Shown here piece after piece: positions 1-64,000 of a DNA stretch of 64,000 bases (position 1 is the first letter of the stretch; each line of letters opens with the position of its first letter). The position numbers and the translations under genes were made by a program. Source of the DNA: a virus (lineage: Duplodnaviria; Caudoviricetes); IMG/VR virus record IMGVR_UViG_3300013121_000029, positions 32,001 through 96,000 of that record; one strand, 5' to 3'. The notes beneath the pieces were generated by a model. The model did no database searches. It saw only the letters and a program-made list of their open reading frames with translations, and was not told the origin of the DNA.

Positions 1-298
1 TTACTTCTAGTGTTTCAATACGTGATTGAGCATCTTTCATTGCTTCTTCACGATTGTCAGCTGAGTATACAGATATCTTACACGAAGCACCACACTCTTT
101 AACAAGTGCCACTAGTTCGTTTGGGGTGACGATGCTGATGAGGTCATCTGGTTTTGTAGGATTAGCAGGATCATAAGAGGTAGGATCCTTTACTACAATT
201 ATTTGTTCTTCTTTTGGTTCAGGGGAAGCAGTAGATGAAGTATCAAACTCGATATCTTCTGCAATTCCAGCTAAACGACGTAATTCTTGCTGATTCAT
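1..298 (-). CDS. Hypothetical, probably virion-associated protein (runs off window edge)
   Basis: ATG at 298, MNQQELRRLAGIAEDIEF..., open to position 1; late promoter and GGTGG RBS upstream. Confidence 0.6.
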   Translation of the reverse strand, partial: MNQQELRRLAGIAEDIEFDTSSTASPEPKEEQIIVVKDPTSYDPANPTKPDDLISIVTPNELVALVKECGASCKISVYSADNREEAMKDAQSRIETLEV

Positions 299-352
299 AT
301 TACCACCAAATCTTTTAATGTATTTATTAAAAAGATTGGATTTGGTAGTAAT
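299..352 (-). promoter_or_regulatory. Late promoter (ATAAATA, 321-327) inside a long hairpin that masks the RBS
   Basis: Arms ATTACTACCAAATC (352-339) and GATTTGGTGGTAAT (312-299) pair over the SD. Confidence 0.6.
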
Positions 353-909
353 TAATTATGTGGAATAATTTCGAACAGATTGGATACTCTTGATACATCA
401 GTGATATTTTGATTCCACGGCCTATTGATTAAGAATACTTCCTTAACATTCAACAATCCATATGCTTGTTCAGCATGAGCATGATTGTCTTCCACATATA
501 CTTCTACACGCGGAAATGTTTTAAGATAGTCACGTTTTGCAGCATGAAGAGGTACACATATAACTTCATCAATTGCTAATGAATTATCAACACACCATTG
601 TTGGGTAAGAGAAAGTCCTGAAGGATGGTATCCTCGAGCTGTGAGAATAACAGTTTTGCATCCTTGATCTTTATAATATTGTACTAATTCTTTAGCTCCA
701 GGTTCGACAGTTAATTTTTCCAAGATTTCACGTTCAACTATCATTTCACTAATATGATTAAAATCAAAATTGTAAATCTTACCAATTTCATATTGATTCC
801 ATTCTGTCCAAGAAACATGTTTATTTAAATGCTCACTTACGAGAACTTCTAATGGTTCTCGTAAGTTTGCCAGTACATCATCACAATCAAAAACAGCAAC
901 TTTATTCAT
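352..909 (-). CDS. HAD-superfamily 5'(3')-nucleotidase/phosphatase
   Basis: FDCDDVL motif I, ILTAR motif II, YVEDN motif IV; likely start MNKVAV at 909 overlapping the ligase stop. Confidence 0.75.
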   Translation of the reverse strand: MNKVAVFDCDDVLANLREPLEVLVSEHLNKHVSWTEWNQYEIGKIYNFDFNHISEMIVEREILEKLTVEPGAKELVQYYKDQGCKTVILTARGYHPSGLSLTQQWCVDNSLAIDEVICVPLHAAKRDYLKTFPRVEVYVEDNHAHAEQAYGLLNVKEVFLINRPWNQNITDVSRVSNLFEIIPHN

Positions 910-2056
910 CGGTATTGATAACATTGTCAGTAAATCCATATTTTTTATAGTTCTTTTTCAAGAATTCTTTATATTCTACTCCTTTACCTAGATATTTGCT
1001 CATAGCCAATCCGAACGTACCATCTTTAAATGTTTCTTGTCCAAGAATAGCATATGACTTTCTATCTAACTCTTTATTAGCAGAGTAGAATGTTTCAATA
1101 CTTGAAACTAAATGATTATAAATGTGATCCGCTTTGATTTGGATTTCATTTATTCTCGTTATAGCAGCTAAATCATCATAAAACAATGCACGAACATCAT
1201 CAATTGCTTCATCAAGAACAGCTTCAAACAATCTACGTGTAGAATTAATTGAGTCTTTTGCACGATGACGTACAAGATACCAATTCGTCTTTAACTTCAT
1301 GAATTGTTTATTAACTCTAAGCACATATCCTTCAATATTTTCTTGTTTGTCCATTGATTCGACGAACTGTTCAACAGAATTGTATTGTGATACAATATCA
1401 TTTACTGGAATTGTTTTAATCCAATATCTAAACAGAATATTATTAATATCAGCACGGACCACGTCACGTAAATTATTTAAAGTAACGTATTCCCCTGTGT
1501 CGTTATGACGAATACCAAGAACAATCAATTTGGCTTTATCATATGGCAATACGATTCTATTTGTTGGAGAAACATATTCCATATTAACAGTAAAATTACG
1601 ATCGACCATATATGATAAAGCATATAATAATTCATCATTATTATCAAGAAGTTGTTGAGCAGCTTGGGCTTGTTCAGAAAACAATGATGCTTTTGTCTTT
1701 AATTTAACAGTATCTTTATGAGAATATGTTGAGATTAAAGATCCGTCCGCTTTATCCATAATGTCTGTTGTTTGAGTAAAATCAACAGTCATAGTGAAAG
1801 GATTTTCACGGTAATTAAAGAACTTTTCAGGGGTTCTCGCTACTAAACGAATTGGTTGTCCGTCCTTCAGTTCAAACATAATGCCACGTGCTTCTAACGC
1901 ATTTTTAGCACAGAAATCAGTGTATGAGGCAAGACGATAATTAAAAATACGATATTCAATATCGTCCATTTTTTGATCAACAATATAAAATGCTTCGTTA
2001 GCTTGTGTTAAAGCTAACAAATCATTATAAATGTCTAATTGGTTTATTGTTAACAT
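902..2056 (-). CDS. rnlA: T4 Rnl1-family RNA ligase
   Basis: IFNYRLASY, EARGIMF, PEKFFN, motif I KADGSLI, EGYV, KLKTNWY. Confidence 0.9.
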   Translation of the reverse strand: MLTINQLDIYNDLLALTQANEAFYIVDQKMDDIEYRIFNYRLASYTDFCAKNALEARGIMFELKDGQPIRLVARTPEKFFNYRENPFTMTVDFTQTTDIMDKADGSLISTYSHKDTVKLKTKASLFSEQAQAAQQLLDNNDELLYALSYMVDRNFTVNMEYVSPTNRIVLPYDKAKLIVLGIRHNDTGEYVTLNNLRDVVRADINNILFRYWIKTIPVNDIVSQYNSVEQFVESMDKQENIEGYVLRVNKQFMKLKTNWYLVRHRAKDSINSTRRLFEAVLDEAIDDVRALFYDDLAAITRINEIQIKADHIYNHLVSSIETFYSANKELDRKSYAILGQETFKDGTFGLAMSKYLGKGVEYKEFLKKNYKKYGFTDNVINTDE

Positions 2057-2063
2057 AAAATCC

Positions 2064-2501
2064 TCATTTATTAGAGTAAATTATACATCCTGAACCTATA
2101 AGGATCAACAGTCCACCTATAAGCATTGAGGGATTTAATTGTTTTTCTTTGAATAATAAAAATCCGACTATAGCAACTAATAGCGGATACGTTATTTCGA
2201 CCAATGCAGCTAACGTAGGGTTGTTACTTGTTCCGATTGCTTGAAATAAGCAAAGTGTTCCTACTGTTCCTGTTATCGCAGTAATGAATACGAAAAATTG
2301 TTGTTGTAAATTAGATGCTAATAATTTTTGAATATCGTTATCAATGATATGATAGTAAAGGGGTAAGAATATAGTTAAAGGAATTAATGGTAACATAAAG
2401 ACAAATAACGGACTAACAACATCCAATGCTTTATTAATAAAGTTGTAATGGAAACCCCATATTACTACAGTAAAGAAGGCCCAAATATACCAAGGAAACA
2501 T
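2064..2501 (-). CDS. EamA/DMT-family small membrane protein
   Basis: About five hydrophobic segments; YPLLVAIVGFLLFKE...GGLLILIG signature. Confidence 0.7.
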   Translation of the reverse strand: MFPWYIWAFFTVVIWGFHYNFINKALDVVSPLFVFMLPLIPLTIFLPLYYHIIDNDIQKLLASNLQQQFFVFITAITGTVGTLCLFQAIGTSNNPTLAALVEITYPLLVAIVGFLLFKEKQLNPSMLIGGLLILIGSGCIIYSNK

Positions 2502-2547
2502 AATTTACACTCCTTTTTTAGAAGTATATTATATTTCATGATTAAAG

Positions 2548-2925
2548 TCAACTTGGTAAATCAGATCCTAAAGGAAGAGGAAGTTTATTTGCAGGAATGA
2601 TTGTCTTATCTTTTTTATCTTGCTGCTTGACGCGCCATGCCTGAGAACCTTTGAATCCTCTATTCTTTGCAAGTTCACGTACAGCAAATCCAATCAAATG
2701 TTCATATTGAATCCAAGCATCTTTTTGTGTGATTTTAGGAATTACCTGACCAGCAACGTCATATGCTTTTTTAACAAGATGAATAGAATCTTTCCAATTC
2801 TGTGTTAAATCTTTTGCCCCTTTACGAATATTGTGCTTAATGTCTTTAATTGTAACAGGAGCAAGAGCTGTTCCGTCTCCTGTAATGTCTGGTTCTGATT
2901 CTCTCATTTCACGTAGAAATTGCAT
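2548..2925 (-). CDS. Hypothetical protein
   Basis: 125-aa ORF with GAGG RBS; MQFLREMRE leader. Confidence 0.55.
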   Translation of the reverse strand: MQFLREMRESEPDITGDGTALAPVTIKDIKHNIRKGAKDLTQNWKDSIHLVKKAYDVAGQVIPKITQKDAWIQYEHLIGFAVRELAKNRGFKGSQAWRVKQQDKKDKTIIPANKLPLPLGSDLPS

Positions 2926-2937
2926 ATCAACCTCTAA

Positions 2938-3849
2938 TTAAAAAATGCCAAAAGGAAAATGATATTTAGCACGCTGATGTCTGGAAGTGATAATAATTGC
3001 ACCAATTCCAGGACCACCATCACCACCACTTCCCGCCAAACTATTGTTAGCTCGTACAATAGATCCACCACCACAACCATAACCACCAGTTCCAGCAATC
3101 AATCCTTCATTCCCTGCATCCATAAATTTTGATGCACCGCCAACGGCTTGTGAAGTACTACCAAGAAGCCCTGCTACAAAATGATTTACTTGTCCTGCCA
3201 TTGAAACCAAGCTTGTAATAGCAGCGGCGGAATAACCACTGCCACCAGCTGTTCCTCCATATATCACACTCTCAAATACACTTCCGGTGTTACCACTTGT
3301 TGAGTCTGCGCCTTTATATTCTACTCCTGTTAATTGAATAGTAGTCATCGTACCGTAACCAGGAGTGTCGCCTATAGTAGCTATTACACTATTACCACCA
3401 TTAAAAGTAAATGGACCTGGGTTTCTTGCAGCATCCCCTCCGGCACCACCTTCTAACACGAATGTTAGTGGTAAATCAGTACCGTACTCTGTTGAGTCGC
3501 AAGTAAGAGAAATGGTCGTGTCCCCACCTGGGGAACCAGTCCCTTCACTCGATGTTCTACCAGCTCCTCCGTCCCCTAAAGTAAAAGTTACTTCCGAAAA
3601 CATGCTATATGGTACAGAAAACAAAAATCCTGTTCCACCAGCCCCCCCAACTGCAGTATAACCACTACCATCATTATATGAACGACCGCCCCCACCTCCG
3701 CCAGCTAAACCATAAATGAATACGGTAGCATTTGCTGGAATATGTCGTAAGGGTTTGGTAACAGTTCCACTAGACGTAATTATTTCAGTATGATACACTT
3801 CATTGTATAAATCAAAATAATTTGTTGGAAATTTTGTGTTCGATGTCAT
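2938..3849 (-). CDS. Glycine-rich tail-fibre-associated protein
   Basis: GGGGGG and GGAGG motifs typical of phage glycine-rich fibre domains. Confidence 0.65.
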   Translation of the reverse strand: MTSNTKFPTNYFDLYNEVYHTEIITSSGTVTKPLRHIPANATVFIYGLAGGGGGGRSYNDGSGYTAVGGAGGTGFLFSVPYSMFSEVTFTLGDGGAGRTSSEGTGSPGGDTTISLTCDSTEYGTDLPLTFVLEGGAGGDAARNPGPFTFNGGNSVIATIGDTPGYGTMTTIQLTGVEYKGADSTSGNTGSVFESVIYGGTAGGSGYSAAAITSLVSMAGQVNHFVAGLLGSTSQAVGGASKFMDAGNEGLIAGTGGYGCGGGSIVRANNSLAGSGGDGGPGIGAIIITSRHQRAKYHFPFGIF

Positions 3850-3867
3850 GTATTTTACTCTTTAATG

Positions 3868-5970
3868 TTAATATTTATTCAAATAAGGAGACAGAAGTAA
3901 GTTCATATCCATACCTGGTTTATTAATCCAATCAATATAACCTATAATTGGTGGATCGTCTGTTAACGATCCATGAGGTACAAGATAAACAAGACCATTA
4001 GGTGCTTGAACAGCACCCCAAAATCTTTGTTCGTTTGTGTAAGCAGGAGAATTGAGGTCTGTTTCGTTAAATTGTATAGATAAACGTGCTTGATTATTAG
4101 TATAATAACGTATTGGTCTAATGAACAATGCTTTGTCATTGTCAAATGGTGCAAACATAATCTCACCGCTTGGTGTTACGCAACCACCCATCCAACGTTG
4201 AGAAGAAGCAGTAGCTGTGGTAACCACACCAGAGAATAATCTTTGTACTTTGGTGTTATCCGAATCAGCTTTTGATGGATCGATAACCAATACATTATCA
4301 GCATCAAGAGGAGCACAATAAATCTTTCCATCAGCACCCAAAACACCGCCTGACCATTTATCGACACCTGTGTCCCCACCTTCAATAGTAAAATCTAATG
4401 ACGTTGGAGTGTGTGTTCCGGCCATTGTAGTTCCTACTGCTAGTCTTACAATTGTATCAGCAGTATCTGAAGAAGGAATAAAATACATATTATCGTCACT
4501 ACCAAGTACAACCCCTCTATATCCTGTAACGTTGTCAGGAGTTGGAATCATTTTGATACCATTTGATGTCATTCCACCAATAGTAGTAATTGTTGACAAC
4601 AAGGTAAATTGTGAATCCCATGGTGCTATACATAAGATAGAGTTTTCTATAACAGTGTTGTTTTGATAAGGTGCAGCGTATACTAAACCAGTAATAGGAT
4701 CAACAATAGAACCCATCCATCCAAAAGTTCCTTCAGAATCTAATTGTTTCCATTGGAATGTTTCAGTAGTAGGGTTAAATTTAAAGAAGTGATATGTTGT
4801 GTCGTTTGTTGCTTGATAGCTGTAGTTACTTGGAACGAATAATATATCACCATCAACAACTAATACCCCTGAAGCCCAACGTGGTTCAGACGAACCGGAA
4901 AAGTTAGTTAATCCTGTTGTATCAACTACAATTTCAGTATGAGTGTTTAAAATAGGGTTGATTTTTAAAATTGTAAAATCACCACTTGAATTACGGGAGT
5001 AAGGACTGCAATATATGCATCCATCAGGAGCAAGTACACCACCGGCCCAACGATGAGGTCTGTCATGCACCATAAATGGTGAGTCTCTTGTTTCAACCGG
5101 ATTTGTATAATCAGCCGCATGCAGATAAGCATATTTTTTAAGTTCAGCAGTAACAGGATGTGGGTTAATGTTTTCTTTTACCCATTGTGTAGTTGCGACC
5201 TTTAACGACTCGTCTAAATCTGGTGGATTTCTTGAAAGAAACACATAATTATCAGACGAGGTTGTTAATGTAATATCACCAGTCGTTGAATCAATATTTA
5301 AATCATTATTGCTTGTTAATGTTAAATCTGATGATGTTACATCAACCACATCAGCCGTTACAGTGATGTCACCAGTTGATGTTTCTAACTCAATGCTTTT
5401 TGAAGCTCCAAAATTTAATTCAATGTTGCCATTATTTTTAATGGTAATATTTGAATCTGATACTCCAGTCGATAATACTAAATCACCACTTGTGTTACTT
5501 GTAATAGTTGAATCTGGTGAAACGTTTCCAGTTGCATAGAATTGTAATGTTCTATTACCAGAATCTAAATCTGATGTGCCAATTTGAGTAGTTGATGGTA
5601 AAATGCTGAGTTTTGGATATTGAACGAAAGAACGTAAATCTTCTCGTGCTGTAACACTATCAGCGTCTGTTGTTACTTTCCACAAAGGAATGTCGTAGTT
5701 TTCGTTTGATGTGGCATCCCACGTTGCCCCTTCAAGTACCACAATATCTATTGGTGAACTTGAAAAGCGTAATACAATCCATGATACAGTATTTGCCGAT
5801 AAAGATTTAGTTTCACCAGTTATTTCAGTTAATGTATTATCTTCGGAATTGTATACAATTCCTGTATGATAACCAAAATATAAACCAGCAGGTGTATCAA
5901 TATTGAATGCAAATTGATCCTGTGATTCGTTAACAGTTTGACTATTTTTAAACGATTTACTAGAAGCCAT
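3868..5970 (-). CDS. Tail fibre/virion protein with C-terminal beta-propeller
   Basis: Repeated W-x-GGVL-x2-DG-x-IY-x-xP blades; KVATTQWVK fibre motif; late promoter at 5994-6000. Confidence 0.65.
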   Translation of the reverse strand: MASSKSFKNSQTVNESQDQFAFNIDTPAGLYFGYHTGIVYNSEDNTLTEITGETKSLSANTVSWIVLRFSSSPIDIVVLEGATWDATSNENYDIPLWKVTTDADSVTAREDLRSFVQYPKLSILPSTTQIGTSDLDSGNRTLQFYATGNVSPDSTITSNTSGDLVLSTGVSDSNITIKNNGNIELNFGASKSIELETSTGDITVTADVVDVTSSDLTLTSNNDLNIDSTTGDITLTTSSDNYVFLSRNPPDLDESLKVATTQWVKENINPHPVTAELKKYAYLHAADYTNPVETRDSPFMVHDRPHRWAGGVLAPDGCIYCSPYSRNSSGDFTILKINPILNTHTEIVVDTTGLTNFSGSSEPRWASGVLVVDGDILFVPSNYSYQATNDTTYHFFKFNPTTETFQWKQLDSEGTFGWMGSIVDPITGLVYAAPYQNNTVIENSILCIAPWDSQFTLLSTITTIGGMTSNGIKMIPTPDNVTGYRGVVLGSDDNMYFIPSSDTADTIVRLAVGTTMAGTHTPTSLDFTIEGGDTGVDKWSGGVLGADGKIYCAPLDADNVLVIDPSKADSDNTKVQRLFSGVVTTATASSQRWMGGCVTPSGEIMFAPFDNDKALFIRPIRYYTNNQARLSIQFNETDLNSPAYTNEQRFWGAVQAPNGLVYLVPHGSLTDDPPIIGYIDWINKPGMDMNLLLSPYLNKY

Positions 5971-6009
5971 GATAACTACTCAAAATATGATTGTATTTAT
6001 CATTTTATC

Positions 6010-6366
6010 TCATTTCAAAGGGATACTTGGTAAACCTTCACAAGTAGAAGAATACATCCCAGTTGTAGATTCTAATTCTGAGGAATAATTGAGTAATTGT
6101 TTAATAGTGGCTTTGTAATATTGAACAACCTTACCAGGTTGGTCCTTATCATCCTCAGAAATTAGGTCTAAAAATAAAATCGGACGTTCGGGTTTTTGCA
6201 CTGAAAGCATTTCTGATGGGCAAGCATATACAGGCTTTACGACTTCGATGGTCTTTGTATGATATACCATTTTATCGCAATCCCCTTTTGGACAAATTTT
6301 AATATAACTACATCCGCTCAATATAAAAAACATGGTGATGAGTAAAATTGGTTTAAAGTTTACCAT
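6010..6366 (-). CDS. Outer-membrane spanin (Rz1-like lipoprotein)
   Basis: Signal peptide with lipobox ILSG-C; Pro/Cys-rich; overlaps the end of the i-spanin. Confidence 0.7.
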   Translation of the reverse strand: MVNFKPILLITMFFILSGCSYIKICPKGDCDKMVYHTKTIEVVKPVYACPSEMLSVQKPERPILFLDLISEDDKDQPGKVVQYYKATIKQLLNYSSELESTTGMYSSTCEGLPSIPLK

Positions 6367-6806
6367 TGTAGTGATCCTCTTCCTTCAATCAGATAATCAA
6401 TTGCTGAATTGCAATCTTTTGGACGTTGCTCATTTAAAATTTGACGTAATTCTTGTTCATTTTGTTGTTTTTTCTTTTCTGCTTCTAATTTCAATTGTGC
6501 AATTATTTCATTTTTCTTTTGTAATTCTTTTGCTAAGGTGTTCACGGCTGTATTTTGTTTCCCTATTGCCGTTTCAAGAGTCGTGATGGTTCCTGTTTGT
6601 ACAGTCATTGCATCATCTTTTGCAGACAACTTCTCATTTAACTGTTTAATAGTTCCTTCGTGTGTTATTGCTTTAGTTTGCCAGTCATTAATCTCACCCT
6701 TAAGAAACATTATATATCCACATAATGCTAATACTGCTAGTCCGACAGCTATTGCTTTTTTGTTATTACCTATAAATTGTAATAATGCTACTAATCCTGT
6801 GCCCAT
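6360..6806 (-). CDS. Inner-membrane spanin (Rz-like)
   Basis: N-terminal TM helix followed by a long coiled coil; directly upstream of the lipoprotein gene. Confidence 0.7.
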   Translation of the reverse strand: MGTGLVALLQFIGNNKKAIAVGLAVLALCGYIMFLKGEINDWQTKAITHEGTIKQLNEKLSAKDDAMTVQTGTITTLETAIGKQNTAVNTLAKELQKKNEIIAQLKLEAEKKKQQNEQELRQILNEQRPKDCNSAIDYLIEGRGSLQW

Positions 6807-7000
6807 TTATTGTTCCTCTTTTCTTCTAAAAGAAGTCTTTGACATTCTTTCAGTTGTTGTTTTGTTACATCACGTTCTTGTTCAGCCAAATATAAACGTT
6901 TGTTCATTAATGAAAGCATTTTTGTCAAACGAGCATTTTCAACTACAACTTTTTTATATGCAAGTTGTAATTTTTTAATTAATGTTTCATTATTATTCAT
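6791..7000 (-). CDS. Hypothetical coiled-coil protein
   Basis: 69-aa ORF overlapping both neighbours. Confidence 0.45.
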   Translation of the reverse strand: MNNNETLIKKLQLAYKKVVVENARLTKMLSLMNKRLYLAEQERDVTKQQLKECQRLLLEEKRNNKWAQD

Positions 7001-7482
7001 CTGAGTTTTGCTCTAATTGGACGTATTTGTTTTGCCGCAGGCATGATTCTGCCATTATATAAATGGTTGTAAGGATTTCTTTGCAATGCTTGATCAGCAA
7101 AAGCTCTTGCAAAATCTCCATTAGGATATAACACACAATCTACGTGGGTATATTGTAATTCTTTTGCAATTGATAATCTATTAGAACCACCCCAAATAAC
7201 ATATACCGTATCAGTATCTTTATATCCTGTTGGTAAATCTAAAATTCTCTTCTTGTATTTTTCCTTTTGTGCTTTTAACTGCGAGAATGTACACTCGACT
7301 ACTAATAGAGGAAATTTTAACCCGTTAGCACTAATATCTTGTTTTACGTTATGGTAAAACGGAACTCCTCTATAATTAATTGCTACAGGGACAGAAGCCC
7401 ATAATTTATCAACAGGCAGCTGAACAATCTGACGATTATTCCACGTATCAGTATATTGGCATTTGAGAGTCGTTTCTTCCAT
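6997..7482 (-). CDS. ParB/Srx-like domain protein
   Basis: GLKFPLLV...YVIWGGSNRLSIAKELQYTHVDC resembles the ParB-N GxxR motif. Confidence 0.5.
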   Translation of the reverse strand: MEETTLKCQYTDTWNNRQIVQLPVDKLWASVPVAINYRGVPFYHNVKQDISANGLKFPLLVVECTFSQLKAQKEKYKKRILDLPTGYKDTDTVYVIWGGSNRLSIAKELQYTHVDCVLYPNGDFARAFADQALQRNPYNHLYNGRIMPAAKQIRPIRAKLR

Positions 7483-7486
7483 GAGG

Positions 7487-7954
7487 TTATTTATTAGTGA
7501 TTTTGAGGTAATCTTCGAATCCGTTAATTAACATTTCGTTCATCGCTATATAATCTGAAATTATTCGTTGAAAAACGATAACTCCTTTAAATTTAGCATG
7601 TAAATGTTCTAATTGTTCTAGTTGTTCGTGTAGTTGCTTCATGATTTCATCTTTGTAATTCATGAAAATCGTATGTGCTATACGATTAAAAGGGGACATT
7701 TCTTCGTTAGGGTATGGGAGAGCATTCCACAATTGCTCTATATAATCGAAATCGTTATTGAATTTTTTTCTGATTAATTCGTGTGAATACTTAGTATTCC
7801 ATCGTGGTTGAATTATATCAGAAATTGCTGTTAAAACAGCATTAGATAAACGATTGTCGGAGGATGCTTTACTTTGATCACGGTCTTTTTTACGGAATCT
7901 TTCTGCAGCATTGATGACGTTGTCTTGCTCATGTAATAGATCTCTTATTAACAT
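7487..7954 (-). CDS. Hypothetical protein, MLIRDLLHE leader
   Basis: 155-aa ORF with AGGA RBS. Confidence 0.55.
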   Translation of the reverse strand: MLIRDLLHEQDNVINAAERFRKKDRDQSKASSDNRLSNAVLTAISDIIQPRWNTKYSHELIRKKFNNDFDYIEQLWNALPYPNEEMSPFNRIAHTIFMNYKDEIMKQLHEQLEQLEHLHAKFKGVIVFQRIISDYIAMNEMLINGFEDYLKITNK

Positions 7955-7969
7955 GGTTATTCCTGGTAT

Positions 7970-8800
7970 TTATTTGTACACTATATAATTTTGGTATAAA
8001 TTTGAATCTGTACCATATTCGCCGTCTGCAAATCCTGTTAAATAGAATTTTTCAAACGAATGTCCTGTTCGATATGCTGGTCTTATAATTCCAAACATTG
8101 TATCTTTACACCCTAATACTCCGATTCTAGCAACAAAATCTTCTGTGTTAACAAAATGAAATGGTGGATAAGGAATGACAGGCATTTCATCTGCACCAGA
8201 ACCGAATGTGTATACTTCTAATTTGTGAAGAATTTGGTTAACTTGAGCATCTTGTTTTAATCTTTTAATTATGTTTGATATAACAATTCCACCTTGAGAA
8301 TGTCCAATTAAAATAACTTTATCTTGTGACAATAATGCTTGTTTGATTATTTTTGCATAAGAATTTACAATTGGTTCTCTTATGTTCAATGTTCTTCCTA
8401 AGAAACATTCTAATATATCAATTAAAAGACCATTAGTAGGATTGTATAATCCTACTACTTTGTGTCTTAGCAAATAAGACAGATAATGTACTTGATGTGA
8501 GTATTTGTTTTCTGACGTTAACACACCATTAATATAAAAGATGATAGTGCCATCATTATCACGTTTATAAGAGTTTTCTGGAGCTGTAATGACAGGATGG
8601 TGATCGTTTAAATGGATACGAGGGACAATAAAATGCCATAAGGTTGACCAAACTGTATTTGGGTTTCTTTTTGGACAAAATCTAAGTATTTTTTCGTGAT
8701 TTTCTACATCATGTTTATTAGTTTTTTTCCATAAAAACAAATATTGAATATTTGTGAGAATTAGTGTTAGATCACGCCACAGATTAGATAAAAGGTTCAT
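7970..8800 (-). CDS. Alpha/beta hydrolase (lipase-like)
   Basis: Nucleophile elbow GHSQGG; YINGV; YTFGS; D and H downstream. Confidence 0.75.
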   Translation of the reverse strand: MNLLSNLWRDLTLILTNIQYLFLWKKTNKHDVENHEKILRFCPKRNPNTVWSTLWHFIVPRIHLNDHHPVITAPENSYKRDNDGTIIFYINGVLTSENKYSHQVHYLSYLLRHKVVGLYNPTNGLLIDILECFLGRTLNIREPIVNSYAKIIKQALLSQDKVILIGHSQGGIVISNIIKRLKQDAQVNQILHKLEVYTFGSGADEMPVIPYPPFHFVNTEDFVARIGVLGCKDTMFGIIRPAYRTGHSFEKFYLTGFADGEYGTDSNLYQNYIVYK

Positions 8801-8844
8801 TCTATGTTCCTCACCATACTATATTACTATTTAGATCAGAAAAC

Positions 8845-8873
8845 AAAAAACCGCGCCAAAGCGCGGTTTTTTT
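8845..8873. terminator. Rho-independent terminator (bidirectional)
   Basis: AAAAAACCGCGC-CAAA-GCGCGGTTTTTT. Confidence 0.85.
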
Positions 8874-8888
8874 ATTTCGAAACGTTGA

Positions 8889-9491
8889 TTAACATTCGCA
8901 ACGATACTTAGGACACTTGCAACCCATGCAAGTTTCTTCGTCTTCAGGTTTACGTGGAGGAACATCATCTGCATCAAATTCAAGATCGACATCGTCCGAA
9001 GGAGGCATATCGTCCGAAGGAACTTCATCAGATGGTACATCTTCAGGAACCTCATCATCCATTGGCATATCATCATCCATTGGCATATCATCATCCATTG
9101 GCATTTCGTCAGATGGAGATACCATCTCTTTGCCCTTAGATGCAAAATATTGATGTAAGGAGTCAGTTGCTAATTCCTCATCGCCATCAATGATAGCATG
9201 AATCATAGTTTTAAGTAAGTCTTTTTCTTCGCCCATTCCGTCTTCTACAGGCTCATCGTCCATTGGAAGTTCGTCATCAGCATTCATTTCAGGTTCGTCT
9301 TCAGGCATATCATCTGATGGAACATCATCAGTTGGCATATCTTCAGGAACTTCATCAGTTGGTACATCAGAGCCAACATCAAGATCAAGTTCGTCATCAA
9401 CAACCCCTTCTTTAACGGGCTTGAGATTTAATTTGTTATTTTCTTTGGAAAACAACTTCTTCATTTTTGTTTTCTTTGGCGCGTTCTTCAT
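8889..9491 (-). CDS. Highly acidic Asp/Pro/Met-repeat late protein (scaffold/core-like)
   Basis: D/E-rich repeats, C-terminal CxxCxCxxxxCxC, late promoter 9519-9525, AGGAG RBS, own terminator. Confidence 0.6.
   Translation of the reverse strand: MKNAPKKTKMKKLFSKENNKLNLKPVKEGVVDDELDLDVGSDVPTDEVPEDMPTDDVPSDDMPEDEPEMNADDELPMDDEPVEDGMGEEKDLLKTMIHAIIDGDEELATDSLHQYFASKGKEMVSPSDEMPMDDDMPMDDDMPMDDEVPEDVPSDEVPSDDMPPSDDVDLEFDADDVPPRKPEDEETCMGCKCPKYRCEC
9052..9104. repeat. 18-bp tandem repeat x3 (codes MPMDDD)
   Basis: TCATCATCCATTGGCATA at 9052, 9070, 9088. Confidence 0.85.
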
Positions 9492-9552
9492 TTATAGTCT
9501 CCTTGTGCCAGACTTGAGTATTTATGAAGAGTGAAAGAAAAGGTATCAAAAA

Positions 9553-9975
9553 TCATTGACACCAATTGTATTTCTCGCCTTGACCAGAATATGGCATTGC
9601 ATGTTTTTTATCAATCATTAATTTATTGATATTAACACCATTCGATGTGGTTACAGTAGCATTTATACGACCACCGTATTTGTCCCACTTATAACTTGAA
9701 ATTTCTACAATGCTTCCTACAGGTAATTGTTCCATTAAGAAGTTTGATGCTAATACTGCTTTATCATGTTCTTTATTACATTTTGATCTACTTCCTTTTT
9801 CAGGGGTGTCAATACCATTTAATCGAATATACACTACGTTTAATGGAGGTGGTAAATCAACATGAGTTTTGAAAGTATCACCATCATATACTTGATCTAC
9901 TACAACATGAAAAGGTTCAGATGCCAGTGCAATAGTGGATATACACAATAGAAAGAAGAATAAAATTGCTTTCAT
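9553..9975 (-). CDS. Thermonuclease (SNase-like) with signal peptide
   Basis: VYDGDT, IRLNGIDTPE, DKYGGRI. Confidence 0.85.
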   Translation of the reverse strand: MKAILFFFLLCISTIALASEPFHVVVDQVYDGDTFKTHVDLPPPLNVVYIRLNGIDTPEKGSRSKCNKEHDKAVLASNFLMEQLPVGSIVEISSYKWDKYGGRINATVTTSNGVNINKLMIDKKHAMPYSGQGEKYNWCQ

Positions 9976-10172
9976 AAAAACATCTCATAAAAAACTTTAA
10001 AGGTAATTGGTTTATCGTCAAACGATTCTTTAACAGCAAAATCTTTAGCGGCTTTCTTGCTGATTGTTTTTGCGACCTTTTTTACACGAGGCGGGCAGTT
10101 ATCTATTTGTCCTGTTTGGCAAGCATGTACCCACCCCATAAACTTACGTTGTGCTTCTGATTGAGCTGGCAT
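9972..10172 (-). CDS. Small conserved phage protein (DUF3008-like)
   Basis: MPAQSEAQRKFMG start motif. Confidence 0.5.
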   Translation of the reverse strand: MPAQSEAQRKFMGWVHACQTGQIDNCPPRVKKVAKTISKKAAKDFAVKESFDDKPITFKVFYEMFL

Positions 10173-10194
10173 AGAAATATCTCTTTAAAGATAT

Positions 10195-10359
10195 TTAGTC
10201 AGCATCCTCATCCTGTTCGATGGACTCAATCAATGCATCCATTTCGGCATAGAATTGTGAATATAAATCAACAATGTCATCCATATCATGAACTCGACTT
10301 GCTGATTCAAGTTCATCATGTAATGAATCCATAAGTTTTCTAACACGTGTTGTATTCAT
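10195..10359 (-). CDS. Small acidic hypothetical protein (54 aa, below ORF-track cutoff)
   Basis: MNTTRVRKLMDSLHDELES...DEDAD; GAGGGG RBS. Confidence 0.5.
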   Translation of the reverse strand: MNTTRVRKLMDSLHDELESASRVHDMDDIVDLYSQFYAEMDALIESIEQDEDAD

Positions 10360-10360
10360 A

Positions 10361-10621
10361 TTACCCCCTCAACAATTCTCTACCATTTACGTCAACAATG
10401 GCAATTCGTAACAAAGCTCCAGCATTCTCTAAAAGCAGCTTTGCTAATGCTGATTGAGCTGCTTGTGGTGTGGTAAATTTTGGCGAAGCTTCACTAATAC
10501 CATTTTTAACAACATAATATTGTGTAGGTTCTACATCTTGTATTTTCGATTGTGGTTGGTTAATTGCTAATCCATCAGATTGGATAGCAGGATTATCATT
10601 AATTAATGTTTTTTTATCCAT
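10361..10621 (-). CDS. Hypothetical protein
   Basis: Likely start MDKKT at 10621 after an AAGGA RBS. Confidence 0.5.
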   Translation of the reverse strand: MDKKTLINDNPAIQSDGLAINQPQSKIQDVEPTQYYVVKNGISEASPKFTTPQAAQSALAKLLLENAGALLRIAIVDVNGRELLRG

Positions 10622-10625
10622 GTTT

Positions 10626-11075
10626 TCATCCTTCAAGTTTTGATTTAATGTATGTAGAAGCAAATTCATTATCATATGTACCATCATGATCTTTTCTTAA
10701 GGCACCAAATACTTTACCGAACTCTTTAATAGACGTTGCATTGACTTGTACACAAAGTTGATCAATAAGTTGTTTTAATTCTTCCTGAGTTTTTTGTGGT
10801 GGTAAAAATCCCATTAGAACGTCACGTTCGATAGAAGTTTTGTTGGATATACCAGCTACTTTTTCCGTTTCAGTAATATTCTTAATGTATTGTTTTACAA
10901 GTTGTACAATTTCCAACGTAGATAATTCACGTTTATAGTTCTTTTGTTGTTTCTCAATATCACCAATAAAAGAAGATAGTAATAATGCTTTAATCTCAGA
11001 TGTTGGATTTTTTGTCTTCATAAAATCAAGACGTGCTGCAATTTGGGCACGTTTGATATCGGTAACGCTACTCAT
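10626..11075 (-). CDS. GatB/YqeY domain protein
   Basis: E-x-x-V-L-x-x-F-L-P-x-Q and FGKVFGAL pattern; 149 aa. Confidence 0.75.
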   Translation of the reverse strand: MSSVTDIKRAQIAARLDFMKTKNPTSEIKALLLSSFIGDIEKQQKNYKRELSTLEIVQLVKQYIKNITETEKVAGISNKTSIERDVLMGFLPPQKTQEELKQLIDQLCVQVNATSIKEFGKVFGALRKDHDGTYDNEFASTYIKSKLEG

Positions 11076-11086
11076 TTTTGACTCCT

Positions 11087-11608
11087 TTAAGTTATGTCTA
11101 GTAGTAATTTGATAGTAGAGATATCTCTCCTAGCAAGATTATATATGGGTATTTTATAATAAGTTGCAATTCGTAATGCTTGACCAGTGCCTCCAGTATT
11201 AATAGTTGTTTTGTTGCCATCTTCACAACCATCAGCTGTATAACAAACGACAAAGTCAACTGGGTCGTCACAATTTATTCCTAAAATTTGATGAACGTTT
11301 CTCGAATGTAGATTTCTAACAGCCCTTTCCAACATTGTCCATTTGGGATGGAATTGCTGAGCAATTTGTTCAGCTTTATCGGATTTTTTATACAAAAGTG
11401 AGGGATTATTGTTGAATCCTTTCCAAGGTAAAAAAATCTCCATTTGACCCTTTCCTTGAACAGCTCCTCTCTCAAATGCTAAATCACAACCATCGGCTCC
11501 TCCGCTACGTAATAACCATCCTTGTTCAGCAGCTGATTTTGCAAACTCTTCTATTTGTGTTATAATGTGTGGCGGAACTGTCCTGCTTCCTATTCCAGCA
11601 TATTTCAT
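11087..11608 (-). CDS. SLOG/DprA-like nucleotide-binding protein
   Basis: YAGIGSR, LRSGGADGCD, GGTGQALRIA. Confidence 0.75.
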   Translation of the reverse strand: MKYAGIGSRTVPPHIITQIEEFAKSAAEQGWLLRSGGADGCDLAFERGAVQGKGQMEIFLPWKGFNNNPSLLYKKSDKAEQIAQQFHPKWTMLERAVRNLHSRNVHQILGINCDDPVDFVVCYTADGCEDGNKTTINTGGTGQALRIATYYKIPIYNLARRDISTIKLLLDIT

Positions 11609-12750
11609 TAGATAAGTTCTCCTCTTTTTCCGAAGAGTGTTTTGAGAGTATCGTTTGTGATAACTCCATCCTTAATTATAGTTCCGGCATGTAAAGATTC
11701 AAACATTTCAACTAAATCTTCACGATGCACTAATTCATCAGTATCAATATTGGATACCATTAAATCCACGTAAGGATAAATAGCATTTGCTAATAATTCT
11801 GATGATGTTTTAGGTACAGAACCAGGCATATTGGGAATGGCGATGAAATAATGCTTTCCAATTTTCTTATATCGATCAATAAGATTAGTAGGTTCAATTC
11901 CTTCAATACAACCACCCTGATCGATAGACACATCCACAAATACAGTACTTCTATATTCTGGTCCTTGCATTGTATCTATCATTTCTTTGGTAATTAGTTT
12001 AGGTGCCTTATCATCAGGAACTAACGCTCCACAAACGACAATGCCAACGTCATTGGTATAATTACAAAGACGTTCTTTGAAAATTGTGGGATCTTCAGCA
12101 ATATTAAAAGTACTAATGCTTGGAAAGAATCCTTGTATTGAATCTAATTTATTTTGATTAACATCAAATACTTCAATATAAGGATCATCACCATCTGCAG
12201 TACTGACAGCATGAAATCCTACTGTTCCTGCTCCTACAACTAATACACGGTGAGCATCATTTAACACTTCACCTAGTTCTGTTCTAAGAACATCGTTTGC
12301 CATATGGATTGCTAATTTTCCAGCAATTTTTGACATTGGAAATAGAAGAGGTAACGATAATTGTCCATACCTATTTTTAATAGATACACTTTCAAATGCG
12401 ATGCATGTCACCTTTCTTTCGAGTAGTATTTTAGTTAGATGAGGAAAGGCTGCAAGATGAAAATAACAAAATAAGATATGGGAATCGTTTAAGTATTGCA
12501 AATCAAATTGATTAGGTTCTTTAACTTTAACAATTAAACGAGCGTTGCTATAAACAGTATAAACTGAGCCAACAATCGCTCCTGCTCTTGTATAATCTTC
12601 ATTTGAGAACCCTGCTGATTTTCCAGCGTTTGTTTCTACATATACTTTAATGCCAGGATTTTTTTGTATGATAGCTTCAACGTGATAGGGGGTTAACGCG
12701 ACACGTCCCTCACCAAGTTTTCGTTCAACAGGAATACCAATATTATACAT
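11608..12750 (-). CDS. ald: Alanine dehydrogenase
   Basis: IGIP..E.RVALTP, VKVKEP, YFHLAA, LPLLFPMSKIAG, VVGAGTVG, DVSIDQGGC, PNMPGSVP. Confidence 0.85.
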   Translation of the reverse strand: MYNIGIPVERKLGEGRVALTPYHVEAIIQKNPGIKVYVETNAGKSAGFSNEDYTRAGAIVGSVYTVYSNARLIVKVKEPNQFDLQYLNDSHILFCYFHLAAFPHLTKILLERKVTCIAFESVSIKNRYGQLSLPLLFPMSKIAGKLAIHMANDVLRTELGEVLNDAHRVLVVGAGTVGFHAVSTADGDDPYIEVFDVNQNKLDSIQGFFPSISTFNIAEDPTIFKERLCNYTNDVGIVVCGALVPDDKAPKLITKEMIDTMQGPEYRSTVFVDVSIDQGGCIEGIEPTNLIDRYKKIGKHYFIAIPNMPGSVPKTSSELLANAIYPYVDLMVSNIDTDELVHREDLVEMFESLHAGTIIKDGVITNDTLKTLFGKRGELI

Positions 12751-12755
12751 AATTA

Positions 12756-12806
12756 AACCTCGAATCGAGATGAAGTAATTATACTAGATTTCGATTCGAG
12801 GTTCAA
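12756..12806 (-). promoter_or_regulatory. Sigma70 promoter (TTGAAC-17-TATAAT) inside a 13-bp inverted repeat that covers the ald RBS
   Basis: AACCTCGAATCGA 12756-12768 / TCGATTCGAGGTT 12791-12803. Confidence 0.65.
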
Positions 12807-12813
12807 CCGGTTT

Positions 12814-14259
12814 TTAGACTGTTACATACTCCATTGCTTTATTCGTTAACTCACGAATTTCATCAATCGTTTGATCACGTAACAATGCACCATTTTCAAA
12901 CACTACATCCATTAAATCAGTATCTGTTGGTAATACATCTTCAATGCGTTTCGATACAATATCACCTTCATATGTTTGAACTGTAGTCAAACGACCTTTT
13001 CTTGAGGTCTTTCCTGAATCAGTAATTGGGTCTTTGAATACATCTCTCCAAACACCATTTACACAAATCGCTGATGCTTTTTGAGCGAATTTGTAATCAT
13101 CACGAGTTACACCTTGTAATAAAGCACCACCCATTCCAAATACAAAGTTTTCAGCACTAATTCCACGTTCTGCAGCAAAGTATAGAATATCGTGAATTGT
13201 ATCGAAATTAATACCATCTCCCTGTAATACACGAATATATGGCGGAAGTACTTTGTACCCTTTAGAGTTAATAGTGTATCCAAATAATTTCATTAATTTA
13301 GTTACACAATCAATTGGTACAGTTACAGGATCGCCAGAATCAGGTCTTACAACAAAACGACCACCAGCATTTACAATACGATCTTTATACTGTGTTCCTA
13401 CTTTTTGCACAAAACGCATTGTGTCATATGTATCAGCTACACAAGAAACGATTTGGAATGATTTAGTATCTTTGCAACGTTGTTCCAAGATACTTACCAT
13501 CTTTTCGATTGCTGGTGTATCATCTCTTTCTTCAGCAATTGAATTAGCACACATTGTTGAGTGTTCTGATGCAATTACAGAGAATCCAATAACACCTGTA
13601 GCATTATAGTAATCAATTGCAGCTACTAAACCACCCATCGTATCTGTTCCAAAGAAGTTAACCAAGTGAGCAACATCCCCGATTTGAGCACTTTCTTCAG
13701 AGGACACACCACGATATCCAAAATCATGTAATGCAAACGCGAGACTGTCAAGGTTATCGGCTGTTTTTTCTAACCAATTTTTGATTTCCAATTTAATTCT
13801 AAATGAGTTAGTAGCAACAGTAGAACCATACCAAGCTGCTTTAAGAGCAAGAGTTTCGAAGTAAGATGGAATCCATGGAAACTCAGGATCAGTATTTTCG
13901 ATGGTATATAAAACTGTTTTAGTAGGAACAACCATTCCTTCTTTGACAGCTCTAATACGAATGGGTAAGAATCCGTTACATTTATTAACTAAACGTTCCC
14001 ATCCTGTGCGATTGAAAATACCAGGTCCTAAGTGCGCATCGATTAATGATTGAGCGTAATCAACGTCTTTCATAGTAATTTGTTTAACAAGGTAGTTTTT
14101 TAATGCAATTTGCATTCCAAAATATACCACCCATTCAAAACCTGATACAGAACCTCTTGATCCACCATGTGAGTGAACATATTCAGTTCCTTCTGGATTC
14201 TGCATCCAGTGTCCTACTTTGTAGGAGTCAGACATCATAATTAAGTTTTTTGTTTTCAT
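12814..14259 (-). CDS. nadV: Nicotinamide phosphoribosyltransferase
   Basis: DSYKxxH, LHDFGYRG, ASEHS, DTYD, VVRPDSGDP, LQGDG, FGMGGALLQ. Confidence 0.92.
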   Translation of the reverse strand: MKTKNLIMMSDSYKVGHWMQNPEGTEYVHSHGGSRGSVSGFEWVVYFGMQIALKNYLVKQITMKDVDYAQSLIDAHLGPGIFNRTGWERLVNKCNGFLPIRIRAVKEGMVVPTKTVLYTIENTDPEFPWIPSYFETLALKAAWYGSTVATNSFRIKLEIKNWLEKTADNLDSLAFALHDFGYRGVSSEESAQIGDVAHLVNFFGTDTMGGLVAAIDYYNATGVIGFSVIASEHSTMCANSIAEERDDTPAIEKMVSILEQRCKDTKSFQIVSCVADTYDTMRFVQKVGTQYKDRIVNAGGRFVVRPDSGDPVTVPIDCVTKLMKLFGYTINSKGYKVLPPYIRVLQGDGINFDTIHDILYFAAERGISAENFVFGMGGALLQGVTRDDYKFAQKASAICVNGVWRDVFKDPITDSGKTSRKGRLTTVQTYEGDIVSKRIEDVLPTDTDLMDVVFENGALLRDQTIDEIRELTNKAMEYVTV

Positions 14260-14277
14260 AGTAAGCACCTCGCTTGT

Positions 14278-15390
14278 TTATTTGATTGTTAAATTTGATG
14301 AAATAATGTGGTAATGATCGTCGAAGAATCTTTCTTCCACTTTTGGAAGGAATTCGATCGGTAACCATTCTACATGGAGAGCATCACTCCCTGCTTTTAC
14401 CTTCGGTAACGTTGGCTCATCAAGCACAATGATACCTGCATGTGTAATTGTTTGTCCTCTTAGAGAACGATTTGGAGCATCATACACATTGATTGTTTTT
14501 AAACATTTTTCGATAATTCTTGGTGGAACATCAATACTTGTTTCTTCTTTAAGTTCACGTAATATACATTGTTTAAGTGTTTCTTTACGTTTAGCTTCAA
14601 GGAAGCCACCTGGTAAGGCTAATAATCCTCTTCCTTGTTTACCACCACGCGTAACAGTAAGAACATAACCATTACAATATACTACTGCATCACCAGTTAC
14701 AAATGGTCCTTCACCATAAATTTTACGTTTTGCTTCAATGTCATTTTTCCAATCGATTAAATTTTCAAGAACGTATTCGTGTTCATTAAAAATGGATTGA
14801 ATCTTTTCGATTACAGGTTTACAAGTAATTTGTTCAACGAAATTGATACTATCGACTTCATGTTGTTGGAATGTTTGTGTTCCAAACTTCCACAGATACA
14901 TTAATGATGAATCAAATAAATGTTCACGAATATTAGTGGCATTTACAATCTTTCCATTAATTTCATATGCTGATACTTCAGCATATTTCCATTGTGGTTT
15001 AAACCATTTGATATATGAAGAGGAATTATCCTTTTCGTAACCAAATAAAGTTACTTCGTAAGGTTCTTGTACGGTGGCATGAATGATATTTGATACTTGT
15101 GTACGTACGGCAATTAACCAATCAGCATCTGAGTAGTGATAATCACGAACGTATGTAAATTGAATTCTTTTTAATGTATCAGCATCGTACATGGCTGATA
15201 CCATCATTTGTCTTTCAGCAGCAGTGAAAGGATCTTTAGGGGTTCTAGGGGATTTTGCAGAACCGAGACAGACAATTACAAAGTCAGATGATTGTAATGC
15301 TGTATCGATAAGGTGTTTGTGTCCTTTGTGGGGAGGGTTCATTCTCCCAATAACGACACCGAATTTTATTGCTTTTTTATTTGTATTCAT
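14278..15390 (-). CDS. Bifunctional NMN adenylyltransferase / ADP-ribose Nudix hydrolase (NadM/NatV-like)
   Basis: GRMNPPHKGH, NATNIRE, Nudix box GGFLE...RELKEET, FFDDHYHII. Confidence 0.9.
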   Translation of the reverse strand: MNTNKKAIKFGVVIGRMNPPHKGHKHLIDTALQSSDFVIVCLGSAKSPRTPKDPFTAAERQMMVSAMYDADTLKRIQFTYVRDYHYSDADWLIAVRTQVSNIIHATVQEPYEVTLFGYEKDNSSSYIKWFKPQWKYAEVSAYEINGKIVNATNIREHLFDSSLMYLWKFGTQTFQQHEVDSINFVEQITCKPVIEKIQSIFNEHEYVLENLIDWKNDIEAKRKIYGEGPFVTGDAVVYCNGYVLTVTRGGKQGRGLLALPGGFLEAKRKETLKQCILRELKEETSIDVPPRIIEKCLKTINVYDAPNRSLRGQTITHAGIIVLDEPTLPKVKAGSDALHVEWLPIEFLPKVEERFFDDHYHIISSNLTIK

Positions 15391-15430
15391 GTTTGGCCTC
15401 CAAACGTTTAATTATTGATTTTGTAAAACT

Positions 15431-15459
15431 ATTATAATATAAGTCCCACCTTGGGACAA
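15431..15459 (-). promoter_or_regulatory. Sigma70 promoter of the NAD operon with a palindrome over spacer and -35
   Basis: TTGTCC-17-TATAAT; GTCCCA-N3-TGGGAC at 15443-15457. Confidence 0.5.
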
Positions 15460-15515
15460 GAGTATTTAGTAATTATTTTAAAAAGGTTCCTGTATTAATT
15501 GTTAAATCAGTTAGT

Positions 15516-16079
15516 TCATATTGAATTTGCTTTACATAATGAATATGCTCGATTTTTCCATCCGTTTTCGAATACTTTTAATTTTGGGTTACGAGCAATT
15601 ATTCGTTGATAAAATCCCCACATTTCATCACAAAATGCAGTTAATAAGATTTGTTCTTTATCATCAGCACAAGCATTAATAACTCCCATGGTAGCAGGAC
15701 CAACGATGCCATCAACTGTCAATCTCATTCCGAATGCTTTATTAAGAGCAGTTTGCAATAGCTTATGTGCTTGAGAAGTACCCATATTTACAGCAGCATC
15801 AAATACTTTTGTGGCAATAGTATCATCAACAATGTTACCATATTTGTTCTTATCCCACCAAATTTTTTGATAGATTTTCTTAGCATCAGCAATTTTCATA
15901 TTTTTGATGTCTTGAATATCAACATCCCCATCTTTATCGATATCACCAAGTTCAGGATAATCTTTTAAGAATCTCAATGATACACCATAATTCGTTGCAC
16001 CACCAGGATCATTAGGGTTATTAACATAACCACCTTCATGTTTAAGTAATACTACTATTGCTTTTTCGAAATTTGCCAT
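15516..16079 (-). CDS. Endolysin, glycoside hydrolase family 108 with peptidoglycan-binding domain
   Basis: HEGGYVNNPNDPGGATNYGV, FDAAVNMG, VDGIVGPAT, FENGWKNR. Confidence 0.9.
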   Translation of the reverse strand: MANFEKAIVVLLKHEGGYVNNPNDPGGATNYGVSLRFLKDYPELGDIDKDGDVDIQDIKNMKIADAKKIYQKIWWDKNKYGNIVDDTIATKVFDAAVNMGTSQAHKLLQTALNKAFGMRLTVDGIVGPATMGVINACADDKEQILLTAFCDEMWGFYQRIIARNPKLKVFENGWKNRAYSLCKANSI

Positions 16080-16089
16080 TTTTATATCC

Positions 16090-16347
16090 TTATGTTATAT
16101 CTATTTTTGCTATTATTTTAAGTGCTGCTAACCATTTAACAACAGCTTCTGCTTCCTTGTATTTATCAAATATAAAAGCATCACCCATATCACGCGACCA
16201 CATAACAGTATTATGTTTAACGTTATCATAATCTGCAAGATAGAAATGAGGGGTTTTATCAGTTTTCTGTCGAACAATGACATATTCCATTACATTATTA
16301 TCCATCGCGTCGTCGTCATCTTCGTGAAAGTACATATTATACCTCAT
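16090..16347 (-). CDS. Hypothetical protein
   Basis: 85-aa ORF, TAATG-coupled to the upstream gene. Confidence 0.5.
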   Translation of the reverse strand: MRYNMYFHEDDDDAMDNNVMEYVIVRQKTDKTPHFYLADYDNVKHNTVMWSRDMGDAFIFDKYKEAEAVVKWLAALKIIAKIDIT

Positions 16348-17138
16348 TAAAATTTTGCATATTCAGGGAATCCTTCATCTATAAGTTCTTGTTTTATTAC
16401 ATCTAATTCTCTTTCGTAAATTGGTATTTTCATGTGTTTTCTAACAATACGATCGACTTCATATGGTATTCCACTTAACGATAATAAATCAATACCACGT
16501 ATCATAAACACGCCCATAATATTTGATTTGATTGGTGAACTACTAATAAAAGATTGTTTAACTTGTTTGCACGTTTTATGTATATTATGCAATGTGGTAA
16601 GTGATTTACTACTTATATGAATACCTGATTCTGGACTTGAAGGATATCCTTCGACGCTTGTAATTTGATCACATCCGAATGTAGTTAAACTTCCTTTTAA
16701 TACAGAAGGTAGTCCTTTAACTGATGTTATTGGTAATGATGCTAATGTGATGTCTCCGCCTACATGAGAAGGAAAATGTTCTAACGACGTAATGCTGCAA
16801 TTTCTGATATGACAATTAGATCCGATATATATTGGACATCCTTTCAAAGATGTTAAATTAGGCAAGTCCATTAGTGTGAAATCCCCTGAGACCGTGTGTG
16901 GACACCAACCTTCGAGACTTGTCAATTTGGAGGATGTAAATAGTTTAAAATCACCAACGACTTCACCAAAACGAAGATGTGGTAATAACGGTTTAACACA
17001 CCTATCGTAATCAATACATGTCCATTGTCTATGGTTAGCGTTAGCAAAATTTAGATTAACATATCCTTCTTTTGATAAAGAAAGATATTTTAAGGGTATA
17101 AAGGATAACTTTGAAAATTCTTGTAATATATTGTCCAT
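16347..17138 (-). CDS. LRR-like (LTSLxGCP) repeat protein
   Basis: Repeats LTSLEGWCP, LTSLKGCP, ITSLEHFP, ITSVKGLP; late promoter 17165-17171. Confidence 0.7.
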   Translation of the reverse strand: MDNILQEFSKLSFIPLKYLSLSKEGYVNLNFANANHRQWTCIDYDRCVKPLLPHLRFGEVVGDFKLFTSSKLTSLEGWCPHTVSGDFTLMDLPNLTSLKGCPIYIGSNCHIRNCSITSLEHFPSHVGGDITLASLPITSVKGLPSVLKGSLTTFGCDQITSVEGYPSSPESGIHISSKSLTTLHNIHKTCKQVKQSFISSSPIKSNIMGVFMIRGIDLLSLSGIPYEVDRIVRKHMKIPIYERELDVIKQELIDEGFPEYAKF

Positions 17139-17181
17139 AAACAGTTATCATTGATTGGATTAACTATTTATGGACAAATAG

Positions 17182-17553
17182 TCATTTTAACTTTGCTTTA
17201 TGAACGATTCCATCATTTATATTCATTACATAATATGATTGATCAATTTCGTTGTTGTTATGTACACAAACATCAAATATAGCTGATTCGACAGGAACTT
17301 TAAGATTGTTAACTACTTTATTAAACAATTTTTCAAGTTGTTGTGGTTTTGAAGGAAGTACAACGTCCCCATATATGGAAAGAATAATGCTAGAAGTGCT
17401 AGCATATCTATCGTTATTATTTAAAACAACAATATTTAATTTATCATATGGTAATATCTGTTTTGCAATTTGCACAAAATTAATATCACCGTGTTTTGCT
17501 TCAATGTGATTAAGATGAATACTACCATTAATTCTTACGAAAGTATCTGCCAT
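17182..17553 (-). CDS. Hypothetical protein
   Basis: 123 aa, GAGGAG RBS. Confidence 0.55.
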   Translation of the reverse strand: MADTFVRINGSIHLNHIEAKHGDINFVQIAKQILPYDKLNIVVLNNNDRYASTSSIILSIYGDVVLPSKPQQLEKLFNKVVNNLKVPVESAIFDVCVHNNNEIDQSYYVMNINDGIVHKAKLK

Positions 17554-17564
17554 TTTAGTTCTCC

Positions 17565-17882
17565 TCAGAAAATACTCATTGCACGTTTATAATCATCAAT
17601 TGCTGTATCACACATAGACTTATCATATTTTACTACTTTTCCGTTATAGTAATCTTCGATGGCTTCTATTGCCACTTCTTCTTTCGCGGCCATGTCCCAT
17701 AATTCGCCTGTATCATTATCGAATATCAACCAACAACTAACATCAAAGTCTTGTTTTGTTTGATATTCACCTGGTTCGAAGATATCTGTGTTAGTCCATT
17801 TATTATGGGAGGGATTTTTACATTCTTTATAATCTATAGAGAATTCGACTTCATCTTTGTGAATTAATAGGTACTCTTTCAT
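17565..17882 (-). CDS. Hypothetical protein
   Basis: 105-aa ORF in operon. Confidence 0.55.
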   Translation of the reverse strand: MKEYLLIHKDEVEFSIDYKECKNPSHNKWTNTDIFEPGEYQTKQDFDVSCWLIFDNDTGELWDMAAKEEVAIEAIEDYYNGKVVKYDKSMCDTAIDDYKRAMSIF

Positions 17883-17883
17883 A

Positions 17884-18333
17884 TTAGTAATTAAATAACC
17901 TCACTTTTACATTGTGTCCAATAAGATATGGAACACCATCTCCTTGACTGTTTTGTGGATAATATTCTTTATATACCACTTCTTTAATGCCTGAGTTTTG
18001 GATACGTTTAGCACAAGGTAAACAAGGACTCACAGTCAAATACATTATTGCATTTTCAGATCCGAAAGTAGACTTTGTAAGTTTATCCAACGCATTTTCT
18101 TCTGCATGTAAAACTTCTGGTTTAGTAATCATTGTACCATCTTCTAAAACATGCTCACAATCATTTGAATCACCAGAAGGAGTCCCGTTCCACCCATGAG
18201 AAATAATTTGAGTATCTTTAATTATAATACATCCCACTTGTTTTCGTCTTGCATAACTCATTAATGCTACTCGACTTGCTAGATCCATGTACAATGTATC
18301 ATACTTTAATTGTTTTTCTTGTTCAATTGTCAT
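17884..18333 (-). CDS. dCMP deaminase
   Basis: GWNGTP, HAEENA, SPCLPCA zinc motifs. Confidence 0.9.
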   Translation of the reverse strand: MTIEQEKQLKYDTLYMDLASRVALMSYARRKQVGCIIIKDTQIISHGWNGTPSGDSNDCEHVLEDGTMITKPEVLHAEENALDKLTKSTFGSENAIMYLTVSPCLPCAKRIQNSGIKEVVYKEYYPQNSQGDGVPYLIGHNVKVRLFNY

Positions 18334-18577
18334 AAAATGTTACTACTCCATCTTTATCATCTAAGTAAGGAAACAACCCTTGAGCAGCAGTATACGGAAA
18401 GGGTGTTCCGAAATTTATAACAGTTTGAGCATCTTCTTGTTCATTACTTGGTTCTTCTACTACTCCTATAAAGGCACATTGGTGTTGATTCTTATCTTCA
18501 ACTAATACAACACCAATTAATCCTGATAGTCCATGAAACCAAAAATAATCAACGACTTTGTAAGATGATGGACTCAT
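18323..18577 (-). CDS. Hypothetical protein
   Basis: 84-aa ORF with GAGG RBS. Confidence 0.55.
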   Translation of the reverse strand: MSPSSYKVVDYFWFHGLSGLIGVVLVEDKNQHQCAFIGVVEEPSNEQEDAQTVINFGTPFPYTAAQGLFPYLDDKDGVVTFYDN

Positions 18578-18582
18578 ATTTA

Positions 18583-19155
18583 TTACCTCAATTTAACACC
18601 TGTTTCGATTCCTGTTTCGAATGCATTGTTAGCATAACCACTCTTAATAGGAGTACACATTTTTTCTAAATCTTTGACTTTTGGAAATCCAAGAATACGT
18701 AACATTAAACCACTAACAGCATAGTTACGATAATTTTGATACTCGGCACATTGATCGAGTAATATAGTTTGTTCGTTTTCGAATTTATTACGACCTGCTT
18801 CTATCATAGTTTGAATTGTACGATATAATGCAGGATCAATTGAGGGATTATTTTCTTTAATCCATTGCCAAGTGGCTTGACTTCCATTCTCACCATAACG
18901 TCCACCAATTGCAGCTTGAACAACTTTTGTCAAGTCATCTCTCGCCATATCAGTCACTTGTGCAGCTTCAACGATCTTTAAAGAATATGCTGAAAGAACA
19001 TTTTGGTTATTCTTGTATGTTCGTTCGATTCCTGTTTCATAACTAATTGCAGTATTGTGAACGTTGATAAGCATTCCTACAATTGCTAGGATCGGAACGA
19101 CGATACAAAATATAATTGTTGCTATAAGTACTACAGTTTTAATGTTACTATTCAT
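18583..19155 (-). CDS. Membrane-anchored LemA-like protein
   Basis: N-terminal TM helix, helical body, WQWIKENNP, IEAGRNKF. Confidence 0.55.
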   Translation of the reverse strand: MNSNIKTVVLIATIIFCIVVPILAIVGMLINVHNTAISYETGIERTYKNNQNVLSAYSLKIVEAAQVTDMARDDLTKVVQAAIGGRYGENGSQATWQWIKENNPSIDPALYRTIQTMIEAGRNKFENEQTILLDQCAEYQNYRNYAVSGLMLRILGFPKVKDLEKMCTPIKSGYANNAFETGIETGVKLR

Positions 19156-19197
19156 TTGTTAGGGACCTCTTTTGATAAGTTCATAGTTAATATACTT

Positions 19198-20358
19198 TTA
19201 TTTTGTAAATGGATCAACATCGTTTTTATGGAAAAATATTGTCAGCCCTATTGGACATAAAAAGCATATAAATCCAACGATCCACAAAATCCAAACAGGA
19301 GGCTCAATCCTACTTTCTAAATATTTAAAATCTTCCATTTTAGGACGATTATAATTGGATTTGATTTGCTCCATAACAATTTTAGATATGTCTACTGGAT
19401 TTGTTTGTTCAGGAGAAAGAGATATTAGTTTATTACGTAATTCAACTTGGAACAATTCATTATTATAATTTTTTGCCCATGTCATAACATCAGCCCATAC
19501 TAATTTAGTATTAGTAGGATCATAACCCAAGAATATAACCACGTCGTTTTTCTTTCCGCCAACCCAAGCACGTTCGATATCATGTCTAATAGTACTATCA
19601 GGGTTGTTGGTTAAAATAACGGTTGCATTTACTTGATATATAGCACCAGCATCACGCAAAATGTTTCCTATTTCAAGATTATATGCTTCTAATAGATTTT
19701 GTTTATTTACATCTTTAAATTGTAAAGCCAATGCGTGTTTAGTGCGATAATAATCAAATACAATTGGATATACAGGAGCAACAATTTTAGCCTTATATCC
19801 AACAGTATTATTGAATAAACTATCAGGGGCTGCTTTCACATAATTAGTAAATGTGTGACTAGAACTAGCCGGTTCTCCCACGTATGCTTTTGTCCATCTT
19901 GGAGGTTCATTAGCTCCTTGTTTGTCAACACGAGAAATAGTATGTGTTGTAAAAGAGTCTGTAACGTACCATTTCCTTTCCCATGGATAATGATATTTGT
20001 ATTGTGTTTTATATCTTGGGTGACAAGTTCGGTGTCCCTGAGAATCTGTAGTACACCTGTCAGGATACACACGTTTTTGACGTGTAGAATATTCTGTGCA
20101 AAAGGAATCAGGCCAATCGTTCCATCCTGATGGACAAGTTTCTGTTCTTTGTGTTTTAGACAAAACCTTGCCATTAAGGATTTCTGTATCAACAGTTTGA
20201 GAATATTTTCCTGTAAAGTAGAATAATGATGAAGAAGTGACTACTATTAATATTGCGGTTGCGGTTTCAAACCAATTTATAGTCGATCGTAAAAACCATT
20301 TAGCTCCTAAAAACCAAATGATAGGAAACAATAAAAAGGCAATATAACGATAATCCAT
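19198..20358 (-). CDS. Multi-pass membrane protein (partner of the LemA-like gene)
   Basis: Two N-terminal and one C-terminal TM helix; Cys-rich segment; WVGGKKNDVV. Confidence 0.6.
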   Translation of the reverse strand: MDYRYIAFLLFPIIWFLGAKWFLRSTINWFETATAILIVVTSSSLFYFTGKYSQTVDTEILNGKVLSKTQRTETCPSGWNDWPDSFCTEYSTRQKRVYPDRCTTDSQGHRTCHPRYKTQYKYHYPWERKWYVTDSFTTHTISRVDKQGANEPPRWTKAYVGEPASSSHTFTNYVKAAPDSLFNNTVGYKAKIVAPVYPIVFDYYRTKHALALQFKDVNKQNLLEAYNLEIGNILRDAGAIYQVNATVILTNNPDSTIRHDIERAWVGGKKNDVVIFLGYDPTNTKLVWADVMTWAKNYNNELFQVELRNKLISLSPEQTNPVDISKIVMEQIKSNYNRPKMEDFKYLESRIEPPVWILWIVGFICFLCPIGLTIFFHKNDVDPFTK

Positions 20359-20368
20359 GGTTTAATCC

Positions 20369-21103
20369 TCAATTATATTCAGTACCATCTTTACGTGTTA
20401 AATATTCTTCACTTACACTTTTAAGAATTACTCTACCAAGATCATAGTTAGTATATTCTAATTGTGGTGTAATAACAATTCCTTCACGCATGTGTAATTC
20501 TTTTCCTGACACTGTTTCTTTACCAGATGTATATCTTTTAATAAGATCAGGATTCCAAGGACCAAAATATAATACTGGAACACGTGTTAATCCTAATTGT
20601 TTAATAACAATCATCTTTTCGAATTCGTGCAGATATCTACCTTTTTTTGGCATTCCAATATACACATCAAATACTCTGAATTCAGTTCTAGTGAATCCAT
20701 AATCAAACCCATCTTGTACTCCTGGTCCAATTATTTCGCCTACAACATAAATGGGAGTTTCAGGAGTGAGGAACGAATGTTCTCCTGATTCACATAATTG
20801 TTTTAATCGTTGACCAATTGTTAATCCATTAACATCTAATGATTGTCTATATGTTCTAACGTATAGATTTTGGCTATTTGTTTCATTATCTTTAAATGCT
20901 AAACCTTTTGCTCCAAGACCTTTTGAAATAATAATTACCTTACCATCTTCGAATAACTCTGGTTGATCTTGTAATAAAGGATTATAACCTATTTGACAAT
21001 TTGTGCCATGAATTTTTTCTGTTACGGTTACTCTAACATCTTCATTAAATACACTTCCGTTGTAGGTAACATTCTTCGTGTTAATTAAAATTTTCGCTTT
21101 CAT
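20369..21103 (-). CDS. RNA ligase DRB0094-family, C-terminal (adenylyltransferase) piece
   Basis: Motif I TEKIHGTN, GEIIGPGVQ, FRVFDVY, VPVLY, REGIVI, LKSVSEEYL; own promoter. Confidence 0.85.
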   Translation of the reverse strand: MKAKILINTKNVTYNGSVFNEDVRVTVTEKIHGTNCQIGYNPLLQDQPELFEDGKVIIISKGLGAKGLAFKDNETNSQNLYVRTYRQSLDVNGLTIGQRLKQLCESGEHSFLTPETPIYVVGEIIGPGVQDGFDYGFTRTEFRVFDVYIGMPKKGRYLHEFEKMIVIKQLGLTRVPVLYFGPWNPDLIKRYTSGKETVSGKELHMREGIVITPQLEYTNYDLGRVILKSVSEEYLTRKDGTEYN

Positions 21104-21115
21104 ATTCTCAATCTC

Positions 21116-21161
21116 ATAAATAGATAGATAATATTATACGTTAATAAAAGAAGAAATTCAA
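21116..21161. promoter_or_regulatory. Overlapping opposed promoters: late ATAAATA (+, 21116-21122) for the HNH gene; sigma70 TTGAAT-17-TATAAT (-, 21161-21133) for the ligase C-piece
   Basis: Both consensus elements lie in the 59-bp gap. Confidence 0.7.
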
Positions 21162-21162
21162 T

Positions 21163-21903
21163 ATGACAAAAACAATTCCGCAAGAACAAGTAATTCAAAG
21201 ATTCAGAACAATACATGGGGACAAATATGATTATTCTGAAGTCCAATATGAAAAAATGTTAATTAAAGTTTGTATTATATGCCCTCTTCATGGTAGATTT
21301 TTGATGAGACCTAATGATCATATATGGAATCATGGATGCCCTACATGCGGAAGTATACAAGGCAATAAAACCAAAATTAAAAATGAGAAAGCATCTGTGG
21401 ATGAACACGGAAAAACAAAATTTGAAAAAAGATATGAAAAAATACACGAAACAAGACGTCGAAATCAAAATTATAAATCAGCAGCCATTAAACGCATACA
21501 CACAATGAAGAGTAACGGAAGTTACGAGACCTGGAGAAGAAATTGGTATAATAAAATGGTAGAAATAGGAAAGTTTTCTGACCCATCTGATTATGATTTT
21601 GTCACATATGAACGTTTTAAACGTCGAGTATATAGAGAAACACGAAAAACATTGAAACGATGGGGTTATTTAATAAACTTTGATTCCACATTATTTACTA
21701 CAGATCGTCTTGTTGTTGATCATAAATATTCTGTTAACCAAGGATTTCTCAATAAAGTGTCGGTATATACTTTATCCCATATTCGAAATTTAACAGTTAT
21801 GGATCATAGTTCTAACTCCAGAAAAGGATCAACATGTTCAATAAGCTTAGAACAATTACTAGAAGATATTAATAATTTTGATCAAACTTGTATTGACGGG
21901 TAA
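21163..21903 (+). mobile_element. Free-standing HNH homing endonuclease with DUF723-like zinc module, inserted antisense into the RNA ligase gene
   Basis: HGDKYDYS..ICPLHGRF..GCPTCG; VVDHKYS..NLTVM...NSRKG. Confidence 0.8.
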
Positions 21904-22461
21904 TATAGGATTTCCTAATACATCACATTCGACTTCTATTTCTTCTGTAGATGACAGACTTTTCAATGGAGATTTGAAATTTTCAAGATCGTAATGTAAA
22001 GTAAATCCTGGAATATATGCTACATCACCACCAAATGATGGAGGAGGTACAGGTTCATATTTTGTAATACCTAAAAATTCAGCAACATCGTCTCCTTCCT
22101 TAACTAAGAGGACTTCTGCTGCTTCTGGATGTCCTTCTATGTTTACAGGACGTTCGATATCAGCATCATCAGAATCACCATTTACAGGAAATATTAATCC
22201 CTCAGAAAGTTGGCCACGGAGGCGAATCTCCTTCACTCTATTTTTATTTGGTCCAGCTAATTTGCCGACTAATTCTAATTTTTCGACAATCCACTGTGGA
22301 AGTAATGATGCAGGAGGAATGAATACTGCTAGATCTCCTGTTTTGTAGAGACCTTTTTTAACAATAGAACGATACTCCCCTATACGTGCAAGTTCTATGG
22401 CATCTGCATTAGGATGCGGTTCGATAGTTAATTTAAGTACTTGGACTTTAAATGTTGACAT
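21859..22461 (-). CDS. RNA ligase DRB0094-family, N-terminal (OB-fold) piece
   Basis: IEPHPNADAIE, GDLAVFIP, IRLRGQLSEGL, GDDVAEFLGITKYEP, YDLENF; promoter TTGATT-17-GATAAT at 22519-22491. Confidence 0.85.
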   Translation of the reverse strand: MSTFKVQVLKLTIEPHPNADAIELARIGEYRSIVKKGLYKTGDLAVFIPPASLLPQWIVEKLELVGKLAGPNKNRVKEIRLRGQLSEGLIFPVNGDSDDADIERPVNIEGHPEAAEVLLVKEGDDVAEFLGITKYEPVPPPSFGGDVAYIPGFTLHYDLENFKSPLKSLSSTEEIEVECDVLGNPILPVNTSLIKIINIF

Positions 22462-22520
22462 GATATATACTCTAAAAAGATTTATAGAGTATTATCATTT
22501 AAAATAAATTGATAATCAAC

Positions 22521-23054
22521 TTATACGAATATCCTTCCTAGAACTTTAGTTACCCGTGAAACGTCAGATGGATGAAACGTTGTGCCATTCTGTCCACACG
22601 AGAAATTACCTTCGACTACTTTAGGAGCACCTTCTAAAGTAGTTAATTTGTTTTCATAACAAAAAAATCCCTTAGGTCCTATACGAGAAGGTGCACCCTT
22701 GAGTGATATTAATTGATTACCAACACATGAATATTCTCCATCTACCTCCGAAGGTGAATATTGTAATGTGGTTAATTCGTTGTGTGAACAGTCAAAATTA
22801 CCTTCGACTACTTTAGGAGCCCCTTTAAGCGAAGTTAATTTATTATATGAACAATCAAAATCACCTTCAATCGTTCCAAATTGTATATCTATCGAAATTA
22901 ACTTGGCACCTGACAAATTTACATTGCCCATAACGTGAACATGACCTGAATGTTTCCCCACCACATAATTGTTAATGTTATATTTCCTACACCATTTATG
23001 TATTGCTGAATGATCTGGCTCTGTAGTTTCTGTTAATAAGTCAGTTAGTTTCAT
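22521..23054 (-). CDS. LRR-like (LTSLKGAP) repeat protein
   Basis: FDCSYNKLTSLKGAPKVVEG repeats; MKLTDLLTE leader. Confidence 0.75.
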   Translation of the reverse strand: MKLTDLLTETTEPDHSAIHKWCRKYNINNYVVGKHSGHVHVMGNVNLSGAKLISIDIQFGTIEGDFDCSYNKLTSLKGAPKVVEGNFDCSHNELTTLQYSPSEVDGEYSCVGNQLISLKGAPSRIGPKGFFCYENKLTTLEGAPKVVEGNFSCGQNGTTFHPSDVSRVTKVLGRIFV

Positions 23055-25102
23055 GTCATGTAAGTTACGTTATCAGCACGTGAAGTATTAAGTTGTCTCA
23101 AAAATGCTTCATATGTTTCTTTACTATCAAGAATTAAGAAGGCACCACGATTGCGTAATAAGGTAACAATATTTCTAAAATTATCCCCGTGTAATATATC
23201 ACTATCAGATGCAACAATAATATTATACTTGTCAGTAATAGCTTCTTGTGCAATTCCTAATTCTGCAGTTGTGAAAGCAGTACCACCATTTTGCGTCATA
23301 TTAATTACTTGTGATAATTTATGAGTCCAGGTTGAAGGTGAATCTTTAACAGAGTTAACAGGAGCAGCTATATCCCCCTCAACTTGTGCTTTAAATAAGG
23401 AATACCCATCACTGAATCTCATAATAGCAAATTGTGTTTTACGGAAAGCTGTCTTACTAGCAAGTTCAAGAACGCTCTTGTTGATAGAACCAATAATAGG
23501 AGACATTGATCCTGACGAGTCTAATATAAACAATAGTTTAGCTGTAGTCTCGACTCCAATTTCGCCAGGAGAAACGGAACCAGATCCTGTTTGTTTAACC
23601 TGCAAGGCAGTTCTTCCGGCACTTCTTGTATTCATTCTTTGATATGTTTCTTCAGTTTCTTGAGCAGCATTTAGCACTAATTGACGAATGATTTCCTTCC
23701 AAGAAATTCGTGGAGGTTGTGGAGTTACAGCAGTAATTTTTCCAGCACCGCTTCCAGGTTGTCCTGTGGATTTAGATTTAGCAGGAGGTTGATCTTTTAC
23801 ATCATCCTTACGTTCCTCTTTAACCTGTTCAGCAATTTTCTTACTTACTTCATCCACCACTTGGTTAATATTTTGACCAGGTTTAGTATGAATATCAATT
23901 GATTGCTGTCCTTTTTCAGGTGGATTAGTGTCATCAATATTAACATTAGTTTCCTCACCTTCTTCGTTACCAGGATCATGATCGTCCGTTTGACGATCTA
24001 ACCAATCTTCAATATCGCTACCATTTTCCCCATCACCTGGATCACCACCTTCGCCATCTTTACTTTCATCATCTTTACTTTCTTTTAATTTTTGTAATTC
24101 TTCTTTAACAATTTTGTACATCAATTCATAACTGTCTTGACGGTCATAGTTAATTTCGTCACAAAATAATCCCATAGGAAGCGGAGAGAATCCGCTTTTT
24201 GCTAGTAAGTAGTTAGAACGGAAGTCACCAACATAGTTAATAATTTTAGGATTTGCTTTTCCACCATTATCTGGATCTTTAATGATTTTTTGATAATAAA
24301 AATCACTATGTGTAAAATGCATGTATTCATGTAGAATTAAAAACTCAATATAAGCATACTCTGGTGGGAATTTACCACCATTGTTTGTATATTTTAATCC
24401 TTGTGGTTGAAGTTTAATTATATGAGCATAATCCATTAATTTTTGCATAAACAAAATATTAAAGATAAATGTACCACTTGGAGTAGCAGCTGCAGTATCG
24501 ATAGAAGCCCATCTATCTTCTTTTGTAGATTGTTTATTCTTTTTTCTCTCTAATCTTTCTTCTTTTTCTTTTTGTAATTGTTCGGCTTTTTTAGGATCAA
24601 TAAGATCGTTGCCGTGTCCAGGATGAACTCTTGTGAACACAAAGTCTTCATTTTTTAATGGTTTACGTTCAAGATAACTAACAAGTGGAAAGAATTCAGG
24701 CATCTCAGACTTAAGTTTATTGAGTAACCTTTCAAATATAACTTTTGAAAATTTTGGACCCCCGACGTCAACATCTACGTTACAAAATAAATCAAATAAT
24801 GTACTTTCGATAAAATTGTTCTTCATTGTCGAAAATAATAATGGAGCTAATTTTTCTTTTCCGTTTAAATTTGCGACTTTTTCGTTTATTAAATCAACAA
24901 CAACTGCTGGTGCCACATTTGCAGCCTTTGCGACGATTTTAATGACATCTTGAATATGAGGATCATTTAACGATGAAGCACGGAATTTCACTGTTCCGCG
25001 TTTGGCTTTTGTTATATCCATAGAAGCCTCACGAATAATCTTCGGAGGCATATCAAGTGATACCTTTTGTGTCATTCTATCTCTTAAGGATAACAATTTC
25101 AT
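23051..25102 (-). CDS. Metallopeptidase (HExxH)-vWA protein, DUF2201-like
   Basis: DTAAAT, LILHEYMH, acidic linker, MIDAS LDSSGSM, GGT, SDSD. Confidence 0.75.
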   Translation of the reverse strand: MKLLSLRDRMTQKVSLDMPPKIIREASMDITKAKRGTVKFRASSLNDPHIQDVIKIVAKAANVAPAVVVDLINEKVANLNGKEKLAPLLFSTMKNNFIESTLFDLFCNVDVDVGGPKFSKVIFERLLNKLKSEMPEFFPLVSYLERKPLKNEDFVFTRVHPGHGNDLIDPKKAEQLQKEKEERLERKKNKQSTKEDRWASIDTAAATPSGTFIFNILFMQKLMDYAHIIKLQPQGLKYTNNGGKFPPEYAYIEFLILHEYMHFTHSDFYYQKIIKDPDNGGKANPKIINYVGDFRSNYLLAKSGFSPLPMGLFCDEINYDRQDSYELMYKIVKEELQKLKESKDDESKDGEGGDPGDGENGSDIEDWLDRQTDDHDPGNEEGEETNVNIDDTNPPEKGQQSIDIHTKPGQNINQVVDEVSKKIAEQVKEERKDDVKDQPPAKSKSTGQPGSGAGKITAVTPQPPRISWKEIIRQLVLNAAQETEETYQRMNTRSAGRTALQVKQTGSGSVSPGEIGVETTAKLLFILDSSGSMSPIIGSINKSVLELASKTAFRKTQFAIMRFSDGYSLFKAQVEGDIAAPVNSVKDSPSTWTHKLSQVINMTQNGGTAFTTAELGIAQEAITDKYNIIVASDSDILHGDNFRNIVTLLRNRGAFLILDSKETYEAFLRQLNTSRADNVTYMT

Positions 25103-27705
25103 TATGCTGTGGCCTCTTGTACAACAGTATTAGCAACATCATCTTGTTCAACGAACGCACTTACTACATCGAATAAAATATCTGGTTCAAGTTTGTCCTT
25201 AATTTCATTTTTCTTAATTCTGCAACTGGACACTTGATTTACACGATCGTTTGATACTTCATGCATAATCAAGGTGGTACGTAATACGATGAGGAAGTTT
25301 GCAAGGAAGCTGACTTGTAATGAATCATCTTGTGCAAATGTACCTTGTTCAATGTTAGGACGTAATACTGGATGAGATTGATCTAACAAATATTGCTGAG
25401 CACGTTTATCATTTTCAGTCATATATAAAGCCACGTTCTTCATTGCTGAATCGAATTCAGGATGTGATACGCTCTTATTTGCATTTATTAATTCTTCATC
25501 TTCAGGCATATCTTTCAATGGTTTCTTCAAAGACAAATAGTCTTGTAATACATCATCTAAACTCTTACGTAATGTAGGACGTTTGACGAATAAATTACCG
25601 AACACACTTACATCTAAGTTATCAAACCACTCACGTAATACATTATAAATGTTTTGATAATCTAAAGCACCATGCTTATATTGGAAAGAGTTTGTAGTTG
25701 CTTCTTCAAATGCTTCAGCCATTGTCTGTGTAACATATTCTTTTGACTTAATTTTATCTTCAAACACTTCAGGATTTCTTTTTAATTTATCTAAAATAGT
25801 ATCAACAGAATCGACCATGTGCTTATATAATGATTCATATTCACGTGGAGAGAAGTAAAATTCACTTGATCCGACATGTAAGTTAAATGGTTTCTTAGAT
25901 TCAGGAACACCTGGAGTCTTTGATTTAAATTGTGAAACAAATGTTTCTATTACAGCTTGAACTGCATCTTTAGCATCAGGTGAGGCGTCCACATCTAAAT
26001 TTTTAATGTAATTCCAAGTCGAGTTCCAATTACCATATGCTGGAATAATATCAACCACGTCTCTAAAATGTTCTGTTAATTGTGAAGTGGCGCCACCAAT
26101 AGGGTTAATTGCACCAACAACGATTGATCCGTCAGGAATTTTGATGAGATTTCCTTTTTCATCAGGACCAAAATTTTTCTCAAGCATAATTCTACGTAAA
26201 GCATTAAACACTTTAGTTGATTGTACGCGATTGATTTCGTCGAAGAAAATTAAATATTTCCATTCTTTATTAGGAAATTCTTTAATTAATTGTTCAGCTT
26301 TTTTCGGATCATCCTTGTATTGCTCACGCCAATAATCAAATAACACTTTCTCAGCACTTTTCTTTTGTGTCATAATACGTTGATAAAGTTCTGGTTCAGA
26401 GAAGTGTACTTTACGATTGCCTTCTTGATCTTCTTGTGCCAATGGAATACCAATAACGGATTCAGGATTTAATACTGTCGCTTCGATAGGAATATATGCT
26501 AATCCTAAATCGTGAGCAATTTTTAAAGAATTAGTTGTTTTTCCGATTCCCGGAGGACCAGACACGATAGGAATATATTTTCTATACTCTCCTAATTTCA
26601 TTTGAGCTCTAACAAGAGAGAATAGTGTATCTCTCCAACTTGTATCATCTAATGTTTGATGTTCGTCAACGGACATTTTTGACGTAGCTTTCATTGCGTC
26701 AATTGTTAATTTCATTACTTTTGAACTCAATTCACCAAAATGTTTATCGATATAATGATAGAAATTATGTTTTACGTTTGTAAGTAATTGTTTTGCTTCT
26801 GCTTCATTTTCGACAGGTAAGGAGGCACAAATATACAACATCAATTGTTCCCATCTACGAGGAGAAATTCTGACTCCACGATCAGTATAATTTATATCAT
26901 CATCTGTAAGATGTTCACGGAAGATTTTAATTACATCAGGGTTAATATCTACACGAGGATTTTTTTCGTGTTTAGATTCAAACCAATCAAACCATTCTTC
27001 TTTTGTTGGAGCTTCATGTTTAAGAATTAACCAATCTTCATTTGACAGTACTGGTTCAACAGCACCATGAGTAATGTCGCTCATATTTGAAGCATAGATG
27101 ATATACACACTATCAGGTACTTTATCCATACCGATATTACGGTTTAGCAATCCACGTAAGATGTTTCTTGTTCTTGTAGAAGATTGTCTATAGTATTCAT
27201 CTAAAAATAGAATGCAATTATAACGATCACGTGCCTTCTGAATAGTTGGTGGAATAGTTTTTTCGTCACCACCCATTCTCATAAACAATTGTTGAATGTG
27301 GCTCGGAGCGTCAGCAATTTCTTTCAAATAATCTGAATCACTTATTTTTTTAACTGCTTTAATTTTAGTTAATAAATTAGATTCTGCTAATTGGATTTGA
27401 TATTGTGTTCCTTTCGATGCTTGATCTTTCATGTCTTCTAAATCAACAGATACAGAATCGCCAGTTGATTTATTTGTGACCGGATCGAACGTGATAAAAG
27501 GAATATTAATCAAATGTTCTTCAATAATATGTGGAATCTCAATTACAATTGTTTTAATACCAGTTAATTTAGACAATAATTCAATACTACTAGTCTTTCC
27601 TATACCAGGATCACCAGTTAACAATGCTCCTGCTGGAGTTGTTGAATTCATGTTTTTAATAATCTTAGTTAATTGTTTTTCTATTTTTGTGCCCATTAAA
27701 TTCAT
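25102..27705 (-). CDS. Tandem double AAA+ (MoxR-like) ATPase
   Basis: Two Walker A/B sets: GDPGIGKT/LFLDE and GPPGIGKT/IFFDEINR; SPR motifs. Confidence 0.8.
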   Translation of the reverse strand: MNLMGTKIEKQLTKIIKNMNSTTPAGALLTGDPGIGKTSSIELLSKLTGIKTIVIEIPHIIEEHLINIPFITFDPVTNKSTGDSVSVDLEDMKDQASKGTQYQIQLAESNLLTKIKAVKKISDSDYLKEIADAPSHIQQLFMRMGGDEKTIPPTIQKARDRYNCILFLDEYYRQSSTRTRNILRGLLNRNIGMDKVPDSVYIIYASNMSDITHGAVEPVLSNEDWLILKHEAPTKEEWFDWFESKHEKNPRVDINPDVIKIFREHLTDDDINYTDRGVRISPRRWEQLMLYICASLPVENEAEAKQLLTNVKHNFYHYIDKHFGELSSKVMKLTIDAMKATSKMSVDEHQTLDDTSWRDTLFSLVRAQMKLGEYRKYIPIVSGPPGIGKTTNSLKIAHDLGLAYIPIEATVLNPESVIGIPLAQEDQEGNRKVHFSEPELYQRIMTQKKSAEKVLFDYWREQYKDDPKKAEQLIKEFPNKEWKYLIFFDEINRVQSTKVFNALRRIMLEKNFGPDEKGNLIKIPDGSIVVGAINPIGGATSQLTEHFRDVVDIIPAYGNWNSTWNYIKNLDVDASPDAKDAVQAVIETFVSQFKSKTPGVPESKKPFNLHVGSSEFYFSPREYESLYKHMVDSVDTILDKLKRNPEVFEDKIKSKEYVTQTMAEAFEEATTNSFQYKHGALDYQNIYNVLREWFDNLDVSVFGNLFVKRPTLRKSLDDVLQDYLSLKKPLKDMPEDEELINANKSVSHPEFDSAMKNVALYMTENDKRAQQYLLDQSHPVLRPNIEQGTFAQDDSLQVSFLANFLIVLRTTLIMHEVSNDRVNQVSSCRIKKNEIKDKLEPDILFDVVSAFVEQDDVANTVVQEATA

Positions 27706-28559
27706 TATGTTGCCCTCGCAAACTGTTGTAATCCTGCTTGTACTAATTCATCTTTGCAATCCATTGGATCAGGATCAGACATTTGCAAATGTCTGTTAAT
27801 AATTTGAACCGCTGTGTATAGTGGACCTCTGTCATCAGAGGATAAGTTAATTTTCGTGACACCATCAATCAACATAACACTTAATATTGAACTTGTGATT
27901 TGATCATCAATAGTAATTGACCCTTTCATTTTTTTTACATGTTTATGTAAATTAGCTAATGATGTAAATCCATTATATGATATATTTAAGCTGCCTTGTA
28001 TATTACTAGGCATTCCTTCAAATGATTTGATTTGTGGACAATTAGTAATAGTTAATCCTGATGCTAATTTTGGTTGTGAAGTTTGTAAAGTAGAAGGTAA
28101 TCCTTTTAATGATGTTAGCTTTTCATTATTTGCAAGATTAATAATACTAGCTTGTTGAGGACAGCCTTCTAAATTTGTAATATTTGTATTATCCACAATA
28201 AAATTTGTAACAGATGGTGGACAGCCTTTTAATGAAGTAAATTCTTCGCCATGAAGGGCAAGTTGAAATAAAGTACCAGAGAATTTAAATGCCAAATGAC
28301 CATCTTTAAGAAGATGTGTAACTTCTGATTTTGTGAAGTGGTCCATTTCAAGACTAATGATTTGATTAGGTGCTACCACTGTTAAATCGTCTGTAATTTC
28401 AAATTGAATTAATCTAGAACCATGTACTTGGCGTTCATGGTTAATAATATTAAACAACTTCTCTATGTGCTCTTTTTTTGCCTCTATAGAAGATTCGTTA
28501 ATTGGAGTAATGTTGTTAACAACAGATTGTTTTAAATTAGCGAAATCCGTTAACTTCAT
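27705..28559 (-). CDS. LRR-like (LTSLKGCP) repeat protein
   Basis: FTSLKGCP, ITNLEGCP, LTSLKGLP, IKSFEGMP; C-terminus like 16347-17138; late promoter 28583-28589. Confidence 0.7.
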   Translation of the reverse strand: MKLTDFANLKQSVVNNITPINESSIEAKKEHIEKLFNIINHERQVHGSRLIQFEITDDLTVVAPNQIISLEMDHFTKSEVTHLLKDGHLAFKFSGTLFQLALHGEEFTSLKGCPPSVTNFIVDNTNITNLEGCPQQASIINLANNEKLTSLKGLPSTLQTSQPKLASGLTITNCPQIKSFEGMPSNIQGSLNISYNGFTSLANLHKHVKKMKGSITIDDQITSSILSVMLIDGVTKINLSSDDRGPLYTAVQIINRHLQMSDPDPMDCKDELVQAGLQQFARAT

Positions 28560-28603
28560 GAAAAATACTCTTGTGGATTAACTATTTATTAAAAATTGCT
28601 AGT

Positions 28604-28819
28604 TTAATCAAAACTCATAGCACGTTTGAAACTTGCTGGATCGTTCTTTTTAAGTGACTTTAACGAATTGTAATGCGATTTATATTCAGGGCTTGTAGGA
28701 TCATCTAACCCCATAAAAGAAAGAGCAGCTTTGATTTGTGGATCATCAGAGCTGACTCCTTCATTTATTAACTGTTCTTCAACAGGTTTTGTGTTTGTTT
28801 CAATATCATGTAATTTCAT
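28604..28819 (-). CDS. Small late protein, MKLHDIE leader
   Basis: 71 aa; GAGG RBS inside a palindrome; late promoter 28841-28847. Confidence 0.55.
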   Translation of the reverse strand: MKLHDIETNTKPVEEQLINEGVSSDDPQIKAALSFMGLDDPTSPEYKSHYNSLKSLKKNDPASFKRAMSFD

Positions 28820-28847
28820 AGTAGAACCTCGAGGTTCTACTATTTAT
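28819..28847 (-). promoter_or_regulatory. Late promoter plus perfect 24-bp palindrome masking the RBS
   Basis: TAGTAGAACCTCGAGGTTCTACTA at 28819-28842. Confidence 0.7.
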
Positions 28848-29890
28848 TCCTCATCAGAATCGTTTTGATTAAATCCTTGACGAATACCTTTAAGGCCCTT
28901 GTAAGGTACAGATAAAGTCTTCACCACACTTGTCTTATTTCTCATTGCTGGAATAAAATCAAATGCTCTTTCAGAGAAACCTGCTAATTGATACCAACCA
29001 TCAATTTCGCTTACAGGAGTGGAAGCATATGCATTCAAGTTAAATGCTACTTTAACAACATTTGATCCGAAAATCTTTGTTGCTTCACGTTTTGAACTTA
29101 ACTGATTCACCTGCATATCACTAAACAGGATCACAGTATCAGGTTCAAATCCTAATGCTGGTTTAAGATCTAAAGCAGCCTGTAAGTTTGTTCCACCACC
29201 ATATGAACGTGCTTCAATGGCTTCTACGTTAGCAAACATATTTGCCTTTGGATCGACGTTGATGTGTTCAGCACTGTTACTGAAAATCGTAACTTTCACA
29301 TTAGTTGCGTTTTTATTTGCACCAACTAATGCTGCAGAGAAAAGCGCTCCAGTTTGAAGTGGAGTACCTTCCATACTTCCTGATACATCAAGAATAATCC
29401 AAATATTGTTACCAATAGAAGGAATGTTAGTTAAACTTGTGTTACATGCATCACGAACAGCAGCACGTAATCTATCTTTATTAACATTCTTACCTTGTGC
29501 TCCATCGATTGCTGTTAAAGCATTAACGAAACGGAAAGGAAGTTGTTTTGACTTTTTAATTTGGTCTTCATCAACTAACTTACCCATTACCTGCTTGATA
29601 ACAGTATCAGGTACGTTTGCTTCAATGATGTTTCGGAGATTGCGAAGAAGTGCCATATATTGTACACTGTTAGATTCGATCAAATCAGTCCAAACTTCAG
29701 CATTTGTTTTGCGCTCGTTTGCTGGTAATTGACCATTAGCACTCAACACAGTTTCCCATGTTTTTGGGGTTGCTAATTCGTCTTTTATCAATTTAGCAAA
29801 GATTTCACCTTGTTCTGGTGTTTTACCTACAGGGTGAACAATGCGTAATACGTCACGAAGTTTAACTTGTTTTTTGCTGTGCTTTGCCAT
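28844..29890 (-). CDS. rsr: Ro60/Rsr (TROVE-vWA) protein, C-terminal piece
   Basis: Starts MAKHSKKQVKLRDVLRIVHP after AGGAGA; TWET, YMALLRNLRNI, QLPFRF, DVSGSM, GGGT, FSDMQ. Confidence 0.85.
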   Translation of the reverse strand: MAKHSKKQVKLRDVLRIVHPVGKTPEQGEIFAKLIKDELATPKTWETVLSANGQLPANERKTNAEVWTDLIESNSVQYMALLRNLRNIIEANVPDTVIKQVMGKLVDEDQIKKSKQLPFRFVNALTAIDGAQGKNVNKDRLRAAVRDACNTSLTNIPSIGNNIWIILDVSGSMEGTPLQTGALFSAALVGANKNATNVKVTIFSNSAEHINVDPKANMFANVEAIEARSYGGGTNLQAALDLKPALGFEPDTVILFSDMQVNQLSSKREATKIFGSNVVKVAFNLNAYASTPVSEIDGWYQLAGFSERAFDFIPAMRNKTSVVKTLSVPYKGLKGIRQGFNQNDSDEE

Positions 29891-30476
29891 TTTCTTTCTC
29901 CTGTTTGTGTAGTAATTTATGACATTGTTTACATAATGTAAGTCCATTGTCAATATTAAATCTTTCATCCATATTTGTAGAGAACGGTTTAATGTGGTGA
30001 GCTTCTAGTTCACAATGTGTGATTCCGCACATCCTACAATAATATTGATCGCGTTGGAAAACTAATGTTCTCCAGGTTTTATATTGGTCTGATTGTCTAA
30101 GTAAAATGTTTTCATTACTTAATCCACCTTTCCAATTCCAATGAAGTTCTTTACTCTTTCCTGTATTTTTTAATCGATCATCCGTTCGTTTAGTTAATCC
30201 TTTATTCCAACTTGATTTGCCTTTTCGTGAAATAGAAAGCTTTTGCTTAGTTTCTTCTGAAACAGTTTTTCCTACCCATTTATGCCTATGAAGTCGGGCC
30301 CATGTATTTGCTCTTCCTTTTAAGGAATCTGATACTGTTCGTCTCGGAATTCCATATCGCTTCATCCAATTTAACACTGTTGCTCCTGAGCAATTAAATT
30401 TATCTGCAATTTGTTGTAGTGATAATTTTTGGTTGATGTATAACTCAATTAATAATTCTTGTTCGATTTTTTTCAT
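29862..30476 (-). mobile_element. Free-standing HNH homing endonuclease (HTH + NUMOD3 + HNH) splitting the TROVE gene
   Basis: GKTVSEETKQKLS, WNWKGG, CRMCG..EAHHIK..NGLTLCKQCH. Confidence 0.85.
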
Positions 30477-30478
30477 TT

Positions 30479-30507
30479 TAAATACTTCTAATATTAGAAG
30501 TATTTAT
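30479..30507 (-). promoter_or_regulatory. Late promoter overlapping the TROVE-N stop plus perfect 28-bp palindrome upstream of the HNH start
   Basis: TAAATACTTCTAATATTAGAAGTATTTA at 30479-30506. Confidence 0.7.
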
Positions 30508-31121
30508 TAATTCCATTTAGCAAGAGAGTACTCATTGAATTTTTCGAAAGCATCTGCAACCCCACGACGAATTGCCATAGGTACAGCATTCTTTCCACCA
30601 AAAACAGATAATGCATATGCATATAAATCAGTGATTTGGTCAGCACGTTGAATTACGTCGCAAACAACACGACGCATATCATTATAGGTAAACTGTTCAG
30701 CTTTTGATTGAAAAGTTGCTATTTTAATATTTTCAGCATCGGTTAACTCACGACCATTTGCACTTTGTTTAATAGTAGTAATTTGATCAAGGAACAATTT
30801 ACGATTATCAGAAAGGGCCTTTGCAAATTCAACACAAAGAATGATAGGCATGGTACGAATGTTCATATTCGTACGTGCGTGAACGATTAAATTTGCTAAG
30901 AAGTCGAAATTTTTATTGGCAACAACAGAAGACAAAAGTTCACGCAAACGACGTAAACGATCGTTTGAACTTTCATAGAATTCATCTTTACCGTACAAAG
31001 TCATTGTAACAACTTCGTACAATTGTTGTTCAGCATTTTTAAGGAATTGTGGATTACCGTTGTAAGAATAAGCAACCTTATTCTGTTTTGCGGATTTGTT
31101 TGGCTTATTTAATTTAGACAT
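30507..31121 (-). CDS. rsr: Ro60/Rsr (TROVE) protein, N-terminal piece
   Basis: DEFYES, ARTNMNIRTMP, VIQRADQI, RGVADAFEKFNEYSLAKW; GAGGAG RBS. Confidence 0.85.
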   Translation of the reverse strand: MSKLNKPNKSAKQNKVAYSYNGNPQFLKNAEQQLYEVVTMTLYGKDEFYESSNDRLRRLRELLSSVVANKNFDFLANLIVHARTNMNIRTMPIILCVEFAKALSDNRKLFLDQITTIKQSANGRELTDAENIKIATFQSKAEQFTYNDMRRVVCDVIQRADQITDLYAYALSVFGGKNAVPMAIRRGVADAFEKFNEYSLAKWN

Positions 31122-31151
31122 ATTCGTTTCTCCTCTTAATTTAATCTAAAC

Positions 31152-31180
31152 ATTATACTGTGTTAATTTTAGAAAGTCAA
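31152..31180 (-). promoter_or_regulatory. Sigma70 promoter for the TROVE gene
   Basis: TTGACT-17-TATAAT. Confidence 0.75.
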
Positions 31181-31206
31181 GGATGTTACGAATACCATTA
31201 GAAATA

Positions 31207-31343
31207 TTTTAAAGAGACAAGGGCTAAAAGAGAGATTTTCGTGCTCTACCAACTGAGCTATATCTCCAGATGGAGATAGCAGGACTCGAACCTACGGCCA
31301 CGTCATTAACAGTGAAGTAACTCTTTTATACGCAACTTTAAAA
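31207..31343 (-). ncRNA. YrlA-like Y RNA with permuted tRNA domain (unit 1)
   Basis: Closing stems UUUUAAAG/CUUUAAAA and UAAAAGAG/CUCUUUUA; T arm GUAGG-UUCGAGU-CCUGC; closed acceptor stem; D arm GCUC-AGUUGGUA-GAGC; adjacent to Ro60. Confidence 0.85.
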
Positions 31344-31350
31344 AACTTTA

Positions 31351-31415
31351 TGATGAGTCAAAGTTAGAAAGAGTGTGTTTCACCAAAAGAAGTAACTCTT
31401 TCCTACGCAACATCA
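31351..31415 (-). ncRNA. Minimal Y-RNA-like module (unit 2)
   Basis: UGAUG-UUGCGUAG-GAAAGAG-UUACUUC...CUCUUUC..UUUGACU-CAUCA. Confidence 0.75.
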
Positions 31416-31434
31416 AAAACTTTTACAAAAATTC

Positions 31435-31520
31435 AGGTGAGTTAAAGTCGTACAGAGGATATTGGCCCGAGGCCAGTCTTTGTTAAGGAAAAGAAGTATC
31501 TCTGTTACTACGCAACACCT
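31435..31520 (-). ncRNA. Y-RNA-like module (unit 3)
   Basis: AGGUG-UUGCGUAG-UAACAGAG-AUACUUC...CUCUGU..UUUAACU-CACCU; internal UGGCC/GGCCA hairpin. Confidence 0.75.
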
Positions 31521-31538
31521 AAAAACCTATTTATGATA

Positions 31539-31840
31539 CGAAATTTCAGTCGAGTTCAATTTTGAATTGAGCAGTCACCGGACAGGAGGTTATTAGTCCT
31601 GTTATACGGCCAACATTTACTCTCAAATGTTTTAAGATGAGTGTTTCTGACACCAGCCAACTTAACGTAATTGATACGAATGTTTTAAAGATCTTTTCAA
31701 TTAATAGTTAATTTCATTTGTGATATTTCTAAACATTAACTCTATATCACACAATAAAACTATTTGGTCTTACCTATTAATCGTCCGATCCAGCCGTTTT
31801 AATATGAAGTATCTCACTTCAACGCAACGACTTCATTTCG
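31539..31840 (-). ncRNA. Long Y-RNA-like module with large structured insert (unit 4)
   Basis: AGUCG-UUGCG-UUGAAGUGAG-AUACUUC...CUCAAUUCAA..UGAACU-CGACU; several internal hairpins. Confidence 0.7.
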
Positions 31841-31861
31841 AATTCATTAATTTATATATCT

Positions 31862-31890
31862 ATTATATATGAGAGTTTATTAAAATTCAA
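31862..31890 (-). promoter_or_regulatory. Sigma70 promoter driving the Y-RNA array
   Basis: TTGAAT-17-TATAAT just upstream of unit 4. Confidence 0.7.
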
Positions 31891-32384
31891 CTCTTTTTTT
31901 CATTTTTATTTTCTGGAACCCATTTTTTTACAAGTTCGTCCTTAAGAACATCACTAATTAACGATGTAGCTGTGTTCATTAAGAATGAAATAGGACCACC
32001 TAACCCTGTTGGACAATTTACTTGAGTACAGTAATATCCCATTGTGCCACTAAGTTCTATACCACACTTGCCACAACGTGGTTTAGGAGCAGTGTAGGGG
32101 TCCCACTTGTAAGGACCATAAGGCCCAAATGGTTGATAAGGTTTTTTGTCCCAAGGATAATCCCCTGGTTTTATTTTTTCTGCTTTAGAATCTTCTTCTA
32201 ATTTTTTTAATTTTTCAAGAATGTCCTTAATCATATCATTATCTGTCTTGGGTTCAGAGTTAGTATCGATTGATAACTCATCAATCATTTCTTCTAATTC
32301 ATCCAAGTGATCTTGTGTAGAATCAATAGATTCTTGTAATTTCTTAATTTGTTCTCTAATTGCTTTAATTGCTTCGGGTTGCAT
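31887..32384 (-). CDS. Coiled-coil protein with C-terminal zinc-finger-like motif
   Basis: CGKCG...YCTQVNCP; likely start MQPEA. Confidence 0.55.
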   Translation of the reverse strand: MQPEAIKAIREQIKKLQESIDSTQDHLDELEEMIDELSIDTNSEPKTDNDMIKDILEKLKKLEEDSKAEKIKPGDYPWDKKPYQPFGPYGPYKWDPYTAPKPRCGKCGIELSGTMGYYCTQVNCPTGLGGPISFLMNTATSLISDVLKDELVKKWVPENKNEKKS

Positions 32385-32391
32385 ATTGTCT

Positions 32392-33225
32392 TTATCCTTT
32401 TTGGTTATACCAGTCATGTAATTCTTCCAATTGTTCAGTTATAGTTTTGAGATTATACTGAAAATCATTTCTTGTTTTAACTATTGTTTTGTCTATAGTA
32501 ACAGGAATTGTTATTGGTTTTATGACTTTATTTACATTATATATATTGTTTATTACATTTAGTAACTCATATTTTGAAACTTTTTCTTTACAATGAATGT
32601 GGGCAAGTCCACTTATGTTCTCTTTAATTGCTTGATCGATAAACTTTGCTAATTCGAGAGTGGTCACTCCATTCCAAAAAGCATTTGTATATCCATTAAG
32701 AATGTATTCTGATTTATGAAGAAACCAATGCATTAGTCCGGTCCCTTCACTTTTCAATTCAGGTCCAATTATAGATGTTCTAATAGTAAGATTGGGTGGT
32801 AAAATAATTTCGCCAGCAGCCTTCGATGTGCCATATTTGTTCGTTTCGTCAGGTACATCTTTTTCAGTATATTGTCCTTTACTACCTGAAAATACACAAT
32901 CGGTACTAATATGTATTAATTTAAAATCCATAAAACTAGAATACTTTTCTAATATTTTAGGAAATTGTGTATTAATTAAATAAGCTGCCATTGGACTGTC
33001 TTCACATGGCTTAACTAATAGACCAACACAATTAATAACAATACTAGGACTGTGTTCTTTAAGTATTGTTCTGACAGCACTTTCATTTGTCACATCGACT
33101 TTGATATGGTTTTTATTTGTATCGTGATGTGAATGTATAGAAATTACTTCATATTGTTGTTCAGTAAGATATCTAGCAACAACATGCCCTGCCATTCCAC
33201 CTGCACCAAATATTAGTACTTTCAT
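32392..33225 (-). CDS. RmlD-like NDP-4-keto-6-deoxysugar reductase (WbvR/QnlA-like)
   Basis: GAGGMAG, HISTDCVFSG, YGTSK, IRTSIIGPEL, WNGVTTLELA. Confidence 0.8.
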   Translation of the reverse strand: MKVLIFGAGGMAGHVVARYLTEQQYEVISIHSHHDTNKNHIKVDVTNESAVRTILKEHSPSIVINCVGLLVKPCEDSPMAAYLINTQFPKILEKYSSFMDFKLIHISTDCVFSGSKGQYTEKDVPDETNKYGTSKAAGEIILPPNLTIRTSIIGPELKSEGTGLMHWFLHKSEYILNGYTNAFWNGVTTLELAKFIDQAIKENISGLAHIHCKEKVSKYELLNVINNIYNVNKVIKPITIPVTIDKTIVKTRNDFQYNLKTITEQLEELHDWYNQKG

Positions 33226-34217
33226 TTAATGTATCCACTATTTGTTAACATTTCAAATACTTTTTGCATATCTCTTGTTACATAAGTTTCTGATGAATAT
33301 TCAGGAAGATCAAATTTGGTATATTGTTTTGCATAGTGTGTATGTACATCGTTTATATTAATGGTAGGCATAATCACAATATAATTATCATCATATGCAT
33401 ATGATACTTTGGCTTCATTTTTTGATACTAACATTTCGTGAATCTTTTCACCAGGTCTAATTCCTACTTCAGTTTTTTTAGTATCAGGATTTCCATGAAC
33501 AGCAATTAATGCTTGAGCAATATCATCAATGTAATATGAAGGCATTTTCATCACAAACGTTTCACCACCTACAGATTGTTCAGCAGCTGCAAATAATAAA
33601 TGGATGGCTTCAGGTAATGACATAAAATATCTTGTCATATTTTTATCTGTTAACGTTACATGATTGTTTTCTTTGATCTGGTCAATAAAGAAAGGAATGA
33701 CACTTCCGTTTGATCCAATTACATTACCACCACGAATGCAAACGAATTTTGTATCGGAAAGCATATTAGCTTGGATAATTAAGCGTTCACCCACAGCTTT
33801 TGTCATACCATATAAATTTAAAGGATCGACTGCTTTATCAGTTGACACATCAATTACTTTACTTACATTATTATCGATTGCTGCATTGATAATATTTTGT
33901 GTTCCTACGATGTTAGTTTTAATTGCTTCTTGAGGATGATATTCACATACTGGTACATGTTTAAGAGCTGCTAAATGAAAGATATAATCAACTCCTTTAC
34001 AAGCACGAGTGATTGCATCTTGATCACGAATGTCACCAATTATATATTGAATACGTGAATCTTTAAATTTCCGTTGCATCATTACTTGAGCAAGTTCCCC
34101 ACGAGAAAATATAATAATTTTCTTTGGTGGCTTAGGTAATTCAAGTAATTGTTTTGTTAGCTCTTGTCCCCAAGAACCTGTTCCACCAGTGATTAATATA
34201 GTTGATTCATAGAACAT
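33222..34217 (-). CDS. UDP-GlcNAc 4,6-dehydratase/epimerase (FnlA/WbvB/PseB family)
   Basis: ITGGTGSWG, HLAALKHVP, STDKAV, YGMTK, GNVIGSNGSVIP, MTRYFM, GIRPGEKIHE. Confidence 0.88.
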   Translation of the reverse strand: MFYESTILITGGTGSWGQELTKQLLELPKPPKKIIIFSRGELAQVMMQRKFKDSRIQYIIGDIRDQDAITRACKGVDYIFHLAALKHVPVCEYHPQEAIKTNIVGTQNIINAAIDNNVSKVIDVSTDKAVDPLNLYGMTKAVGERLIIQANMLSDTKFVCIRGGNVIGSNGSVIPFFIDQIKENNHVTLTDKNMTRYFMSLPEAIHLLFAAAEQSVGGETFVMKMPSYYIDDIAQALIAVHGNPDTKKTEVGIRPGEKIHEMLVSKNEAKVSYAYDDNYIVIMPTININDVHTHYAKQYTKFDLPEYSSETYVTRDMQKVFEMLTNSGYIK

Positions 34218-34219
34218 GT

Positions 34220-34945
34220 TTACACCTTCGATCCATCAAGTTTGTAAAATATAGCACGATGTTTGTCATCTGACTCTAGTTCATTTTTTGGTCTTGTATT
34301 TGTATAATAGTAAAGAATCAATGAACGACGTGAACGATCTTCTGGACAGTTTAAAGGATGAGGATGTCCATGCATACTAAAATCATCTGTTCTAAAAACA
34401 ACGAGTCTATTGAAAAGAGGTGCTATTTTCTTTTCACATTTGGTCCTTTCACGATCCCACAATTCAAAATGTCCACCCCATTCTTCATCCCAATCTTTGT
34501 TAAGATAAAGAATAACATTTAGTCTACGATGTACTCCCATTAGATCGTGCCAGTTACCATCAGCGTGAATTGCCAACATTCCGCCTTTATTAATTTGATT
34601 GAATCCACCACCTGAGAGATAAGGATCACAAATGATTCCTTCTATACCTGTTAATTTGCTTAACCATCTCATGAAGTCGCCTGAATTTAAAGTTTGAATA
34701 ATCGAATGTGCAATGGGTGGTATGTCACTATCTGTTTTCCAATTACTTCTTTTTTTAACTTGGACCCCTTCGTGATTGCGTACGTCGTGTTTAGCCCAAT
34801 CAGTGTTATCGAACTCTGCAAGTAATTTATCTAATGTGTTTTGATCGAAAGCGTTATCAATAGCAATGTGGTTAAAAGGAGTTGCAATTTGAAATTCTTT
34901 AGAGTATTGATCGATGTTATCATTTAACATTTGCCAGTTTATCAT
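34220..34945 (-). CDS. 2OG-Fe(II) oxygenase
   Basis: HADGN, RRLNVILYLN, WGGHFELW, SMHGHP, RRSLILYYY. Confidence 0.85.
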   Translation of the reverse strand: MINWQMLNDNIDQYSKEFQIATPFNHIAIDNAFDQNTLDKLLAEFDNTDWAKHDVRNHEGVQVKKRSNWKTDSDIPPIAHSIIQTLNSGDFMRWLSKLTGIEGIICDPYLSGGGFNQINKGGMLAIHADGNWHDLMGVHRRLNVILYLNKDWDEEWGGHFELWDRERTKCEKKIAPLFNRLVVFRTDDFSMHGHPHPLNCPEDRSRRSLILYYYTNTRPKNELESDDKHRAIFYKLDGSKV

Positions 34946-34968
34946 ATAATATCCTATAAAATATAATG

Positions 34969-35487
34969 TTATTTATTCTTTGGTAAAACGTCTATAATTC
35001 TACTATCGCTTTCTCTTCTTATTAATGTTAATCCTGCTGGTTCAATTGGCAATGTAATATATGTTAGTTTATCTGTAGCTGTCATATTATATTCTTTAAA
35101 CCATTCAATCATTTTATAACTGTCTCCACAATAACCAGGATCAATTAATTTTAATTCTGCAGGATCAGTATCATGCATAATTATAACACCACCCTTGTTT
35201 AATATTTTTAGAGAATTTACAAAATCCTGTTGTGCTGAAGTAAAAGAATGATCGGCATCGATGAAGATGACATCAAAGGTTTGGTTATTTGTTTTAAAAA
35301 ACTCAACAGTTGTTTTCTTATAAAAGGTAAAGTTTTTGTGTGGCACATCAACAATATCTACGCCAACGCACAAGGGAACATGTTTTGCAATTTGAGTAAT
35401 GCATTCCCCTTTGTATAATCCTAATTCCAAATATGATTTAGGTTTGATACTTTTACATAACATATCTATAAATTGTTCATGATTCAT
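34969..35487 (-). CDS. Class I SAM methyltransferase
   Basis: YLELGL, FDVIFIDADH, GGVIIMHD. Confidence 0.85.
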   Translation of the reverse strand: MNHEQFIDMLCKSIKPKSYLELGLYKGECITQIAKHVPLCVGVDIVDVPHKNFTFYKKTTVEFFKTNNQTFDVIFIDADHSFTSAQQDFVNSLKILNKGGVIIMHDTDPAELKLIDPGYCGDSYKMIEWFKEYNMTATDKLTYITLPIEPAGLTLIRRESDSRIIDVLPKNK

Positions 35488-36369
35488 TTATAATTCTCGT
35501 ATGAGTTGTGTCCAAGACTCTTTACATGATGTTTTACTTAAATTATTATCAATCATTGTTTGTCTTGGAGTGAATGAAGTATTTAAGGCTTCTTGTATAT
35601 GTTTGTAGAAATCTGTCACAGAAGGTAAAGATATTACTCCCCAACTTCCTTTTAAGTGCGGATAGATACCAACACTTGTTGTTACTATAGGAACATCACA
35701 TGCTGCTGCTTCTATACCAGCTAAATGTTGTGTTTCGTTTCGTGATGTACATATAAGGACACGAGATTGATTGTATAGTTTAACTAATTGTGTATGATCT
35801 ACTTGTGAAAAAAGAGTTACGTTAGGAGGAAATTTTTCAGTGCATTTGTATTTCATAACCACACAAAACTTTAAGTGTTTATGTGCGTGTATTAAATGGC
35901 GTACTAACTCAAAATTCTTAATTACTGAATCTGCACCTACAAATATAACATCATACCTTTTTGGTTCGGGCAACGGTTTAAATAAATCAAAGTCCACCCC
36001 CAAAGGAATGATTTTCGTTTTTGACACATCTATTTCATGTTTATATTGTTCAAATACTGTTTGAGAATTACATACTATGATTGATGATTTATCACATACA
36101 CGTAATTGCTGCTCTCTATACTTTCCTGTTAATGGATCTTGTAACAATGATATTGTTGGACAGTTATGGTTTAGCGGTTCGAACCATGATGCATTTCTAA
36201 TAATGTAATCAGGAGTGGGTAATGAATTTATGTGTGATACTAAAGTTTTATAATCACCATTACATTTATCTTGTAAGCCAGGAATCCATTCTAACAAATC
36301 ATGCCAAAAAGTTTTTGTATTTGGTATACATGTTAATAAATCATTTACTAAATAACCTTGCTTATTCAT
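35488..36369 (-). CDS. GT-B glycosyltransferase (GT4-like)
   Basis: IPLGVDFDLF, FVG..KN, E-x7-E (ETQHLAGIEAAA). Confidence 0.8.
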   Translation of the reverse strand: MNKQGYLVNDLLTCIPNTKTFWHDLLEWIPGLQDKCNGDYKTLVSHINSLPTPDYIIRNASWFEPLNHNCPTISLLQDPLTGKYREQQLRVCDKSSIIVCNSQTVFEQYKHEIDVSKTKIIPLGVDFDLFKPLPEPKRYDVIFVGADSVIKNFELVRHLIHAHKHLKFCVVMKYKCTEKFPPNVTLFSQVDHTQLVKLYNQSRVLICTSRNETQHLAGIEAAACDVPIVTTSVGIYPHLKGSWGVISLPSVTDFYKHIQEALNTSFTPRQTMIDNNLSKTSCKESWTQLIREL

Positions 36370-37100
36370 AATAATTGTGCTCGTTCTTTTGCATAATCAG
36401 TAATTGTTTCCTTTAACATTCCTTTTTGTAATCTTCCACTAACACTGTTTTCATGAGCTCTATAATACATTAACGATCTTCCTGTGTGGAATGTAAAGTT
36501 TGCATTGTTAAGAGCAGCTTCAACAGCAAATAGATAATCCTCACCAGGTAAGGAATGATAAGGACCTACCTTTTTCCAAAGGTCTACAGTATACATAAAA
36601 GCAGGTCCTAATGCAAATAGTGTTTTGAGGGAGAGAATATTAGTATTTGGTTCACATGAAATTTTTCTTATGTTTCTTCTTTTTTGTGATTCTGTCATAA
36701 AAAAAGTATCAGCATATAATATTTGCCACGACCCGTAACATATATCTGCATGTGAATTTATTAATGTATTACGTAGAGTTTCGAAAAAATATGGTTGTAA
36801 AATATTATCTGATGATATCCAGGTAATATACTTGTAATCATCAAGATTATTAATTGAATTAATACCAAAATTAATCGCTGATCCTGTTCCTTGATTACAT
36901 GGGGTCTGAAGTAGTGTAAACTTATATTTAGATTTTAACTGTGTTAATCGTTGATATGTATTATCAATTGAACAATCATCAATGCACACTAGTGAAAAAT
37001 TCATATAACTTTGATTGTACACTGATAATAATGCCTCGTCTATAGTGCGAACAGTATTATAACAAGGCATAATTACTAATATATCAGGGGTCATTTTCAT
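36366..37100 (-). CDS. GT2 glycosyltransferase
   Basis: VIMPCYN, IDDCSID, WISSDN, GEDY. Confidence 0.8.
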   Translation of the reverse strand: MKMTPDILVIMPCYNTVRTIDEALLSVYNQSYMNFSLVCIDDCSIDNTYQRLTQLKSKYKFTLLQTPCNQGTGSAINFGINSINNLDDYKYITWISSDNILQPYFFETLRNTLINSHADICYGSWQILYADTFFMTESQKRRNIRKISCEPNTNILSLKTLFALGPAFMYTVDLWKKVGPYHSLPGEDYLFAVEAALNNANFTFHTGRSLMYYRAHENSVSGRLQKGMLKETITDYAKERAQLL

Positions 37101-37839
37101 CCTTTTCACCTTCCTGTATATGATATACAATAGAATCAAAAACAGTCGTTTGTGTTAAATTATATTCTGTTTTTAATCGATCGAAGTAATACTTATCACC
37201 AGATATTAATTTTCCTTTATGTGGGACTCCAGGATAGTTAATTTTCATTATATTACCCTTAGAATCTACAATAGGATTGCCTTCAGGATACCCTTTACTT
37301 TTTGTAAACACATCAACTGGTAATAAACAAGGCATATATAATCCACCTAATACTTGTTTGTGTTCTGAAATCTTATCAACATATTCTTGCCATTCTTGTT
37401 GTTTGAATAGAGATGGTTTCTTTCCAAAGTCTTGTGATATAGCATGTTCACCACTTAATAATTTTCCACTTTCTACTAACCTACTTGTTGGAATTGTTGT
37501 TCGATTATATCCTTTAACTAAATTATCCAACCATCCGTTACTAAAAGCCATATCAGAATTAATAAAACATATGTATTCAGCTTCTGATGACATTCCTGCC
37601 CAATTCCAACATCTATATACTCTATTCAAATAATAATCATCTGGTCTAGGGTCATGATATACTGAATATGGAATATCTAATGTTTTTAAATGATCTAATA
37701 CTTTTTGCGTTGGATCGTTTGCCACTATTCTTAAAGTAATTTCATGTTCATTCGAAACACAGTAAGTTTTCATTTGATTGTAAATAAAATTTAAATAATC
37801 AACTGATTTGTATATTAATGATATAACTTCAATTTGCAT
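37084..37839 (-). CDS. GT-A glycosyltransferase-like protein
   Basis: WNWAG, FINSDMAF, SGD, VYH. Confidence 0.65.
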   Translation of the reverse strand: MQIEVISLIYKSVDYLNFIYNQMKTYCVSNEHEITLRIVANDPTQKVLDHLKTLDIPYSVYHDPRPDDYYLNRVYRCWNWAGMSSEAEYICFINSDMAFSNGWLDNLVKGYNRTTIPTSRLVESGKLLSGEHAISQDFGKKPSLFKQQEWQEYVDKISEHKQVLGGLYMPCLLPVDVFTKSKGYPEGNPIVDSKGNIMKINYPGVPHKGKLISGDKYYFDRLKTEYNLTQTTVFDSIVYHIQEGEKDENDP

Positions 37840-37840
37840 A

Positions 37841-38908
37841 TTAATTGCCTAATAATAATTTGATTACGTTATCTGATACTTTTGGTTCTGTATATCCTTC
37901 AGGATAGTTCCATTCTCTTGACATTGTAGATGCTTGGAAAATTCCTTTAATGATTTTATTAGCATCAATTGTTGTTACAATATTACTTCCACAATCTACT
38001 GTTTCAGGTCTTTCAGTCGTATCACGAATTGTCACTGTTGGTACATTAAATAAACAACATTCTTCTTGTACTGTGCCTGAGTCAGTTAGAGCAATATGAG
38101 CATGTTGTTCTAATTTAACGAAATCAAAGAAACCAAGAGGATCAACAACATGTAAATTAGATGGTATTTGAATATTGTATTGTTTGATCTTTTGTAATGA
38201 TCTTGGGTGAATTGGATAAATGATAGGACTTTGTATATGACTAATTCCTTTCATCATTTCATTAAATCTTATTTCACTATCAACATTCTCCGCACGATGA
38301 AGTGTACAAACAGCATAAGGAGTATCGACTAGATTTAAGTCTTTCAAAATAGTAGAGTTGTCGATTTGTTCTTTAAAATGTTGTAATACTTCATAAATTG
38401 GATTGCCCACGACATGGATACGATGCTCAGGATAATTTTCGTTTAATAGATTTTGTTTACTATTTTGAACGTAAGGTAAATTGAAACTTGAAACAGCATC
38501 AATCATTTTTCTGTTCTTTTCTTCTGGTACTTTTTCATCAAAACATCTATTACCAGCTTCCATATGATATACAGGAACACCGTGACGTTCGAAAATCATT
38601 GCTGATAATGAACTATTTGTATCACCTAAAATTAATGCTTTATTAGGTTTTTCAGTTAAAATTGCTTGCTCGATTAAATTAAACACGCTTGATAATTGTG
38701 AAGCAAATGTCTGTGCCCCACCTTTCTGATAATAATCTGGTTTACGAATCTGTAAATCATCAAAAAAGATATCACTTAATTTTGGATCGTAATTCTGACC
38801 AGTCCATAATAAGATATGATCCTTTCCTAGCAATTCATCTAATTTCTTAATGATAACGCATAATCTAATTAATTCTGGTCTAGTTCCTACTACAGTTATA
38901 ATTTTCAT
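37841..38908 (-). CDS. UDP-HexNAc 2-epimerase (FnlC/WbjD/WbvD type)
   Basis: VGTRPELIRL, LGDTNS, HMEAGNRCFD, PEEKNR, TDSGTVQEE, TERPE. Confidence 0.9.
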   Translation of the reverse strand: MKIITVVGTRPELIRLCVIIKKLDELLGKDHILLWTGQNYDPKLSDIFFDDLQIRKPDYYQKGGAQTFASQLSSVFNLIEQAILTEKPNKALILGDTNSSLSAMIFERHGVPVYHMEAGNRCFDEKVPEEKNRKMIDAVSSFNLPYVQNSKQNLLNENYPEHRIHVVGNPIYEVLQHFKEQIDNSTILKDLNLVDTPYAVCTLHRAENVDSEIRFNEMMKGISHIQSPIIYPIHPRSLQKIKQYNIQIPSNLHVVDPLGFFDFVKLEQHAHIALTDSGTVQEECCLFNVPTVTIRDTTERPETVDCGSNIVTTIDANKIIKGIFQASTMSREWNYPEGYTEPKVSDNVIKLLLGN

Positions 38909-38917
38909 TTTAGGTCC

Positions 38918-39517
38918 TCAAACAAACGGTTTTGCAGTTTCTGATTTAGCAGGATCGAACATGTATCTATATAATACTTTTGGAATAAAGTATTCACGTT
39001 GTATTAATTCTGTAACTTGTCTACACCAACCAACATCTTCTTGTAATTGCAAATTAGGGAACGAACGTTGTTTTGCAATTTCGGTTCTCCATATCATAGT
39101 ATGTGCTGGTTTCCCGGTCCATTTTTTTGCTGCCGTATCTAATGTATAATCAAAGTCTTTACTATATGTGCAAGTATGAACATATTGACCTTTTTTGTAA
39201 TAATCTTGGATAAATGTAATACAATCAACGGGTACTTCATCGTTAGCAGTATTTTTAATTACTTTGAGAATCTCAGATATATAATCTGGTGATACCATAT
39301 CGTCGTCGTCGATAAATGTGAGATACTTGCCTCTTGCTAAAGAGAGTAGCATATTGCGTTTTTCACCAATCGTCATTCTTCTGTTGTCATATAAACTAAG
39401 AATTTCCACTTCTTTATTATCACCAATTTGCTTTTCCAATTCAGCTAATAATTGTTGGACAACGTTGTTTCTTCTTGCTGGAACAGTTGGTATTAAGATG
39501 GTAAGTAGTGGTGTCAT
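38918..39517 (-). CDS. GT2 glycosyltransferase
   Basis: TILIPT, IGEKRN, TFIDDDD, QED. Confidence 0.75.
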   Translation of the reverse strand: MTPLLTILIPTVPARRNNVVQQLLAELEKQIGDNKEVEILSLYDNRRMTIGEKRNMLLSLARGKYLTFIDDDDMVSPDYISEILKVIKNTANDEVPVDCITFIQDYYKKGQYVHTCTYSKDFDYTLDTAAKKWTGKPAHTMIWRTEIAKQRSFPNLQLQEDVGWCRQVTELIQREYFIPKVLYRYMFDPAKSETAKPFV

Positions 39518-40326
39518 AATTTTCCCCAATTAATTGTTGTATTTACGTGTATTTTATTATCAGCATTATTTTTCAAAAAAAGCTGTTTGTTTAGTTCTAT
39601 TAAATCATTTGTTGATTTTTCTCCTTTTATATGAGGAGAAAATAAGTGAATAACCCATAAATCCATTGGTATATCAATGTTTACTTCATAATATCGTGGA
39701 GAATCTAATCTTCTTACACTATGCTTACATCCAAGTCTTAATAATCGTTCGACCAGATCATCATCCTCATATCCCATTCCAGTAAATGTTTCATCATATC
39801 CACCTACTGTCATAAATTGATGTTTTGATACTCCTAAACAAAAAGGAAGATATACAGTAAGTCCAAATTCTGCTGCACCACAATCATTAATAGTAATAGG
39901 TTGACCTTTTTTTAATTTGTTTAGAAAAAATCCTTTTCTATCATCTACTCCTCTCACTGTACATAACAAATTTGGATCATCTTGTATTTTGTTAGCAATA
40001 TATTGTATCGTGTTTCCTACATGATACATTTCCCCACAACATAATACAATAATATCAGACGATGCTAATTTAGATCCAATGTTGTAGGCATAACCTGGTA
40101 CTCTCCAAATATTTTTTCCTTGTTTAGTTTTACCACTATGAATATATTTGATGTTCAATTGGCGTTCATATTGTTTAACGAGTTGCTTACATTCGTTATC
40201 AGAAATATAAAAATCATCAAGGACTATAATTTCAACATCGTTCTTTTGTTCTGATAATGATTTTAAGTTCCACTGAAGAACGTCATTACGTTTGTGAGTA
40301 GCTATTAAAATTGAACACAGGCTCAT
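39514..40326 (-). CDS. GT2/GT7-like glycosyltransferase
   Basis: IIVLDD, YNIG, VGGYDETFTGMGYEDDDL. Confidence 0.75.
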   Translation of the reverse strand: MSLCSILIATHKRNDVLQWNLKSLSEQKNDVEIIVLDDFYISDNECKQLVKQYERQLNIKYIHSGKTKQGKNIWRVPGYAYNIGSKLASSDIIVLCCGEMYHVGNTIQYIANKIQDDPNLLCTVRGVDDRKGFFLNKLKKGQPITINDCGAAEFGLTVYLPFCLGVSKHQFMTVGGYDETFTGMGYEDDDLVERLLRLGCKHSVRRLDSPRYYEVNIDIPMDLWVIHLFSPHIKGEKSTNDLIELNKQLFLKNNADNKIHVNTTINWGKL

Positions 40327-41201
40327 AAATTATCTAATTCTCTCAATGTTGTTTTACTTTGTTTTTCGAATAATCCAATTGCTTTTGTGACTGCTCCAAA
40401 TCCATTATAATTTGACGGTACAACTTTTGATTCTATCACATCACCCATAGGATGTCCTCCGAACCAATGTATTCCGATACATTGAGGTGAAAAATTAAAA
40501 TTAGGTTGTTTATACATATCATCTATTTGGGAACGTGATGGAATAACAGGATACACTAATTCTGTGAAAAATTCTGAACACTCAGGAAATGATTTAACGT
40601 GTTTTGTAAATAGAAAAGTTCCAAACTTTTGGTAATTCTCTGTTTGTGTTTGAAGTTCTTTAAGGGCAATATCATATAATGTCTTATAAAACACATTATC
40701 AGAGGATGCCATTAAAAATCCGATTGGAAAGGCTAAATCTTTTGCAGGATACTTACAAATCATATACGGTGTACGTTTGTTAATCTTATATGGTATATTA
40801 TTCATAGGTTTAAAAAATATAATATCCATATCCGACCAAATTCCCCCTTGCTCACCAAGAATTTTCCATCTTATAATATCTGATTTATACACATCTGTAA
40901 GCATTTCAGGAATTCCTAATTCTTCGAAGTTAATTTCTTCAATTATTAAATTAGGCAATGTGGATAATAAGTGTGAATAATCTTCTGATGGTAATGTGCG
41001 TGTTTGATGAACTGAATGATAAGTAATTTTGGAATCCTTTATTTTAGGAACATAATACTTTAGTTGCCAATCAGGATTTAATTTAGCAAACGTGTGTAGC
41101 GTCAAGAATCTTACAAATGGTAATTTACTATTACCCCAATAAAAATGTGCTATTTTTGGTATTTCTGAACCGAATTGTATAAATGGTGTGTTATTTTTCA
41201 T
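40323..41201 (-). CDS. GT32-like DXD glycosyltransferase
   Basis: IPKIAHFYW, SDIIRW, GGIWSDMD. Confidence 0.78.
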   Translation of the reverse strand: MKNNTPFIQFGSEIPKIAHFYWGNSKLPFVRFLTLHTFAKLNPDWQLKYYVPKIKDSKITYHSVHQTRTLPSEDYSHLLSTLPNLIIEEINFEELGIPEMLTDVYKSDIIRWKILGEQGGIWSDMDIIFFKPMNNIPYKINKRTPYMICKYPAKDLAFPIGFLMASSDNVFYKTLYDIALKELQTQTENYQKFGTFLFTKHVKSFPECSEFFTELVYPVIPSRSQIDDMYKQPNFNFSPQCIGIHWFGGHPMGDVIESKVVPSNYNGFGAVTKAIGLFEKQSKTTLRELDNL

Positions 41202-41854
41202 TTTGGCCTATTAATTTCCCAATTGGACGTTATTTTTTCTTCATAATCTCGTGATGCTCCTCTAACAATACTAAACCCAGGTGCAGTACGACATATTGGA
41301 TCTTTAGGGCAAAATACTTTCATTCTTGAAGCACTATCCTTCATTAATCCGTCAAATGGTCTTGAAGTCATATTATCATATAACATGTCTAATGCAGTAG
41401 CGATTCCCTTTCTTGACATAGCATATGCAAATAATCCTAACATCTTTGTAGGAATGTACAAGTTATCTGTATAACGTTTCATAGGAGCATCAGGATTACC
41501 ACCTAAGTATAATATATCCCAATCAGATGGTAAGTCTGCTAATGCTTTTTTCAATAAACTTTTATGTTCTGATGTTACATAAAAATCATCTTCAAAGATC
41601 AACGCAGCATTAGCGTTTTGTGCTAATGCTCTAGTTAGTGCCTTAGCGTGACTTAAATTGGCTCCAATGTTTCCTCGAACAAATTTCATAACAGATGTAT
41701 TAATATCTTCTGGTGGAGGAGTAGCATAAACTTGTTCCACTTGATTTTCAATGTTCATTAGTTTGAATTGTTTCACACATGTGTTCCAACGAGATGTGGA
41801 CTCAGGAAGATTAATACAGGCTTTGTATTCAAAGAAGGAGTATGGATTGGTCAT
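41198..41854 (-). CDS. GT25 glycosyltransferase
   Basis: CINL, LSH, LIFEDD, WDILYLGG. Confidence 0.78.
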   Translation of the reverse strand: MTNPYSFFEYKACINLPESTSRWNTCVKQFKLMNIENQVEQVYATPPPEDINTSVMKFVRGNIGANLSHAKALTRALAQNANAALIFEDDFYVTSEHKSLLKKALADLPSDWDILYLGGNPDAPMKRYTDNLYIPTKMLGLFAYAMSRKGIATALDMLYDNMTSRPFDGLMKDSASRMKVFCPKDPICRTAPGFSIVRGASRDYEEKITSNWEINRPK

Positions 41855-41876
41855 ATGAGATATTAGTTATTTTAAG

Positions 41877-42002
41877 TATTTATGATAACTAAAGAAACAA
41901 GGAAATCATCTAACGATGATTGCTCTTTGTCATTTTCGTTTCGCAAAAAGATTTTACATAGACAATCAAATTAAATCAACGAGGCGTTTTCGGAAATAAA
42001 TA
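41877..42002. promoter_or_regulatory. Divergent late promoters of the glycosylation cluster
   Basis: ATAAATA on - at 41877-41883 and on + at 41996-42002. Confidence 0.55.
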
Positions 42003-42025
42003 CTACAAATATTATTATAACATAT

Positions 42026-42607
42026 ATGAAAAAATGTATAATTGTGGCCGATGGTCCGAGCGCAAAAGATTTTGTCCCTCCCTCTAATGTTCCAATAATT
42101 GCTGTTAAAGGAGCTATAGAATGGTTATCTCGTGCTGATTATTGGTTTTCTCTTGATCCCAATGAACGAACCATGCAAGTTATTAATAATCCCAAAGAAG
42201 GGGTTAAATATTATTGTGCATGTCCTGATAACATTGTATTACCTAATCATGTTATTAGATTAAAAAGAATTGCTGCGCACACACTTCCGAGACATTTGAT
42301 GCGAACAATGATTCAAAGATGGTCTTGTGTGTTAACATTGAATGAAGATCCGACCTGTATTAATACAGGAAATAGTGCATATGGAGCATTAGGTCTTGCA
42401 TATCATCTTGGATTTAGAGACGTATTATTAGTTGGAGTAGATGGAACAATGCAACCACGGTTAAGTGATAAAAAACGTCCAAATAATTTATCACACTTAC
42501 CTGAACTATTTGAGTCTACCTTACATCAAGTGAAATTATCATCGATAAGTCGATTGGGAAATAAGATACCTAAAGTAACATTAGAGGAATGGTTAAATGA
42601 CGAATGA
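42026..42607 (+). CDS. Glycosyltransferase-like protein (Maf/DUF115-like)
   Basis: IIVADGPS, TGNSAYGALGLAYHLG, LLVGVD. Confidence 0.55.
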   Translation: MKKCIIVADGPSAKDFVPPSNVPIIAVKGAIEWLSRADYWFSLDPNERTMQVINNPKEGVKYYCACPDNIVLPNHVIRLKRIAAHTLPRHLMRTMIQRWSCVLTLNEDPTCINTGNSAYGALGLAYHLGFRDVLLVGVDGTMQPRLSDKKRPNNLSHLPELFESTLHQVKLSSISRLGNKIPKVTLEEWLNDE

Positions 42608-43235
42608 AATTAAAACAGTACTATGTGTGTTGAAGTCGGGTGGAAGGGAATATTCAGCACAAAATGTTCATATTCTTCAAGCATCATTAGCTAAACACAG
42701 TAATGCAAAACTAGTATGTTTATCAGATATCAAAGTTCCTTGCGAACGAATTCCGTTAGAATATAATTGGCCAGGATGGTGGTCTAAAATGGAATTGTTT
42801 AAACAGGTCTTTGATGACTCGGTCCTTTATGTTGATTTGGATACTACATTTGTTGATGATCCTGCTCCTTTGTGGAGAGAAGATTTTACAATGTTGGAAA
42901 GCATTTGGAAAAAAGGGGGATTAGGATCAGGGATTATGTCATGGAAGGGGGATTATAGATATTTGTTTGAAGCATTTAAAAAGAATCCTGCAAAGTACAT
43001 CGCAGAGTATAAAACAAACGGAAAATGGGGGGATCAAGATTTTATTCGTGATCACTTAGGATTTGTTCCGAAGTTTTTCGAAACGTCTCTTGCTGCTTCT
43101 TATAAAGGACACTGTACTGATCATTTAAGAAAACCTTTTTCGATACCACATCCTGATGTAAGAGTGGTTTACTTTCACGGTAAACCACGTCCGTGGCAAG
43201 TTCAACCTGTATCGAAAATTATTGATACAAAGTAA
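42597..43235 (+). CDS. GT8-like glycosyltransferase
   Basis: WWSKMELF, YVDLD, GDQDFI, VVYFHGKPRPW. Confidence 0.7.
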   Translation: MTNEIKTVLCVLKSGGREYSAQNVHILQASLAKHSNAKLVCLSDIKVPCERIPLEYNWPGWWSKMELFKQVFDDSVLYVDLDTTFVDDPAPLWREDFTMLESIWKKGGLGSGIMSWKGDYRYLFEAFKKNPAKYIAEYKTNGKWGDQDFIRDHLGFVPKFFETSLAASYKGHCTDHLRKPFSIPHPDVRVVYFHGKPRPWQVQPVSKIIDTK

Positions 43236-43467
43236 TTGGAATTTCTTCTAATGGTTTCATTTCAATTCGATATGTACAATCGTTTTTAGTGCCGTGATAA
43301 TTTCTCATACATTCTAAACGTTTTGATTCAATATCACGCAAAGTCGGATGAAAAAATAATACTGACAAAGCACCTATCATAAAAAACAAAAATGCTATAA
43401 GTGCGCGTGAGAAAAATAATTTAAATAAAGAAGGATCATCCTTTCTTTTTTTCGGAAATCGCTTCAT
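43219..43467 (-). CDS. Small membrane protein
   Basis: One TM helix. Confidence 0.45.
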   Translation of the reverse strand: MKRFPKKRKDDPSLFKLFFSRALIAFLFFMIGALSVLFFHPTLRDIESKRLECMRNYHGTKNDCTYRIEMKPLEEIPITLYQ

Positions 43468-43633
43468 TCATATTCTCCATACCAAAAATAAAACCATAAA
43501 TCAATAATGCTAACATAACTAATGATGCAAAATATTGTCCATTATCGAAAAATGTGAACATTGCATCTCCAATCGCAATAATGACTCCCCAAAAAATAAT
43601 TACTATACTTGTCGTTTTAAGCATTTGTTTCAT
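43436..43633 (-). CDS. Small two-TM membrane protein
   Basis: Two hydrophobic helices; AGGAG RBS. Confidence 0.5.
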   Translation of the reverse strand: MKQMLKTTSIVIIFWGVIIAIGDAMFTFFDNGQYFASLVMLALLIYGFIFGMENMNEAISEKKKG

Positions 43634-44393
43634 TGATTTCTCCTGTTAATAAACTGTGGTTAAATTTTTCATACTCACCGTTTTCGAAGAGATTTCCAGA
43701 TGTCTCACTTCCGTAATTTTCAATATAATTTGTTATTTCATAAACAGTATCCTTTCCAGTAGTTCCATATTTTCCATATGATTTAACCATATCAAAATTT
43801 CCAGATAAGTGTTTAATTAATAACCACTTACTAAAGTTTATATTCGAAGTTGGTAAAGCAACTGTCACGAGAGGACGAATACAAGGAATCTCCCATGAGA
43901 AATTAAGATCGTTTTCAATGACATCATCGTCGATAAACGACAGTAATTTTGAGATAATCTGATTAGGAGTTAGATTGTTAAAAGTATTATCGTTAAAATT
44001 CTGTTCGACAATAGTATCGATAGCTGTTAACACATCATTTTTAAGAATTACTCTATCACATTGCCATAAAATGGCATCCTCGGACCTGCTTATAATTGAC
44101 CAATGTGTATCGATATCAATCTTAGTATAAGCATAGAGAGACGAACTAAGTTGCTCCCATGTAAAAGGACCTTTGAATGGAATATTAAATAATTTAACAG
44201 GTAATGCGCCATATAATTTTGTATATGGTTTTATATTGATCACAATATGATCACTAACAAACGATTGTTCTTCTGTTAATAACGTTTTGGATGCATCTTC
44301 AATTATTTGAGAGAACAATTGAGTCTTCGCTAGTCGAGTTGCTAGATTCAGATAAGAGGAATCTAGCAATTTGCGAAATAGTAGCTGGTTCAT
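43617..44393 (-). CDS. Hypothetical protein
   Basis: 258-aa ORF, AAAGGA RBS. Confidence 0.55.
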   Translation of the reverse strand: MNQLLFRKLLDSSYLNLATRLAKTQLFSQIIEDASKTLLTEEQSFVSDHIVINIKPYTKLYGALPVKLFNIPFKGPFTWEQLSSSLYAYTKIDIDTHWSIISRSEDAILWQCDRVILKNDVLTAIDTIVEQNFNDNTFNNLTPNQIISKLLSFIDDDVIENDLNFSWEIPCIRPLVTVALPTSNINFSKWLLIKHLSGNFDMVKSYGKYGTTGKDTVYEITNYIENYGSETSGNLFENGEYEKFNHSLLTGEINETNA

Positions 44394-44784
44394 GTTTGTG
44401 TCCTTTAATGTATGAAGTTAATGGGTGTTGATCGTTCAAAAAATCGGTTATTTGTTTTTTGCTATTAAAATATGAAGCGCCATCAGTTACTACAAAGCAA
44501 GACCATTTCCATTCGTAATGTCCTGCATTGAAGTTAAAACGAAGTTCCCAACAAGTAATATGTTCTTTCTTTTCTAAGAAGATACATTCAATTTCTAAAT
44601 TAATTGTTGCAACAGTTGAATCACTGATGGTTGGAGGCAATTCTACAAACCTAATTGAGCTAGGCAATCTCTCAAATGGTGAGAATTCATTTGTGTCTGT
44701 AAATAAATTTAATTTTGGATCTAATGTGAGATTAGACACATCTAACATTAATTCAACATACTTATTTGTATGATTGGGCCACAT
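44299..44784 (-). CDS. Hypothetical protein
   Basis: 161-aa ORF, GAGGAG RBS. Confidence 0.55.
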   Translation of the reverse strand: MWPNHTNKYVELMLDVSNLTLDPKLNLFTDTNEFSPFERLPSSIRFVELPPTISDSTVATINLEIECIFLEKKEHITCWELRFNFNAGHYEWKWSCFVVTDGASYFNSKKQITDFLNDQHPLTSYIKGHKHEPATISQIARFLLSESSNSTSEDSIVLSNN

Positions 44785-44936
44785 TATTTTTTTCTCCTCA
44801 TTCTGTACATTAAATTAGATTTGGGCGGGGTTTTGTATTGAGAAGATTTAATCAATAATTGTTTGATATATGGATATGCATATAATACAAAAATTATAAA
44901 ACATGCCAATAAAAAAACATGAAAAAGTGATGTCAT
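44784..44936 (-). CDS. Small membrane protein (50 aa, below ORF-track cutoff)
   Basis: MTSLFHVFLLACFIIFVLYAYPYIK...RRKK; TAATG-coupled at both ends. Confidence 0.5.
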   Translation of the reverse strand: MTSLFHVFLLACFIIFVLYAYPYIKQLLIKSSQYKTPPKSNLMYRMRRKK

Positions 44937-45622
44937 TATTTAAACTCCTCTAAAATTAAAAGTGCATTATTCCAGTCTTTCGATTTTGCTTCTTTGAACC
45001 AATCTGTATAAAAAACAGCATTTTTCAAAAATTGAATTTGTAGTGGAACAAATGTTTCTACTGTCAAGTCCTTAAATTTAGGACTTCTTTTAAGTTCTGT
45101 TAATAATCCTTCAAATATCATATCCATCCAATCAGGCTCTAATATTTGCATTAAATCACAATCCCGAATGATTTTTTGTTCGAGGGTAATTGGTTCTTTA
45201 CAAAAAGGATATTCAGTTACACTAATTATACTAGCTGTTTCATTGACAAACGATGCATCCCATCTGTCTTTTAAAGATTCAACAGCTTCATTGATAGCAA
45301 GAGCTACATTAATTGTATCATTGAATTTTCCGGCAGTATGATGGATGTCATGAAACACACATGCAGCAATTAATTCTTTCATGTGCTTAGGTGTTTGTTT
45401 TCGTTTAATGTACCAATGACATGCATCATAAGCATTAACCACCATGCAAGCAGTATGATATGTGTTATGGTAAGGATTATTTTTAAGTGCAGGATTATTC
45501 ATTGCAATGTTAAATTCTGGCTCTAAACCAAACATTACACATACTTGTTTAGCTTGTATGATTTTATTTGCGCGATGTTGAGGAACGTGGTGTTTGTGTT
45601 TTATGTAATCTACAACATTCAT
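44936..45622 (-). CDS. HD-domain phosphohydrolase / phosphodiesterase-like
   Basis: NPYHNTYH, VFHDIHH, IRDCDL; start MNVVDY after AAGGA; promoter TTGAAC-17-TATAAT at 45676-45648. Confidence 0.75.
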   Translation of the reverse strand: MNVVDYIKHKHHVPQHRANKIIQAKQVCVMFGLEPEFNIAMNNPALKNNPYHNTYHTACMVVNAYDACHWYIKRKQTPKHMKELIAACVFHDIHHTAGKFNDTINVALAINEAVESLKDRWDASFVNETASIISVTEYPFCKEPITLEQKIIRDCDLMQILEPDWMDMIFEGLLTELKRSPKFKDLTVETFVPLQIQFLKNAVFYTDWFKEAKSKDWNNALLILEEFK

Positions 45623-45682
45623 CGTATAATCCTTAATTATTTTGATTATTATACGATGAATATTTTTGAAGTTCAACTATTT

Positions 45683-45970
45683 TTAAGGATCATATGTTTG
45701 GGTTTGACCGAAACTTGTCATTACATCTTTATCAACTTCTACTAATTGATCATCTGTAAATTGTTGATTGATATTAACTTTAACACATTTATAACCTTTG
45801 GCTTTCATTGTTTCCCACAATCCTTCATACATATTAGTTTGAACAGGAACGGCCAATTCAAAATGTTTCTCAAATGCTTGCTTAAGCGTAAGTTTTATAT
45901 CATTACCTGAAGCATATACAGTACCTCGTTGAGTCAAAACTAACCACAAACTATCTTGTACTTTAAGCAT
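45683..45970 (-). CDS. Hypothetical protein
   Basis: 95-aa ORF, AGGAG RBS. Confidence 0.5.
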   Translation of the reverse strand: MLKVQDSLWLVLTQRGTVYASGNDIKLTLKQAFEKHFELAVPVQTNMYEGLWETMKAKGYKCVKVNINQQFTDDQLVEVDKDVMTSFGQTQTYDP

Positions 45971-45971
45971 A

Positions 45972-46655
45972 TTATTCTCCTGACATTAAAAAGTTATTCA
46001 TAATATCATGATATGCAATGAGATGTTCTCTATCAAAAATGTAAACTTGATCGCACACTATTGCGATTTCATGACCTGAGCGAATTGCAGCTTTTAAATT
46101 TTCATCAGTATACTTAAATGTATCTAAAAGATGCATGAAATACTCTTTTTTCTCTGATGCCCATTTATTAGACCATTGACGATAAAGAGGAGCATTTGAT
46201 GCCGTTGGTGAATCACTTTTATACTGAGAGTAATATTCATTGTCATCCTCGAACTTGTTATCAAGAGCGAATGTAAAATCCGGTATAATAGGGGACCAAT
46301 AAAACGTAAAATCTCCTTTCGGGAGAACACACATTACATTACCAAACTCGTCTGCTTGCCCAATCTCTCCTGTTGTAAATAACGCTTCAGATCTTACTTT
46401 AACACCGAATTTTTGTTGGAAATACTCATTTGCATTATCATGATATGCTTGAGGTGAGCCAAGTGGTTTACGATCTTTTCTAACTTTAGCGAGTGTTAAG
46501 TCATTTTGAAACGATTGTTGAAATCCACGAAATAGTGGAAAATTTTTGAGATCATAATTTATTTGTTGTAAGAAAGGTTTACACTCTTCAAATAATATTG
46601 TAGCTATTTCTAAATCTCGTTGGTTTATATTAGTTGTAATTTCGTGCAGCTTCAT
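45972..46655 (-). CDS. Putative ADP-ribosyltransferase-like protein, MKLHEI leader
   Basis: LFRG, LFTTG and GHEI spaced like the ART R-S/T-E triad (inference). Confidence 0.4.
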   Translation of the reverse strand: MKLHEITTNINQRDLEIATILFEECKPFLQQINYDLKNFPLFRGFQQSFQNDLTLAKVRKDRKPLGSPQAYHDNANEYFQQKFGVKVRSEALFTTGEIGQADEFGNVMCVLPKGDFTFYWSPIIPDFTFALDNKFEDDNEYYSQYKSDSPTASNAPLYRQWSNKWASEKKEYFMHLLDTFKYTDENLKAAIRSGHEIAIVCDQVYIFDREHLIAYHDIMNNFLMSGE

Positions 46656-47368
46656 TAGATTATCTCACCATTGACTATAAAATTTGAAGGCAACTGTTCT
46701 TTTTTAAATTTTAAATTAGGAAAAGAGTTTAAACTTGAATGGTTAACATATAACCTTCCTTGTACCACAACATTGTGTCTACTTAATTCATCTACTAACA
46801 TTTTATGGTATTCAGGAATTTCGCCAATTGGCATTTCTTGTAACATTAATAAATCTTCGCCAATTTCATCAGGAATACCATTTAATGTTTTGTAGCCACT
46901 ATACGATATGTTGAGATCAATTTTTATTTTCTTGGGTAATCCTTGTAATGTTTTTAAAGTGGATATGTATCTTCCATAATAAGATGAAGCATTTTGAGTG
47001 ACGTGTTGAAAAGATTCGATACTAGTGTCTGTACAGACATATGCTTCTTTAACTATTCTAGGTGAATATTGTAACGATCTAAGAGATCTATTCCCCGCAC
47101 AATTAAACTCACCTTCTACTATAATTGGACATCCTTTAAGTGTGTTAAGGGCAGAATCTACAATACTAAAATCACCCTCTACAGTACCAAATTGAACAGG
47201 AAGATTGTTATGGTCGAACCTGTGAAGGTTAACACTGTTTTGCACATGAACGTGTCCAGTATGTTTCCCTATAACAATATCTTCAATACCATGCCTTTCA
47301 CACCACTCGTGTATTTGTTTGTGGTCTGTGAGGAAGGATTGTTGTTCAACAAGTTGTTGTAATTTCAT
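46655..47368 (-). CDS. LRR-like repeat protein
   Basis: LNTLKGCP, LRSLQYSP, LKTLQGLP; N-terminus paralogous to 22521-23054; late promoter 47388-47394. Confidence 0.7.
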   Translation of the reverse strand: MKLQQLVEQQSFLTDHKQIHEWCERHGIEDIVIGKHTGHVHVQNSVNLHRFDHNNLPVQFGTVEGDFSIVDSALNTLKGCPIIVEGEFNCAGNRSLRSLQYSPRIVKEAYVCTDTSIESFQHVTQNASSYYGRYISTLKTLQGLPKKIKIDLNISYSGYKTLNGIPDEIGEDLLMLQEMPIGEIPEYHKMLVDELSRHNVVVQGRLYVNHSSLNSFPNLKFKKEQLPSNFIVNGEII

Positions 47369-47393
47369 ATGTTAAAGTATTTTATGATATTTA

Positions 47394-47927
47394 TCAATAT
47401 TCTTGTGTATCTTGATTAATTACAATACTATTCATATGTTGTTCAATTTCATCGTATGACCAAGGTGTAAAATTATGTCCATCTACACCAACGTCTAAAA
47501 TTCTACCAGGTCCTTTGTATCTTGTATGGGTGTGTCCGTGAAGATGGAATGATCCGTGAAAGCTACCATTCCAACTAGCAAAAGGATAATGGCAGAGTAC
47601 AACTTTTTGTTTATTTCTAATGCTGATTTCTTTATAGTGAGTCATTTCGTCAAAGTATGCTTTAACTTCTCTATCCCACATCTGCTTGTCATGATTACCA
47701 ACGATTAGAATTTTCTTACCATTCAATCTTCTCAAAATATTGCATAAGATATCAGGTCTTGCAAATCCAAAATCTCCTAAATGAAACACTGTATCTGTGG
47801 GTTTAACTACTTTGTTATGATTTTCAATCATAGTTTCATTCATCTCTTCAACTGAAGAGAAGGGTCTATTACAATATTTAATTATATTTTTATGGTAGTA
47901 ATGGGTATCACTAGTAAGCCAATGCAT
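47394..47927 (-). CDS. Calcineurin-like metallophosphoesterase
   Basis: SDTH, HLGDF, GNHD, CHYP, HGHTH. Confidence 0.88.
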   Translation of the reverse strand: MHWLTSDTHYYHKNIIKYCNRPFSSVEEMNETMIENHNKVVKPTDTVFHLGDFGFARPDILCNILRRLNGKKILIVGNHDKQMWDREVKAYFDEMTHYKEISIRNKQKVVLCHYPFASWNGSFHGSFHLHGHTHTRYKGPGRILDVGVDGHNFTPWSYDEIEQHMNSIVINQDTQEY

Positions 47928-47938
47928 TTTATTCTCCT

Positions 47939-49135
47939 TTATTCAAAATCTTCTAATTTATGGATTTTACATCCGTTTGGTATTAAATCTGTTCTTGAGT
48001 TGTCCTGATATAAGAACCAATTCCACAAATGGGGCTCATTTAACTTACAAAGCGTTCCACGCCCGTCAGTGAATACAAACGCTATTTTCTTACCTGGTAC
48101 TTTATCAAATACTGTTTGAAAAAAACTAAATGATGTTCCGCCATCTTCAAATTCTGGGTTATTAATATCAATCTTATACCAGTCATCATGAAAACCAAAC
48201 AAATGGACTTCGAAAAATTCTTTTGGTAATGCTCTTGCAAAACCTAAAAAATGATGTCTATATTCATCACAGGAACCAGATGTATCTAATAATATTACTA
48301 CATTAATTTTATCAAATATTTCCACTTCATTAGTGGAAGGTATGCACAATCCATTTGATTCTAAATGTCGTAATCGTTTGTGAGGTAACCAGGTATAATG
48401 TTCATTTGTACGAAACATGGTCTTTTGTAGATATTTTGCAAAATCTATCCATGTCTTTTTTCTTTTCTCTATTATATGAGCATCAGTTTTATCAGAGGAA
48501 CGTCCAAGACCAGATTGTGGGTCTAACTGTTGTGAAATTAGGTCCTTTATTTGTTTTGGATTTTTTTCTGGTAATAAATCTGTTAGGTCTTCTTCTAATT
48601 GCTTTTTTATTTCATCCATATCTTCAGGAGATATAGATGTGTGAATATCAAATCCCAATCCATTATCAGGTGGTAATTTCTTTCTTAGAATAAACAAATA
48701 TTCTTCAGCACTTAAATTATCCATTAACACTTCATTAGGAATTACTGTATCACACCAACAACCATATTTTCTCAAATGTGGTAATTGTGATTCGTTAATA
48801 GTAAAATGACGTAAAATACTATGATTAACAGCAACATCAAGAGCATAATTAGTAATGTAGTCATATGTATTAAAACGTTCGAAATGATATAAAAACACAT
48901 GATAGCATTCGTGTAAGATTAAGAACATTTGTTCTTGTGTTGTTAAAGAATTCCAAAATACAGGATTAAATGTAAATTGTATTCTTCCTTTATGAGCTGA
49001 TACACATGCTGTCGAAATCTTTTCGCTCCACGTGAGTGGAGCTTTATATAATAAAGCATACAGTACTATATTAAATTCGTGAATTTCATCCACAAATTGT
49101 TTAAATTGTTCTTGTTCTTTTTGATATGTTGTCAT
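47939..49135 (-). CDS. Metallopeptidase-vWA protein (DUF2201-like)
   Basis: STACV, LILHECYH, LDTSGS, GGTSF, VFTDG. Confidence 0.8.
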   Translation of the reverse strand: MTTYQKEQEQFKQFVDEIHEFNIVLYALLYKAPLTWSEKISTACVSAHKGRIQFTFNPVFWNSLTTQEQMFLILHECYHVFLYHFERFNTYDYITNYALDVAVNHSILRHFTINESQLPHLRKYGCWCDTVIPNEVLMDNLSAEEYLFILRKKLPPDNGLGFDIHTSISPEDMDEIKKQLEEDLTDLLPEKNPKQIKDLISQQLDPQSGLGRSSDKTDAHIIEKRKKTWIDFAKYLQKTMFRTNEHYTWLPHKRLRHLESNGLCIPSTNEVEIFDKINVVILLDTSGSCDEYRHHFLGFARALPKEFFEVHLFGFHDDWYKIDINNPEFEDGGTSFSFFQTVFDKVPGKKIAFVFTDGRGTLCKLNEPHLWNWFLYQDNSRTDLIPNGCKIHKLEDFE

Positions 49136-50385
49136 TTAAGTTTGTTTACATTGTCTCTTAATTTAGGCATCTTGATAAAAGCAGAATCATCATCATCATT
49201 GTTCTCTTCCTCTCCCATCATATCCCACAAAGCATCTATTTCTTTAGGGGATGGAGTTGTCCATGATTGAGCTTTAATAGTTATATCGTCGTCTGAAAGA
49301 TCCCAAGCTCTCATAATTGATATTTTTCGAGCAGTAGCATTTCTAGCTAACATTCTATTAAGATGGTTAGTAAAAGAGTTTGGTTCTGACATATAATCAA
49401 TTAATGCTGCTGCTTTTACTTGATCATTAGTTCCATAATCGATCATACGTTGTCCTACTGCCGAAACTGTTGGATTAAAAGCAGCAGATGTTTTTCCAAC
49501 ACGTTTAAACAAATGAACGAATTCTTCATTTGATAAAGCACGAAGTTTCTTTGAAAACGCAGCTTTGTCAAGTGACTCTCTGGTTAAATCAGCAATAGAA
49601 GCATTAACGAAATTAACATTTTGGGAAATGCCAGAGGAAGTTGGTTTTGTTTTAACAATAGGCAATGCTTCTTTTTCATCTTGCACTACCTTTATAAATG
49701 TACTTTTTTTGATACAATTTGGTAACGTATCGTTAATGTCCCCACCATCATTAAGCATTTGTAATGCATGATCGATTTCACGTGGTGGAAATTGTAATTG
49801 GATATCTTTTGGTAAACTATCCCACCACTCAGTAATATTTGATGTTATTTTCTTTCCATACTTCTCTTCGAAATACGTCTCAGCGATTTTAAAAGGAACA
49901 GTATACTTAACATGAAATCTCGATCTCACAGCAGGATCTAATTCTTGCACATGATATTGTGGATCTTTATCTTTAGTGGCAGGAGGGTTAATGGCAGCAA
50001 AAATCATTTTAAGATTATTTAATTTTTTGCCATTGATTGATTTAAATTGAATCAACTCCATCAAAGCATTCATTACTTTAGGTGGAGCTCTGTTCATTTC
50101 GTCTAATACAATTACATCAATTTCATCAAACGCAAAGAACTTTGGTCTAACTAAATCTAAATATGCAATTTGTCTATCGTTATCAAATTGCTCTTTTGGA
50201 ATACCAACAAAATCTACCCAAGGATCAAGAGTAGCGCAGCTAAAATATTGGTATCTAAGATTATGACGGTGAAGGGCTTGAAATATGGCGCTGGTCTTTC
50301 CGACGCCATGATTTCCTTCTAAAAGGACGTTATAGTTATGACTAATCCAGAAATCTAATTTTTTCTGTGGTATTGTTTCTTTCAT
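49132..50385 (-). CDS. MoxR-like AAA+ ATPase
   Basis: GNHGVGKT, VLDEMNRA, AAINP, LDPAVRSRF; promoter TTGAAT-17-TATAAT at 50437-50409. Confidence 0.85.
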   Translation of the reverse strand: MKETIPQKKLDFWISHNYNVLLEGNHGVGKTSAIFQALHRHNLRYQYFSCATLDPWVDFVGIPKEQFDNDRQIAYLDLVRPKFFAFDEIDVIVLDEMNRAPPKVMNALMELIQFKSINGKKLNNLKMIFAAINPPATKDKDPQYHVQELDPAVRSRFHVKYTVPFKIAETYFEEKYGKKITSNITEWWDSLPKDIQLQFPPREIDHALQMLNDGGDINDTLPNCIKKSTFIKVVQDEKEALPIVKTKPTSSGISQNVNFVNASIADLTRESLDKAAFSKKLRALSNEEFVHLFKRVGKTSAAFNPTVSAVGQRMIDYGTNDQVKAAALIDYMSEPNSFTNHLNRMLARNATARKISIMRAWDLSDDDITIKAQSWTTPSPKEIDALWDMMGEEENNDDDDSAFIKMPKLRDNVNKLK

Positions 50386-50438
50386 TTATTATACTCTTTT
50401 GAATGAATATTATAAATGAAAGTTTTTGTTAATTCAAC

Positions 50439-51287
50439 TTATACCTCAAAAGAAAAATCGTATCTAAAGAATAATTCATCTTCATCACGGTTTACTTCTT
50501 GATTTTCAAAACCAACACCATAAGGATTAGTTAACACAGTCGTTCTTCCAAATGAATAATTATTGGACGAATGAACATGTCCATGACACCAAAAATTAGG
50601 TCCTTTATTATCTAAAAATTCCTCAGTGAAGTCACTAATGTATCCGCCATTACATATATGGTTCTCATATCTTTTATCAATGGACAGAGCAGTAGGACCG
50701 TGATGGGTAACAACTACCGTTTTTAGATTTTGTTGGGACATATTTTCAATCGTATTAAAGATATACGAGTAAGATTCTTTATGTAACTCTAAAAGGTCAG
50801 ACGAGATTACCATTGGTACCTTAGAAGAATTATGATATTGAGGACCATTTATATTGGAAATGTGTCTCGAATCAAACATTTTCTGTTGACAATTAAACAT
50901 AACCATAGGAGTTTCGTTGAAGTAATTCGTCCAAAGAGTCGCACCAATTATAGCAACATCATCGAAAATGATATGTTGATTGTTTAGAACAGACACATTT
51001 TTCAGAGGTTGGAGAATGCGTTGGAGATAGTGAAGATCACTTATATCGCTACCCCAATATTCATGATTTCCAGGAACATAAATGACGTGCTTAAATCTCG
51101 AATTTACATCTTCGAACCACTGATATACATAATTACGAAGATCTGAAGGCATTCTCCAATGTGCAATGGGAAAGATGTCACCAGCTAATAACAATATAGT
51201 GTCAGCGTCAGTGACATCGTGTGGGATTTGTTTTTGAAAATATTTGTTATATTCAAAGTGCAAATCAGATAAAAGTTTAAATTTCAT
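50439..51287 (-). CDS. Calcineurin-like metallophosphoesterase
   Basis: SDLH, LAGD, PGNHEY, THHGP, HGHVH, NPYG. Confidence 0.88.
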   Translation of the reverse strand: MKFKLLSDLHFEYNKYFQKQIPHDVTDADTILLLAGDIFPIAHWRMPSDLRNYVYQWFEDVNSRFKHVIYVPGNHEYWGSDISDLHYLQRILQPLKNVSVLNNQHIIFDDVAIIGATLWTNYFNETPMVMFNCQQKMFDSRHISNINGPQYHNSSKVPMVISSDLLELHKESYSYIFNTIENMSQQNLKTVVVTHHGPTALSIDKRYENHICNGGYISDFTEEFLDNKGPNFWCHGHVHSSNNYSFGRTTVLTNPYGVGFENQEVNRDEDELFFRYDFSFEV

Positions 51288-51299
51288 GTTACGTCCAAA

Positions 51300-51851
51300 T
51301 TATTTTCTATTTAGTGCTAATTTTTTCCATTTCTCTCTTGCTTCTTTTGCGGAGTAAAGATATGAATATGATACTTCATAATCTTTATAAAGGTAAGTAT
51401 CCCAAATATACTCATCCCATCCTTTCGGACAATATTTTTGCAAATCAGATACAGTTACTTCTCCATCAGTATAAGGTAGATTGTAAGCACATACTTCATT
51501 TAAAATTGTTAAATCTAAATTCTCATCACAAGCAGGATAGTCTACAAATCGACTTCCAAAAGGACCATCAATATCGTCATTTAGTGCAGAATAAGTTACA
51601 CGATCCATCGCACAAGTAATTGGTTGTGTCACAGGATGTAATACTGGAACATTATAGTGTAGTATTACAAACAGAATTATTACAAGAACTGGTAGTGCAA
51701 CAAACACTGATAGAAACATTACTATTAATCGTTCGAATACTGCAACAGCATATACAGGTTGTGATCCGATAGCATTAATTACTTTTAATGCAAGAAATAA
51801 TACCATCCCTAACATCAAACTACCAATTAAAACCATATTCATTGTGTCCAC
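51300..51851 (-). CDS. Membrane protein
   Basis: Two N-terminal TM helices. Confidence 0.5.
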   Translation of the reverse strand: MDTMNMVLIGSLMLGMVLFLALKVINAIGSQPVYAVAVFERLIVMFLSVFVALPVLVIILFVILHYNVPVLHPVTQPITCAMDRVTYSALNDDIDGPFGSRFVDYPACDENLDLTILNEVCAYNLPYTDGEVTVSDLQKYCPKGWDEYIWDTYLYKDYEVSYSYLYSAKEAREKWKKLALNRK

Positions 51852-51865
51852 CTTTTATGTAAAAA

Positions 51866-51897
51866 TAAAGCCTCTCATTGTTACGTGAGAGGCTTTA
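51866..51897 (-). terminator. Rho-independent terminator
   Basis: TAAAGCCTCTCA-N8-TGAGAGGCTTTA followed by a U tract on the - strand. Confidence 0.75.
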
Positions 51898-51914
51898 CTG
51901 ACTCACTTGCCGAA

Positions 51915-52193
51915 TTACTCAGGGCGAGCAATTGGCTCAGCTGCAGCAGCTGCTTTCTCTTTGCGCTTCTTGGTAGAGGCGCTGTGATGAACGTAGAGTT
52001 TTCCGCCGTTTGCAGCAGCGTTCTTGTTCATCTGGTAGTAAGCAGAAGCGCAATCCTTAGACGCAGGGCCTTCAGCGATGAAACGCTGCATGAACGCTTT
52101 GCGTGGGGAAGCTACGGATGCATCTGCAGTCACTTCAGCGTAGATTGCCTTAGCGATAGCCATTTTGTTTACTTTGTTGGTTTCAGTAGTCAT
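51915..52193 (-). CDS. Small basic Ala/Lys-rich protein, possibly DNA-binding
   Basis: AAGGAG RBS, two upstream sigma70-like promoters, own terminator, GC-richer than surroundings. Confidence 0.65.
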   Translation of the reverse strand: MTTETNKVNKMAIAKAIYAEVTADASVASPRKAFMQRFIAEGPASKDCASAYYQMNKNAAANGGKLYVHHSASTKKRKEKAAAAAEPIARPE

Positions 52194-52354
52194 ACTAGAT
52201 CTCCTTCGTTAGTTAGTTTTGACTTCGTCTGAGAGAACCGCTCTCTCATACGTTTATAATATCACGATTAATCTTCCGAATCAACGTTTTTCTTTTCCAG
52301 TAACTACTTCGATGTTTCGTAAAAAGTCATTCGATGTCTTAACGTGATAGAATC

Positions 52355-52383
52355 ATTATACGTTATCTATATTTCGTTTTCAA
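52355..52383 (-). promoter_or_regulatory. Sigma70 early promoter (a second one lies at 52256-52284)
   Basis: TTGAAA-17-TATAAT; TTGATT-17-TATTAT. Confidence 0.65.
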
Positions 52384-52392
52384 CGGTAACAA

Positions 52393-52415
52393 AAAACCTC
52401 CTAAAAGGAGGTTTT
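52393..52415. terminator. Rho-independent terminator
   Basis: AAAACCTCCT-AAA-AGGAGGTTTT. Confidence 0.8.
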
Positions 52416-52420
52416 GTTAA

Positions 52421-53419
52421 TCACTTCAAACGCTGAGGTTTAAACAATGTAGACTTAGCTGTTCGTTCCCAATTTTTCGGTTGCATTCGTATTAATGATG
52501 CAATTTGATCAGCAGTTCTAATAGACAATAATCTAAACTGATCAATATGTTGTTCCATCCATGAAATAATTAATCGCTTTTGCTCTTCAGAGCAACCTTT
52601 TTTGTCTAACATATCGCTACCAAAAACAACTTGTTTGATACGAAGCATAATAGCACGATTGCTATGAATTGCTAAATCAAGATACATGCATCGAGACATC
52701 AATGCTTCCAAGTGTTTGGATATTTTGTCTTCTTTTTCAATTCGTTTGTCGAAATCTTCATTTGAAATGAAGACAACAGAACCATTGAACTCAAAACTTT
52801 TTGGAATTTCCTCTTGACGTAAGAAACGACTATCTGTTGCCCAAGTAATTGTTCTAGTATCACCAGAATCCAATGCTGCTTTAAGAATATTAAGTGGATC
52901 GCTGTCGTAAAAAATTGAATCAGTATCATCAACCAGCAATACTTCACCTTCTTCTCTATGATTCCACAAAGCTTCATACAATCCTAATGCGCTTGCTGTA
53001 CCAGACAATACTGTATACTTACTGATACTTCCTTCTTCAACAGCTTGCTTCAATGCTTGCACAAGTGTAAAAGTTTTTCCGACGCCTGGAGCACCTGAAA
53101 CGATTAGAGCACGGATATCCTTATTAATAATACCACATGTCATATCATCAAGTGTATTAAATCGATCAAGAATGATATCACTCAATTCTTGATCAGAGAT
53201 ATCAACCGTTGTTGTTTCAGCAGCAGTACCAAGATAAGCAATGTCTTCAGGATTGACCCAAATACCTACTCGCTTTCCAGAAAGATCTAAAATTTCAATT
53301 TTACCTGCTTTGGGACCAGGAATGTAAGACCTGTGATACTTAGTGACAAGTTCAAAGGTACCAGAGAAGATATCATTGCGATGAATACCATGATTAACTT
53401 TTACTTGCTTCATATTCAT
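52421..53419 (-). CDS. Phage AAA-type ATPase
   Basis: GAPGVGKT, LLVDDTD, LKAALDS, VFISN, ALMSRC; promoter TTGATT-17-TATAAT at 53475-53447. Confidence 0.8.
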   Translation of the reverse strand: MNMKQVKVNHGIHRNDIFSGTFELVTKYHRSYIPGPKAGKIEILDLSGKRVGIWVNPEDIAYLGTAAETTTVDISDQELSDIILDRFNTLDDMTCGIINKDIRALIVSGAPGVGKTFTLVQALKQAVEEGSISKYTVLSGTASALGLYEALWNHREEGEVLLVDDTDSIFYDSDPLNILKAALDSGDTRTITWATDSRFLRQEEIPKSFEFNGSVVFISNEDFDKRIEKEDKISKHLEALMSRCMYLDLAIHSNRAIMLRIKQVVFGSDMLDKKGCSEEQKRLIISWMEQHIDQFRLLSIRTADQIASLIRMQPKNWERTAKSTLFKPQRLK

Positions 53420-53484
53420 TACTTCTCCTTATATGAATGAATCATCATTATAATAAAAAATCATTATGTAATCAAGAGTCATTC

Positions 53485-53724
53485 TTATTTAATAATTCCT
53501 GTGTTCATTTTCCAGCTTAGTGGGAACGTAAACCCATATCTAAGCATGCTTCTGATTACAGCAAAAATAAAAGAATATATTCCGAATAAACTAAACAATA
53601 AACTTGTAAACAAATGTATGTTGGCTATAGGATAATTTGTTCCTGCACGATCATATACAAATGATCCCATCATTAAGCCATATGATCCCCAACACCATAA
53701 TGCATAAATTAATGTATCGATCAT
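53485..53724 (-). CDS. Small membrane protein
   Basis: Two hydrophobic segments. Confidence 0.5.
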   Translation of the reverse strand: MIDTLIYALWCWGSYGLMMGSFVYDRAGTNYPIANIHLFTSLLFSLFGIYSFIFAVIRSMLRYGFTFPLSWKMNTGIIK

Positions 53725-54032
53725 GATTGCATCATCCTTTTAATAATTTCATTAGTGACGTCAATAACACTTTGGGGTATTTTTTCTGTGGGGTGTTCGT
53801 GAACTATGAAGGTGGTAAAGTATTTGTTCAATTGTCGAAATACTTGTTTTCCTACTTCAACATCAAACTCGAGCAATTCACGTTCTTCTGGTGTAAGAGG
53901 ACCATTTACAGGATTTTGATCATGATTTTGTATTGCTTGATGTAAGTGTTCTGTAATATAAGCAACACGATTCATATAACTGTAAACTAAATGTTCTGGT
54001 ACATCGTATTCTATTACAAATTTTTTACTCAT
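53721..54032 (-). CDS. Hypothetical protein
   Basis: 103-aa ORF overlapping neighbours. Confidence 0.5.
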   Translation of the reverse strand: MSKKFVIEYDVPEHLVYSYMNRVAYITEHLHQAIQNHDQNPVNGPLTPEERELLEFDVEVGKQVFRQLNKYFTTFIVHEHPTEKIPQSVIDVTNEIIKRMMQS

Positions 54033-54429
54033 TCTTTGAATCCAAAAGTTGTTGTAATTCTTGTCTAAATTTTTTGTCTTTGTTTAACTTATTAACGACT
54101 TCTTGCTTAAAGAAGTCGTCACGCTCTTGTATTCTTCGTTTTGCTTCTTCCCTCTGTAATTTCTTTCGCTCGTTATCGTATTTTTCTTGTTCTGCTATAC
54201 GTGCTTTACATTCTTCGTCTGTTTCCCAACGAAGAACAGAAAGTTCCATATATTCAAAATCACTCGAGTAATAATCCAAGCTGATATTATGGGAAACATG
54301 AGCATCAGGATCAAGCTGCTTTGCTTTATCCAATTCATTTAAAAACTTTCGCATAATATCAACAATTTCTTCCGATCTTGTCAATATTGAAATACGGTCA
54401 TTATGTGTGACTTTTATTTGTTTCTTCAT
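54025..54429 (-). CDS. Hypothetical coiled-coil protein
   Basis: RWETDEE followed by a charged helix. Confidence 0.55.
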   Translation of the reverse strand: MKKQIKVTHNDRISILTRSEEIVDIMRKFLNELDKAKQLDPDAHVSHNISLDYYSSDFEYMELSVLRWETDEECKARIAEQEKYDNERKKLQREEAKRRIQERDDFFKQEVVNKLNKDKKFRQELQQLLDSKNE

Positions 54430-55424
54430 GCTACTTCTACCATTTTCATAGCACTATCCCATGCTTTTTGTTTCATTGTTGCTCCGTCACCAAACCATGA
54501 TTTGTTCAACCGTGAATCTGCAGTTCTAGTTCCACGGTGGTGATCACTGTATTCGGTCACAGCATTAATCAATCCCCACAAAGTACCATCAGCACTTGGA
54601 AGATTAGAACCCATGCCTTTACCCATGTAAAGTTCCATTACATGCTTCATCAAGCGAGCATTTTTCTGTTCTTCGATAGGCTTTTTCTCATCGCCCATCA
54701 CTTTAATAAGGAATTCAACTGCTTCCTTGTTCGAAAGTTTTCTCTTTGCTGTCAATTCTGCTTCTTTAGCAAATTGTTCAAAGCTGCCCTTTGCAAGACC
54801 CATCTCAACTTTAACTGCATCAGGATCAAATACTGCTCTGTGAGGAATCTTGATATATTTCTTTGCAGCCCCAGATTCTCCTTCACGAATTGACATATTC
54901 AGTGTATTTTGACATACAGTACGAATACTTGAAAACATTGCCGTGGTAGCAAGAGTACCATCACAAGCAGTTGCAAGTAGAATGTATCCTTCTACTTTAT
55001 CAATACCAAGAATTTCTGCGGATTCGTTGATTTTGGCTAATGCCCAATACTTTCTCCCACCGTGCAAACATCCTGCAACATCGAGAGTGAATCCACCAGT
55101 TGCAACAATGTCACGGAAAAATTCAAGAACTTCGCCTGGCTGCACGACTTTATAATCATCACTCACAATTGCAAGTGCTTTACGTGTATCAGAACGAACA
55201 AGAGCTGTCCTGTAAGGAACCATGTTCATTGTCTTATCGAATTTTTCTTCTTCTTGAAAGAATACAGGACGCTCAAGCAATTCCCAATCCATTCCCGCTG
55301 CTTTACGCCACGTGTCAATATCAGCATTAGGATCTAATGCTTGACCGAGACCGTGCCAAGGAACGACACCGTTTGTGTATGCTATATTAGCACGATTGTT
55401 TGTCATATCTATACAATGAGCCAT
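54426..55424 (-). CDS. DUF932 / TIGR03299-type phage-plasmid protein
   Basis: PWHGLG, YKVVQP, AGCLHGGR, RTVCQNTL, WGLINAVTEYSDH; start MAHC at 55424; promoter at 55481-55453. Confidence 0.85.
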   Translation of the reverse strand: MAHCIDMTNNRANIAYTNGVVPWHGLGQALDPNADIDTWRKAAGMDWELLERPVFFQEEEKFDKTMNMVPYRTALVRSDTRKALAIVSDDYKVVQPGEVLEFFRDIVATGGFTLDVAGCLHGGRKYWALAKINESAEILGIDKVEGYILLATACDGTLATTAMFSSIRTVCQNTLNMSIREGESGAAKKYIKIPHRAVFDPDAVKVEMGLAKGSFEQFAKEAELTAKRKLSNKEAVEFLIKVMGDEKKPIEEQKNARLMKHVMELYMGKGMGSNLPSADGTLWGLINAVTEYSDHHRGTRTADSRLNKSWFGDGATMKQKAWDSAMKMVEVA

Positions 55425-55477
55425 TTGATTAATCCTCGATTTTTGAATGATTATTATAAAAGATGAAAGGTTAGAAA

Positions 55478-55897
55478 TCAACGATGATTGTTAACAATCA
55501 TTACTATTTGATCTTCTATCCAACCTGTTTTCCGTTGATGGTTATGTAATTCTTTAACAGAAGTGAATGCACGATGAGCGTTCCAAAACCATTGTTTTTG
55601 ATTGTCTATAAATTCTGTGATTACTACATTATTATATTTTCCAAATTGCGTAGCTGTAATATCTACAATATGATCTTCAACTACTACAAATACATGACAA
55701 TCACAACTATCTAGAACATTAAGACAAATAACTGGTGATAATCCTTTACGTTTCAATCTAGTAAACAATTCACTTGATGCAATTGCACATAATCCTGTTA
55801 AATCTTTCGGAAAATCATTATCTTCAGCATACATTTCCATATCGAGTCGAACATCATGTGCAATTGCAACTATTGTTTGATAATTATGTAATTGCAT
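55478..55897 (-). CDS. Hypothetical protein (papain/transglutaminase-like C-H-D pattern)
   Basis: GLCAIAS, CHVFV, IVDITATQF. Confidence 0.45.
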   Translation of the reverse strand: MQLHNYQTIVAIAHDVRLDMEMYAEDNDFPKDLTGLCAIASSELFTRLKRKGLSPVICLNVLDSCDCHVFVVVEDHIVDITATQFGKYNNVVITEFIDNQKQWFWNAHRAFTSVKELHNHQRKTGWIEDQIVMIVNNHR

Positions 55898-56168
55898 TAT
55901 TATCTAACCAATTAGCAACTTTTTCTTCATTACCCCAGCAAATGGCAGGGCATTTATTGTAAAGATATTTGACGATATCAGGAAGGGCTCTGATATTTTT
56001 ATCGTCAGCGTGCATTATTGATTCTTTGAGATTATTACATAATACAGCATATAAAAAATCACCAGGTGGGATTTTTCCATATACGTAACTGTTGATGCTA
56101 TCGAAAGTGTGGTTAGGAATATTTTCATAACCACGTGGGATTATAACTGTTAAGTTGTCCATATTCAC
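55884..56168 (-). CDS. Conserved hypothetical phage protein
   Basis: PPGDFLYAVLCNNL...ADDKN...CWG. Confidence 0.55.
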   Translation of the reverse strand: MNMDNLTVIIPRGYENIPNHTFDSINSYVYGKIPPGDFLYAVLCNNLKESIMHADDKNIRALPDIVKYLYNKCPAICWGNEEKVANWLDNNAIT

Positions 56169-56313
56169 CTCTACTTTATTAAATTATAAAGTAAATGAAA
56201 TGATGGAACAATATAATTACCGAGTATTTATGAAAACGCCCACTTGTGTGGAGGGAGGTAAATCTCGTTCAAGTAGTTGATAAATGGAGCTGCCTCAACT
56301 AAATCTATTAGTT

Positions 56314-56979
56314 TCATAGACCATGTTGCTTCATAAAATTATGTAAAGCAAGTAATTTATTGCCGGATTGTGCAACTGCTCTACGTGCTTGATGTTGATA
56401 TTTGTCAGGTAATGTAGAAATTGTTTGATTTACAATTTGTTCAACTTTTTGTGCTTGTTGTCCTTTAACTTCGTCTTGTCCTCGTTCAATACTATCTGTA
56501 TCGACAACACGAGCTGATTTAGAAGGGGTAGAGGACGATGAATCCATACCTCTTAAAATATTTGCACGTTCTTGTTCAATATCACGTAATTGTTGGATAA
56601 CGTGTTCTTGTTTAAGATATTTTGCAGCTGTTTCAATGCTATTGACAAATTGTTCAAAACCTGCACTTTTTGACATTTCAGGATTAGCATGGACAGAATC
56701 TGATTTATATGCTGTTGTTGCAATATTAGCAATTTTATCGAATATTGGATGACTGTTGCGAAGAGAATATGCAACTGATTTTATAGACGGAAAGTTTTTA
56801 GTAAACCAGACAGTTTGTGGACGCTTTAATTGCATTTTAGCAGTCTTAACGTCTCCTGTTTTAGACATTATGCTCGCTGCTGCATTGTTTCCTTCTCTCA
56901 TTGCTGAAAGTGCTCCTCTCACATGATGCATAAATGTATCCACATTGACAGAGTGGCTAATTTCTAATAATAAAGACAT
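56314..56979 (-). CDS. Hypothetical late protein
   Basis: Start MSLLLEIS after AAGGAG; late promoter 57003-57009. Confidence 0.6.
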   Translation of the reverse strand: MSLLLEISHSVNVDTFMHHVRGALSAMREGNNAAASIMSKTGDVKTAKMQLKRPQTVWFTKNFPSIKSVAYSLRNSHPIFDKIANIATTAYKSDSVHANPEMSKSAGFEQFVNSIETAAKYLKQEHVIQQLRDIEQERANILRGMDSSSSTPSKSARVVDTDSIERGQDEVKGQQAQKVEQIVNQTISTLPDKYQHQARRAVAQSGNKLLALHNFMKQHGL

Positions 56980-57054
56980 ACTAAAACTCCTTTGTATGTT
57001 TATATTTATTAGTAAATATAAGATAATCAGTGAATTATCTATGAGAACTTCGGA

Positions 57055-57486
57055 ATGAATTATCAACCTGAGCAATTACAAAAGTATGATGAACAGTATG
57101 TGTTGAAAATATTAGACATGTATGATTTCAGTACTTTAAATATACCTCCTCAGACGTTGTATAATTTCAGAAAGGAATTTGATTGGTATAGACCATATTT
57201 AAACTTTGTGGCTGTGTTAGAAATATTTCCTGAAATGCAATCGACAATGTGGTATAAAAATAAGTTTGAATTAATTGAAGATAATTACTCATTGACCAGA
57301 TTATTGTTTATTAAAGACAGCAAAAAACAAACTAGGGACGAAATAATAACATTTTTATCAGAACCTGCACCTGAAATTGACCGATTTTTACAAATAACTT
57401 CAAAAGTTAATAATATAGTGTACTTTAAACGCAACTATCGTGAAAGTGGAATTATTCAAATTGCTGCTGTTAAGGTAAAACCATGA
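57055..57486 (+). CDS. Paralog array member 1
   Basis: LDMYDF / LNFVA / KVNNIVYF / AVKVK. Confidence 0.65.
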   Translation: MNYQPEQLQKYDEQYVLKILDMYDFSTLNIPPQTLYNFRKEFDWYRPYLNFVAVLEIFPEMQSTMWYKNKFELIEDNYSLTRLLFIKDSKKQTRDEIITFLSEPAPEIDRFLQITSKVNNIVYFKRNYRESGIIQIAAVKVKP

Positions 57487-57993
57487 AAGTACAAGAATTA
57501 TTAGAAAGTAAACAATATACCCCTGAATATGTAGCAAAAGTACTCGATACGTATGGATTTAATGTGCCAGACGATCTTACTCGAGTTGTCAATTTGTCAC
57601 AAAACGTTGATTCTGCAACGGATGATTTAGTTGCTAATTTTGAAACAATTAAACCTATTCTTAATTGTGTAGCTGTGATGACATTACGCAGTAAACAAAT
57701 TGATACGTGGTATGAACATTTTTCGACATATTTTTTAAACGCAATAAGTAAACACGTAGATGTCGATTTAAACGAGCATGTACTACCTATGTGTAATGTT
57801 CACATACACAAAGTAATAGGTAGTGATTATGATAAATGGAATAAAAAAGTACAAGATTTTGTAGATTATACTTCTAATGTATCTAACGTTCGGTATAGAG
57901 TGTTCTATATTCCATCATCAGTATTAAAAATTGTGTATGCATATAAGGTAAAAGTATGAAAGTACAAGAATTATTAGAAAGTAAAGAATATAC
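57471..57993 (+). repeat. ~50-bp direct repeats at gene junctions (57471-57520 and 57944-57993; degenerate copy near 59297)
   Basis: TAAGGTAAAA-NN-ATGAAAGTACAAGAATTATTAGAAAGTAAA(C/G)AATATAC. Confidence 0.8.
57483..57959 (+). CDS. Paralog array member 2
   Basis: MKVQELLE; LDTYGF / LNCVA / NVSNVRY / AYKVK. Confidence 0.7.
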   Translation: MKVQELLESKQYTPEYVAKVLDTYGFNVPDDLTRVVNLSQNVDSATDDLVANFETIKPILNCVAVMTLRSKQIDTWYEHFSTYFLNAISKHVDVDLNEHVLPMCNVHIHKVIGSDYDKWNKKVQDFVDYTSNVSNVRYRVFYIPSSVLKIVYAYKVKV

Positions 57994-58393
57994 AGTAGAA
58001 GAAGTTAATAGATTATTGGATACATATGACTTCACACAACTGTCATCTCCTTTAGGTTGGTTGGATAAAGCATTAATTAACAATTTTGAAAAAGTACGTC
58101 CATATCTTAATTGTGTCGCTATATTAACATGTTATACAATGCAAATAAAATTGAGGACTACTGCCTTTGATTATTCCGTGCTGTCAAAAACACGAACACA
58201 CAATGTATCTGAACTCTCAATGAACGAGATTCTAACATTTATCAATAAACGTGAACGAACTCCTCTAGAAATGGAAGAGGTGGATCAATTTTTTCAATTA
58301 ACTAGTAACATCTCCAACATTAAATATTTAAAAATACCAATCGATCCAAACGGATTACATGTTAGATTTTATGCATATAAGGCCAACATATGA
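57956..58393 (+). CDS. Paralog array member 3
   Basis: MKVQELLE; LDTYDF / LNCVA / NISNIKY / AYK. Confidence 0.7.
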   Translation: MKVQELLESKEYTVEEVNRLLDTYDFTQLSSPLGWLDKALINNFEKVRPYLNCVAILTCYTMQIKLRTTAFDYSVLSKTRTHNVSELSMNEILTFINKRERTPLEMEEVDQFFQLTSNISNIKYLKIPIDPNGLHVRFYAYKANI

Positions 58394-58884
58394 AACTTAG
58401 TGATATAGTTGATAATAAACGAAAAACAATTATCTCTACTCTCGAAGCATTTGGTATCGATTGCAGTGATATTGATGAACAAGTGGATCGTGGTATGACT
58501 CCATATAATTGTGTATATGAACCACATTGGGATAAGATTAAACCGTGGGCGCATGTTCTTGCTGTATATAGTGTTGAATTACACGATCCTTCGGGCCTTA
58601 TTCATAGTTGTTTTACAGAACATTTTTCTGCATATCACATGGCTATCTTATATGATCGTATGTTTATTAATAAAAAACGAAGCGGTGTAGCAGAAAACAC
58701 TGTTGATGAATTTTTTGGTTTGACCTCTTTGTTTCATCCAAGCGATCATACTTATGATAAAGAAGTTAAGAAATTTAAACAATCTGTTGGAAACAGTACT
58801 AATAATAAACGATTCATTTTAATACAAGATCAAGAAGCAATTTCTTTTATTGCTTTCTATACAAAATACACAGAGGCTTTATGA
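58390..58884 (+). CDS. Paralog array member 4
   Basis: MKLSDIV; LEAFGI / WDKIKP / NSTNNKRF. Confidence 0.6.
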   Translation: MKLSDIVDNKRKTIISTLEAFGIDCSDIDEQVDRGMTPYNCVYEPHWDKIKPWAHVLAVYSVELHDPSGLIHSCFTEHFSAYHMAILYDRMFINKKRSGVAENTVDEFFGLTSLFHPSDHTYDKEVKKFKQSVGNSTNNKRFILIQDQEAISFIAFYTKYTEAL

Positions 58885-59309
58885 AAATATCAGATGTCAT
58901 TAATAAACACTATCAAGAACAAGAAGATTGGAAGAAAGTACTAGAATTGCTTGACACGTATGATTTTTCATTGAACGATCTTGCCCATTTAGATGCTCAA
59001 GGTAAGAAAGATTTTATTGATATAATGAAAACAAACAAACAAGCGTTCAATATTGTGGCTACGCTTTATGTGTCTGAGACCAGAGCAATAATAAGAACGT
59101 CTTCATTATCACCGTATTACATAACACGTGGTGCCGGTTGGAGCGAATATATGGAAGACGAAATGATGAACCTTATTCAACTCAAACAAACCCCATTACA
59201 GGCTGAAGCACGAGAATTTTTTGAATATATACACAAATTCAAAAACATTAAAATATTTGCATCAGGTATAAGTGGAGATTTGTTTATTAAAGCAGTTAAG
59301 GTGAAATAA
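58881..59309 (+). CDS. Paralog array member 5
   Basis: MKISDVI; LDTYDF / FNIVA / KFKNIKIF / AVKVK. Confidence 0.7.
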   Translation: MKISDVINKHYQEQEDWKKVLELLDTYDFSLNDLAHLDAQGKKDFIDIMKTNKQAFNIVATLYVSETRAIIRTSSLSPYYITRGAGWSEYMEDEMMNLIQLKQTPLQAEAREFFEYIHKFKNIKIFASGISGDLFIKAVKVK

Positions 59310-59749
59310 TGAAATTACAAGAGTTATTAGAAAGCAAACAATACACCAAAGAACAAGTATTACAACTATTAGATACATATGGGTTTGGGGATATTACAGT
59401 GATGTTTAATAATCAAGCAATTGATAATATGGTTGAAAACTTCGATAAATGTCTTCCTTTTATTAATTGTGTGGGAACATTATCATTGCGGCAGTATTCT
59501 GTTGAAAGAGAATTTGATACTCTTAATCCTTTTTATCTCTACAGATGTCCTTATTATACAGAAATGACTCTAGAAGAAGCAAAAATTGTAGTTGATAATA
59601 GAAAGTATGCAAATGATAGAAATTATGAATTAATTGCTGAGTTTTTTAATCGTGTGCAAAAGATTACAAATGTACGTTTTAGGGTAAACACTAATCTTCC
59701 TACACAAGTTATATATGCATACAAACCCAAAACGATAAATATGAGATAA
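59309..59749 (+). CDS. Paralog array member 6
   Basis: MKLQELLE; LDTYGF / INCVG / KITNVRF / AYK. Confidence 0.7.
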   Translation: MKLQELLESKQYTKEQVLQLLDTYGFGDITVMFNNQAIDNMVENFDKCLPFINCVGTLSLRQYSVEREFDTLNPFYLYRCPYYTEMTLEEAKIVVDNRKYANDRNYELIAEFFNRVQKITNVRFRVNTNLPTQVIYAYKPKTINMR

Positions 59750-59764
59750 AAGAGGAATTAAAAA

Positions 59765-60223
59765 ATGAAAGTGCAGGAAATTTTTGAAAGTGAGCAGCGT
59801 GAAGGACCTTCTGATCAGTACATTATTAATGTACTCGAAACATATGGTTATAATGTAAATAATCCTCAAGCAGATATATTAAATTATTTAGCAGTGTGGT
59901 GGGATGAGTGTAAGTTGTTATTGAATTGTGTGGGATTTGTACACTTTGACGAATCTGATAACATAATCATATCAGAGTTGGGCAATGATGAGAAATCATT
60001 ATCACAAGCAAAATTAATGCACTTCTTAGATATTACCAACCACGATTGTACACTTGAAGAAGCATTAGAGCACTTCAATAATGAAGTACAACAGGCTACA
60101 GATAAACATGGATTGGAACAATTTGTAAATTATGTTAAGAAAATATCTAACACAAAGTTTTATTATTACCATAATAGCACAGGATGTTTCGTTTATTGTA
60201 TTAAGTTACCAAAAGGCAAATAA
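59765..60223 (+). CDS. Paralog array member 7
   Basis: MKVQEIFE; LETYGY / LNCVG / KISNTKFY; late promoter 59735-59741. Confidence 0.7.
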   Translation: MKVQEIFESEQREGPSDQYIINVLETYGYNVNNPQADILNYLAVWWDECKLLLNCVGFVHFDESDNIIISELGNDEKSLSQAKLMHFLDITNHDCTLEEALEHFNNEVQQATDKHGLEQFVNYVKKISNTKFYYYHNSTGCFVYCIKLPKGK

Positions 60224-60801
60224 TGAAACTCAATGACCTAATTATTGAAAGCACTGTAAAAACAGTTGATGAAGTAATTGCAGTCCTTGATATGTATGAT
60301 ATCGAAAGAGGTAGTGTATCAGACCAAGATTTAGAAACAGCTGGTCGTAATTGGGATACGTTAAAAGAAGCATTAAATACAGTACTTGTATGTTATATTG
60401 CTGCAGATCCAAAATCGGGCAATGTAACTACAGAATTAAAAACAGATTTAAAGTTTATCCACATTAATGGTGTTAGAAAAATTATGAACACAACGCCTCC
60501 AATGAACGATCCTGCTGCGTGGTTAAATTCACATATTGCAGATGATAATTTATCTCACCAACAAAAGCATACAATTTCTAAGTTTTTTCCGACGTTTTGG
60601 GATGCAGTTAAAAAATACAAAGCTGTACATTTTTATGCTGGTAAGTTTGGAGCGGGTAAATATGTAATATGGGTAGTACAAGTACCAAAAGATAATACTC
60701 GTATAGAACAATTAATTAAACAAAAGAAGTTAGAAGATGAAATTAGAAGATCTGCAATTAAAAGAAAACTCCACGCTTACAAAAAACCAGCCTCTGATTG
60801 A
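60223..60801 (+). CDS. Paralog array member 8
   Basis: MKLNDLIIE; LDMYDI / LNTVL / KYKAVHFY. Confidence 0.65.
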   Translation: MKLNDLIIESTVKTVDEVIAVLDMYDIERGSVSDQDLETAGRNWDTLKEALNTVLVCYIAADPKSGNVTTELKTDLKFIHINGVRKIMNTTPPMNDPAAWLNSHIADDNLSHQQKHTISKFFPTFWDAVKKYKAVHFYAGKFGAGKYVIWVVQVPKDNTRIEQLIKQKKLEDEIRRSAIKRKLHAYKKPASD

Positions 60802-61246
60802 TTCTGAGTACATTAAACGTACGTTAGAGGCATATGATTTTGATGTTTCTGATATTGACAGAAGCACTATGTTTTTTCTTCAACGAATGTTTAATTATAT
60901 GAAGCCTGTGCTTGGATTTGTTGCAGTATTTGAATACAATCAAAGTCGTGGAAATGTAAAAATTACAACCAATAATTTTAATGTATCATGGCTTACTCAT
61001 GCAGAACATATTGCAAGAGATAATTGGGATGGATTACATTTACGTGAAGTTAATATGTGGATGTCGTCCTTAATAGAGAATCCACAAGTTAATCGAAATA
61101 GTGTTGTTGCAAATTTACAATTATTTGAACAATTTATTATCGATACACAACAAATATCAAATGTAAAATATTTTACCTCTTACGTCGACGGAACAGGAAA
61201 AAATTTCATCATATATGCAATTAAAATAAAGGATATTCCATCATGA
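60737..61246 (+). CDS. Paralog array member 9
   Basis: MKLEDLQLKE; LEAYDF / LGFVA / QISNVKYF / AIKIK. Confidence 0.7.
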   Translation: MKLEDLQLKENSTLTKNQPLIDSEYIKRTLEAYDFDVSDIDRSTMFFLQRMFNYMKPVLGFVAVFEYNQSRGNVKITTNNFNVSWLTHAEHIARDNWDGLHLREVNMWMSSLIENPQVNRNSVVANLQLFEQFIIDTQQISNVKYFTSYVDGTGKNFIIYAIKIKDIPS

Positions 61247-62112
61247 AATTTATACAATCCCTTTTAAAAGAATATGATGAACATACTTCCTATAACGATC
61301 ATTTAACCTCACAACATATGCAACATTTAGTAGCATATGTTAAAAATTATATTAAAGGAAATGTTAATATAAGAGTTGTTGCTGATGCTGCATATCAAGT
61401 ATTAACTACTTTGCCTACTTCTTTAAATACAATTACTAAACAATATAATGCTAAAGATTTACATGGTGTTAGTCAATCTGAAGAATACAAAAAAGCTAAT
61501 CAGCAATATAAACAAAATATCGAACAAATTATCCAATATATTACAAAATCTGATAAATGGGACAAGAGTATAACATATAATTCAGGATCTTGGGCTCATT
61601 TTGTTAAAAAAGGTAATAAACCAAACTCCGATAAGACATATAAATGGTATGGTACGATTAAGGACAGATCGTCAGATGCTATTAAAATAATTGCTAATAT
61701 GTTATATGATTTAGACAAGGTTGATTTTATGTATCAAGTACAATTAAAAGTACCTGGTAGTTATATGTCTTATCTTAGTCATCCTGATTCTATTGTGATC
61801 CATTATAGAGGACCCGAAGATAAAGAAAAACTTGTTCCTGTCATTCAGAAATATAAGAAATATTTTGGTGACCGTGAGAAACTTGGACGACAAGATTTTG
61901 GAGTAGACGACAAGTCATTTAGAATGGATAGTGAAGATCGTGGGGATGATAATTCTGATAGTATGATCGTAGCAAAGAAATTCGCTCAAACAATATCTAA
62001 AAATGCTGACCAAATAAAGCAAATATATTCTAAAAATAATGAGCAAGAAATAGCTAAACAATTACTATCCATCTTGCTCAAAATATCCAAAGAATCCTCA
62101 CATCGACAATAA
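61243..62112 (+). CDS. Hypothetical protein, MKFIQSLLKE leader
   Basis: 289-aa ORF coupled to the array. Confidence 0.6.
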   Translation: MKFIQSLLKEYDEHTSYNDHLTSQHMQHLVAYVKNYIKGNVNIRVVADAAYQVLTTLPTSLNTITKQYNAKDLHGVSQSEEYKKANQQYKQNIEQIIQYITKSDKWDKSITYNSGSWAHFVKKGNKPNSDKTYKWYGTIKDRSSDAIKIIANMLYDLDKVDFMYQVQLKVPGSYMSYLSHPDSIVIHYRGPEDKEKLVPVIQKYKKYFGDREKLGRQDFGVDDKSFRMDSEDRGDDNSDSMIVAKKFAQTISKNADQIKQIYSKNNEQEIAKQLLSILLKISKESSHRQ

Positions 62113-62114
62113 TA

Positions 62115-62711
62115 TTAGTGCCACATGTATTCGAGATGATTAATTGCGATACACATATATCGTTTGTCTTCATCTAAAATAAACTGTTCAATGTCTGTGT
62201 GCTTCTTATGAAGCATATCTTGTTCAGGAGTATGTGGTTCGTTAATCTTTGAGATCCAATCTTTTATATCTCCTTTTCCGAAACGAGCATCATGCCATTC
62301 CATGAGTGAATCTTCTTCTTGTTTTTTCAATTTTGGACGTTCAATACGCCAATAATCTGCAACAGATTTCAGAGCTGCAAAAATAGGAGCACGACTTGGT
62401 TCAGACCAATCAGTTTGTGTTGGAGAAAAATCAACAAAATCACATACTTCTTGAAAAAGAGCATGTTTAATGCGTGTGTCAGGATCCCAGTAATTCGGCT
62501 CTAAATCACGAATACGAATAACATTATATTGGTGTTTTGGAATATAGCGATGAGCAAACTTCCACCAAAGACGCATGATTTTAGAATATTGCTTAAAATC
62601 CCACACTTGTTCAATCCACCAATGTTCGACTCTTTCTTTAAGAGACCAATTTTCTGATGGCTCTTTCATTTCTTTCATTCTATAATTGAGTAATTTTTTC
62701 AAACTAGACAT
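62115..62711 (-). CDS. Hypothetical Trp-rich phage protein
   Basis: 198-aa ORF. Confidence 0.55.
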   Translation of the reverse strand: MSSLKKLLNYRMKEMKEPSENWSLKERVEHWWIEQVWDFKQYSKIMRLWWKFAHRYIPKHQYNVIRIRDLEPNYWDPDTRIKHALFQEVCDFVDFSPTQTDWSEPSRAPIFAALKSVADYWRIERPKLKKQEEDSLMEWHDARFGKGDIKDWISKINEPHTPEQDMLHKKHTDIEQFILDEDKRYMCIAINHLEYMWH

Positions 62712-62716
62712 GATAA

Positions 62717-63757
62717 TTAACCTTTTAATTTATTTGGCACTACTTGTTGAGCCATCCAATGATGTTTCACTGTTTGTACGTGATTTGCCCTAACATATTT
62801 TGCAACACTTTTTTTGAACTCCCCATAAGAGAAGCCATCAGCGATCCGGATTACATAACCTTCTTTCGTTTCCCAATCTCTTTTCTCATTATATAGATTA
62901 CGAATGATTTGTTCATCGTAAATTCCATCATATAAAACAGGAACATGAGGTAAATCAAATAATTTAAACCATTCTACAGTTTCATCCCATGGAAGACAAC
63001 GATTCTTCTCATCCCAAATCGAGATTCCATACAAATAACTCTCTAAATTATCATATGCAATAGAATGTTTTGCATATACATTTTCACAAATTATTCTCCA
63101 ATCACAAGGAATATCATGTGCAAATTGAGAATGAATTGCTTTTGCTCTATTTCGTGAAGGATGATTTTTACTGTCAACAGATCTTGCATGATAATAATCA
63201 TTCATTAACGTAGTATTCTCACCATCTAACTTTTCAGTAGCAATGATTCTCTTGCCTTTAAAATTATCTAACCATAAAGTAACTTTGTCATCAGAATGAA
63301 CGCAACCTGACCACGGTAAATGGAAAGTTCTTGGATATTTTACTCTATTAGTAAATCTATCCAATACTTTTCCTTTTGCTAGTATTTTTTGAACACTTTC
63401 ATCAAAAAACAATTCTCCTTTGGTTCTCATTCCGTTTTCAAGAATGTGATTACCCCATTTATCATACAAATGATCTGGATACATATGATCAGGAACAACT
63501 ATGTTAGTAATTCCACATGCTACTCTTACATCTTCTACTGAGATAATTGTCATCTCACATTGTAAGTGATGCTCTTCACAAACGCTCGCTCCATTGTCAA
63601 GGTAATATCCCTGACTTTCACCCCACAATCTTCGTTCTAAGATGTGATGAGCATCGACAGCTGGTTTATCACAAAAAACACAAGTATAGTTATCACGGGC
63701 AAATGTTTGCTCACGAAATTGATCTCTTGTTAATAATTGTGTGTTTTTTGTATTCAT
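62717..63757 (-). CDS. HNH-domain / RNA ligase (Rnl2-like) fusion
   Basis: N-terminal CVFC..DAHHI..NGASVCEEHH; C-terminal KYPRTFHLPWS, TEKLDGEN, EGYVIR, AKYVR. Confidence 0.82.
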   Translation of the reverse strand: MNTKNTQLLTRDQFREQTFARDNYTCVFCDKPAVDAHHILERRLWGESQGYYLDNGASVCEEHHLQCEMTIISVEDVRVACGITNIVVPDHMYPDHLYDKWGNHILENGMRTKGELFFDESVQKILAKGKVLDRFTNRVKYPRTFHLPWSGCVHSDDKVTLWLDNFKGKRIIATEKLDGENTTLMNDYYHARSVDSKNHPSRNRAKAIHSQFAHDIPCDWRIICENVYAKHSIAYDNLESYLYGISIWDEKNRCLPWDETVEWFKLFDLPHVPVLYDGIYDEQIIRNLYNEKRDWETKEGYVIRIADGFSYGEFKKSVAKYVRANHVQTVKHHWMAQQVVPNKLKG

Positions 63758-63760
63758 AAA

Positions 63761-63991
63761 TTATCTTGCCCGTTTACAAGTGCAACTCTCCGACATTGTT
63801 CTTCCCGATGGTGTTGTAAAATATACGACACCTGTATCCTTACATGTTTTACAATCTGGTTCTACTTTTAATTCGTCATGAATTTCTTCTGCGACTTCTG
63901 TAACTGCATCAGCAATGGGTTTTGTTACTACACGAGCAACGTCTGCTGCAACAGCAACAGGAGCAGATACGATATCTACTGTATCTTTCAC
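63761..63991 (-). CDS. Small protein with C-terminal Cys motifs (start may lie outside the window)
   Basis: CKTCKDTG...SCTC. Confidence 0.4.
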   Translation of the reverse strand: MKDTVDIVSAPVAVAADVARVVTKPIADAVTEVAEEIHDELKVEPDCKTCKDTGVVYFTTPSGRTMSESCTCKRAR

Positions 63992-64000
63992 AATACCAAC

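What the first reader, a model, noticed from the sequence alone, without database searches (positions are those of the whole stretch)
31207..31890. Array of four Y-RNA-like ncRNAs with one shared scaffold and four different inserts, directly upstream of a phage Ro60/Rsr gene
Seen: the ORF-free gap holds four minus-strand units (31207-31343, 31351-31415, 31435-31520, 31539-31840). Each reads stem1-GUUGCGU-stem2 ending GAG-(U/A)UACUUC-insert-CUC stem2'-..UU(G/A)NCUC-like segment-stem1'. Stem sequences differ between units but stay complementary (stem1 UUUAAAG, UGAUG, AGGUG, AGUCG; stem2 AAAAGAG, GAAAGAG, ACAGAG, UUGAAGUGAG), which is natural covariation. A sigma70 promoter (31890-31862) precedes the array. 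Known: bacterial Ro60 (Rsr) binds Y RNAs encoded next to it, and the Y RNA tethers partners such as PNPase. Inference: a modular phage RNP system in which one Ro60 is loaded with interchangeable RNA adaptors or decoys of about 65, 86, 137 and 300 nt.
Basis: partly seen in the sequence, partly recalled or inferred. Interest (0 to 1): 0.92.

Follow-up and report, generated by a model that had tools for sequence, protein, structure and literature searches.

The report
Four Y RNAs beside phage Ro60
A large uncultured phage carries four small RNA genes in a row that share one conserved docking "handle" but have different bodies. They sit just ahead of its Ro60 gene, so this is a well-supported new example, with some unusual bodies, of the known Ro60/Y-RNA partnership.

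Summary
Four minus-strand units (31343-31207, 31418-31348, 31523-31432, 31840-31539) each carry GUUGCGU-N6-7-GAG-N-UACUUC, and this occurs nowhere else in the 197.6-kb record.

A covariance model of the handle scores units A, B and C at 45-72 bits. Unit D is too long for the model, but its matching 3' half arises in only 8 of 20,000 shuffles.

The same handle gave 112 hits in 51 of 80 TROVE loci picked by protein alone. All 112 are on the TROVE strand. Pairing was 92.6% and all 15 pairs showed compensatory changes. It gave no hit in 60 unrelated genomes.

- Unit A is a YrlA-type permuted tRNA-Asn(GUU).
- Units B and C belong to body types that recur in other phages.
- Unit D carries an orphan 233-nt domain.

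The downstream Ro60 gene is split by an HNH endonuclease. Its halves are predicted to reassemble.

Several Y RNAs beside Rsr, including in phages, are already published (Chen 2014; Thermus phage phiLo 2025). This scan has flagged the same handle in at least 14 other genomes. The handle is distinct from the canonical YrlA handle and falls below Rfam's threshold.

Verdict: a real feature, a variant of a known kind, of moderate interest. Ro60 binding and expression are untested.

The parts
31862..31890 (-). sigma70-like promoter ahead of the array (TTGAAT-17-TATAAT)
   Evidence: Consensus scan, 10 of 12 matches. No transcript data.
31539..31840 (-). Unit D: handle plus a 233-nt insert. An outer helix CGAAAU/AUUUCG, stem1 AGUCG/CGACU and stem2 UUGAAGUGAG/CUCAAUUCAA (9 of 10 pairs) close it.
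   Evidence: Exact 5' motif. 3' partner found in 8 of 20,000 shuffles. Fold z-score -3.15. Not spanned by model R1.
31573..31805 (-). Insert of unit D: predicted multi-branched, AT-rich domain of unknown type
   Evidence: No Rfam match at E<=10. No similarity to the long insert in L012 or to any fetched locus. Long-insert units are rare among relatives.
31432..31523 (-). Unit C: handle plus a small hairpin plus a G+C-rich hairpin (CUGGCC-UCG-GGCCAA)
   Evidence: R1 72.1 bits. The same body type, with a covarying GC hairpin, occurs in L012 (twice), L019, L049, L064 and L029.
31348..31418 (-). Unit B: minimal unit, handle plus UUC-UUUUGGU-GAA hairpin
   Evidence: R1 65.4 bits. Short-insert units recur: L008, L029, L034, L035, L042, L041, and 25 of 113 units in the protein-selected set.
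31207..31343 (-). Unit A: handle plus a permuted tRNA-like body (YrlA type)
   Evidence: R1 45.3 bits. Rfam YrlA 37.2 bits over model positions 24-84 at 31302-31240.
31271..31315 (-). Unit A, tRNA positions 29-73: anticodon hairpin with loop CUGUUAA, T arm, acceptor 3' strand
   Evidence: Joined to 31267-31240 it gives a canonical 73-nt tRNA-Asn(GUU) by ARAGORN.
31240..31267 (-). Unit A, tRNA positions 1-28: acceptor 5' strand, D arm
   Evidence: The 7-bp acceptor stem is closed by the loop A-UCU.
31152..31180 (-). Second sigma70-like promoter (TTGACT-17-TATAAT) between the array and the Ro60 start
   Evidence: Consensus scan, 11 of 12 matches.
30507..31121 (-). Ro60/TROVE N-terminal piece (204 aa), ends EYSLAKWN then TAA TAA
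   Evidence: Aligns end to end with the N halves of intact relatives at 49-55% identity. Matches Thermus phage phiLo Ro60 (9KOP) at E 3.6e-4. Stop codons.
29862..30476 (-). HNH/NUMOD3 homing endonuclease inserted in the Ro60 gene
   Evidence: Pfam HNH_2 4.7e-9, HNH, NUMOD3, HTH.
28844..29890 (-). Ro60 C-terminal piece (TROVE plus vWA). Likely start is the ATG at 29890, behind AGGAGA.
   Evidence: Pfam TROVE 7.4e-21 and VWA_2 2.1e-7. Start context. Homology begins where the HNH ORF ends.

Best explanation
The gap holds a tandem array of four Y RNA genes, the partner RNAs of the phage's own Ro60 (Rsr) protein.

Shown: each RNA closes on itself by pairing its 5' and 3' ends (stem1). Next comes a conserved asymmetric internal loop (5' G-UUGCGUAG, 3' CGACUUUNNCU-C), then a second helix (stem2), the invariant (U/A)UACUUC, and a variable body.

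Inferred: the conserved loop and UACUUC are the Ro60 docking site. They occupy the same position as GGUCCGA(AG)/CUUGACU in animal Y RNAs and GNCGAA in YrlA. Ro60 is also the only protein always encoded beside this handle.

Inferred: the array is transcribed from the promoter at 31890-31862 as one precursor, possibly reading on into Ro60, and is then cut into units of about 300, 90, 70 and 137 nt.

Inferred: the Ro60 ring, assembled from the two gene pieces, binds any of the four. The body that sticks out decides what is tethered.

- Unit A offers a closed, permuted tRNA-Asn look-alike.
- Units B and C offer body types that recur in other phages.
- Unit D offers an orphan 233-nt domain.

The likely purpose is remodelling or quality control of host or phage RNA during infection, through host nucleases such as PNPase or through tRNA-binding enzymes.
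For: - The motif occurs four times and nowhere else in the genome.
- R1 scores A, B and C at 45-72 bits. D's 3' half is non-random, 8 of 20,000 shuffles.
- Unit A matches the YrlA tRNA-like core at E 2e-6. Its two rejoined halves give tRNA-Asn(GUU).
- Covariation in 54 motif-selected units: 89% of cells paired against 60% in shuffles, score 0.698 against 0.18.
- Covariation in 113 units from protein-selected TROVE loci: 92.6% paired, score 0.807 against 0.217, all 15 pairs with compensatory changes, slid controls 0.10-0.18.
- Association with TROVE: 112 of 112 hits are on the TROVE strand, in 51 of 80 loci.
- Specificity: hits in two whole Nocardia genomes fall only at the rsr locus. There were no hits in 60 other genomes of that order.
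- Ro60 identity: Pfam TROVE plus vWA, and the N piece is homologous to intact relatives.
- The two Ro60 halves are modelled as one complex: ipSAE 0.78, best of 3 controls 0.00. That mark was reached by 58 of 80 solved complexes and 2 of 110 mismatched pairs. Runs agree in at least 86% of contacts, and partner pLDDT is at least 83. These are halves of a fold with solved structures, so the pass may only reflect that likeness.
- Literature: at least two Y RNAs per rsr locus, made from one precursor (PMC4201824). Thermus phage phiLo Ro60 binds two upstream Yrl RNAs and host PNPase (PMC12135203).
Against: - There are no expression data.
- No binding test is possible with these tools.
- Rfam YrlA is below its gathering score (37.2 against 69) and aligns only the tRNA-like core.
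- The literal YrlA motif GNCGAAN0-1G is absent from all four units.
- The Ro60 gene is interrupted, so a working protein is assumed, not shown.
- D's stem2 competes with two local hairpins of similar energy, and its insert has no relative.
- The record encodes no PNPase/RNase PH or RtcB, so any effector would have to be a host protein or unknown.
Confidence: 0.78

Rival explanations
1. The units are tRNA and anticodon-arm decoys that act on their own, for example by soaking up host anticodon nucleases or tRNA-modifying enzymes. The handle would serve only for folding, stability or processing, and Ro60 would not be needed.
For: - Unit A is a full tRNA-Asn mimic. Its anticodon arm equals that of the phage's own tRNA-Asn apart from one compensatory pair.
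- Anticodon-like hairpins with 7-nt loops follow UACUUC in 36 of 148 units, against 12.5 +/- 3.2 in shuffles. The loops are rich in C32, U33, R37 and A38.
- In relatives the units lie inside tRNA gene clusters.
Against: - The handle is tied to TROVE genes: 112 of 112 hits are co-oriented with TROVE and it is not found elsewhere.
- Units B, C and D have little or no tRNA likeness.
- Decoy action and Ro60 binding do not exclude each other.
Confidence: 0.1
2. The array is a structured leader of the Ro60 mRNA. It would be a cis-acting set of Ro60 binding sites through which the protein controls its own synthesis, not a set of free RNAs.
For: - The array lies directly upstream on the same strand, with no terminator-like site before the Ro60 start.
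Against: - A strong second promoter-like site lies between the array and the gene (31180-31152).
- In most related loci the units lie downstream of TROVE or among tRNA genes.
- Known Y RNAs are released from such precursors (PMC4201824).
Confidence: 0.06
3. The locus is decaying. Ro60 was disrupted by the HNH endonuclease, and the RNAs are relics without a working partner.
For: - The gene is cut into two ORFs separated by TAA TAA and a 615-nt endonuclease gene.
Against: - Both pieces keep open frames and 49-55% identity to intact relatives over their full length.
- The C piece has its own ATG and AGGAGA.
- All four handles keep every invariant base.
Confidence: 0.05

Closest known systems
Bacterial Rsr (Ro60) with YrlA and YrlB, as in Salmonella Typhimurium and Mycobacterium smegmatis (Chen et al. 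2014, PMC4201824; Rfam RF02553; YrlA structure, Wang et al. 2018, bioRxiv 10.1101/312249)
   Same: - Several Y RNAs lie next to Ro60 on its strand and are made from one precursor.
- The paired ends carry a conserved motif.
- One RNA has a closed-acceptor, permuted tRNA-like module (unit A).
- Others have short hairpin bodies (unit B).
   Different: - The handle reads UUGCGUAG instead of GNCGAA, and has an invariant UACUUC.
- R1 finds nothing at 7 Mycobacteriales TROVE loci, at 5 of which Rfam YrlA scores 34-44 bits.
- Unit A also has an anticodon hairpin, whereas published YrlA 'lacks the anticodon loop'.
- There are four units, two of them with undescribed bodies (C and D).
Thermus phage phiLo Ro60 with Yrl1 and Yrl2 (PMC12135203, 2025)
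   Same: - A phage-encoded Ro60 with Y-like RNAs immediately upstream.
- The proposed role is hijacking host PNPase.
- The N piece here matches that protein (9KOP) at E 3.6e-4.
   Different: - phiLo has two RNAs defined by a CGAA motif.
- Binding was shown experimentally there and not here.
- Its Ro60 gene is intact.
Deinococcus radiodurans Yrn1 and Yrn2 with Rsr and PNPase (the RYPER complex)
   Same: - Several small RNAs lie upstream of rsr, co-transcribed with a tRNA.
- The Y RNA tethers Ro60 to an effector.
   Different: - The tRNA-like parts have a different orientation and sequence.
- The effector is known there and unknown here.
Caulobacter phage CcrColossus TROVE locus (JX100810)
   Same: - Five units with the same handle lie just upstream of TROVE gp139, on its strand.
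   Different: - That locus also holds one canonical YrlA-like RNA (Rfam 42 bits) and a tRNA-Gln.
- None of these RNAs is annotated in the record.
Genes in pieces made by free-standing homing endonucleases (Aeromonas phage Aeh1 nrdA split by mobE; from my own knowledge, not checked here)
   Same: - An endonuclease gene sits inside a conserved gene.
- It leaves two separately translated halves that can reassemble.
   Different: - The host gene here is Ro60.
- Reassembly is only modelled.

Membership tests
Y RNA / YrlA (Ro60 partner RNAs; Rfam RF02553) | Encoded within a few kb of a Ro60/Rsr gene, on the same strand | tested here: met
   The array ends 86 nt before the TROVE start and is on the same strand. 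For the handle family, 112 of 112 hits are co-oriented with TROVE.
Y RNA / YrlA (Ro60 partner RNAs; Rfam RF02553) | 5' and 3' ends pair into a stem that is kept by covariation | tested here: met
   15 pairs, 89-93% of cells paired, 14-15 pairs with compensatory changes, shuffled and slid controls far lower.
Y RNA / YrlA (Ro60 partner RNAs; Rfam RF02553) | Conserved Ro-binding motif GNCGAAN0-1G (YrlA) or GGUCCGA (metazoa) near the 5' end | tested here: inconclusive
   The literal motif is absent. The same position holds UUGCGUAG (CGUA instead of CGAA). Nocardia units of the same handle carry CUGCGAAG, which links the two forms.
Y RNA / YrlA (Ro60 partner RNAs; Rfam RF02553) | tRNA-like module: T arm, closed acceptor stem, D arm | tested here: met
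   Met for unit A only: Rfam YrlA model positions 24-84, 37.2 bits, E 2e-6, and ARAGORN tRNA-Asn after rejoining. Units B, C and D lack it, as YrlB-type RNAs do.
Y RNA / YrlA (Ro60 partner RNAs; Rfam RF02553) | Score at or above Rfam's gathering threshold (69 bits) | tested here: not met
   No match at the gathering score in the window. The best score is 37.2 bits. Ordinary actinobacterial rsr loci also reach only 34-48 bits, so this cut-off is strict.
Y RNA / YrlA (Ro60 partner RNAs; Rfam RF02553) | Physical binding to Ro60 and dependence on it for stability | not testable with these tools
   Needs pull-down or gel-shift experiments.
Ro60 / Rsr (TROVE plus vWA ring protein) | TROVE domain followed by a vWA domain | tested here: met
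   Pfam TROVE 7.4e-21 and VWA_2 2.1e-7 in the C piece. It is the only TROVE locus in the record.
Ro60 / Rsr (TROVE plus vWA ring protein) | One continuous reading frame | tested here: not met
   The gene is split after EYSLAKWN by TAA TAA and an HNH gene. Relatives L042, L041 and L172 are continuous.

The most novel reading that the evidence does not exclude
The array is a tool set. One phage Ro60 ring is loaded in turn with four adaptors whose bodies each address a different target.

- One body is a sealed tRNA-Asn copy with a true anticodon arm. It could bait or sense host anticodon nucleases or tRNA enzymes.
- Another is a 233-nt folded domain that would be a new class of structured RNA.

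The UACUUC-type handle would then define a second, phage-centred lineage of Ro60 partner RNAs beside canonical YrlA.
Probability: 0.2. Interest if true: 0.72.

Novelty: new variant of a known kind. Interest (0 to 1): 0.48.

Why it matters
Ro60/Y-RNA particles are understood in only a few organisms, and what the variable part of a Y RNA recruits is largely unknown.

- This locus and its many relatives offer a natural series: one constant handle with interchangeable bodies. The bodies include a tRNA mimic with an anticodon arm, a short hairpin, a G+C-rich hairpin type, three-hairpin types and a long orphan domain.
- That series makes the adaptor idea directly testable in phage infection.
- It also shows that current annotation misses these RNAs. 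Rfam's threshold does not reach them, GenBank records such as CcrColossus leave them unannotated, and tRNA finders sometimes misread them as tRNAs.

Tried and rejected
- **No close relatives in public phage sets.** The 'phages' collection has no DNA match to the locus. A first protein-pattern scan of viral contigs with the C piece found nothing.
- **Bacterial genomes.** A pattern scan of genome contigs gave 92 single matches. Only 3 were real units, all in Nocardia rsr loci. The rest lacked a 3' partner and a TROVE gene nearby, which is what chance would give.
- **No tRNAs or Rfam families in the window.** There are no tRNAs and no Rfam family at the gathering score.
- **Unit D's insert.** It has no Rfam match at E<=10, including group I introns. 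It has no similarity to the only other long-insert unit, L012 (Smith-Waterman score 18 against 17.2 +/- 2.1 in shuffles), nor to any locus. A strict search for more long-insert units found only L012.
- **R1 on unit D.** The model cannot span D even with filters off.
- **Rotating the tRNA-like bodies.** Rotating them without removing the linker bases gave no ARAGORN call for unit A. The exact 28|29 join did.
- **Papers not held.** The supplement of Chen 2014 and the 2020 Annual Review are not held. I therefore could not check whether the UACUUC handle is shown there.
- **Stop-codon recoding.** This is rejected as the cause of the Ro60 split, because the stop is TAA TAA, not TAG.
- **PDB search with the C piece.** No sequence match at E<=0.01.

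Full report
**1. What is in the sequence**

The ORF-free stretch 31207-31890 was read on the minus strand. It holds four units that each carry the exact pattern GUUGCGU-N6-7-GAG-N-UACUUC. The pattern occurs four times in the window and 0 times in 100 shuffles. A relaxed search of the whole 197,594-bp record finds no further copy.

Each unit closes by pairing its ends.

Unit D has an extra outer helix (CGAAAU/AUUUCG). Its stem2 pairs at 9 of 10 positions, and a 3' partner as good turns up in 8 of 20,000 shuffles.

A sigma70-like site (TTGAAT-17-TATAAT, 31890-31862) precedes the array. A stronger one (TTGACT-17-TATAAT, 31180-31152) lies between the array and the next gene. No terminator-like site separates them.

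**2. The neighbouring gene**

The downstream gene is Ro60 in two pieces.
- The C piece has Pfam TROVE (7.4e-21) and vWA domains.
- The 204-aa N piece has no Pfam hit. It aligns end to end with the N halves of intact relatives at 49-55% identity and matches Thermus phage phiLo Ro60 at E 3.6e-4.
- Between the pieces lie TAA TAA, a palindrome and an HNH/NUMOD3 endonuclease gene.
- The C piece has its own ATG at 29890 behind AGGAGA.

A complex model places the two halves together. The ipSAE score is 0.78, and the best of 3 controls scored 0.00. That mark was reached by 58 of 80 solved complexes and 2 of 110 mismatched pairs. The runs agree in at least 86% of contacts, and partner pLDDT is at least 83. 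These are halves of a fold with solved structures, so the pass may only reflect that likeness.

**3. A family, not a local repeat**

A pattern scan of IMG/VR returned many single chance hits. It also returned contigs with 2-5 real units, several next to TROVE genes at 27-48% identity.

From nine short units I built a covariance model of the handle alone, R1. Its results:
- Window units A, B and C score 45.3, 65.4 and 72.1 bits. There are 54 units in 20 sources.
- On those 54 units, 89% of cells pair against 60% in shuffles. The covariation score is 0.698 against 0.18, and 14 of 15 pairs show compensatory changes.

That set was chosen by the motif, so I made an independent one. I fetched 80 TROVE loci from metagenomes by protein alone.
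- R1 gives 112 hits at E<=0.01 in 51 of these loci, all on the TROVE strand, either upstream or downstream of the gene.
- On 113 such units, 92.6% of cells pair. The covariation score is 0.807 against 0.217, all 15 pairs show compensatory changes, and slid controls give 0.10-0.18.

The model is specific.
- In two whole Nocardia genomes it hits only the rsr locus.
- In 60 other genomes of that order it hits nothing.

The invariant positions are G-UUGCGUAG (in the wider set, C-GUA), (U/A)UACUUC at 92-100%, and 3' CG-N-UUU-NN-CU-C.

**4. Relation to known Y RNAs**

Rfam YrlA aligns only the tRNA-like core of unit A: 37.2 bits against a gathering score of 69.

In a Nocardia unit that Rfam aligns at full length, the handle lies over the model's 'ggCGAAUGC - stem - aCUA' region. 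The handle is therefore the positional counterpart of the GNCGAA Ro-binding region described by Chen et al.. It also resembles the metazoan GGUCCGAAG/CUUGACU helix.

It is nevertheless a separate lineage.
- R1 finds nothing at 7 Mycobacteriales TROVE loci, at 5 of which Rfam YrlA scores 34-44 bits.
- Rfam finds no YrlA at threshold in 16 loci that are rich in R1 units.

Named phages carry the handle unannotated. CcrColossus has five units upstream of TROVE gp139, plus one canonical YrlA-like RNA. Arthrobacter phage Atuin has two units. crAss001 and a Vibrio phage have none.

**5. The four bodies**

*Unit A.* It has a T arm, a 7-bp acceptor stem closed by A-UCU, and a D arm. It also has an anticodon hairpin, UCA-CUGUUAA-UGA. 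Joining 31267-31240 to 31315-31271 gives a canonical 73-nt tRNA-Asn(GUU). Its anticodon arm equals that of the phage's own tRNA-Asn except for one compensatory pair. Published YrlA lacks an anticodon loop.

Across the family, a hairpin with a 7-nt loop follows UACUUC in 36 of 148 units, against 12.5 +/- 3.2 in shuffles. The loop composition resembles an anticodon loop. This holds for a subset of units, not all of them.

*Unit B.* This is the minimal form, with hairpin UUC-UUUUGGU-GAA. Short units make up 25 of 113 in the independent set.

*Unit C.* It adds a G+C-rich hairpin. The hairpin recurs with covarying pairs in at least six other units.

*Unit D.* It carries 233 nt with no relative and no Rfam match. 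Only one other long-insert unit was found (L012, 283 nt), and the two are unrelated in sequence. D's stem2 competes with two local hairpins of similar energy, one of which covers UACUUC.

The closest Ro60 relatives, L041 and L172, instead carry a short unit plus a three-hairpin unit.

Units per locus in the independent set: one in 15 loci, two in 17, three in 13, four in 5 and five in 1. Many of these contigs are truncated.

**6. Mechanism**

The structure and the genomic association are shown. The rest is inferred by analogy with published systems.
- Ro60 binding, release from a common precursor and adaptor function are inferred from Rsr-YrlA/YrlB, Yrn1/Yrn2-PNPase and phiLo Ro60-Yrl1/2-PNPase.
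- The record is about 72% complete by CheckV. It encodes a CCA-adding enzyme but no PNPase/RNase PH or RtcB, so any effector would be a host protein or unknown.
- M. smegmatis YrlA, which has a 7-bp acceptor stem, is cut by RNase P and receives CCA. Unit A's 7-bp stem makes the same processing conceivable.

**7. Novelty**

Several Y RNAs beside Rsr, and phage Ro60 with upstream Y-like RNAs, are already published (PMC4201824, PMC12135203). A Listeria phage paper suggests the same (PMC12282133).

Earlier notes of this scan report the same UACUUC handle in at least 14 other genomes, and Ro60-linked RNA arrays in hundreds. Those notes are unchecked leads and do not count as support.

What goes beyond the papers I could read:
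- a handle lineage distinct from canonical YrlA;
- the full anticodon arm of unit A;
- the recurring body type of unit C;
- the orphan domain of unit D.

I rate the finding as a variant of a known kind, of moderate interest.

Noticed in passing
window 29862-30476 (HNH) within 28844-31121; also L008:6143-8318: The Ro60 gene is split by a free-standing HNH/NUMOD3 endonuclease exactly after the conserved EY.LAKW/YN. In the unrelated contig L008 the TROVE N piece also stops after QYAKWGGRI, about 600 nt before the C part. This may be a recurrent homing site.
   Followed up: partly
L258 (Caulobacter phage CcrColossus JX100810) 2292-3489: Five unannotated handle units lie upstream of TROVE gp139, plus one canonical YrlA-like RNA (2542-2655, Rfam 42 bits). 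Two of the record's 'predicted terminators' fall in this RNA array.
   Followed up: partly
L120, L147, L167 (Nocardia rsr loci): Bacterial rsr loci carry two or three units of the same handle. One unit has CGAA in place of CGUA. The handle was not found in 60 other Mycobacteriales genomes searched, which hints at horizontal transfer.
   Followed up: partly
window 31344-31350, 31419-31431, 31524-31538: Units A, B and C are each preceded by A(A/G)GUUUUU in the spacer. This could be a processing signal. It was not seen in the nearest relative, L172.
   Followed up: no
window 31806-31840 and 31548-31572: In unit D the handle's stem2 can instead form two local hairpins, UGAAGU-GAGAU-ACUUCA and CAAUU-CAA-AAUUG. 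The first would hide UACUUC. This may be an alternative conformation.
   Followed up: no
genome C1:120723-120797, C1:20014-20410, C1:172583-172933 (outside the window): The record encodes a tRNA with anticodon CUA (amber suppressor type), a permuted tmRNA (tag DANEAFSLAA), 20 other tRNAs and a CCA-adding enzyme. Stop-codon recoding was not examined.
   Followed up: no
L019:155-230, L034:9315-9387: ARAGORN and Rfam call tRNA-Ile(UAU) and tRNA-Arg(UCU) on stretches that are really handle 5' strand plus anticodon-like hairpin plus T arm of Y-like units. This is an annotation pitfall in phage tRNA clusters.
   Followed up: partly
L041:1774-1913, L172:880-1020: The closest Ro60 relatives share a further body type. 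It has three covarying hairpins between conserved AAUACUAAAGCAA and UUUCAAAG. Unit D begins with the similar AUAUUAAAAC.
   Followed up: no
window 30480-30503: A perfect palindrome, AAUACUUCUAAUAUUAGAAGUAUU, lies between the Ro60 N-piece stop and the HNH start. It contains UACUUC, probably by chance, since that hexamer occurs 161 times in the genome.
   Followed up: no

What the first reader, a model, noticed from the sequence alone, without database searches (positions are those of the whole stretch)
31240..31315. Unit 1 contains a complete circularly permuted tRNA with an intact GUU (Asn) anticodon loop
Seen: the minus strand reads tRNA nt 29-73 first (UCA-CUGUUAA-UGACG-UGGCC-GUAGG-UUCGAGU-CCUGC-UAUCUCC-A), then a 3-nt UCU linker, then nt 1-28 (GGAGAUA-UA-GCUC-AGUUGGUA-GAGC-A-CG). 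Rejoining CG|UCA gives a canonical 73-nt cloverleaf with anticodon stem CGUCA/UGACG; the Y scaffold is grafted between positions 28 and 29. Known: YrlA RNAs are described mainly as mimicking the D, T and acceptor arms, and colicin E5-type anticodon nucleases cut GUN/QUN tRNAs including Asn. Inference: either an unchargeable decoy or sensor for host anticodon nucleases held on Ro60, or a permuted pre-tRNA that the phage ligases could circularise and mature. A73 rather than the usual Asn G73, and the very short linker, favour the decoy reading.
Basis: partly seen in the sequence, partly recalled or inferred. Interest (0 to 1): 0.85.

Follow-up and report, generated by a model that had tools for sequence, protein, structure and literature searches.

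The report
Phage Y RNA keeping anticodon arm
Just upstream of a phage's Ro60 gene lies a small partner RNA (a YrlA-type Y RNA) whose body is a complete tRNA-Asn written in rotated order, anticodon loop included; this "anticodon arm" proves common in such RNAs, where papers draw it as a "variable arm", and what reads it is unknown.

Summary
Observation confirmed. On the minus strand, 31315-31271 (tRNA nt 29-73), a UCU linker and 31267-31240 (nt 1-28) rejoin into a 73-mer that ARAGORN calls tRNA-Asn(GUU). The native order gives no tRNA call.

The RNA is unit 1 of four Y-RNA units. It sits 86 nt upstream of a Ro60/TROVE gene that is split in two, and it is a YrlA-class Y RNA.

The split anticodon arm is not special to this phage. 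In 107 phage and 122 bacterial YrlA-like sequences, pairs 27-43 and 28-42 form in 95% of the phage set. A 3-bp hairpin with a 7-nt loop (U33 95%, R37 99%, A38 94%) completes a 5-bp stem in 62-72%. Positions 34-35 change fastest. Chen et al. 2014 drew this hairpin as the "V" (variable) arm, and the crystallised Salmonella YrlA lacks it.

Family-wide, closed and variable acceptor hairpins and random N73 argue against a chargeable or matured tRNA. Unit 1 keeps a 7-bp acceptor stem, so RNase P cleavage stays open.

Best reading: a Ro60-docked whole-tRNA mimic showing an Asn-type anticodon loop to an unknown reader. The anticodon-nuclease decoy idea is plausible, already floated in print, and untested.

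Other agents of this scan reached the same family-wide reading on other DNA.

The parts
31336..31343 (-). Unit 1, terminal stem 1, 5' strand (UUUUAAAG); pairs with 31207-31214
   Evidence: segmentation and pairing
31329..31335 (-). UUGCGUA, 5' side of the internal loop. It is the shared Y-scaffold motif of all four units and corresponds to the published Ro60-binding GNCGAA-type motif.
   Evidence: G[CU]GNA-type motif found in 57/107 phage and 92/122 bacterial homologues; Chen 2014
31321..31328 (-). Stem 2, 5' strand (UAAAAGAG); pairs with 31225-31232
31316..31320 (-). UUACU junction strand, the conserved YUAY motif of YrlA, leading from the Ro module into nt 29
   Evidence: (G)UUACUU is the commonest sequence at this place in homologues; Chen 2014 and Wang 2018
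31303..31315 (-). Distal anticodon arm: 3-bp hairpin UCA/UGA (nt 29-31/39-41) with the 7-nt loop CUGUUAA (31306-31312; C32 U33 G34 U35 U36 A37 A38)
   Evidence: conserved in homologues
31301..31302 (-). nt 42-43 (CG), pairing with nt 27-28 at 31240-31241 to complete the 5-bp anticodon stem
   Evidence: pairs 27-43 and 28-42 each form in 102/107 homologues with four or more pair types
31296..31300 (-). 5-nt variable loop UGGCC (family consensus NGGUC); C48 can pair with G15
31279..31295 (-). T arm GUAGG-UUCGAGU-CCUGC
31261..31278 (-). Acceptor stem, 7 bp (UAUCUCC/GGAGAUA), closed by the 4-nt loop A73-UCU (31268-31271)
31240..31260 (-). U8 A9, D arm GCUC-AGUUGGUA-GAGC, A26, C27 G28
31207..31239 (-). 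Return strand of the Ro module: junction AAAAU-CU, stem 2 3' strand (31225-31232), GCCCUUGUCU (31215-31224; compare the ...UUGUUCUC tails of other YrlAs) and stem 1 3' strand (31207-31214)
   Evidence: tails of homologues
31351..31840 (-). Units 2-4 of the same Y-RNA array. GUUGCG-...UACUUC scaffolds start at 31411, 31516 and 31828. None has a tRNA body.
   Evidence: unit limits taken from scan note e1-5749932
31862..31890 (-). Promoter-like site (TTGAAT-17-TATAAT) upstream of unit 4; possible start of a four-unit precursor
31152..31180 (-). Promoter-like site (TTGACT-17-TATAAT) between unit 1 and the Ro60 start codon
28844..31121 (-). Ro60/TROVE+VWA gene in two ORFs (N piece 30507-31121, C piece 28844-29968), separated by an HNH/NUMOD3 endonuclease ORF (29862-30476). 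This is the presumed protein partner.
   Evidence: Pfam; the N and C pieces align to adjoining halves of intact TROVE genes

Best explanation
Window 31207-31343 (minus strand) encodes the Ro60-proximal member of a four-gene Y-RNA array. It is a YrlA-class Y RNA.

Two terminal helices around the UUGCGUA/...CUUGUCU internal loop form the Ro60-docking module. This assignment is inferred from family motifs and from the position next to Ro60.

The rest of the RNA is a whole class-I tRNA body in rotated order, and its sequence reads as tRNA-Asn(GUU). The acceptor stem is closed by a 4-nt loop. The Ro module enters through a break in the 5' strand of the anticodon stem, between nt 28 and 29. This makes a three-way junction in which 27-28/42-43 (2 bp) and the hairpin 29-31/39-41 (3 bp) can stack into a normal 5-bp anticodon stem along the unbroken 39-43 strand. 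The stem is capped by a canonical 7-nt loop. These sequence features are shown here.

The split anticodon arm is a selected, family-wide feature of YrlA RNAs. It keeps the loop frame (Y32, U33, R37, A38, mostly U36-A37 or G36-G37) while nt 34-35 change quickly. The published 'V/variable arm' is this element. Both statements are shown comparatively.

The RNA is not a decoding tRNA. It most likely works as a Ro60-bound tRNA mimic that offers both the tRNA elbow and an anticodon loop to a tRNA-recognising protein. In this phage the loop is Asn-type and close to the phage's own tRNA-Asn arm. The RNA would thereby tether, bait or compete for that protein. This functional part is inferred and the partner is unknown.
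For: The re-permuted 73-mer is called tRNA-Asn(gtt), while the native order gives no tRNA call.

There is a partial Rfam YrlA hit over the T, acceptor and D arms plus the first anticodon-stem pairs (37.2 bits, E 2e-6). The RNA lies on the same strand as a TROVE+VWA gene and 86 nt upstream of it.

Homologues: 107 phage YrlA-like RNAs were examined.
- N26 is a purine in 106/107.
- Pairs 27-43 and 28-42 each form in 102/107, with four or more pair types.
- All five pairs form with a 7-nt loop and a 5-nt variable loop in 64/107. The shuffle mean is 0.8 and the maximum 4; other registers give 10 or fewer, apart from one alias of the same hairpin.
- 77/107 form a full split stem, and all 77 are called tRNAs once re-permuted.
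- Loop signature: U33 73/77, R37 76/77, A38 72/77. Real tRNAs from the same loci give 96%, 98% and 70%.

Bacterial YrlAs behave the same way: 76/122 form the stem and U33 is present in 68/76.

A TROVE gene lies on the same strand in 77/77 cases where a hit was found, at a median of 377 nt downstream.

Positions 34 and 35 change most. Entropy is 1.41 and 1.44 bits among 20 near-identical Streptomyces-type YrlAs. On a tree they need 65 and 70 changes, against 10 at position 33.

Unit 1 specifically:
- Its body, with the loop deleted, best matches tRNA-Asn.
- The best full-length match is a real tRNA-Asn at 86.5% identity.
- Its arm CGUCA/UGACG differs by one flipped pair from the phage's own tRNA-Asn arm CGUGA/UCACG, a stem type found in 1 of 76 other tRNA-Asn genes.

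Published work shows that YrlA folds like tRNA, carries tRNA modifications and binds Rsr.
Against: - Nearest-neighbour folding does not predict the split stem. The proposed fold scores -25.9 kcal/mol against an MFE of -35.5. The pairing probability of 27-28/42-43 is about 0.001 and that of the hairpin about 0.45.
- The Rfam score is below the gathering threshold (37 against 69 bits).
- There are no transcript, Ro60-binding or modification data for this uncultured phage, and no close relative was found to test whether GUU is conserved.
- About 30-40% of homologues lack the arm, including the crystallised Salmonella YrlA, so it is not needed for core YrlA function.
- The triplet is not matched to the tRNA body family-wide (10/77 against a null of 6.9, P 0.14), nor to the tRNAs encoded nearby (8/23 against a null of 8.8). 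Fast change at 34-35 could therefore be relaxed constraint rather than specificity.
- The 36-37 coupling is not significant once relatedness is allowed for (3 of 4 independent pairs, p 0.25).
- The Ro60 gene is split, so an intact partner protein is assumed rather than shown.
Confidence: 0.6

Rival explanations
1. Anticodon-nuclease decoy or sensor. The Ro60-held Asn-type anticodon arm is bound or cut by a host anticodon nuclease. Candidates are a colicin E5-like enzyme acting on GUN/QUN loops, or PrrC, RloC or PARIS-type enzymes. The arm would either soak up the enzyme or report its activity, and nt 34-35 would evolve to track the local nuclease.
For: The loop is a canonical Asn loop with U33-G34-U35. 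The loop frame is conserved while positions 34-35 change fast, which fits an arms race. The phage invests in tRNA defence and repair: about 20 tRNAs, and a T4 Rnl1-type ligase with the tRNA-binding C domain. Hughes et al. 2020 proposed YrlA as a competitive inhibitor of an anticodon nuclease. A phage Ro60 homologue counters a defence system in PhageMaP. Phage tRNAs are proposed to evade anticodon nucleases.
Against: No nuclease, host or experiment is linked to this RNA. The YrlA triplet is not associated with the tRNAs the same phage carries. The same arm is common in free-living bacteria, where a phage counter-defence role does not apply directly. In Salmonella, YrlA was not cut by the SOS-induced nuclease, though that YrlA lacks the loop. 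No polynucleotide kinase or RtcB was found in the held 72% of the genome.
Confidence: 0.22
2. RNase P-processed two-piece tRNA mimic, as in Mycobacterium smegmatis YrlA. RNase P would cut between U31268 and G31267, the UCU tail would be trimmed and CCA added. The result would be a split tRNA-Asn-like RNA with a free CCA end that might even be aminoacylated.
For: Unit 1 has exactly 7 acceptor pairs, G+1, U-1 and a 4-nt closing loop. M. smegmatis YrlA, which also has a 7-bp stem, is cut by RNase P and CCA-tailed in vivo. Seven contiguous acceptor pairs occur in 78/105 phage and 91/110 bacterial homologues.
Against: N73 is random in homologues (A23 C22 U18 G14). Linkers run from 0 to 12 nt and the hairpins often extend beyond 7 bp. 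CCA follows N73 in only 4/105, and G+1 occurs in only 33/105 phage RNAs. Unit 1 has A73, whereas the phage's own tRNA-Asn has G73. G73 is an AsnRS identity element (own knowledge).
Confidence: 0.15
3. Structural relic. The hairpin is only a spacer or 'variable arm' that stabilises the junction. Its anticodon-loop look would be inherited from the tRNA ancestor of YrlA, and nothing reads it.
For: The arm is absent from 30-40% of YrlAs, including the crystallised one. The triplet varies freely and is not matched to the body or to neighbouring tRNAs.
Against: An unread relic should decay evenly, yet positions 32, 33, 37 and 38 and the 7-nt length are held as tightly as in real tRNAs. N36 is strongly skewed to U or G (94% against 60% in real tRNAs; chi-square P 1.5e-9, not corrected for relatedness). 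A canonical 5-nt variable loop already lies next to it, so it cannot be the variable arm.
Confidence: 0.15
4. Permuted pre-tRNA. The Y stem would be cut away, the 28/29 ends ligated by a phage RNA ligase and the acceptor loop opened, giving a working tRNA-Asn.
For: The 3' half lies before the 5' half, as in the permuted tRNA genes of Cyanidioschyzon (own knowledge). The phage has three RNA-ligase-like genes.
Against: The flanks are a conserved Ro60-docking scaffold shared with three units that have no tRNA body. The layout is family-wide, next to Ro60 and on its strand. Acceptor ends are not tRNA-like in homologues. The phage already encodes tRNA-Asn(GUU) with G73. No bulge-helix-bulge splice motif was noticed, though none was formally searched for.
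Confidence: 0.03

Closest known systems
YrlA (Y RNA-like A; Rfam RF02553; Chen et al. 2014, PMC4201824; structure in Wang et al. 2018, doi 10.1101/312249)
   Same: Lies upstream of Ro60 on the same strand. Has a terminal Ro-binding helix with a GNCGAA-like motif, the YUAY motif, nearly invariant T and D arms, a loop-closed acceptor stem, and a fourth stem-loop 5' of the T arm.
   Different: The published drawings call the fourth stem-loop 'V' (variable arm), and the structure paper says YrlA lacks the anticodon loop. Here, and in 62-72% of the homologues tested, that hairpin plus two pairs to the nucleotides after the D arm make a 5-bp anticodon stem with a canonical 7-nt loop, and a normal 5-nt variable loop lies next to it. 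The Rfam model matches only positions 24-84, at 37 bits against a threshold of 69.
Mycobacterium smegmatis YrlA (Chen et al. 2014)
   Same: Has a 7-bp acceptor stem like unit 1. [quoted passage not shown]
   Different: [quoted passage not shown] I could not retrieve its sequence to check its loop.
Circularly permuted tRNA genes of the red alga Cyanidioschyzon merolae (Soma et al. 2007; own knowledge)
   Same: The 3' half of the tRNA is encoded before the 5' half.
   Different: Those are matured through a circular intermediate into working tRNAs. Here the termini form a conserved Ro60-docking helix and the acceptor end is closed, so no maturation is expected.
Phage tRNAs that replace or evade tRNAs cut by host anticodon nucleases (van den Berg et al. 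2023, PMC10264068), and T4 Rnl1/Pnkp repair of PrrC-cut tRNA-Lys (own knowledge)
   Same: A phage-encoded RNA presents an anticodon loop in a setting where host anticodon nucleases are a known pressure. This phage also encodes a T4 Rnl1-type ligase.
   Different: Those are functional decoding tRNAs. Unit 1 cannot decode as encoded, and any decoy role is hypothetical.
Thermus phage phiLo Ro60 with Yrl1/Yrl2 (PMC12135203)
   Same: A phage Ro60 with two or more Y-like RNAs encoded just upstream. The complex can recruit host PNPase.
   Different: No tRNA-like or anticodon-like module is described for Yrl1 or Yrl2.

Membership tests
YrlA-class Y RNA | Encoded within a few kb of a Ro60/TROVE gene, on the same strand | tested here: met
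   Unit 1 ends at 31207 and the Ro60 ATG is at 31121, both on the minus strand
YrlA-class Y RNA | T arm, loop-closed acceptor stem and D arm in that order, with near-invariant T and D sequences | tested here: met
   Rfam local alignment to model positions 24-84; segmentation
YrlA-class Y RNA | 5' Ro-binding motif (GNCGAAN0-1G) in a terminal helix, and the YUAY motif | tested here: met
   UUGCGUA sits between two 8-bp helices and UUAC precedes the hairpin. It is a near match to the published motif, not an exact one. The same G[CU]GNA type occurs in 57/107 phage and 92/122 bacterial homologues.
YrlA-class Y RNA | Reaches the Rfam RF02553 gathering score (69 bits) | tested here: not met
   37.2 bits. 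Six other YrlA loci from actinobacteria, a Cohnella and phages also gave no hit at the gathering score, so the model appears narrow.
YrlA-class Y RNA | Bound by Ro60/Rsr; carries pseudouridine-55 and dihydrouridine | not testable with these tools
   Needs RNA from infected or expressing cells
Functional tRNA-Asn | Contiguous cloverleaf with free 5' and 3' acceptor ends (CCA) | tested here: not met
   No tRNA is called in the native order. The acceptor stem is closed by AUCU.
Functional tRNA-Asn | GUU anticodon in a 7-nt loop on a 5-bp stem | tested here: met
   The stem is split between nt 28 and 29.
Functional tRNA-Asn | G73 discriminator (AsnRS identity element; own knowledge) | tested here: not met
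   Unit 1 has A73. The phage's own tRNA-Asn has G73.
Permuted tRNA gene (Cyanidioschyzon type) | 3' half lies upstream of the 5' half | tested here: met
Permuted tRNA gene (Cyanidioschyzon type) | Termini form a bulge-helix-bulge splice motif and are joined into a circular intermediate | not tested
   The flanks form two 8-bp helices with a 7/10-nt internal loop shared with units 2-4. No formal search for the motif was run and there are no RNA data.

The most novel reading that the evidence does not exclude
YrlA-type Y RNAs carry a programmable anticodon arm. The conserved loop frame (U33, U36-A37-A38 or G36-G37) makes the arm a true substrate or ligand for anticodon-reading proteins such as nucleases, Tgt, or the t6A and m1G37 enzymes. 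Nucleotides 34-35 set the specificity. Ro60 then couples the captured protein, or the damaged RNA, to decay or repair. In this phage the bait would be Asn-specific and copied from the phage's own tRNA-Asn arm.
Probability: 0.2. Interest if true: 0.85.

Novelty: new member of a known kind. Interest (0 to 1): 0.5.

Why it matters
The job of the tRNA-like half of bacterial and phage Y RNAs has been open since 2014. Models have been built on a crystal structure of a YrlA that happens to lack this hairpin.

If most YrlAs display a proper anticodon loop with a conserved frame and a fast-changing triplet, the search for the partner narrows to proteins that read anticodon loops. Cheap tests follow: modification mapping at positions 34 and 37, nuclease competition, and triplet swaps. 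These can be done in cultured systems that carry the feature. Examples are Streptomyces YrlAs and the phages Gordonia Rabbitrun, Streptomyces BRock and Caulobacter CcrColossus.

It also matters for annotation. The YrlA-like RNA of CcrColossus is deposited as 'tRNA-Gln'.

Tried and rejected
- Close relatives of this phage were sought to see whether GUU is kept. I ran blastn and tblastn against INPHARED, and peptide-pattern scans of viral and metagenome contigs with both Ro60 pieces. The best Ro60 identity found anywhere was 39%.
- The Rfam gathering scan of the window found nothing. Only a sub-threshold YrlA hit appeared with relaxed filters.
- A MAFFT alignment of 107 homologues put inconsistent gaps in the loop. 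I did not use it for the count of structure pairs and relied on anchored, gap-free counts in scripts instead.
- Test that each YrlA copies the whole body of the tRNA whose anticodon it shows: rejected family-wide (P 0.14), though unit 1 itself is Asn-like.
- Test that the YrlA triplet matches a tRNA encoded in the same locus: rejected (8/23 against 8.8 expected).
- The 36-37 coupling (U36-A37 in 53, G36-G37 in 19, other combinations in 5 of 77) looked striking. The relatedness-aware test had only 4 supported pairs (p 0.25), and the bacterial set is less clean. It is therefore reported only as a lead.
- Thermodynamic folding does not recover the split stem. Its alternative pairing, GUUAC with GUGGC, uses unit 1's atypical variable loop (UGGCC) and cannot form with the family-consensus NGGUC loop.
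- The Wolin-lab reviews (PMC10870794, PMC6047535, PMC6542706) are not held in the library. I therefore cannot exclude that the anticodon reading is mentioned there.
Full report
**1. What is in the sequence**

Read on the minus strand, 31343-31207 is a 137-nt unit. Its parts run in this order:
- an 8-bp terminal helix (UUUUAAAG with CUUUAAAA);
- an internal loop with UUGCGUA on the 5' side and GCCCUUGUCU on the 3' side;
- a second 8-bp helix (UAAAAGAG with CUCUUUUA);
- the junction strand UUACU;
- AAAAU-CU, leading back into the helices.

The coordinates given in the finding are exact. Nucleotides 29-73 are 31315-31271, the linker is 31270-31268, and nt 1-28 are 31267-31240.

ARAGORN finds no tRNA in the native window. 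It calls the rejoined 73-mer tRNA-Asn(gtt), with a 7-bp acceptor stem, a 4-bp D stem, a 5-bp anticodon stem and a 5-bp T stem.

**2. What it belongs to**

The Rfam search with relaxed filters gives a local YrlA (RF02553) match. It covers the T arm, acceptor hairpin, D arm and the three innermost anticodon-stem pairs (37.2 bits, E 2e-6, model positions 24-84 of 114). This is below the family's 69-bit threshold.

Eighty-six nucleotides downstream, behind a near-consensus promoter-like site, starts a Ro60/TROVE+VWA gene. It is in two ORFs separated by an HNH/NUMOD3 endonuclease ORF. The two pieces align to adjoining halves of intact TROVE genes elsewhere.

Three more units with the same GUUGCG...UACUUC scaffold, but no tRNA body, lie upstream. 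Unit 1 is the only permuted tRNA body in the 197.6-kb record.

The record is an IMG/VR contig estimated to be 72% complete. It also encodes:
- about 20 tRNAs, including its own tRNA-Asn(GUU) and a CUA suppressor;
- a permuted tmRNA;
- a T4 Rnl1-type RNA ligase with the tRNA-binding C-terminal domain;
- two PF09414 ligase-like genes.

No RtcB or AAA_33 kinase was found.

**3. Is the anticodon arm real or chance?**

I collected YrlA-like RNAs with three DNA patterns that leave the region 5' of the variable loop free. Two scans were of viral contigs and one was of one-genome-per-species bacterial contigs.

I kept sequences whose acceptor stem is closed and removed ordinary tRNAs. That left 107 unique phage sequences (including this one) and 122 bacterial sequences.

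These are true Ro60 loci. Even with this distant Ro60 as query, tblastn finds a TROVE gene in 73/101 phage and 81/104 bacterial loci. The gene is on the same strand in 77/77 cases, at a median of 377 nt downstream.

The T stem and D stem fix the register, so I counted pairs without any alignment. Results for the phage set:
- N26 is a purine in 106/107.
- The two nucleotides after N26 pair with the two nucleotides before a 5-nt variable loop in 102/107 sequences each, using four or more pair types. The variable-loop consensus is NGGUC.
- A 3-bp hairpin with a 7-nt loop completes a 5-bp stem in 64/107.
- Shuffling the upstream 25 nt gives a mean of 0.8 and a maximum of 4. Other loop lengths and registers give at most 10, apart from one alias of the same hairpin.
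- Allowing the break to fall elsewhere in the 5' strand, 77/107 form the full stem. All 77 are called tRNAs by ARAGORN after re-permutation.

The bacterial set gives 63/122 and 76/122 for the same two counts.

**4. The loop is an anticodon loop by every sequence criterion**

In the 77 phage loops, position 32 is a pyrimidine in 62, position 33 is U in 73, position 37 is a purine in 76 and position 38 is A in 72. Real tRNAs from the same loci (n=1274) give 98%, 96%, 98% and 70%.

The triplet varies widely: GUU 15-16, UGU 11-12, GCU 7, UUU 6, UGG 5, and about 20 other triplets (the script tally and the ARAGORN calls differ by one).

Among 20 Streptomyces/Kitasatospora YrlAs with almost identical flanks, positions 34 and 35 have the highest entropy of the 5' half (1.41 and 1.44 bits). 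Positions 29, 31-33 and 38-43 do not vary at all.

On a tree built from the non-loop columns of 153 sequences, the fewest changes needed are 65 and 70 at positions 34 and 35. The other positions need 10 (33), 15 (38), 32 (32 and 37) and 37 (36). That tree is poorly supported.

Position 36 is skewed to U (70%) or G (25%), against 37% and 22% in real tRNAs. U36 goes with A37 (53/54) and G36 with G37 (19/19) in the phage set. These are the sequence contexts of t6A37 and m1G37 (own knowledge).

This coupling is only a lead. The bacterial set is less clean. The relatedness-aware test found four supported pairs, three concordant, with p 0.25.

**5. Relation to what is published**

Chen et al. [quoted passage not shown] It begins after a conserved YUAY, and they oriented it as the tRNA variable arm.

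Wang et al. 2018 solved the Salmonella YrlA, which has no such hairpin. They state that YrlA lacks the anticodon loop. In that structure the YUAY nucleotides form a kink in the "anticodon stem", which is exactly where the hairpin leaves the helix in unit 1.

My counts argue that the hairpin is not a variable arm:
- a canonical 5-nt variable loop already lies between it and the T stem;
- its 3' strand runs on without a break into two covarying pairs with nt 27-28;
- the loop has the anticodon-loop frame.

I found no paper in the searchable library that says this. Three Wolin-lab reviews are not held.

Several follow-up agents of this scan reached the same family-wide reading on other genomes. 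I saw their notes only after my own counts. They are not independent evidence.

**6. What is particular to unit 1**

Family-wide, the displayed triplet does not predict which tRNA the rest of the body resembles (10/77 top-hit matches against 6.9 expected, P 0.14). It also does not predict which tRNAs are encoded nearby (8/23 against 8.8).

Unit 1 is an exception:
- Its full sequence is 86.5% identical to a real phage tRNA-Asn; the next best tRNA is at 80%.
- With the loop deleted, its best hit and three of its top five hits are tRNA-Asn.
- Its anticodon arm A-CGUCA-CUGUUAA-UGACG-UG differs from the phage's own tRNA-Asn arm G-CGUGA-CUGUUAA-UCACG-UG only by N26 and one flipped pair. That stem type occurs in just 1 of 76 other tRNA-Asn genes.
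- In unit 1 the split arrangement is the only way to get five pairs. In about a third of homologues the conserved UUC can instead extend the hairpin.

**7. Function**

Shown:
- the architecture;
- its conservation;
- its position next to Ro60.

Established for the family by others:
- the tRNA-like fold;
- pseudouridine and dihydrouridine modifications;
- Rsr binding;

Inferred here: unit 1 is a Ro60-docked whole-tRNA mimic whose anticodon arm is a recognition surface.

A decoding or chargeable role is unlikely for the family. N73 is random, linkers run from 0 to 12 nt, hairpins often exceed 7 bp, and CCA follows N73 in only 4/105. Unit 1 has A73, where the phage's own tRNA-Asn has G73.

Unit 1 does keep a 7-bp acceptor stem with G+1 and U-1, so M. 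smegmatis-type RNase P processing cannot be excluded.

The decoy idea has a published precedent: YrlA as a competitive inhibitor of an anticodon nuclease (Hughes et al. 2020). It fits the phage's tRNA-repair ligase and the fast-changing triplet. Nothing here ties the RNA to a nuclease, and the same arm is common in free-living bacteria.

The ligation/maturation model is the least likely.

**8. Caveats**

- Nearest-neighbour folding prefers another fold (-35.5 against -25.9 kcal/mol) and gives the 27-28/42-43 pairs a probability of about 0.001. That alternative pairing depends on unit 1's atypical variable loop (UGGCC) and cannot form with the family-consensus NGGUC loop. The case for the split stem is therefore comparative, not energetic.
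- The homologue sets were fished with patterns that fix the T loop and D arm, and in two of the three scans the UACUUC motif as well. The percentages describe that sub-family.
- The counts are not corrected for relatedness, except.
- No close relative of this phage was found, so conservation of GUU itself is untested.

**9. Verdict**

The RNA is a new member of the known YrlA class. Its anticodon arm is one instance of a widespread, selected feature that published work appears to mislabel as a variable arm.

That re-reading, rather than this single locus, is the interesting part, and it leads directly to experiments.

Noticed in passing
window 28844-31121 (minus): The Ro60/TROVE+VWA gene is in two ORFs with an HNH/NUMOD3 homing-type endonuclease ORF between them. 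The N and C pieces align to adjoining halves of intact TROVE genes with a few residues of overlap, so little seems lost. No group I intron was detected by Rfam.
   Followed up: partly
window 31379-31391 (minus), unit 2: Right after its UACUUC motif, unit 2 has UUC-UUUUGGU-GAA. This is a 3-bp hairpin with a 7-nt U33-type loop (UUG, G37) but no tRNA body, so it is a stand-alone version of the same arm.
   Followed up: no
G000:C1:155430-155513 (outside the window): The phage's own tRNA-Asn(GUU) is 84 nt long, with a 13-nt variable region containing a GC-GAAA-GC mini-hairpin. That is unusual for tRNA-Asn. It has G73.
   Followed up: no
G000:C1:20014-20410 and C1:120723-120797 (outside the window): ARAGORN calls a permuted (two-piece type) tmRNA with tag DANEAFSLAA, and a tRNA with a CUA (amber-reading) anticodon.
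   Followed up: no
window 902-2056 (minus): A T4 Rnl1-type RNA ligase that includes the tRNA-binding C-terminal domain (PF09511 + PF20819). A weak HAD-type hydrolase ORF lies next to it (352-939). No polynucleotide kinase was found in the held part of the genome.
   Followed up: partly
L390:2205-2272 (Caulobacter phage CcrColossus, JX100810): The GenBank record annotates a 'tRNA-Gln' that overlaps a YrlA-like RNA with the arm CGC-AUCUGGA-GCG, upstream of the TROVE gene. It is probably a mis-called Y RNA. At least five more UACUUC scaffolds lie nearby.
   Followed up: partly
L240 (IMGVR_UViG_3300033052_000019), 2 kb: Four tandem GUUGCGUAG...GAGUUACUUC scaffolds, each enclosing a different tRNA-like module. 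Some have a T arm joined directly to a D arm. Arrays like the one in this window therefore occur in other phages.
   Followed up: no
L307:2540-2612 and 2754-2819 (Cohnella soli): A real tRNA-Asn(GUU) gene lies about 140 nt upstream of a bacterial YrlA whose arm also shows CUGUUAA.
   Followed up: no
L278, L345, L307, L036, L181, L140: Rfam RF02553 reaches its gathering score on none of these six clear YrlA loci. The family model seems too narrow (Salmonella-like, without the hairpin).
   Followed up: partly
bacterial loci (e.g. L300, L324, L326, L338): Many actinobacterial rsr loci carry two tandem YrlA-type RNAs. One has the 7-nt anticodon-like loop. The other has a shorter insert of the UACUUC-AUUGGAUC type in the same place.
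   Followed up: no
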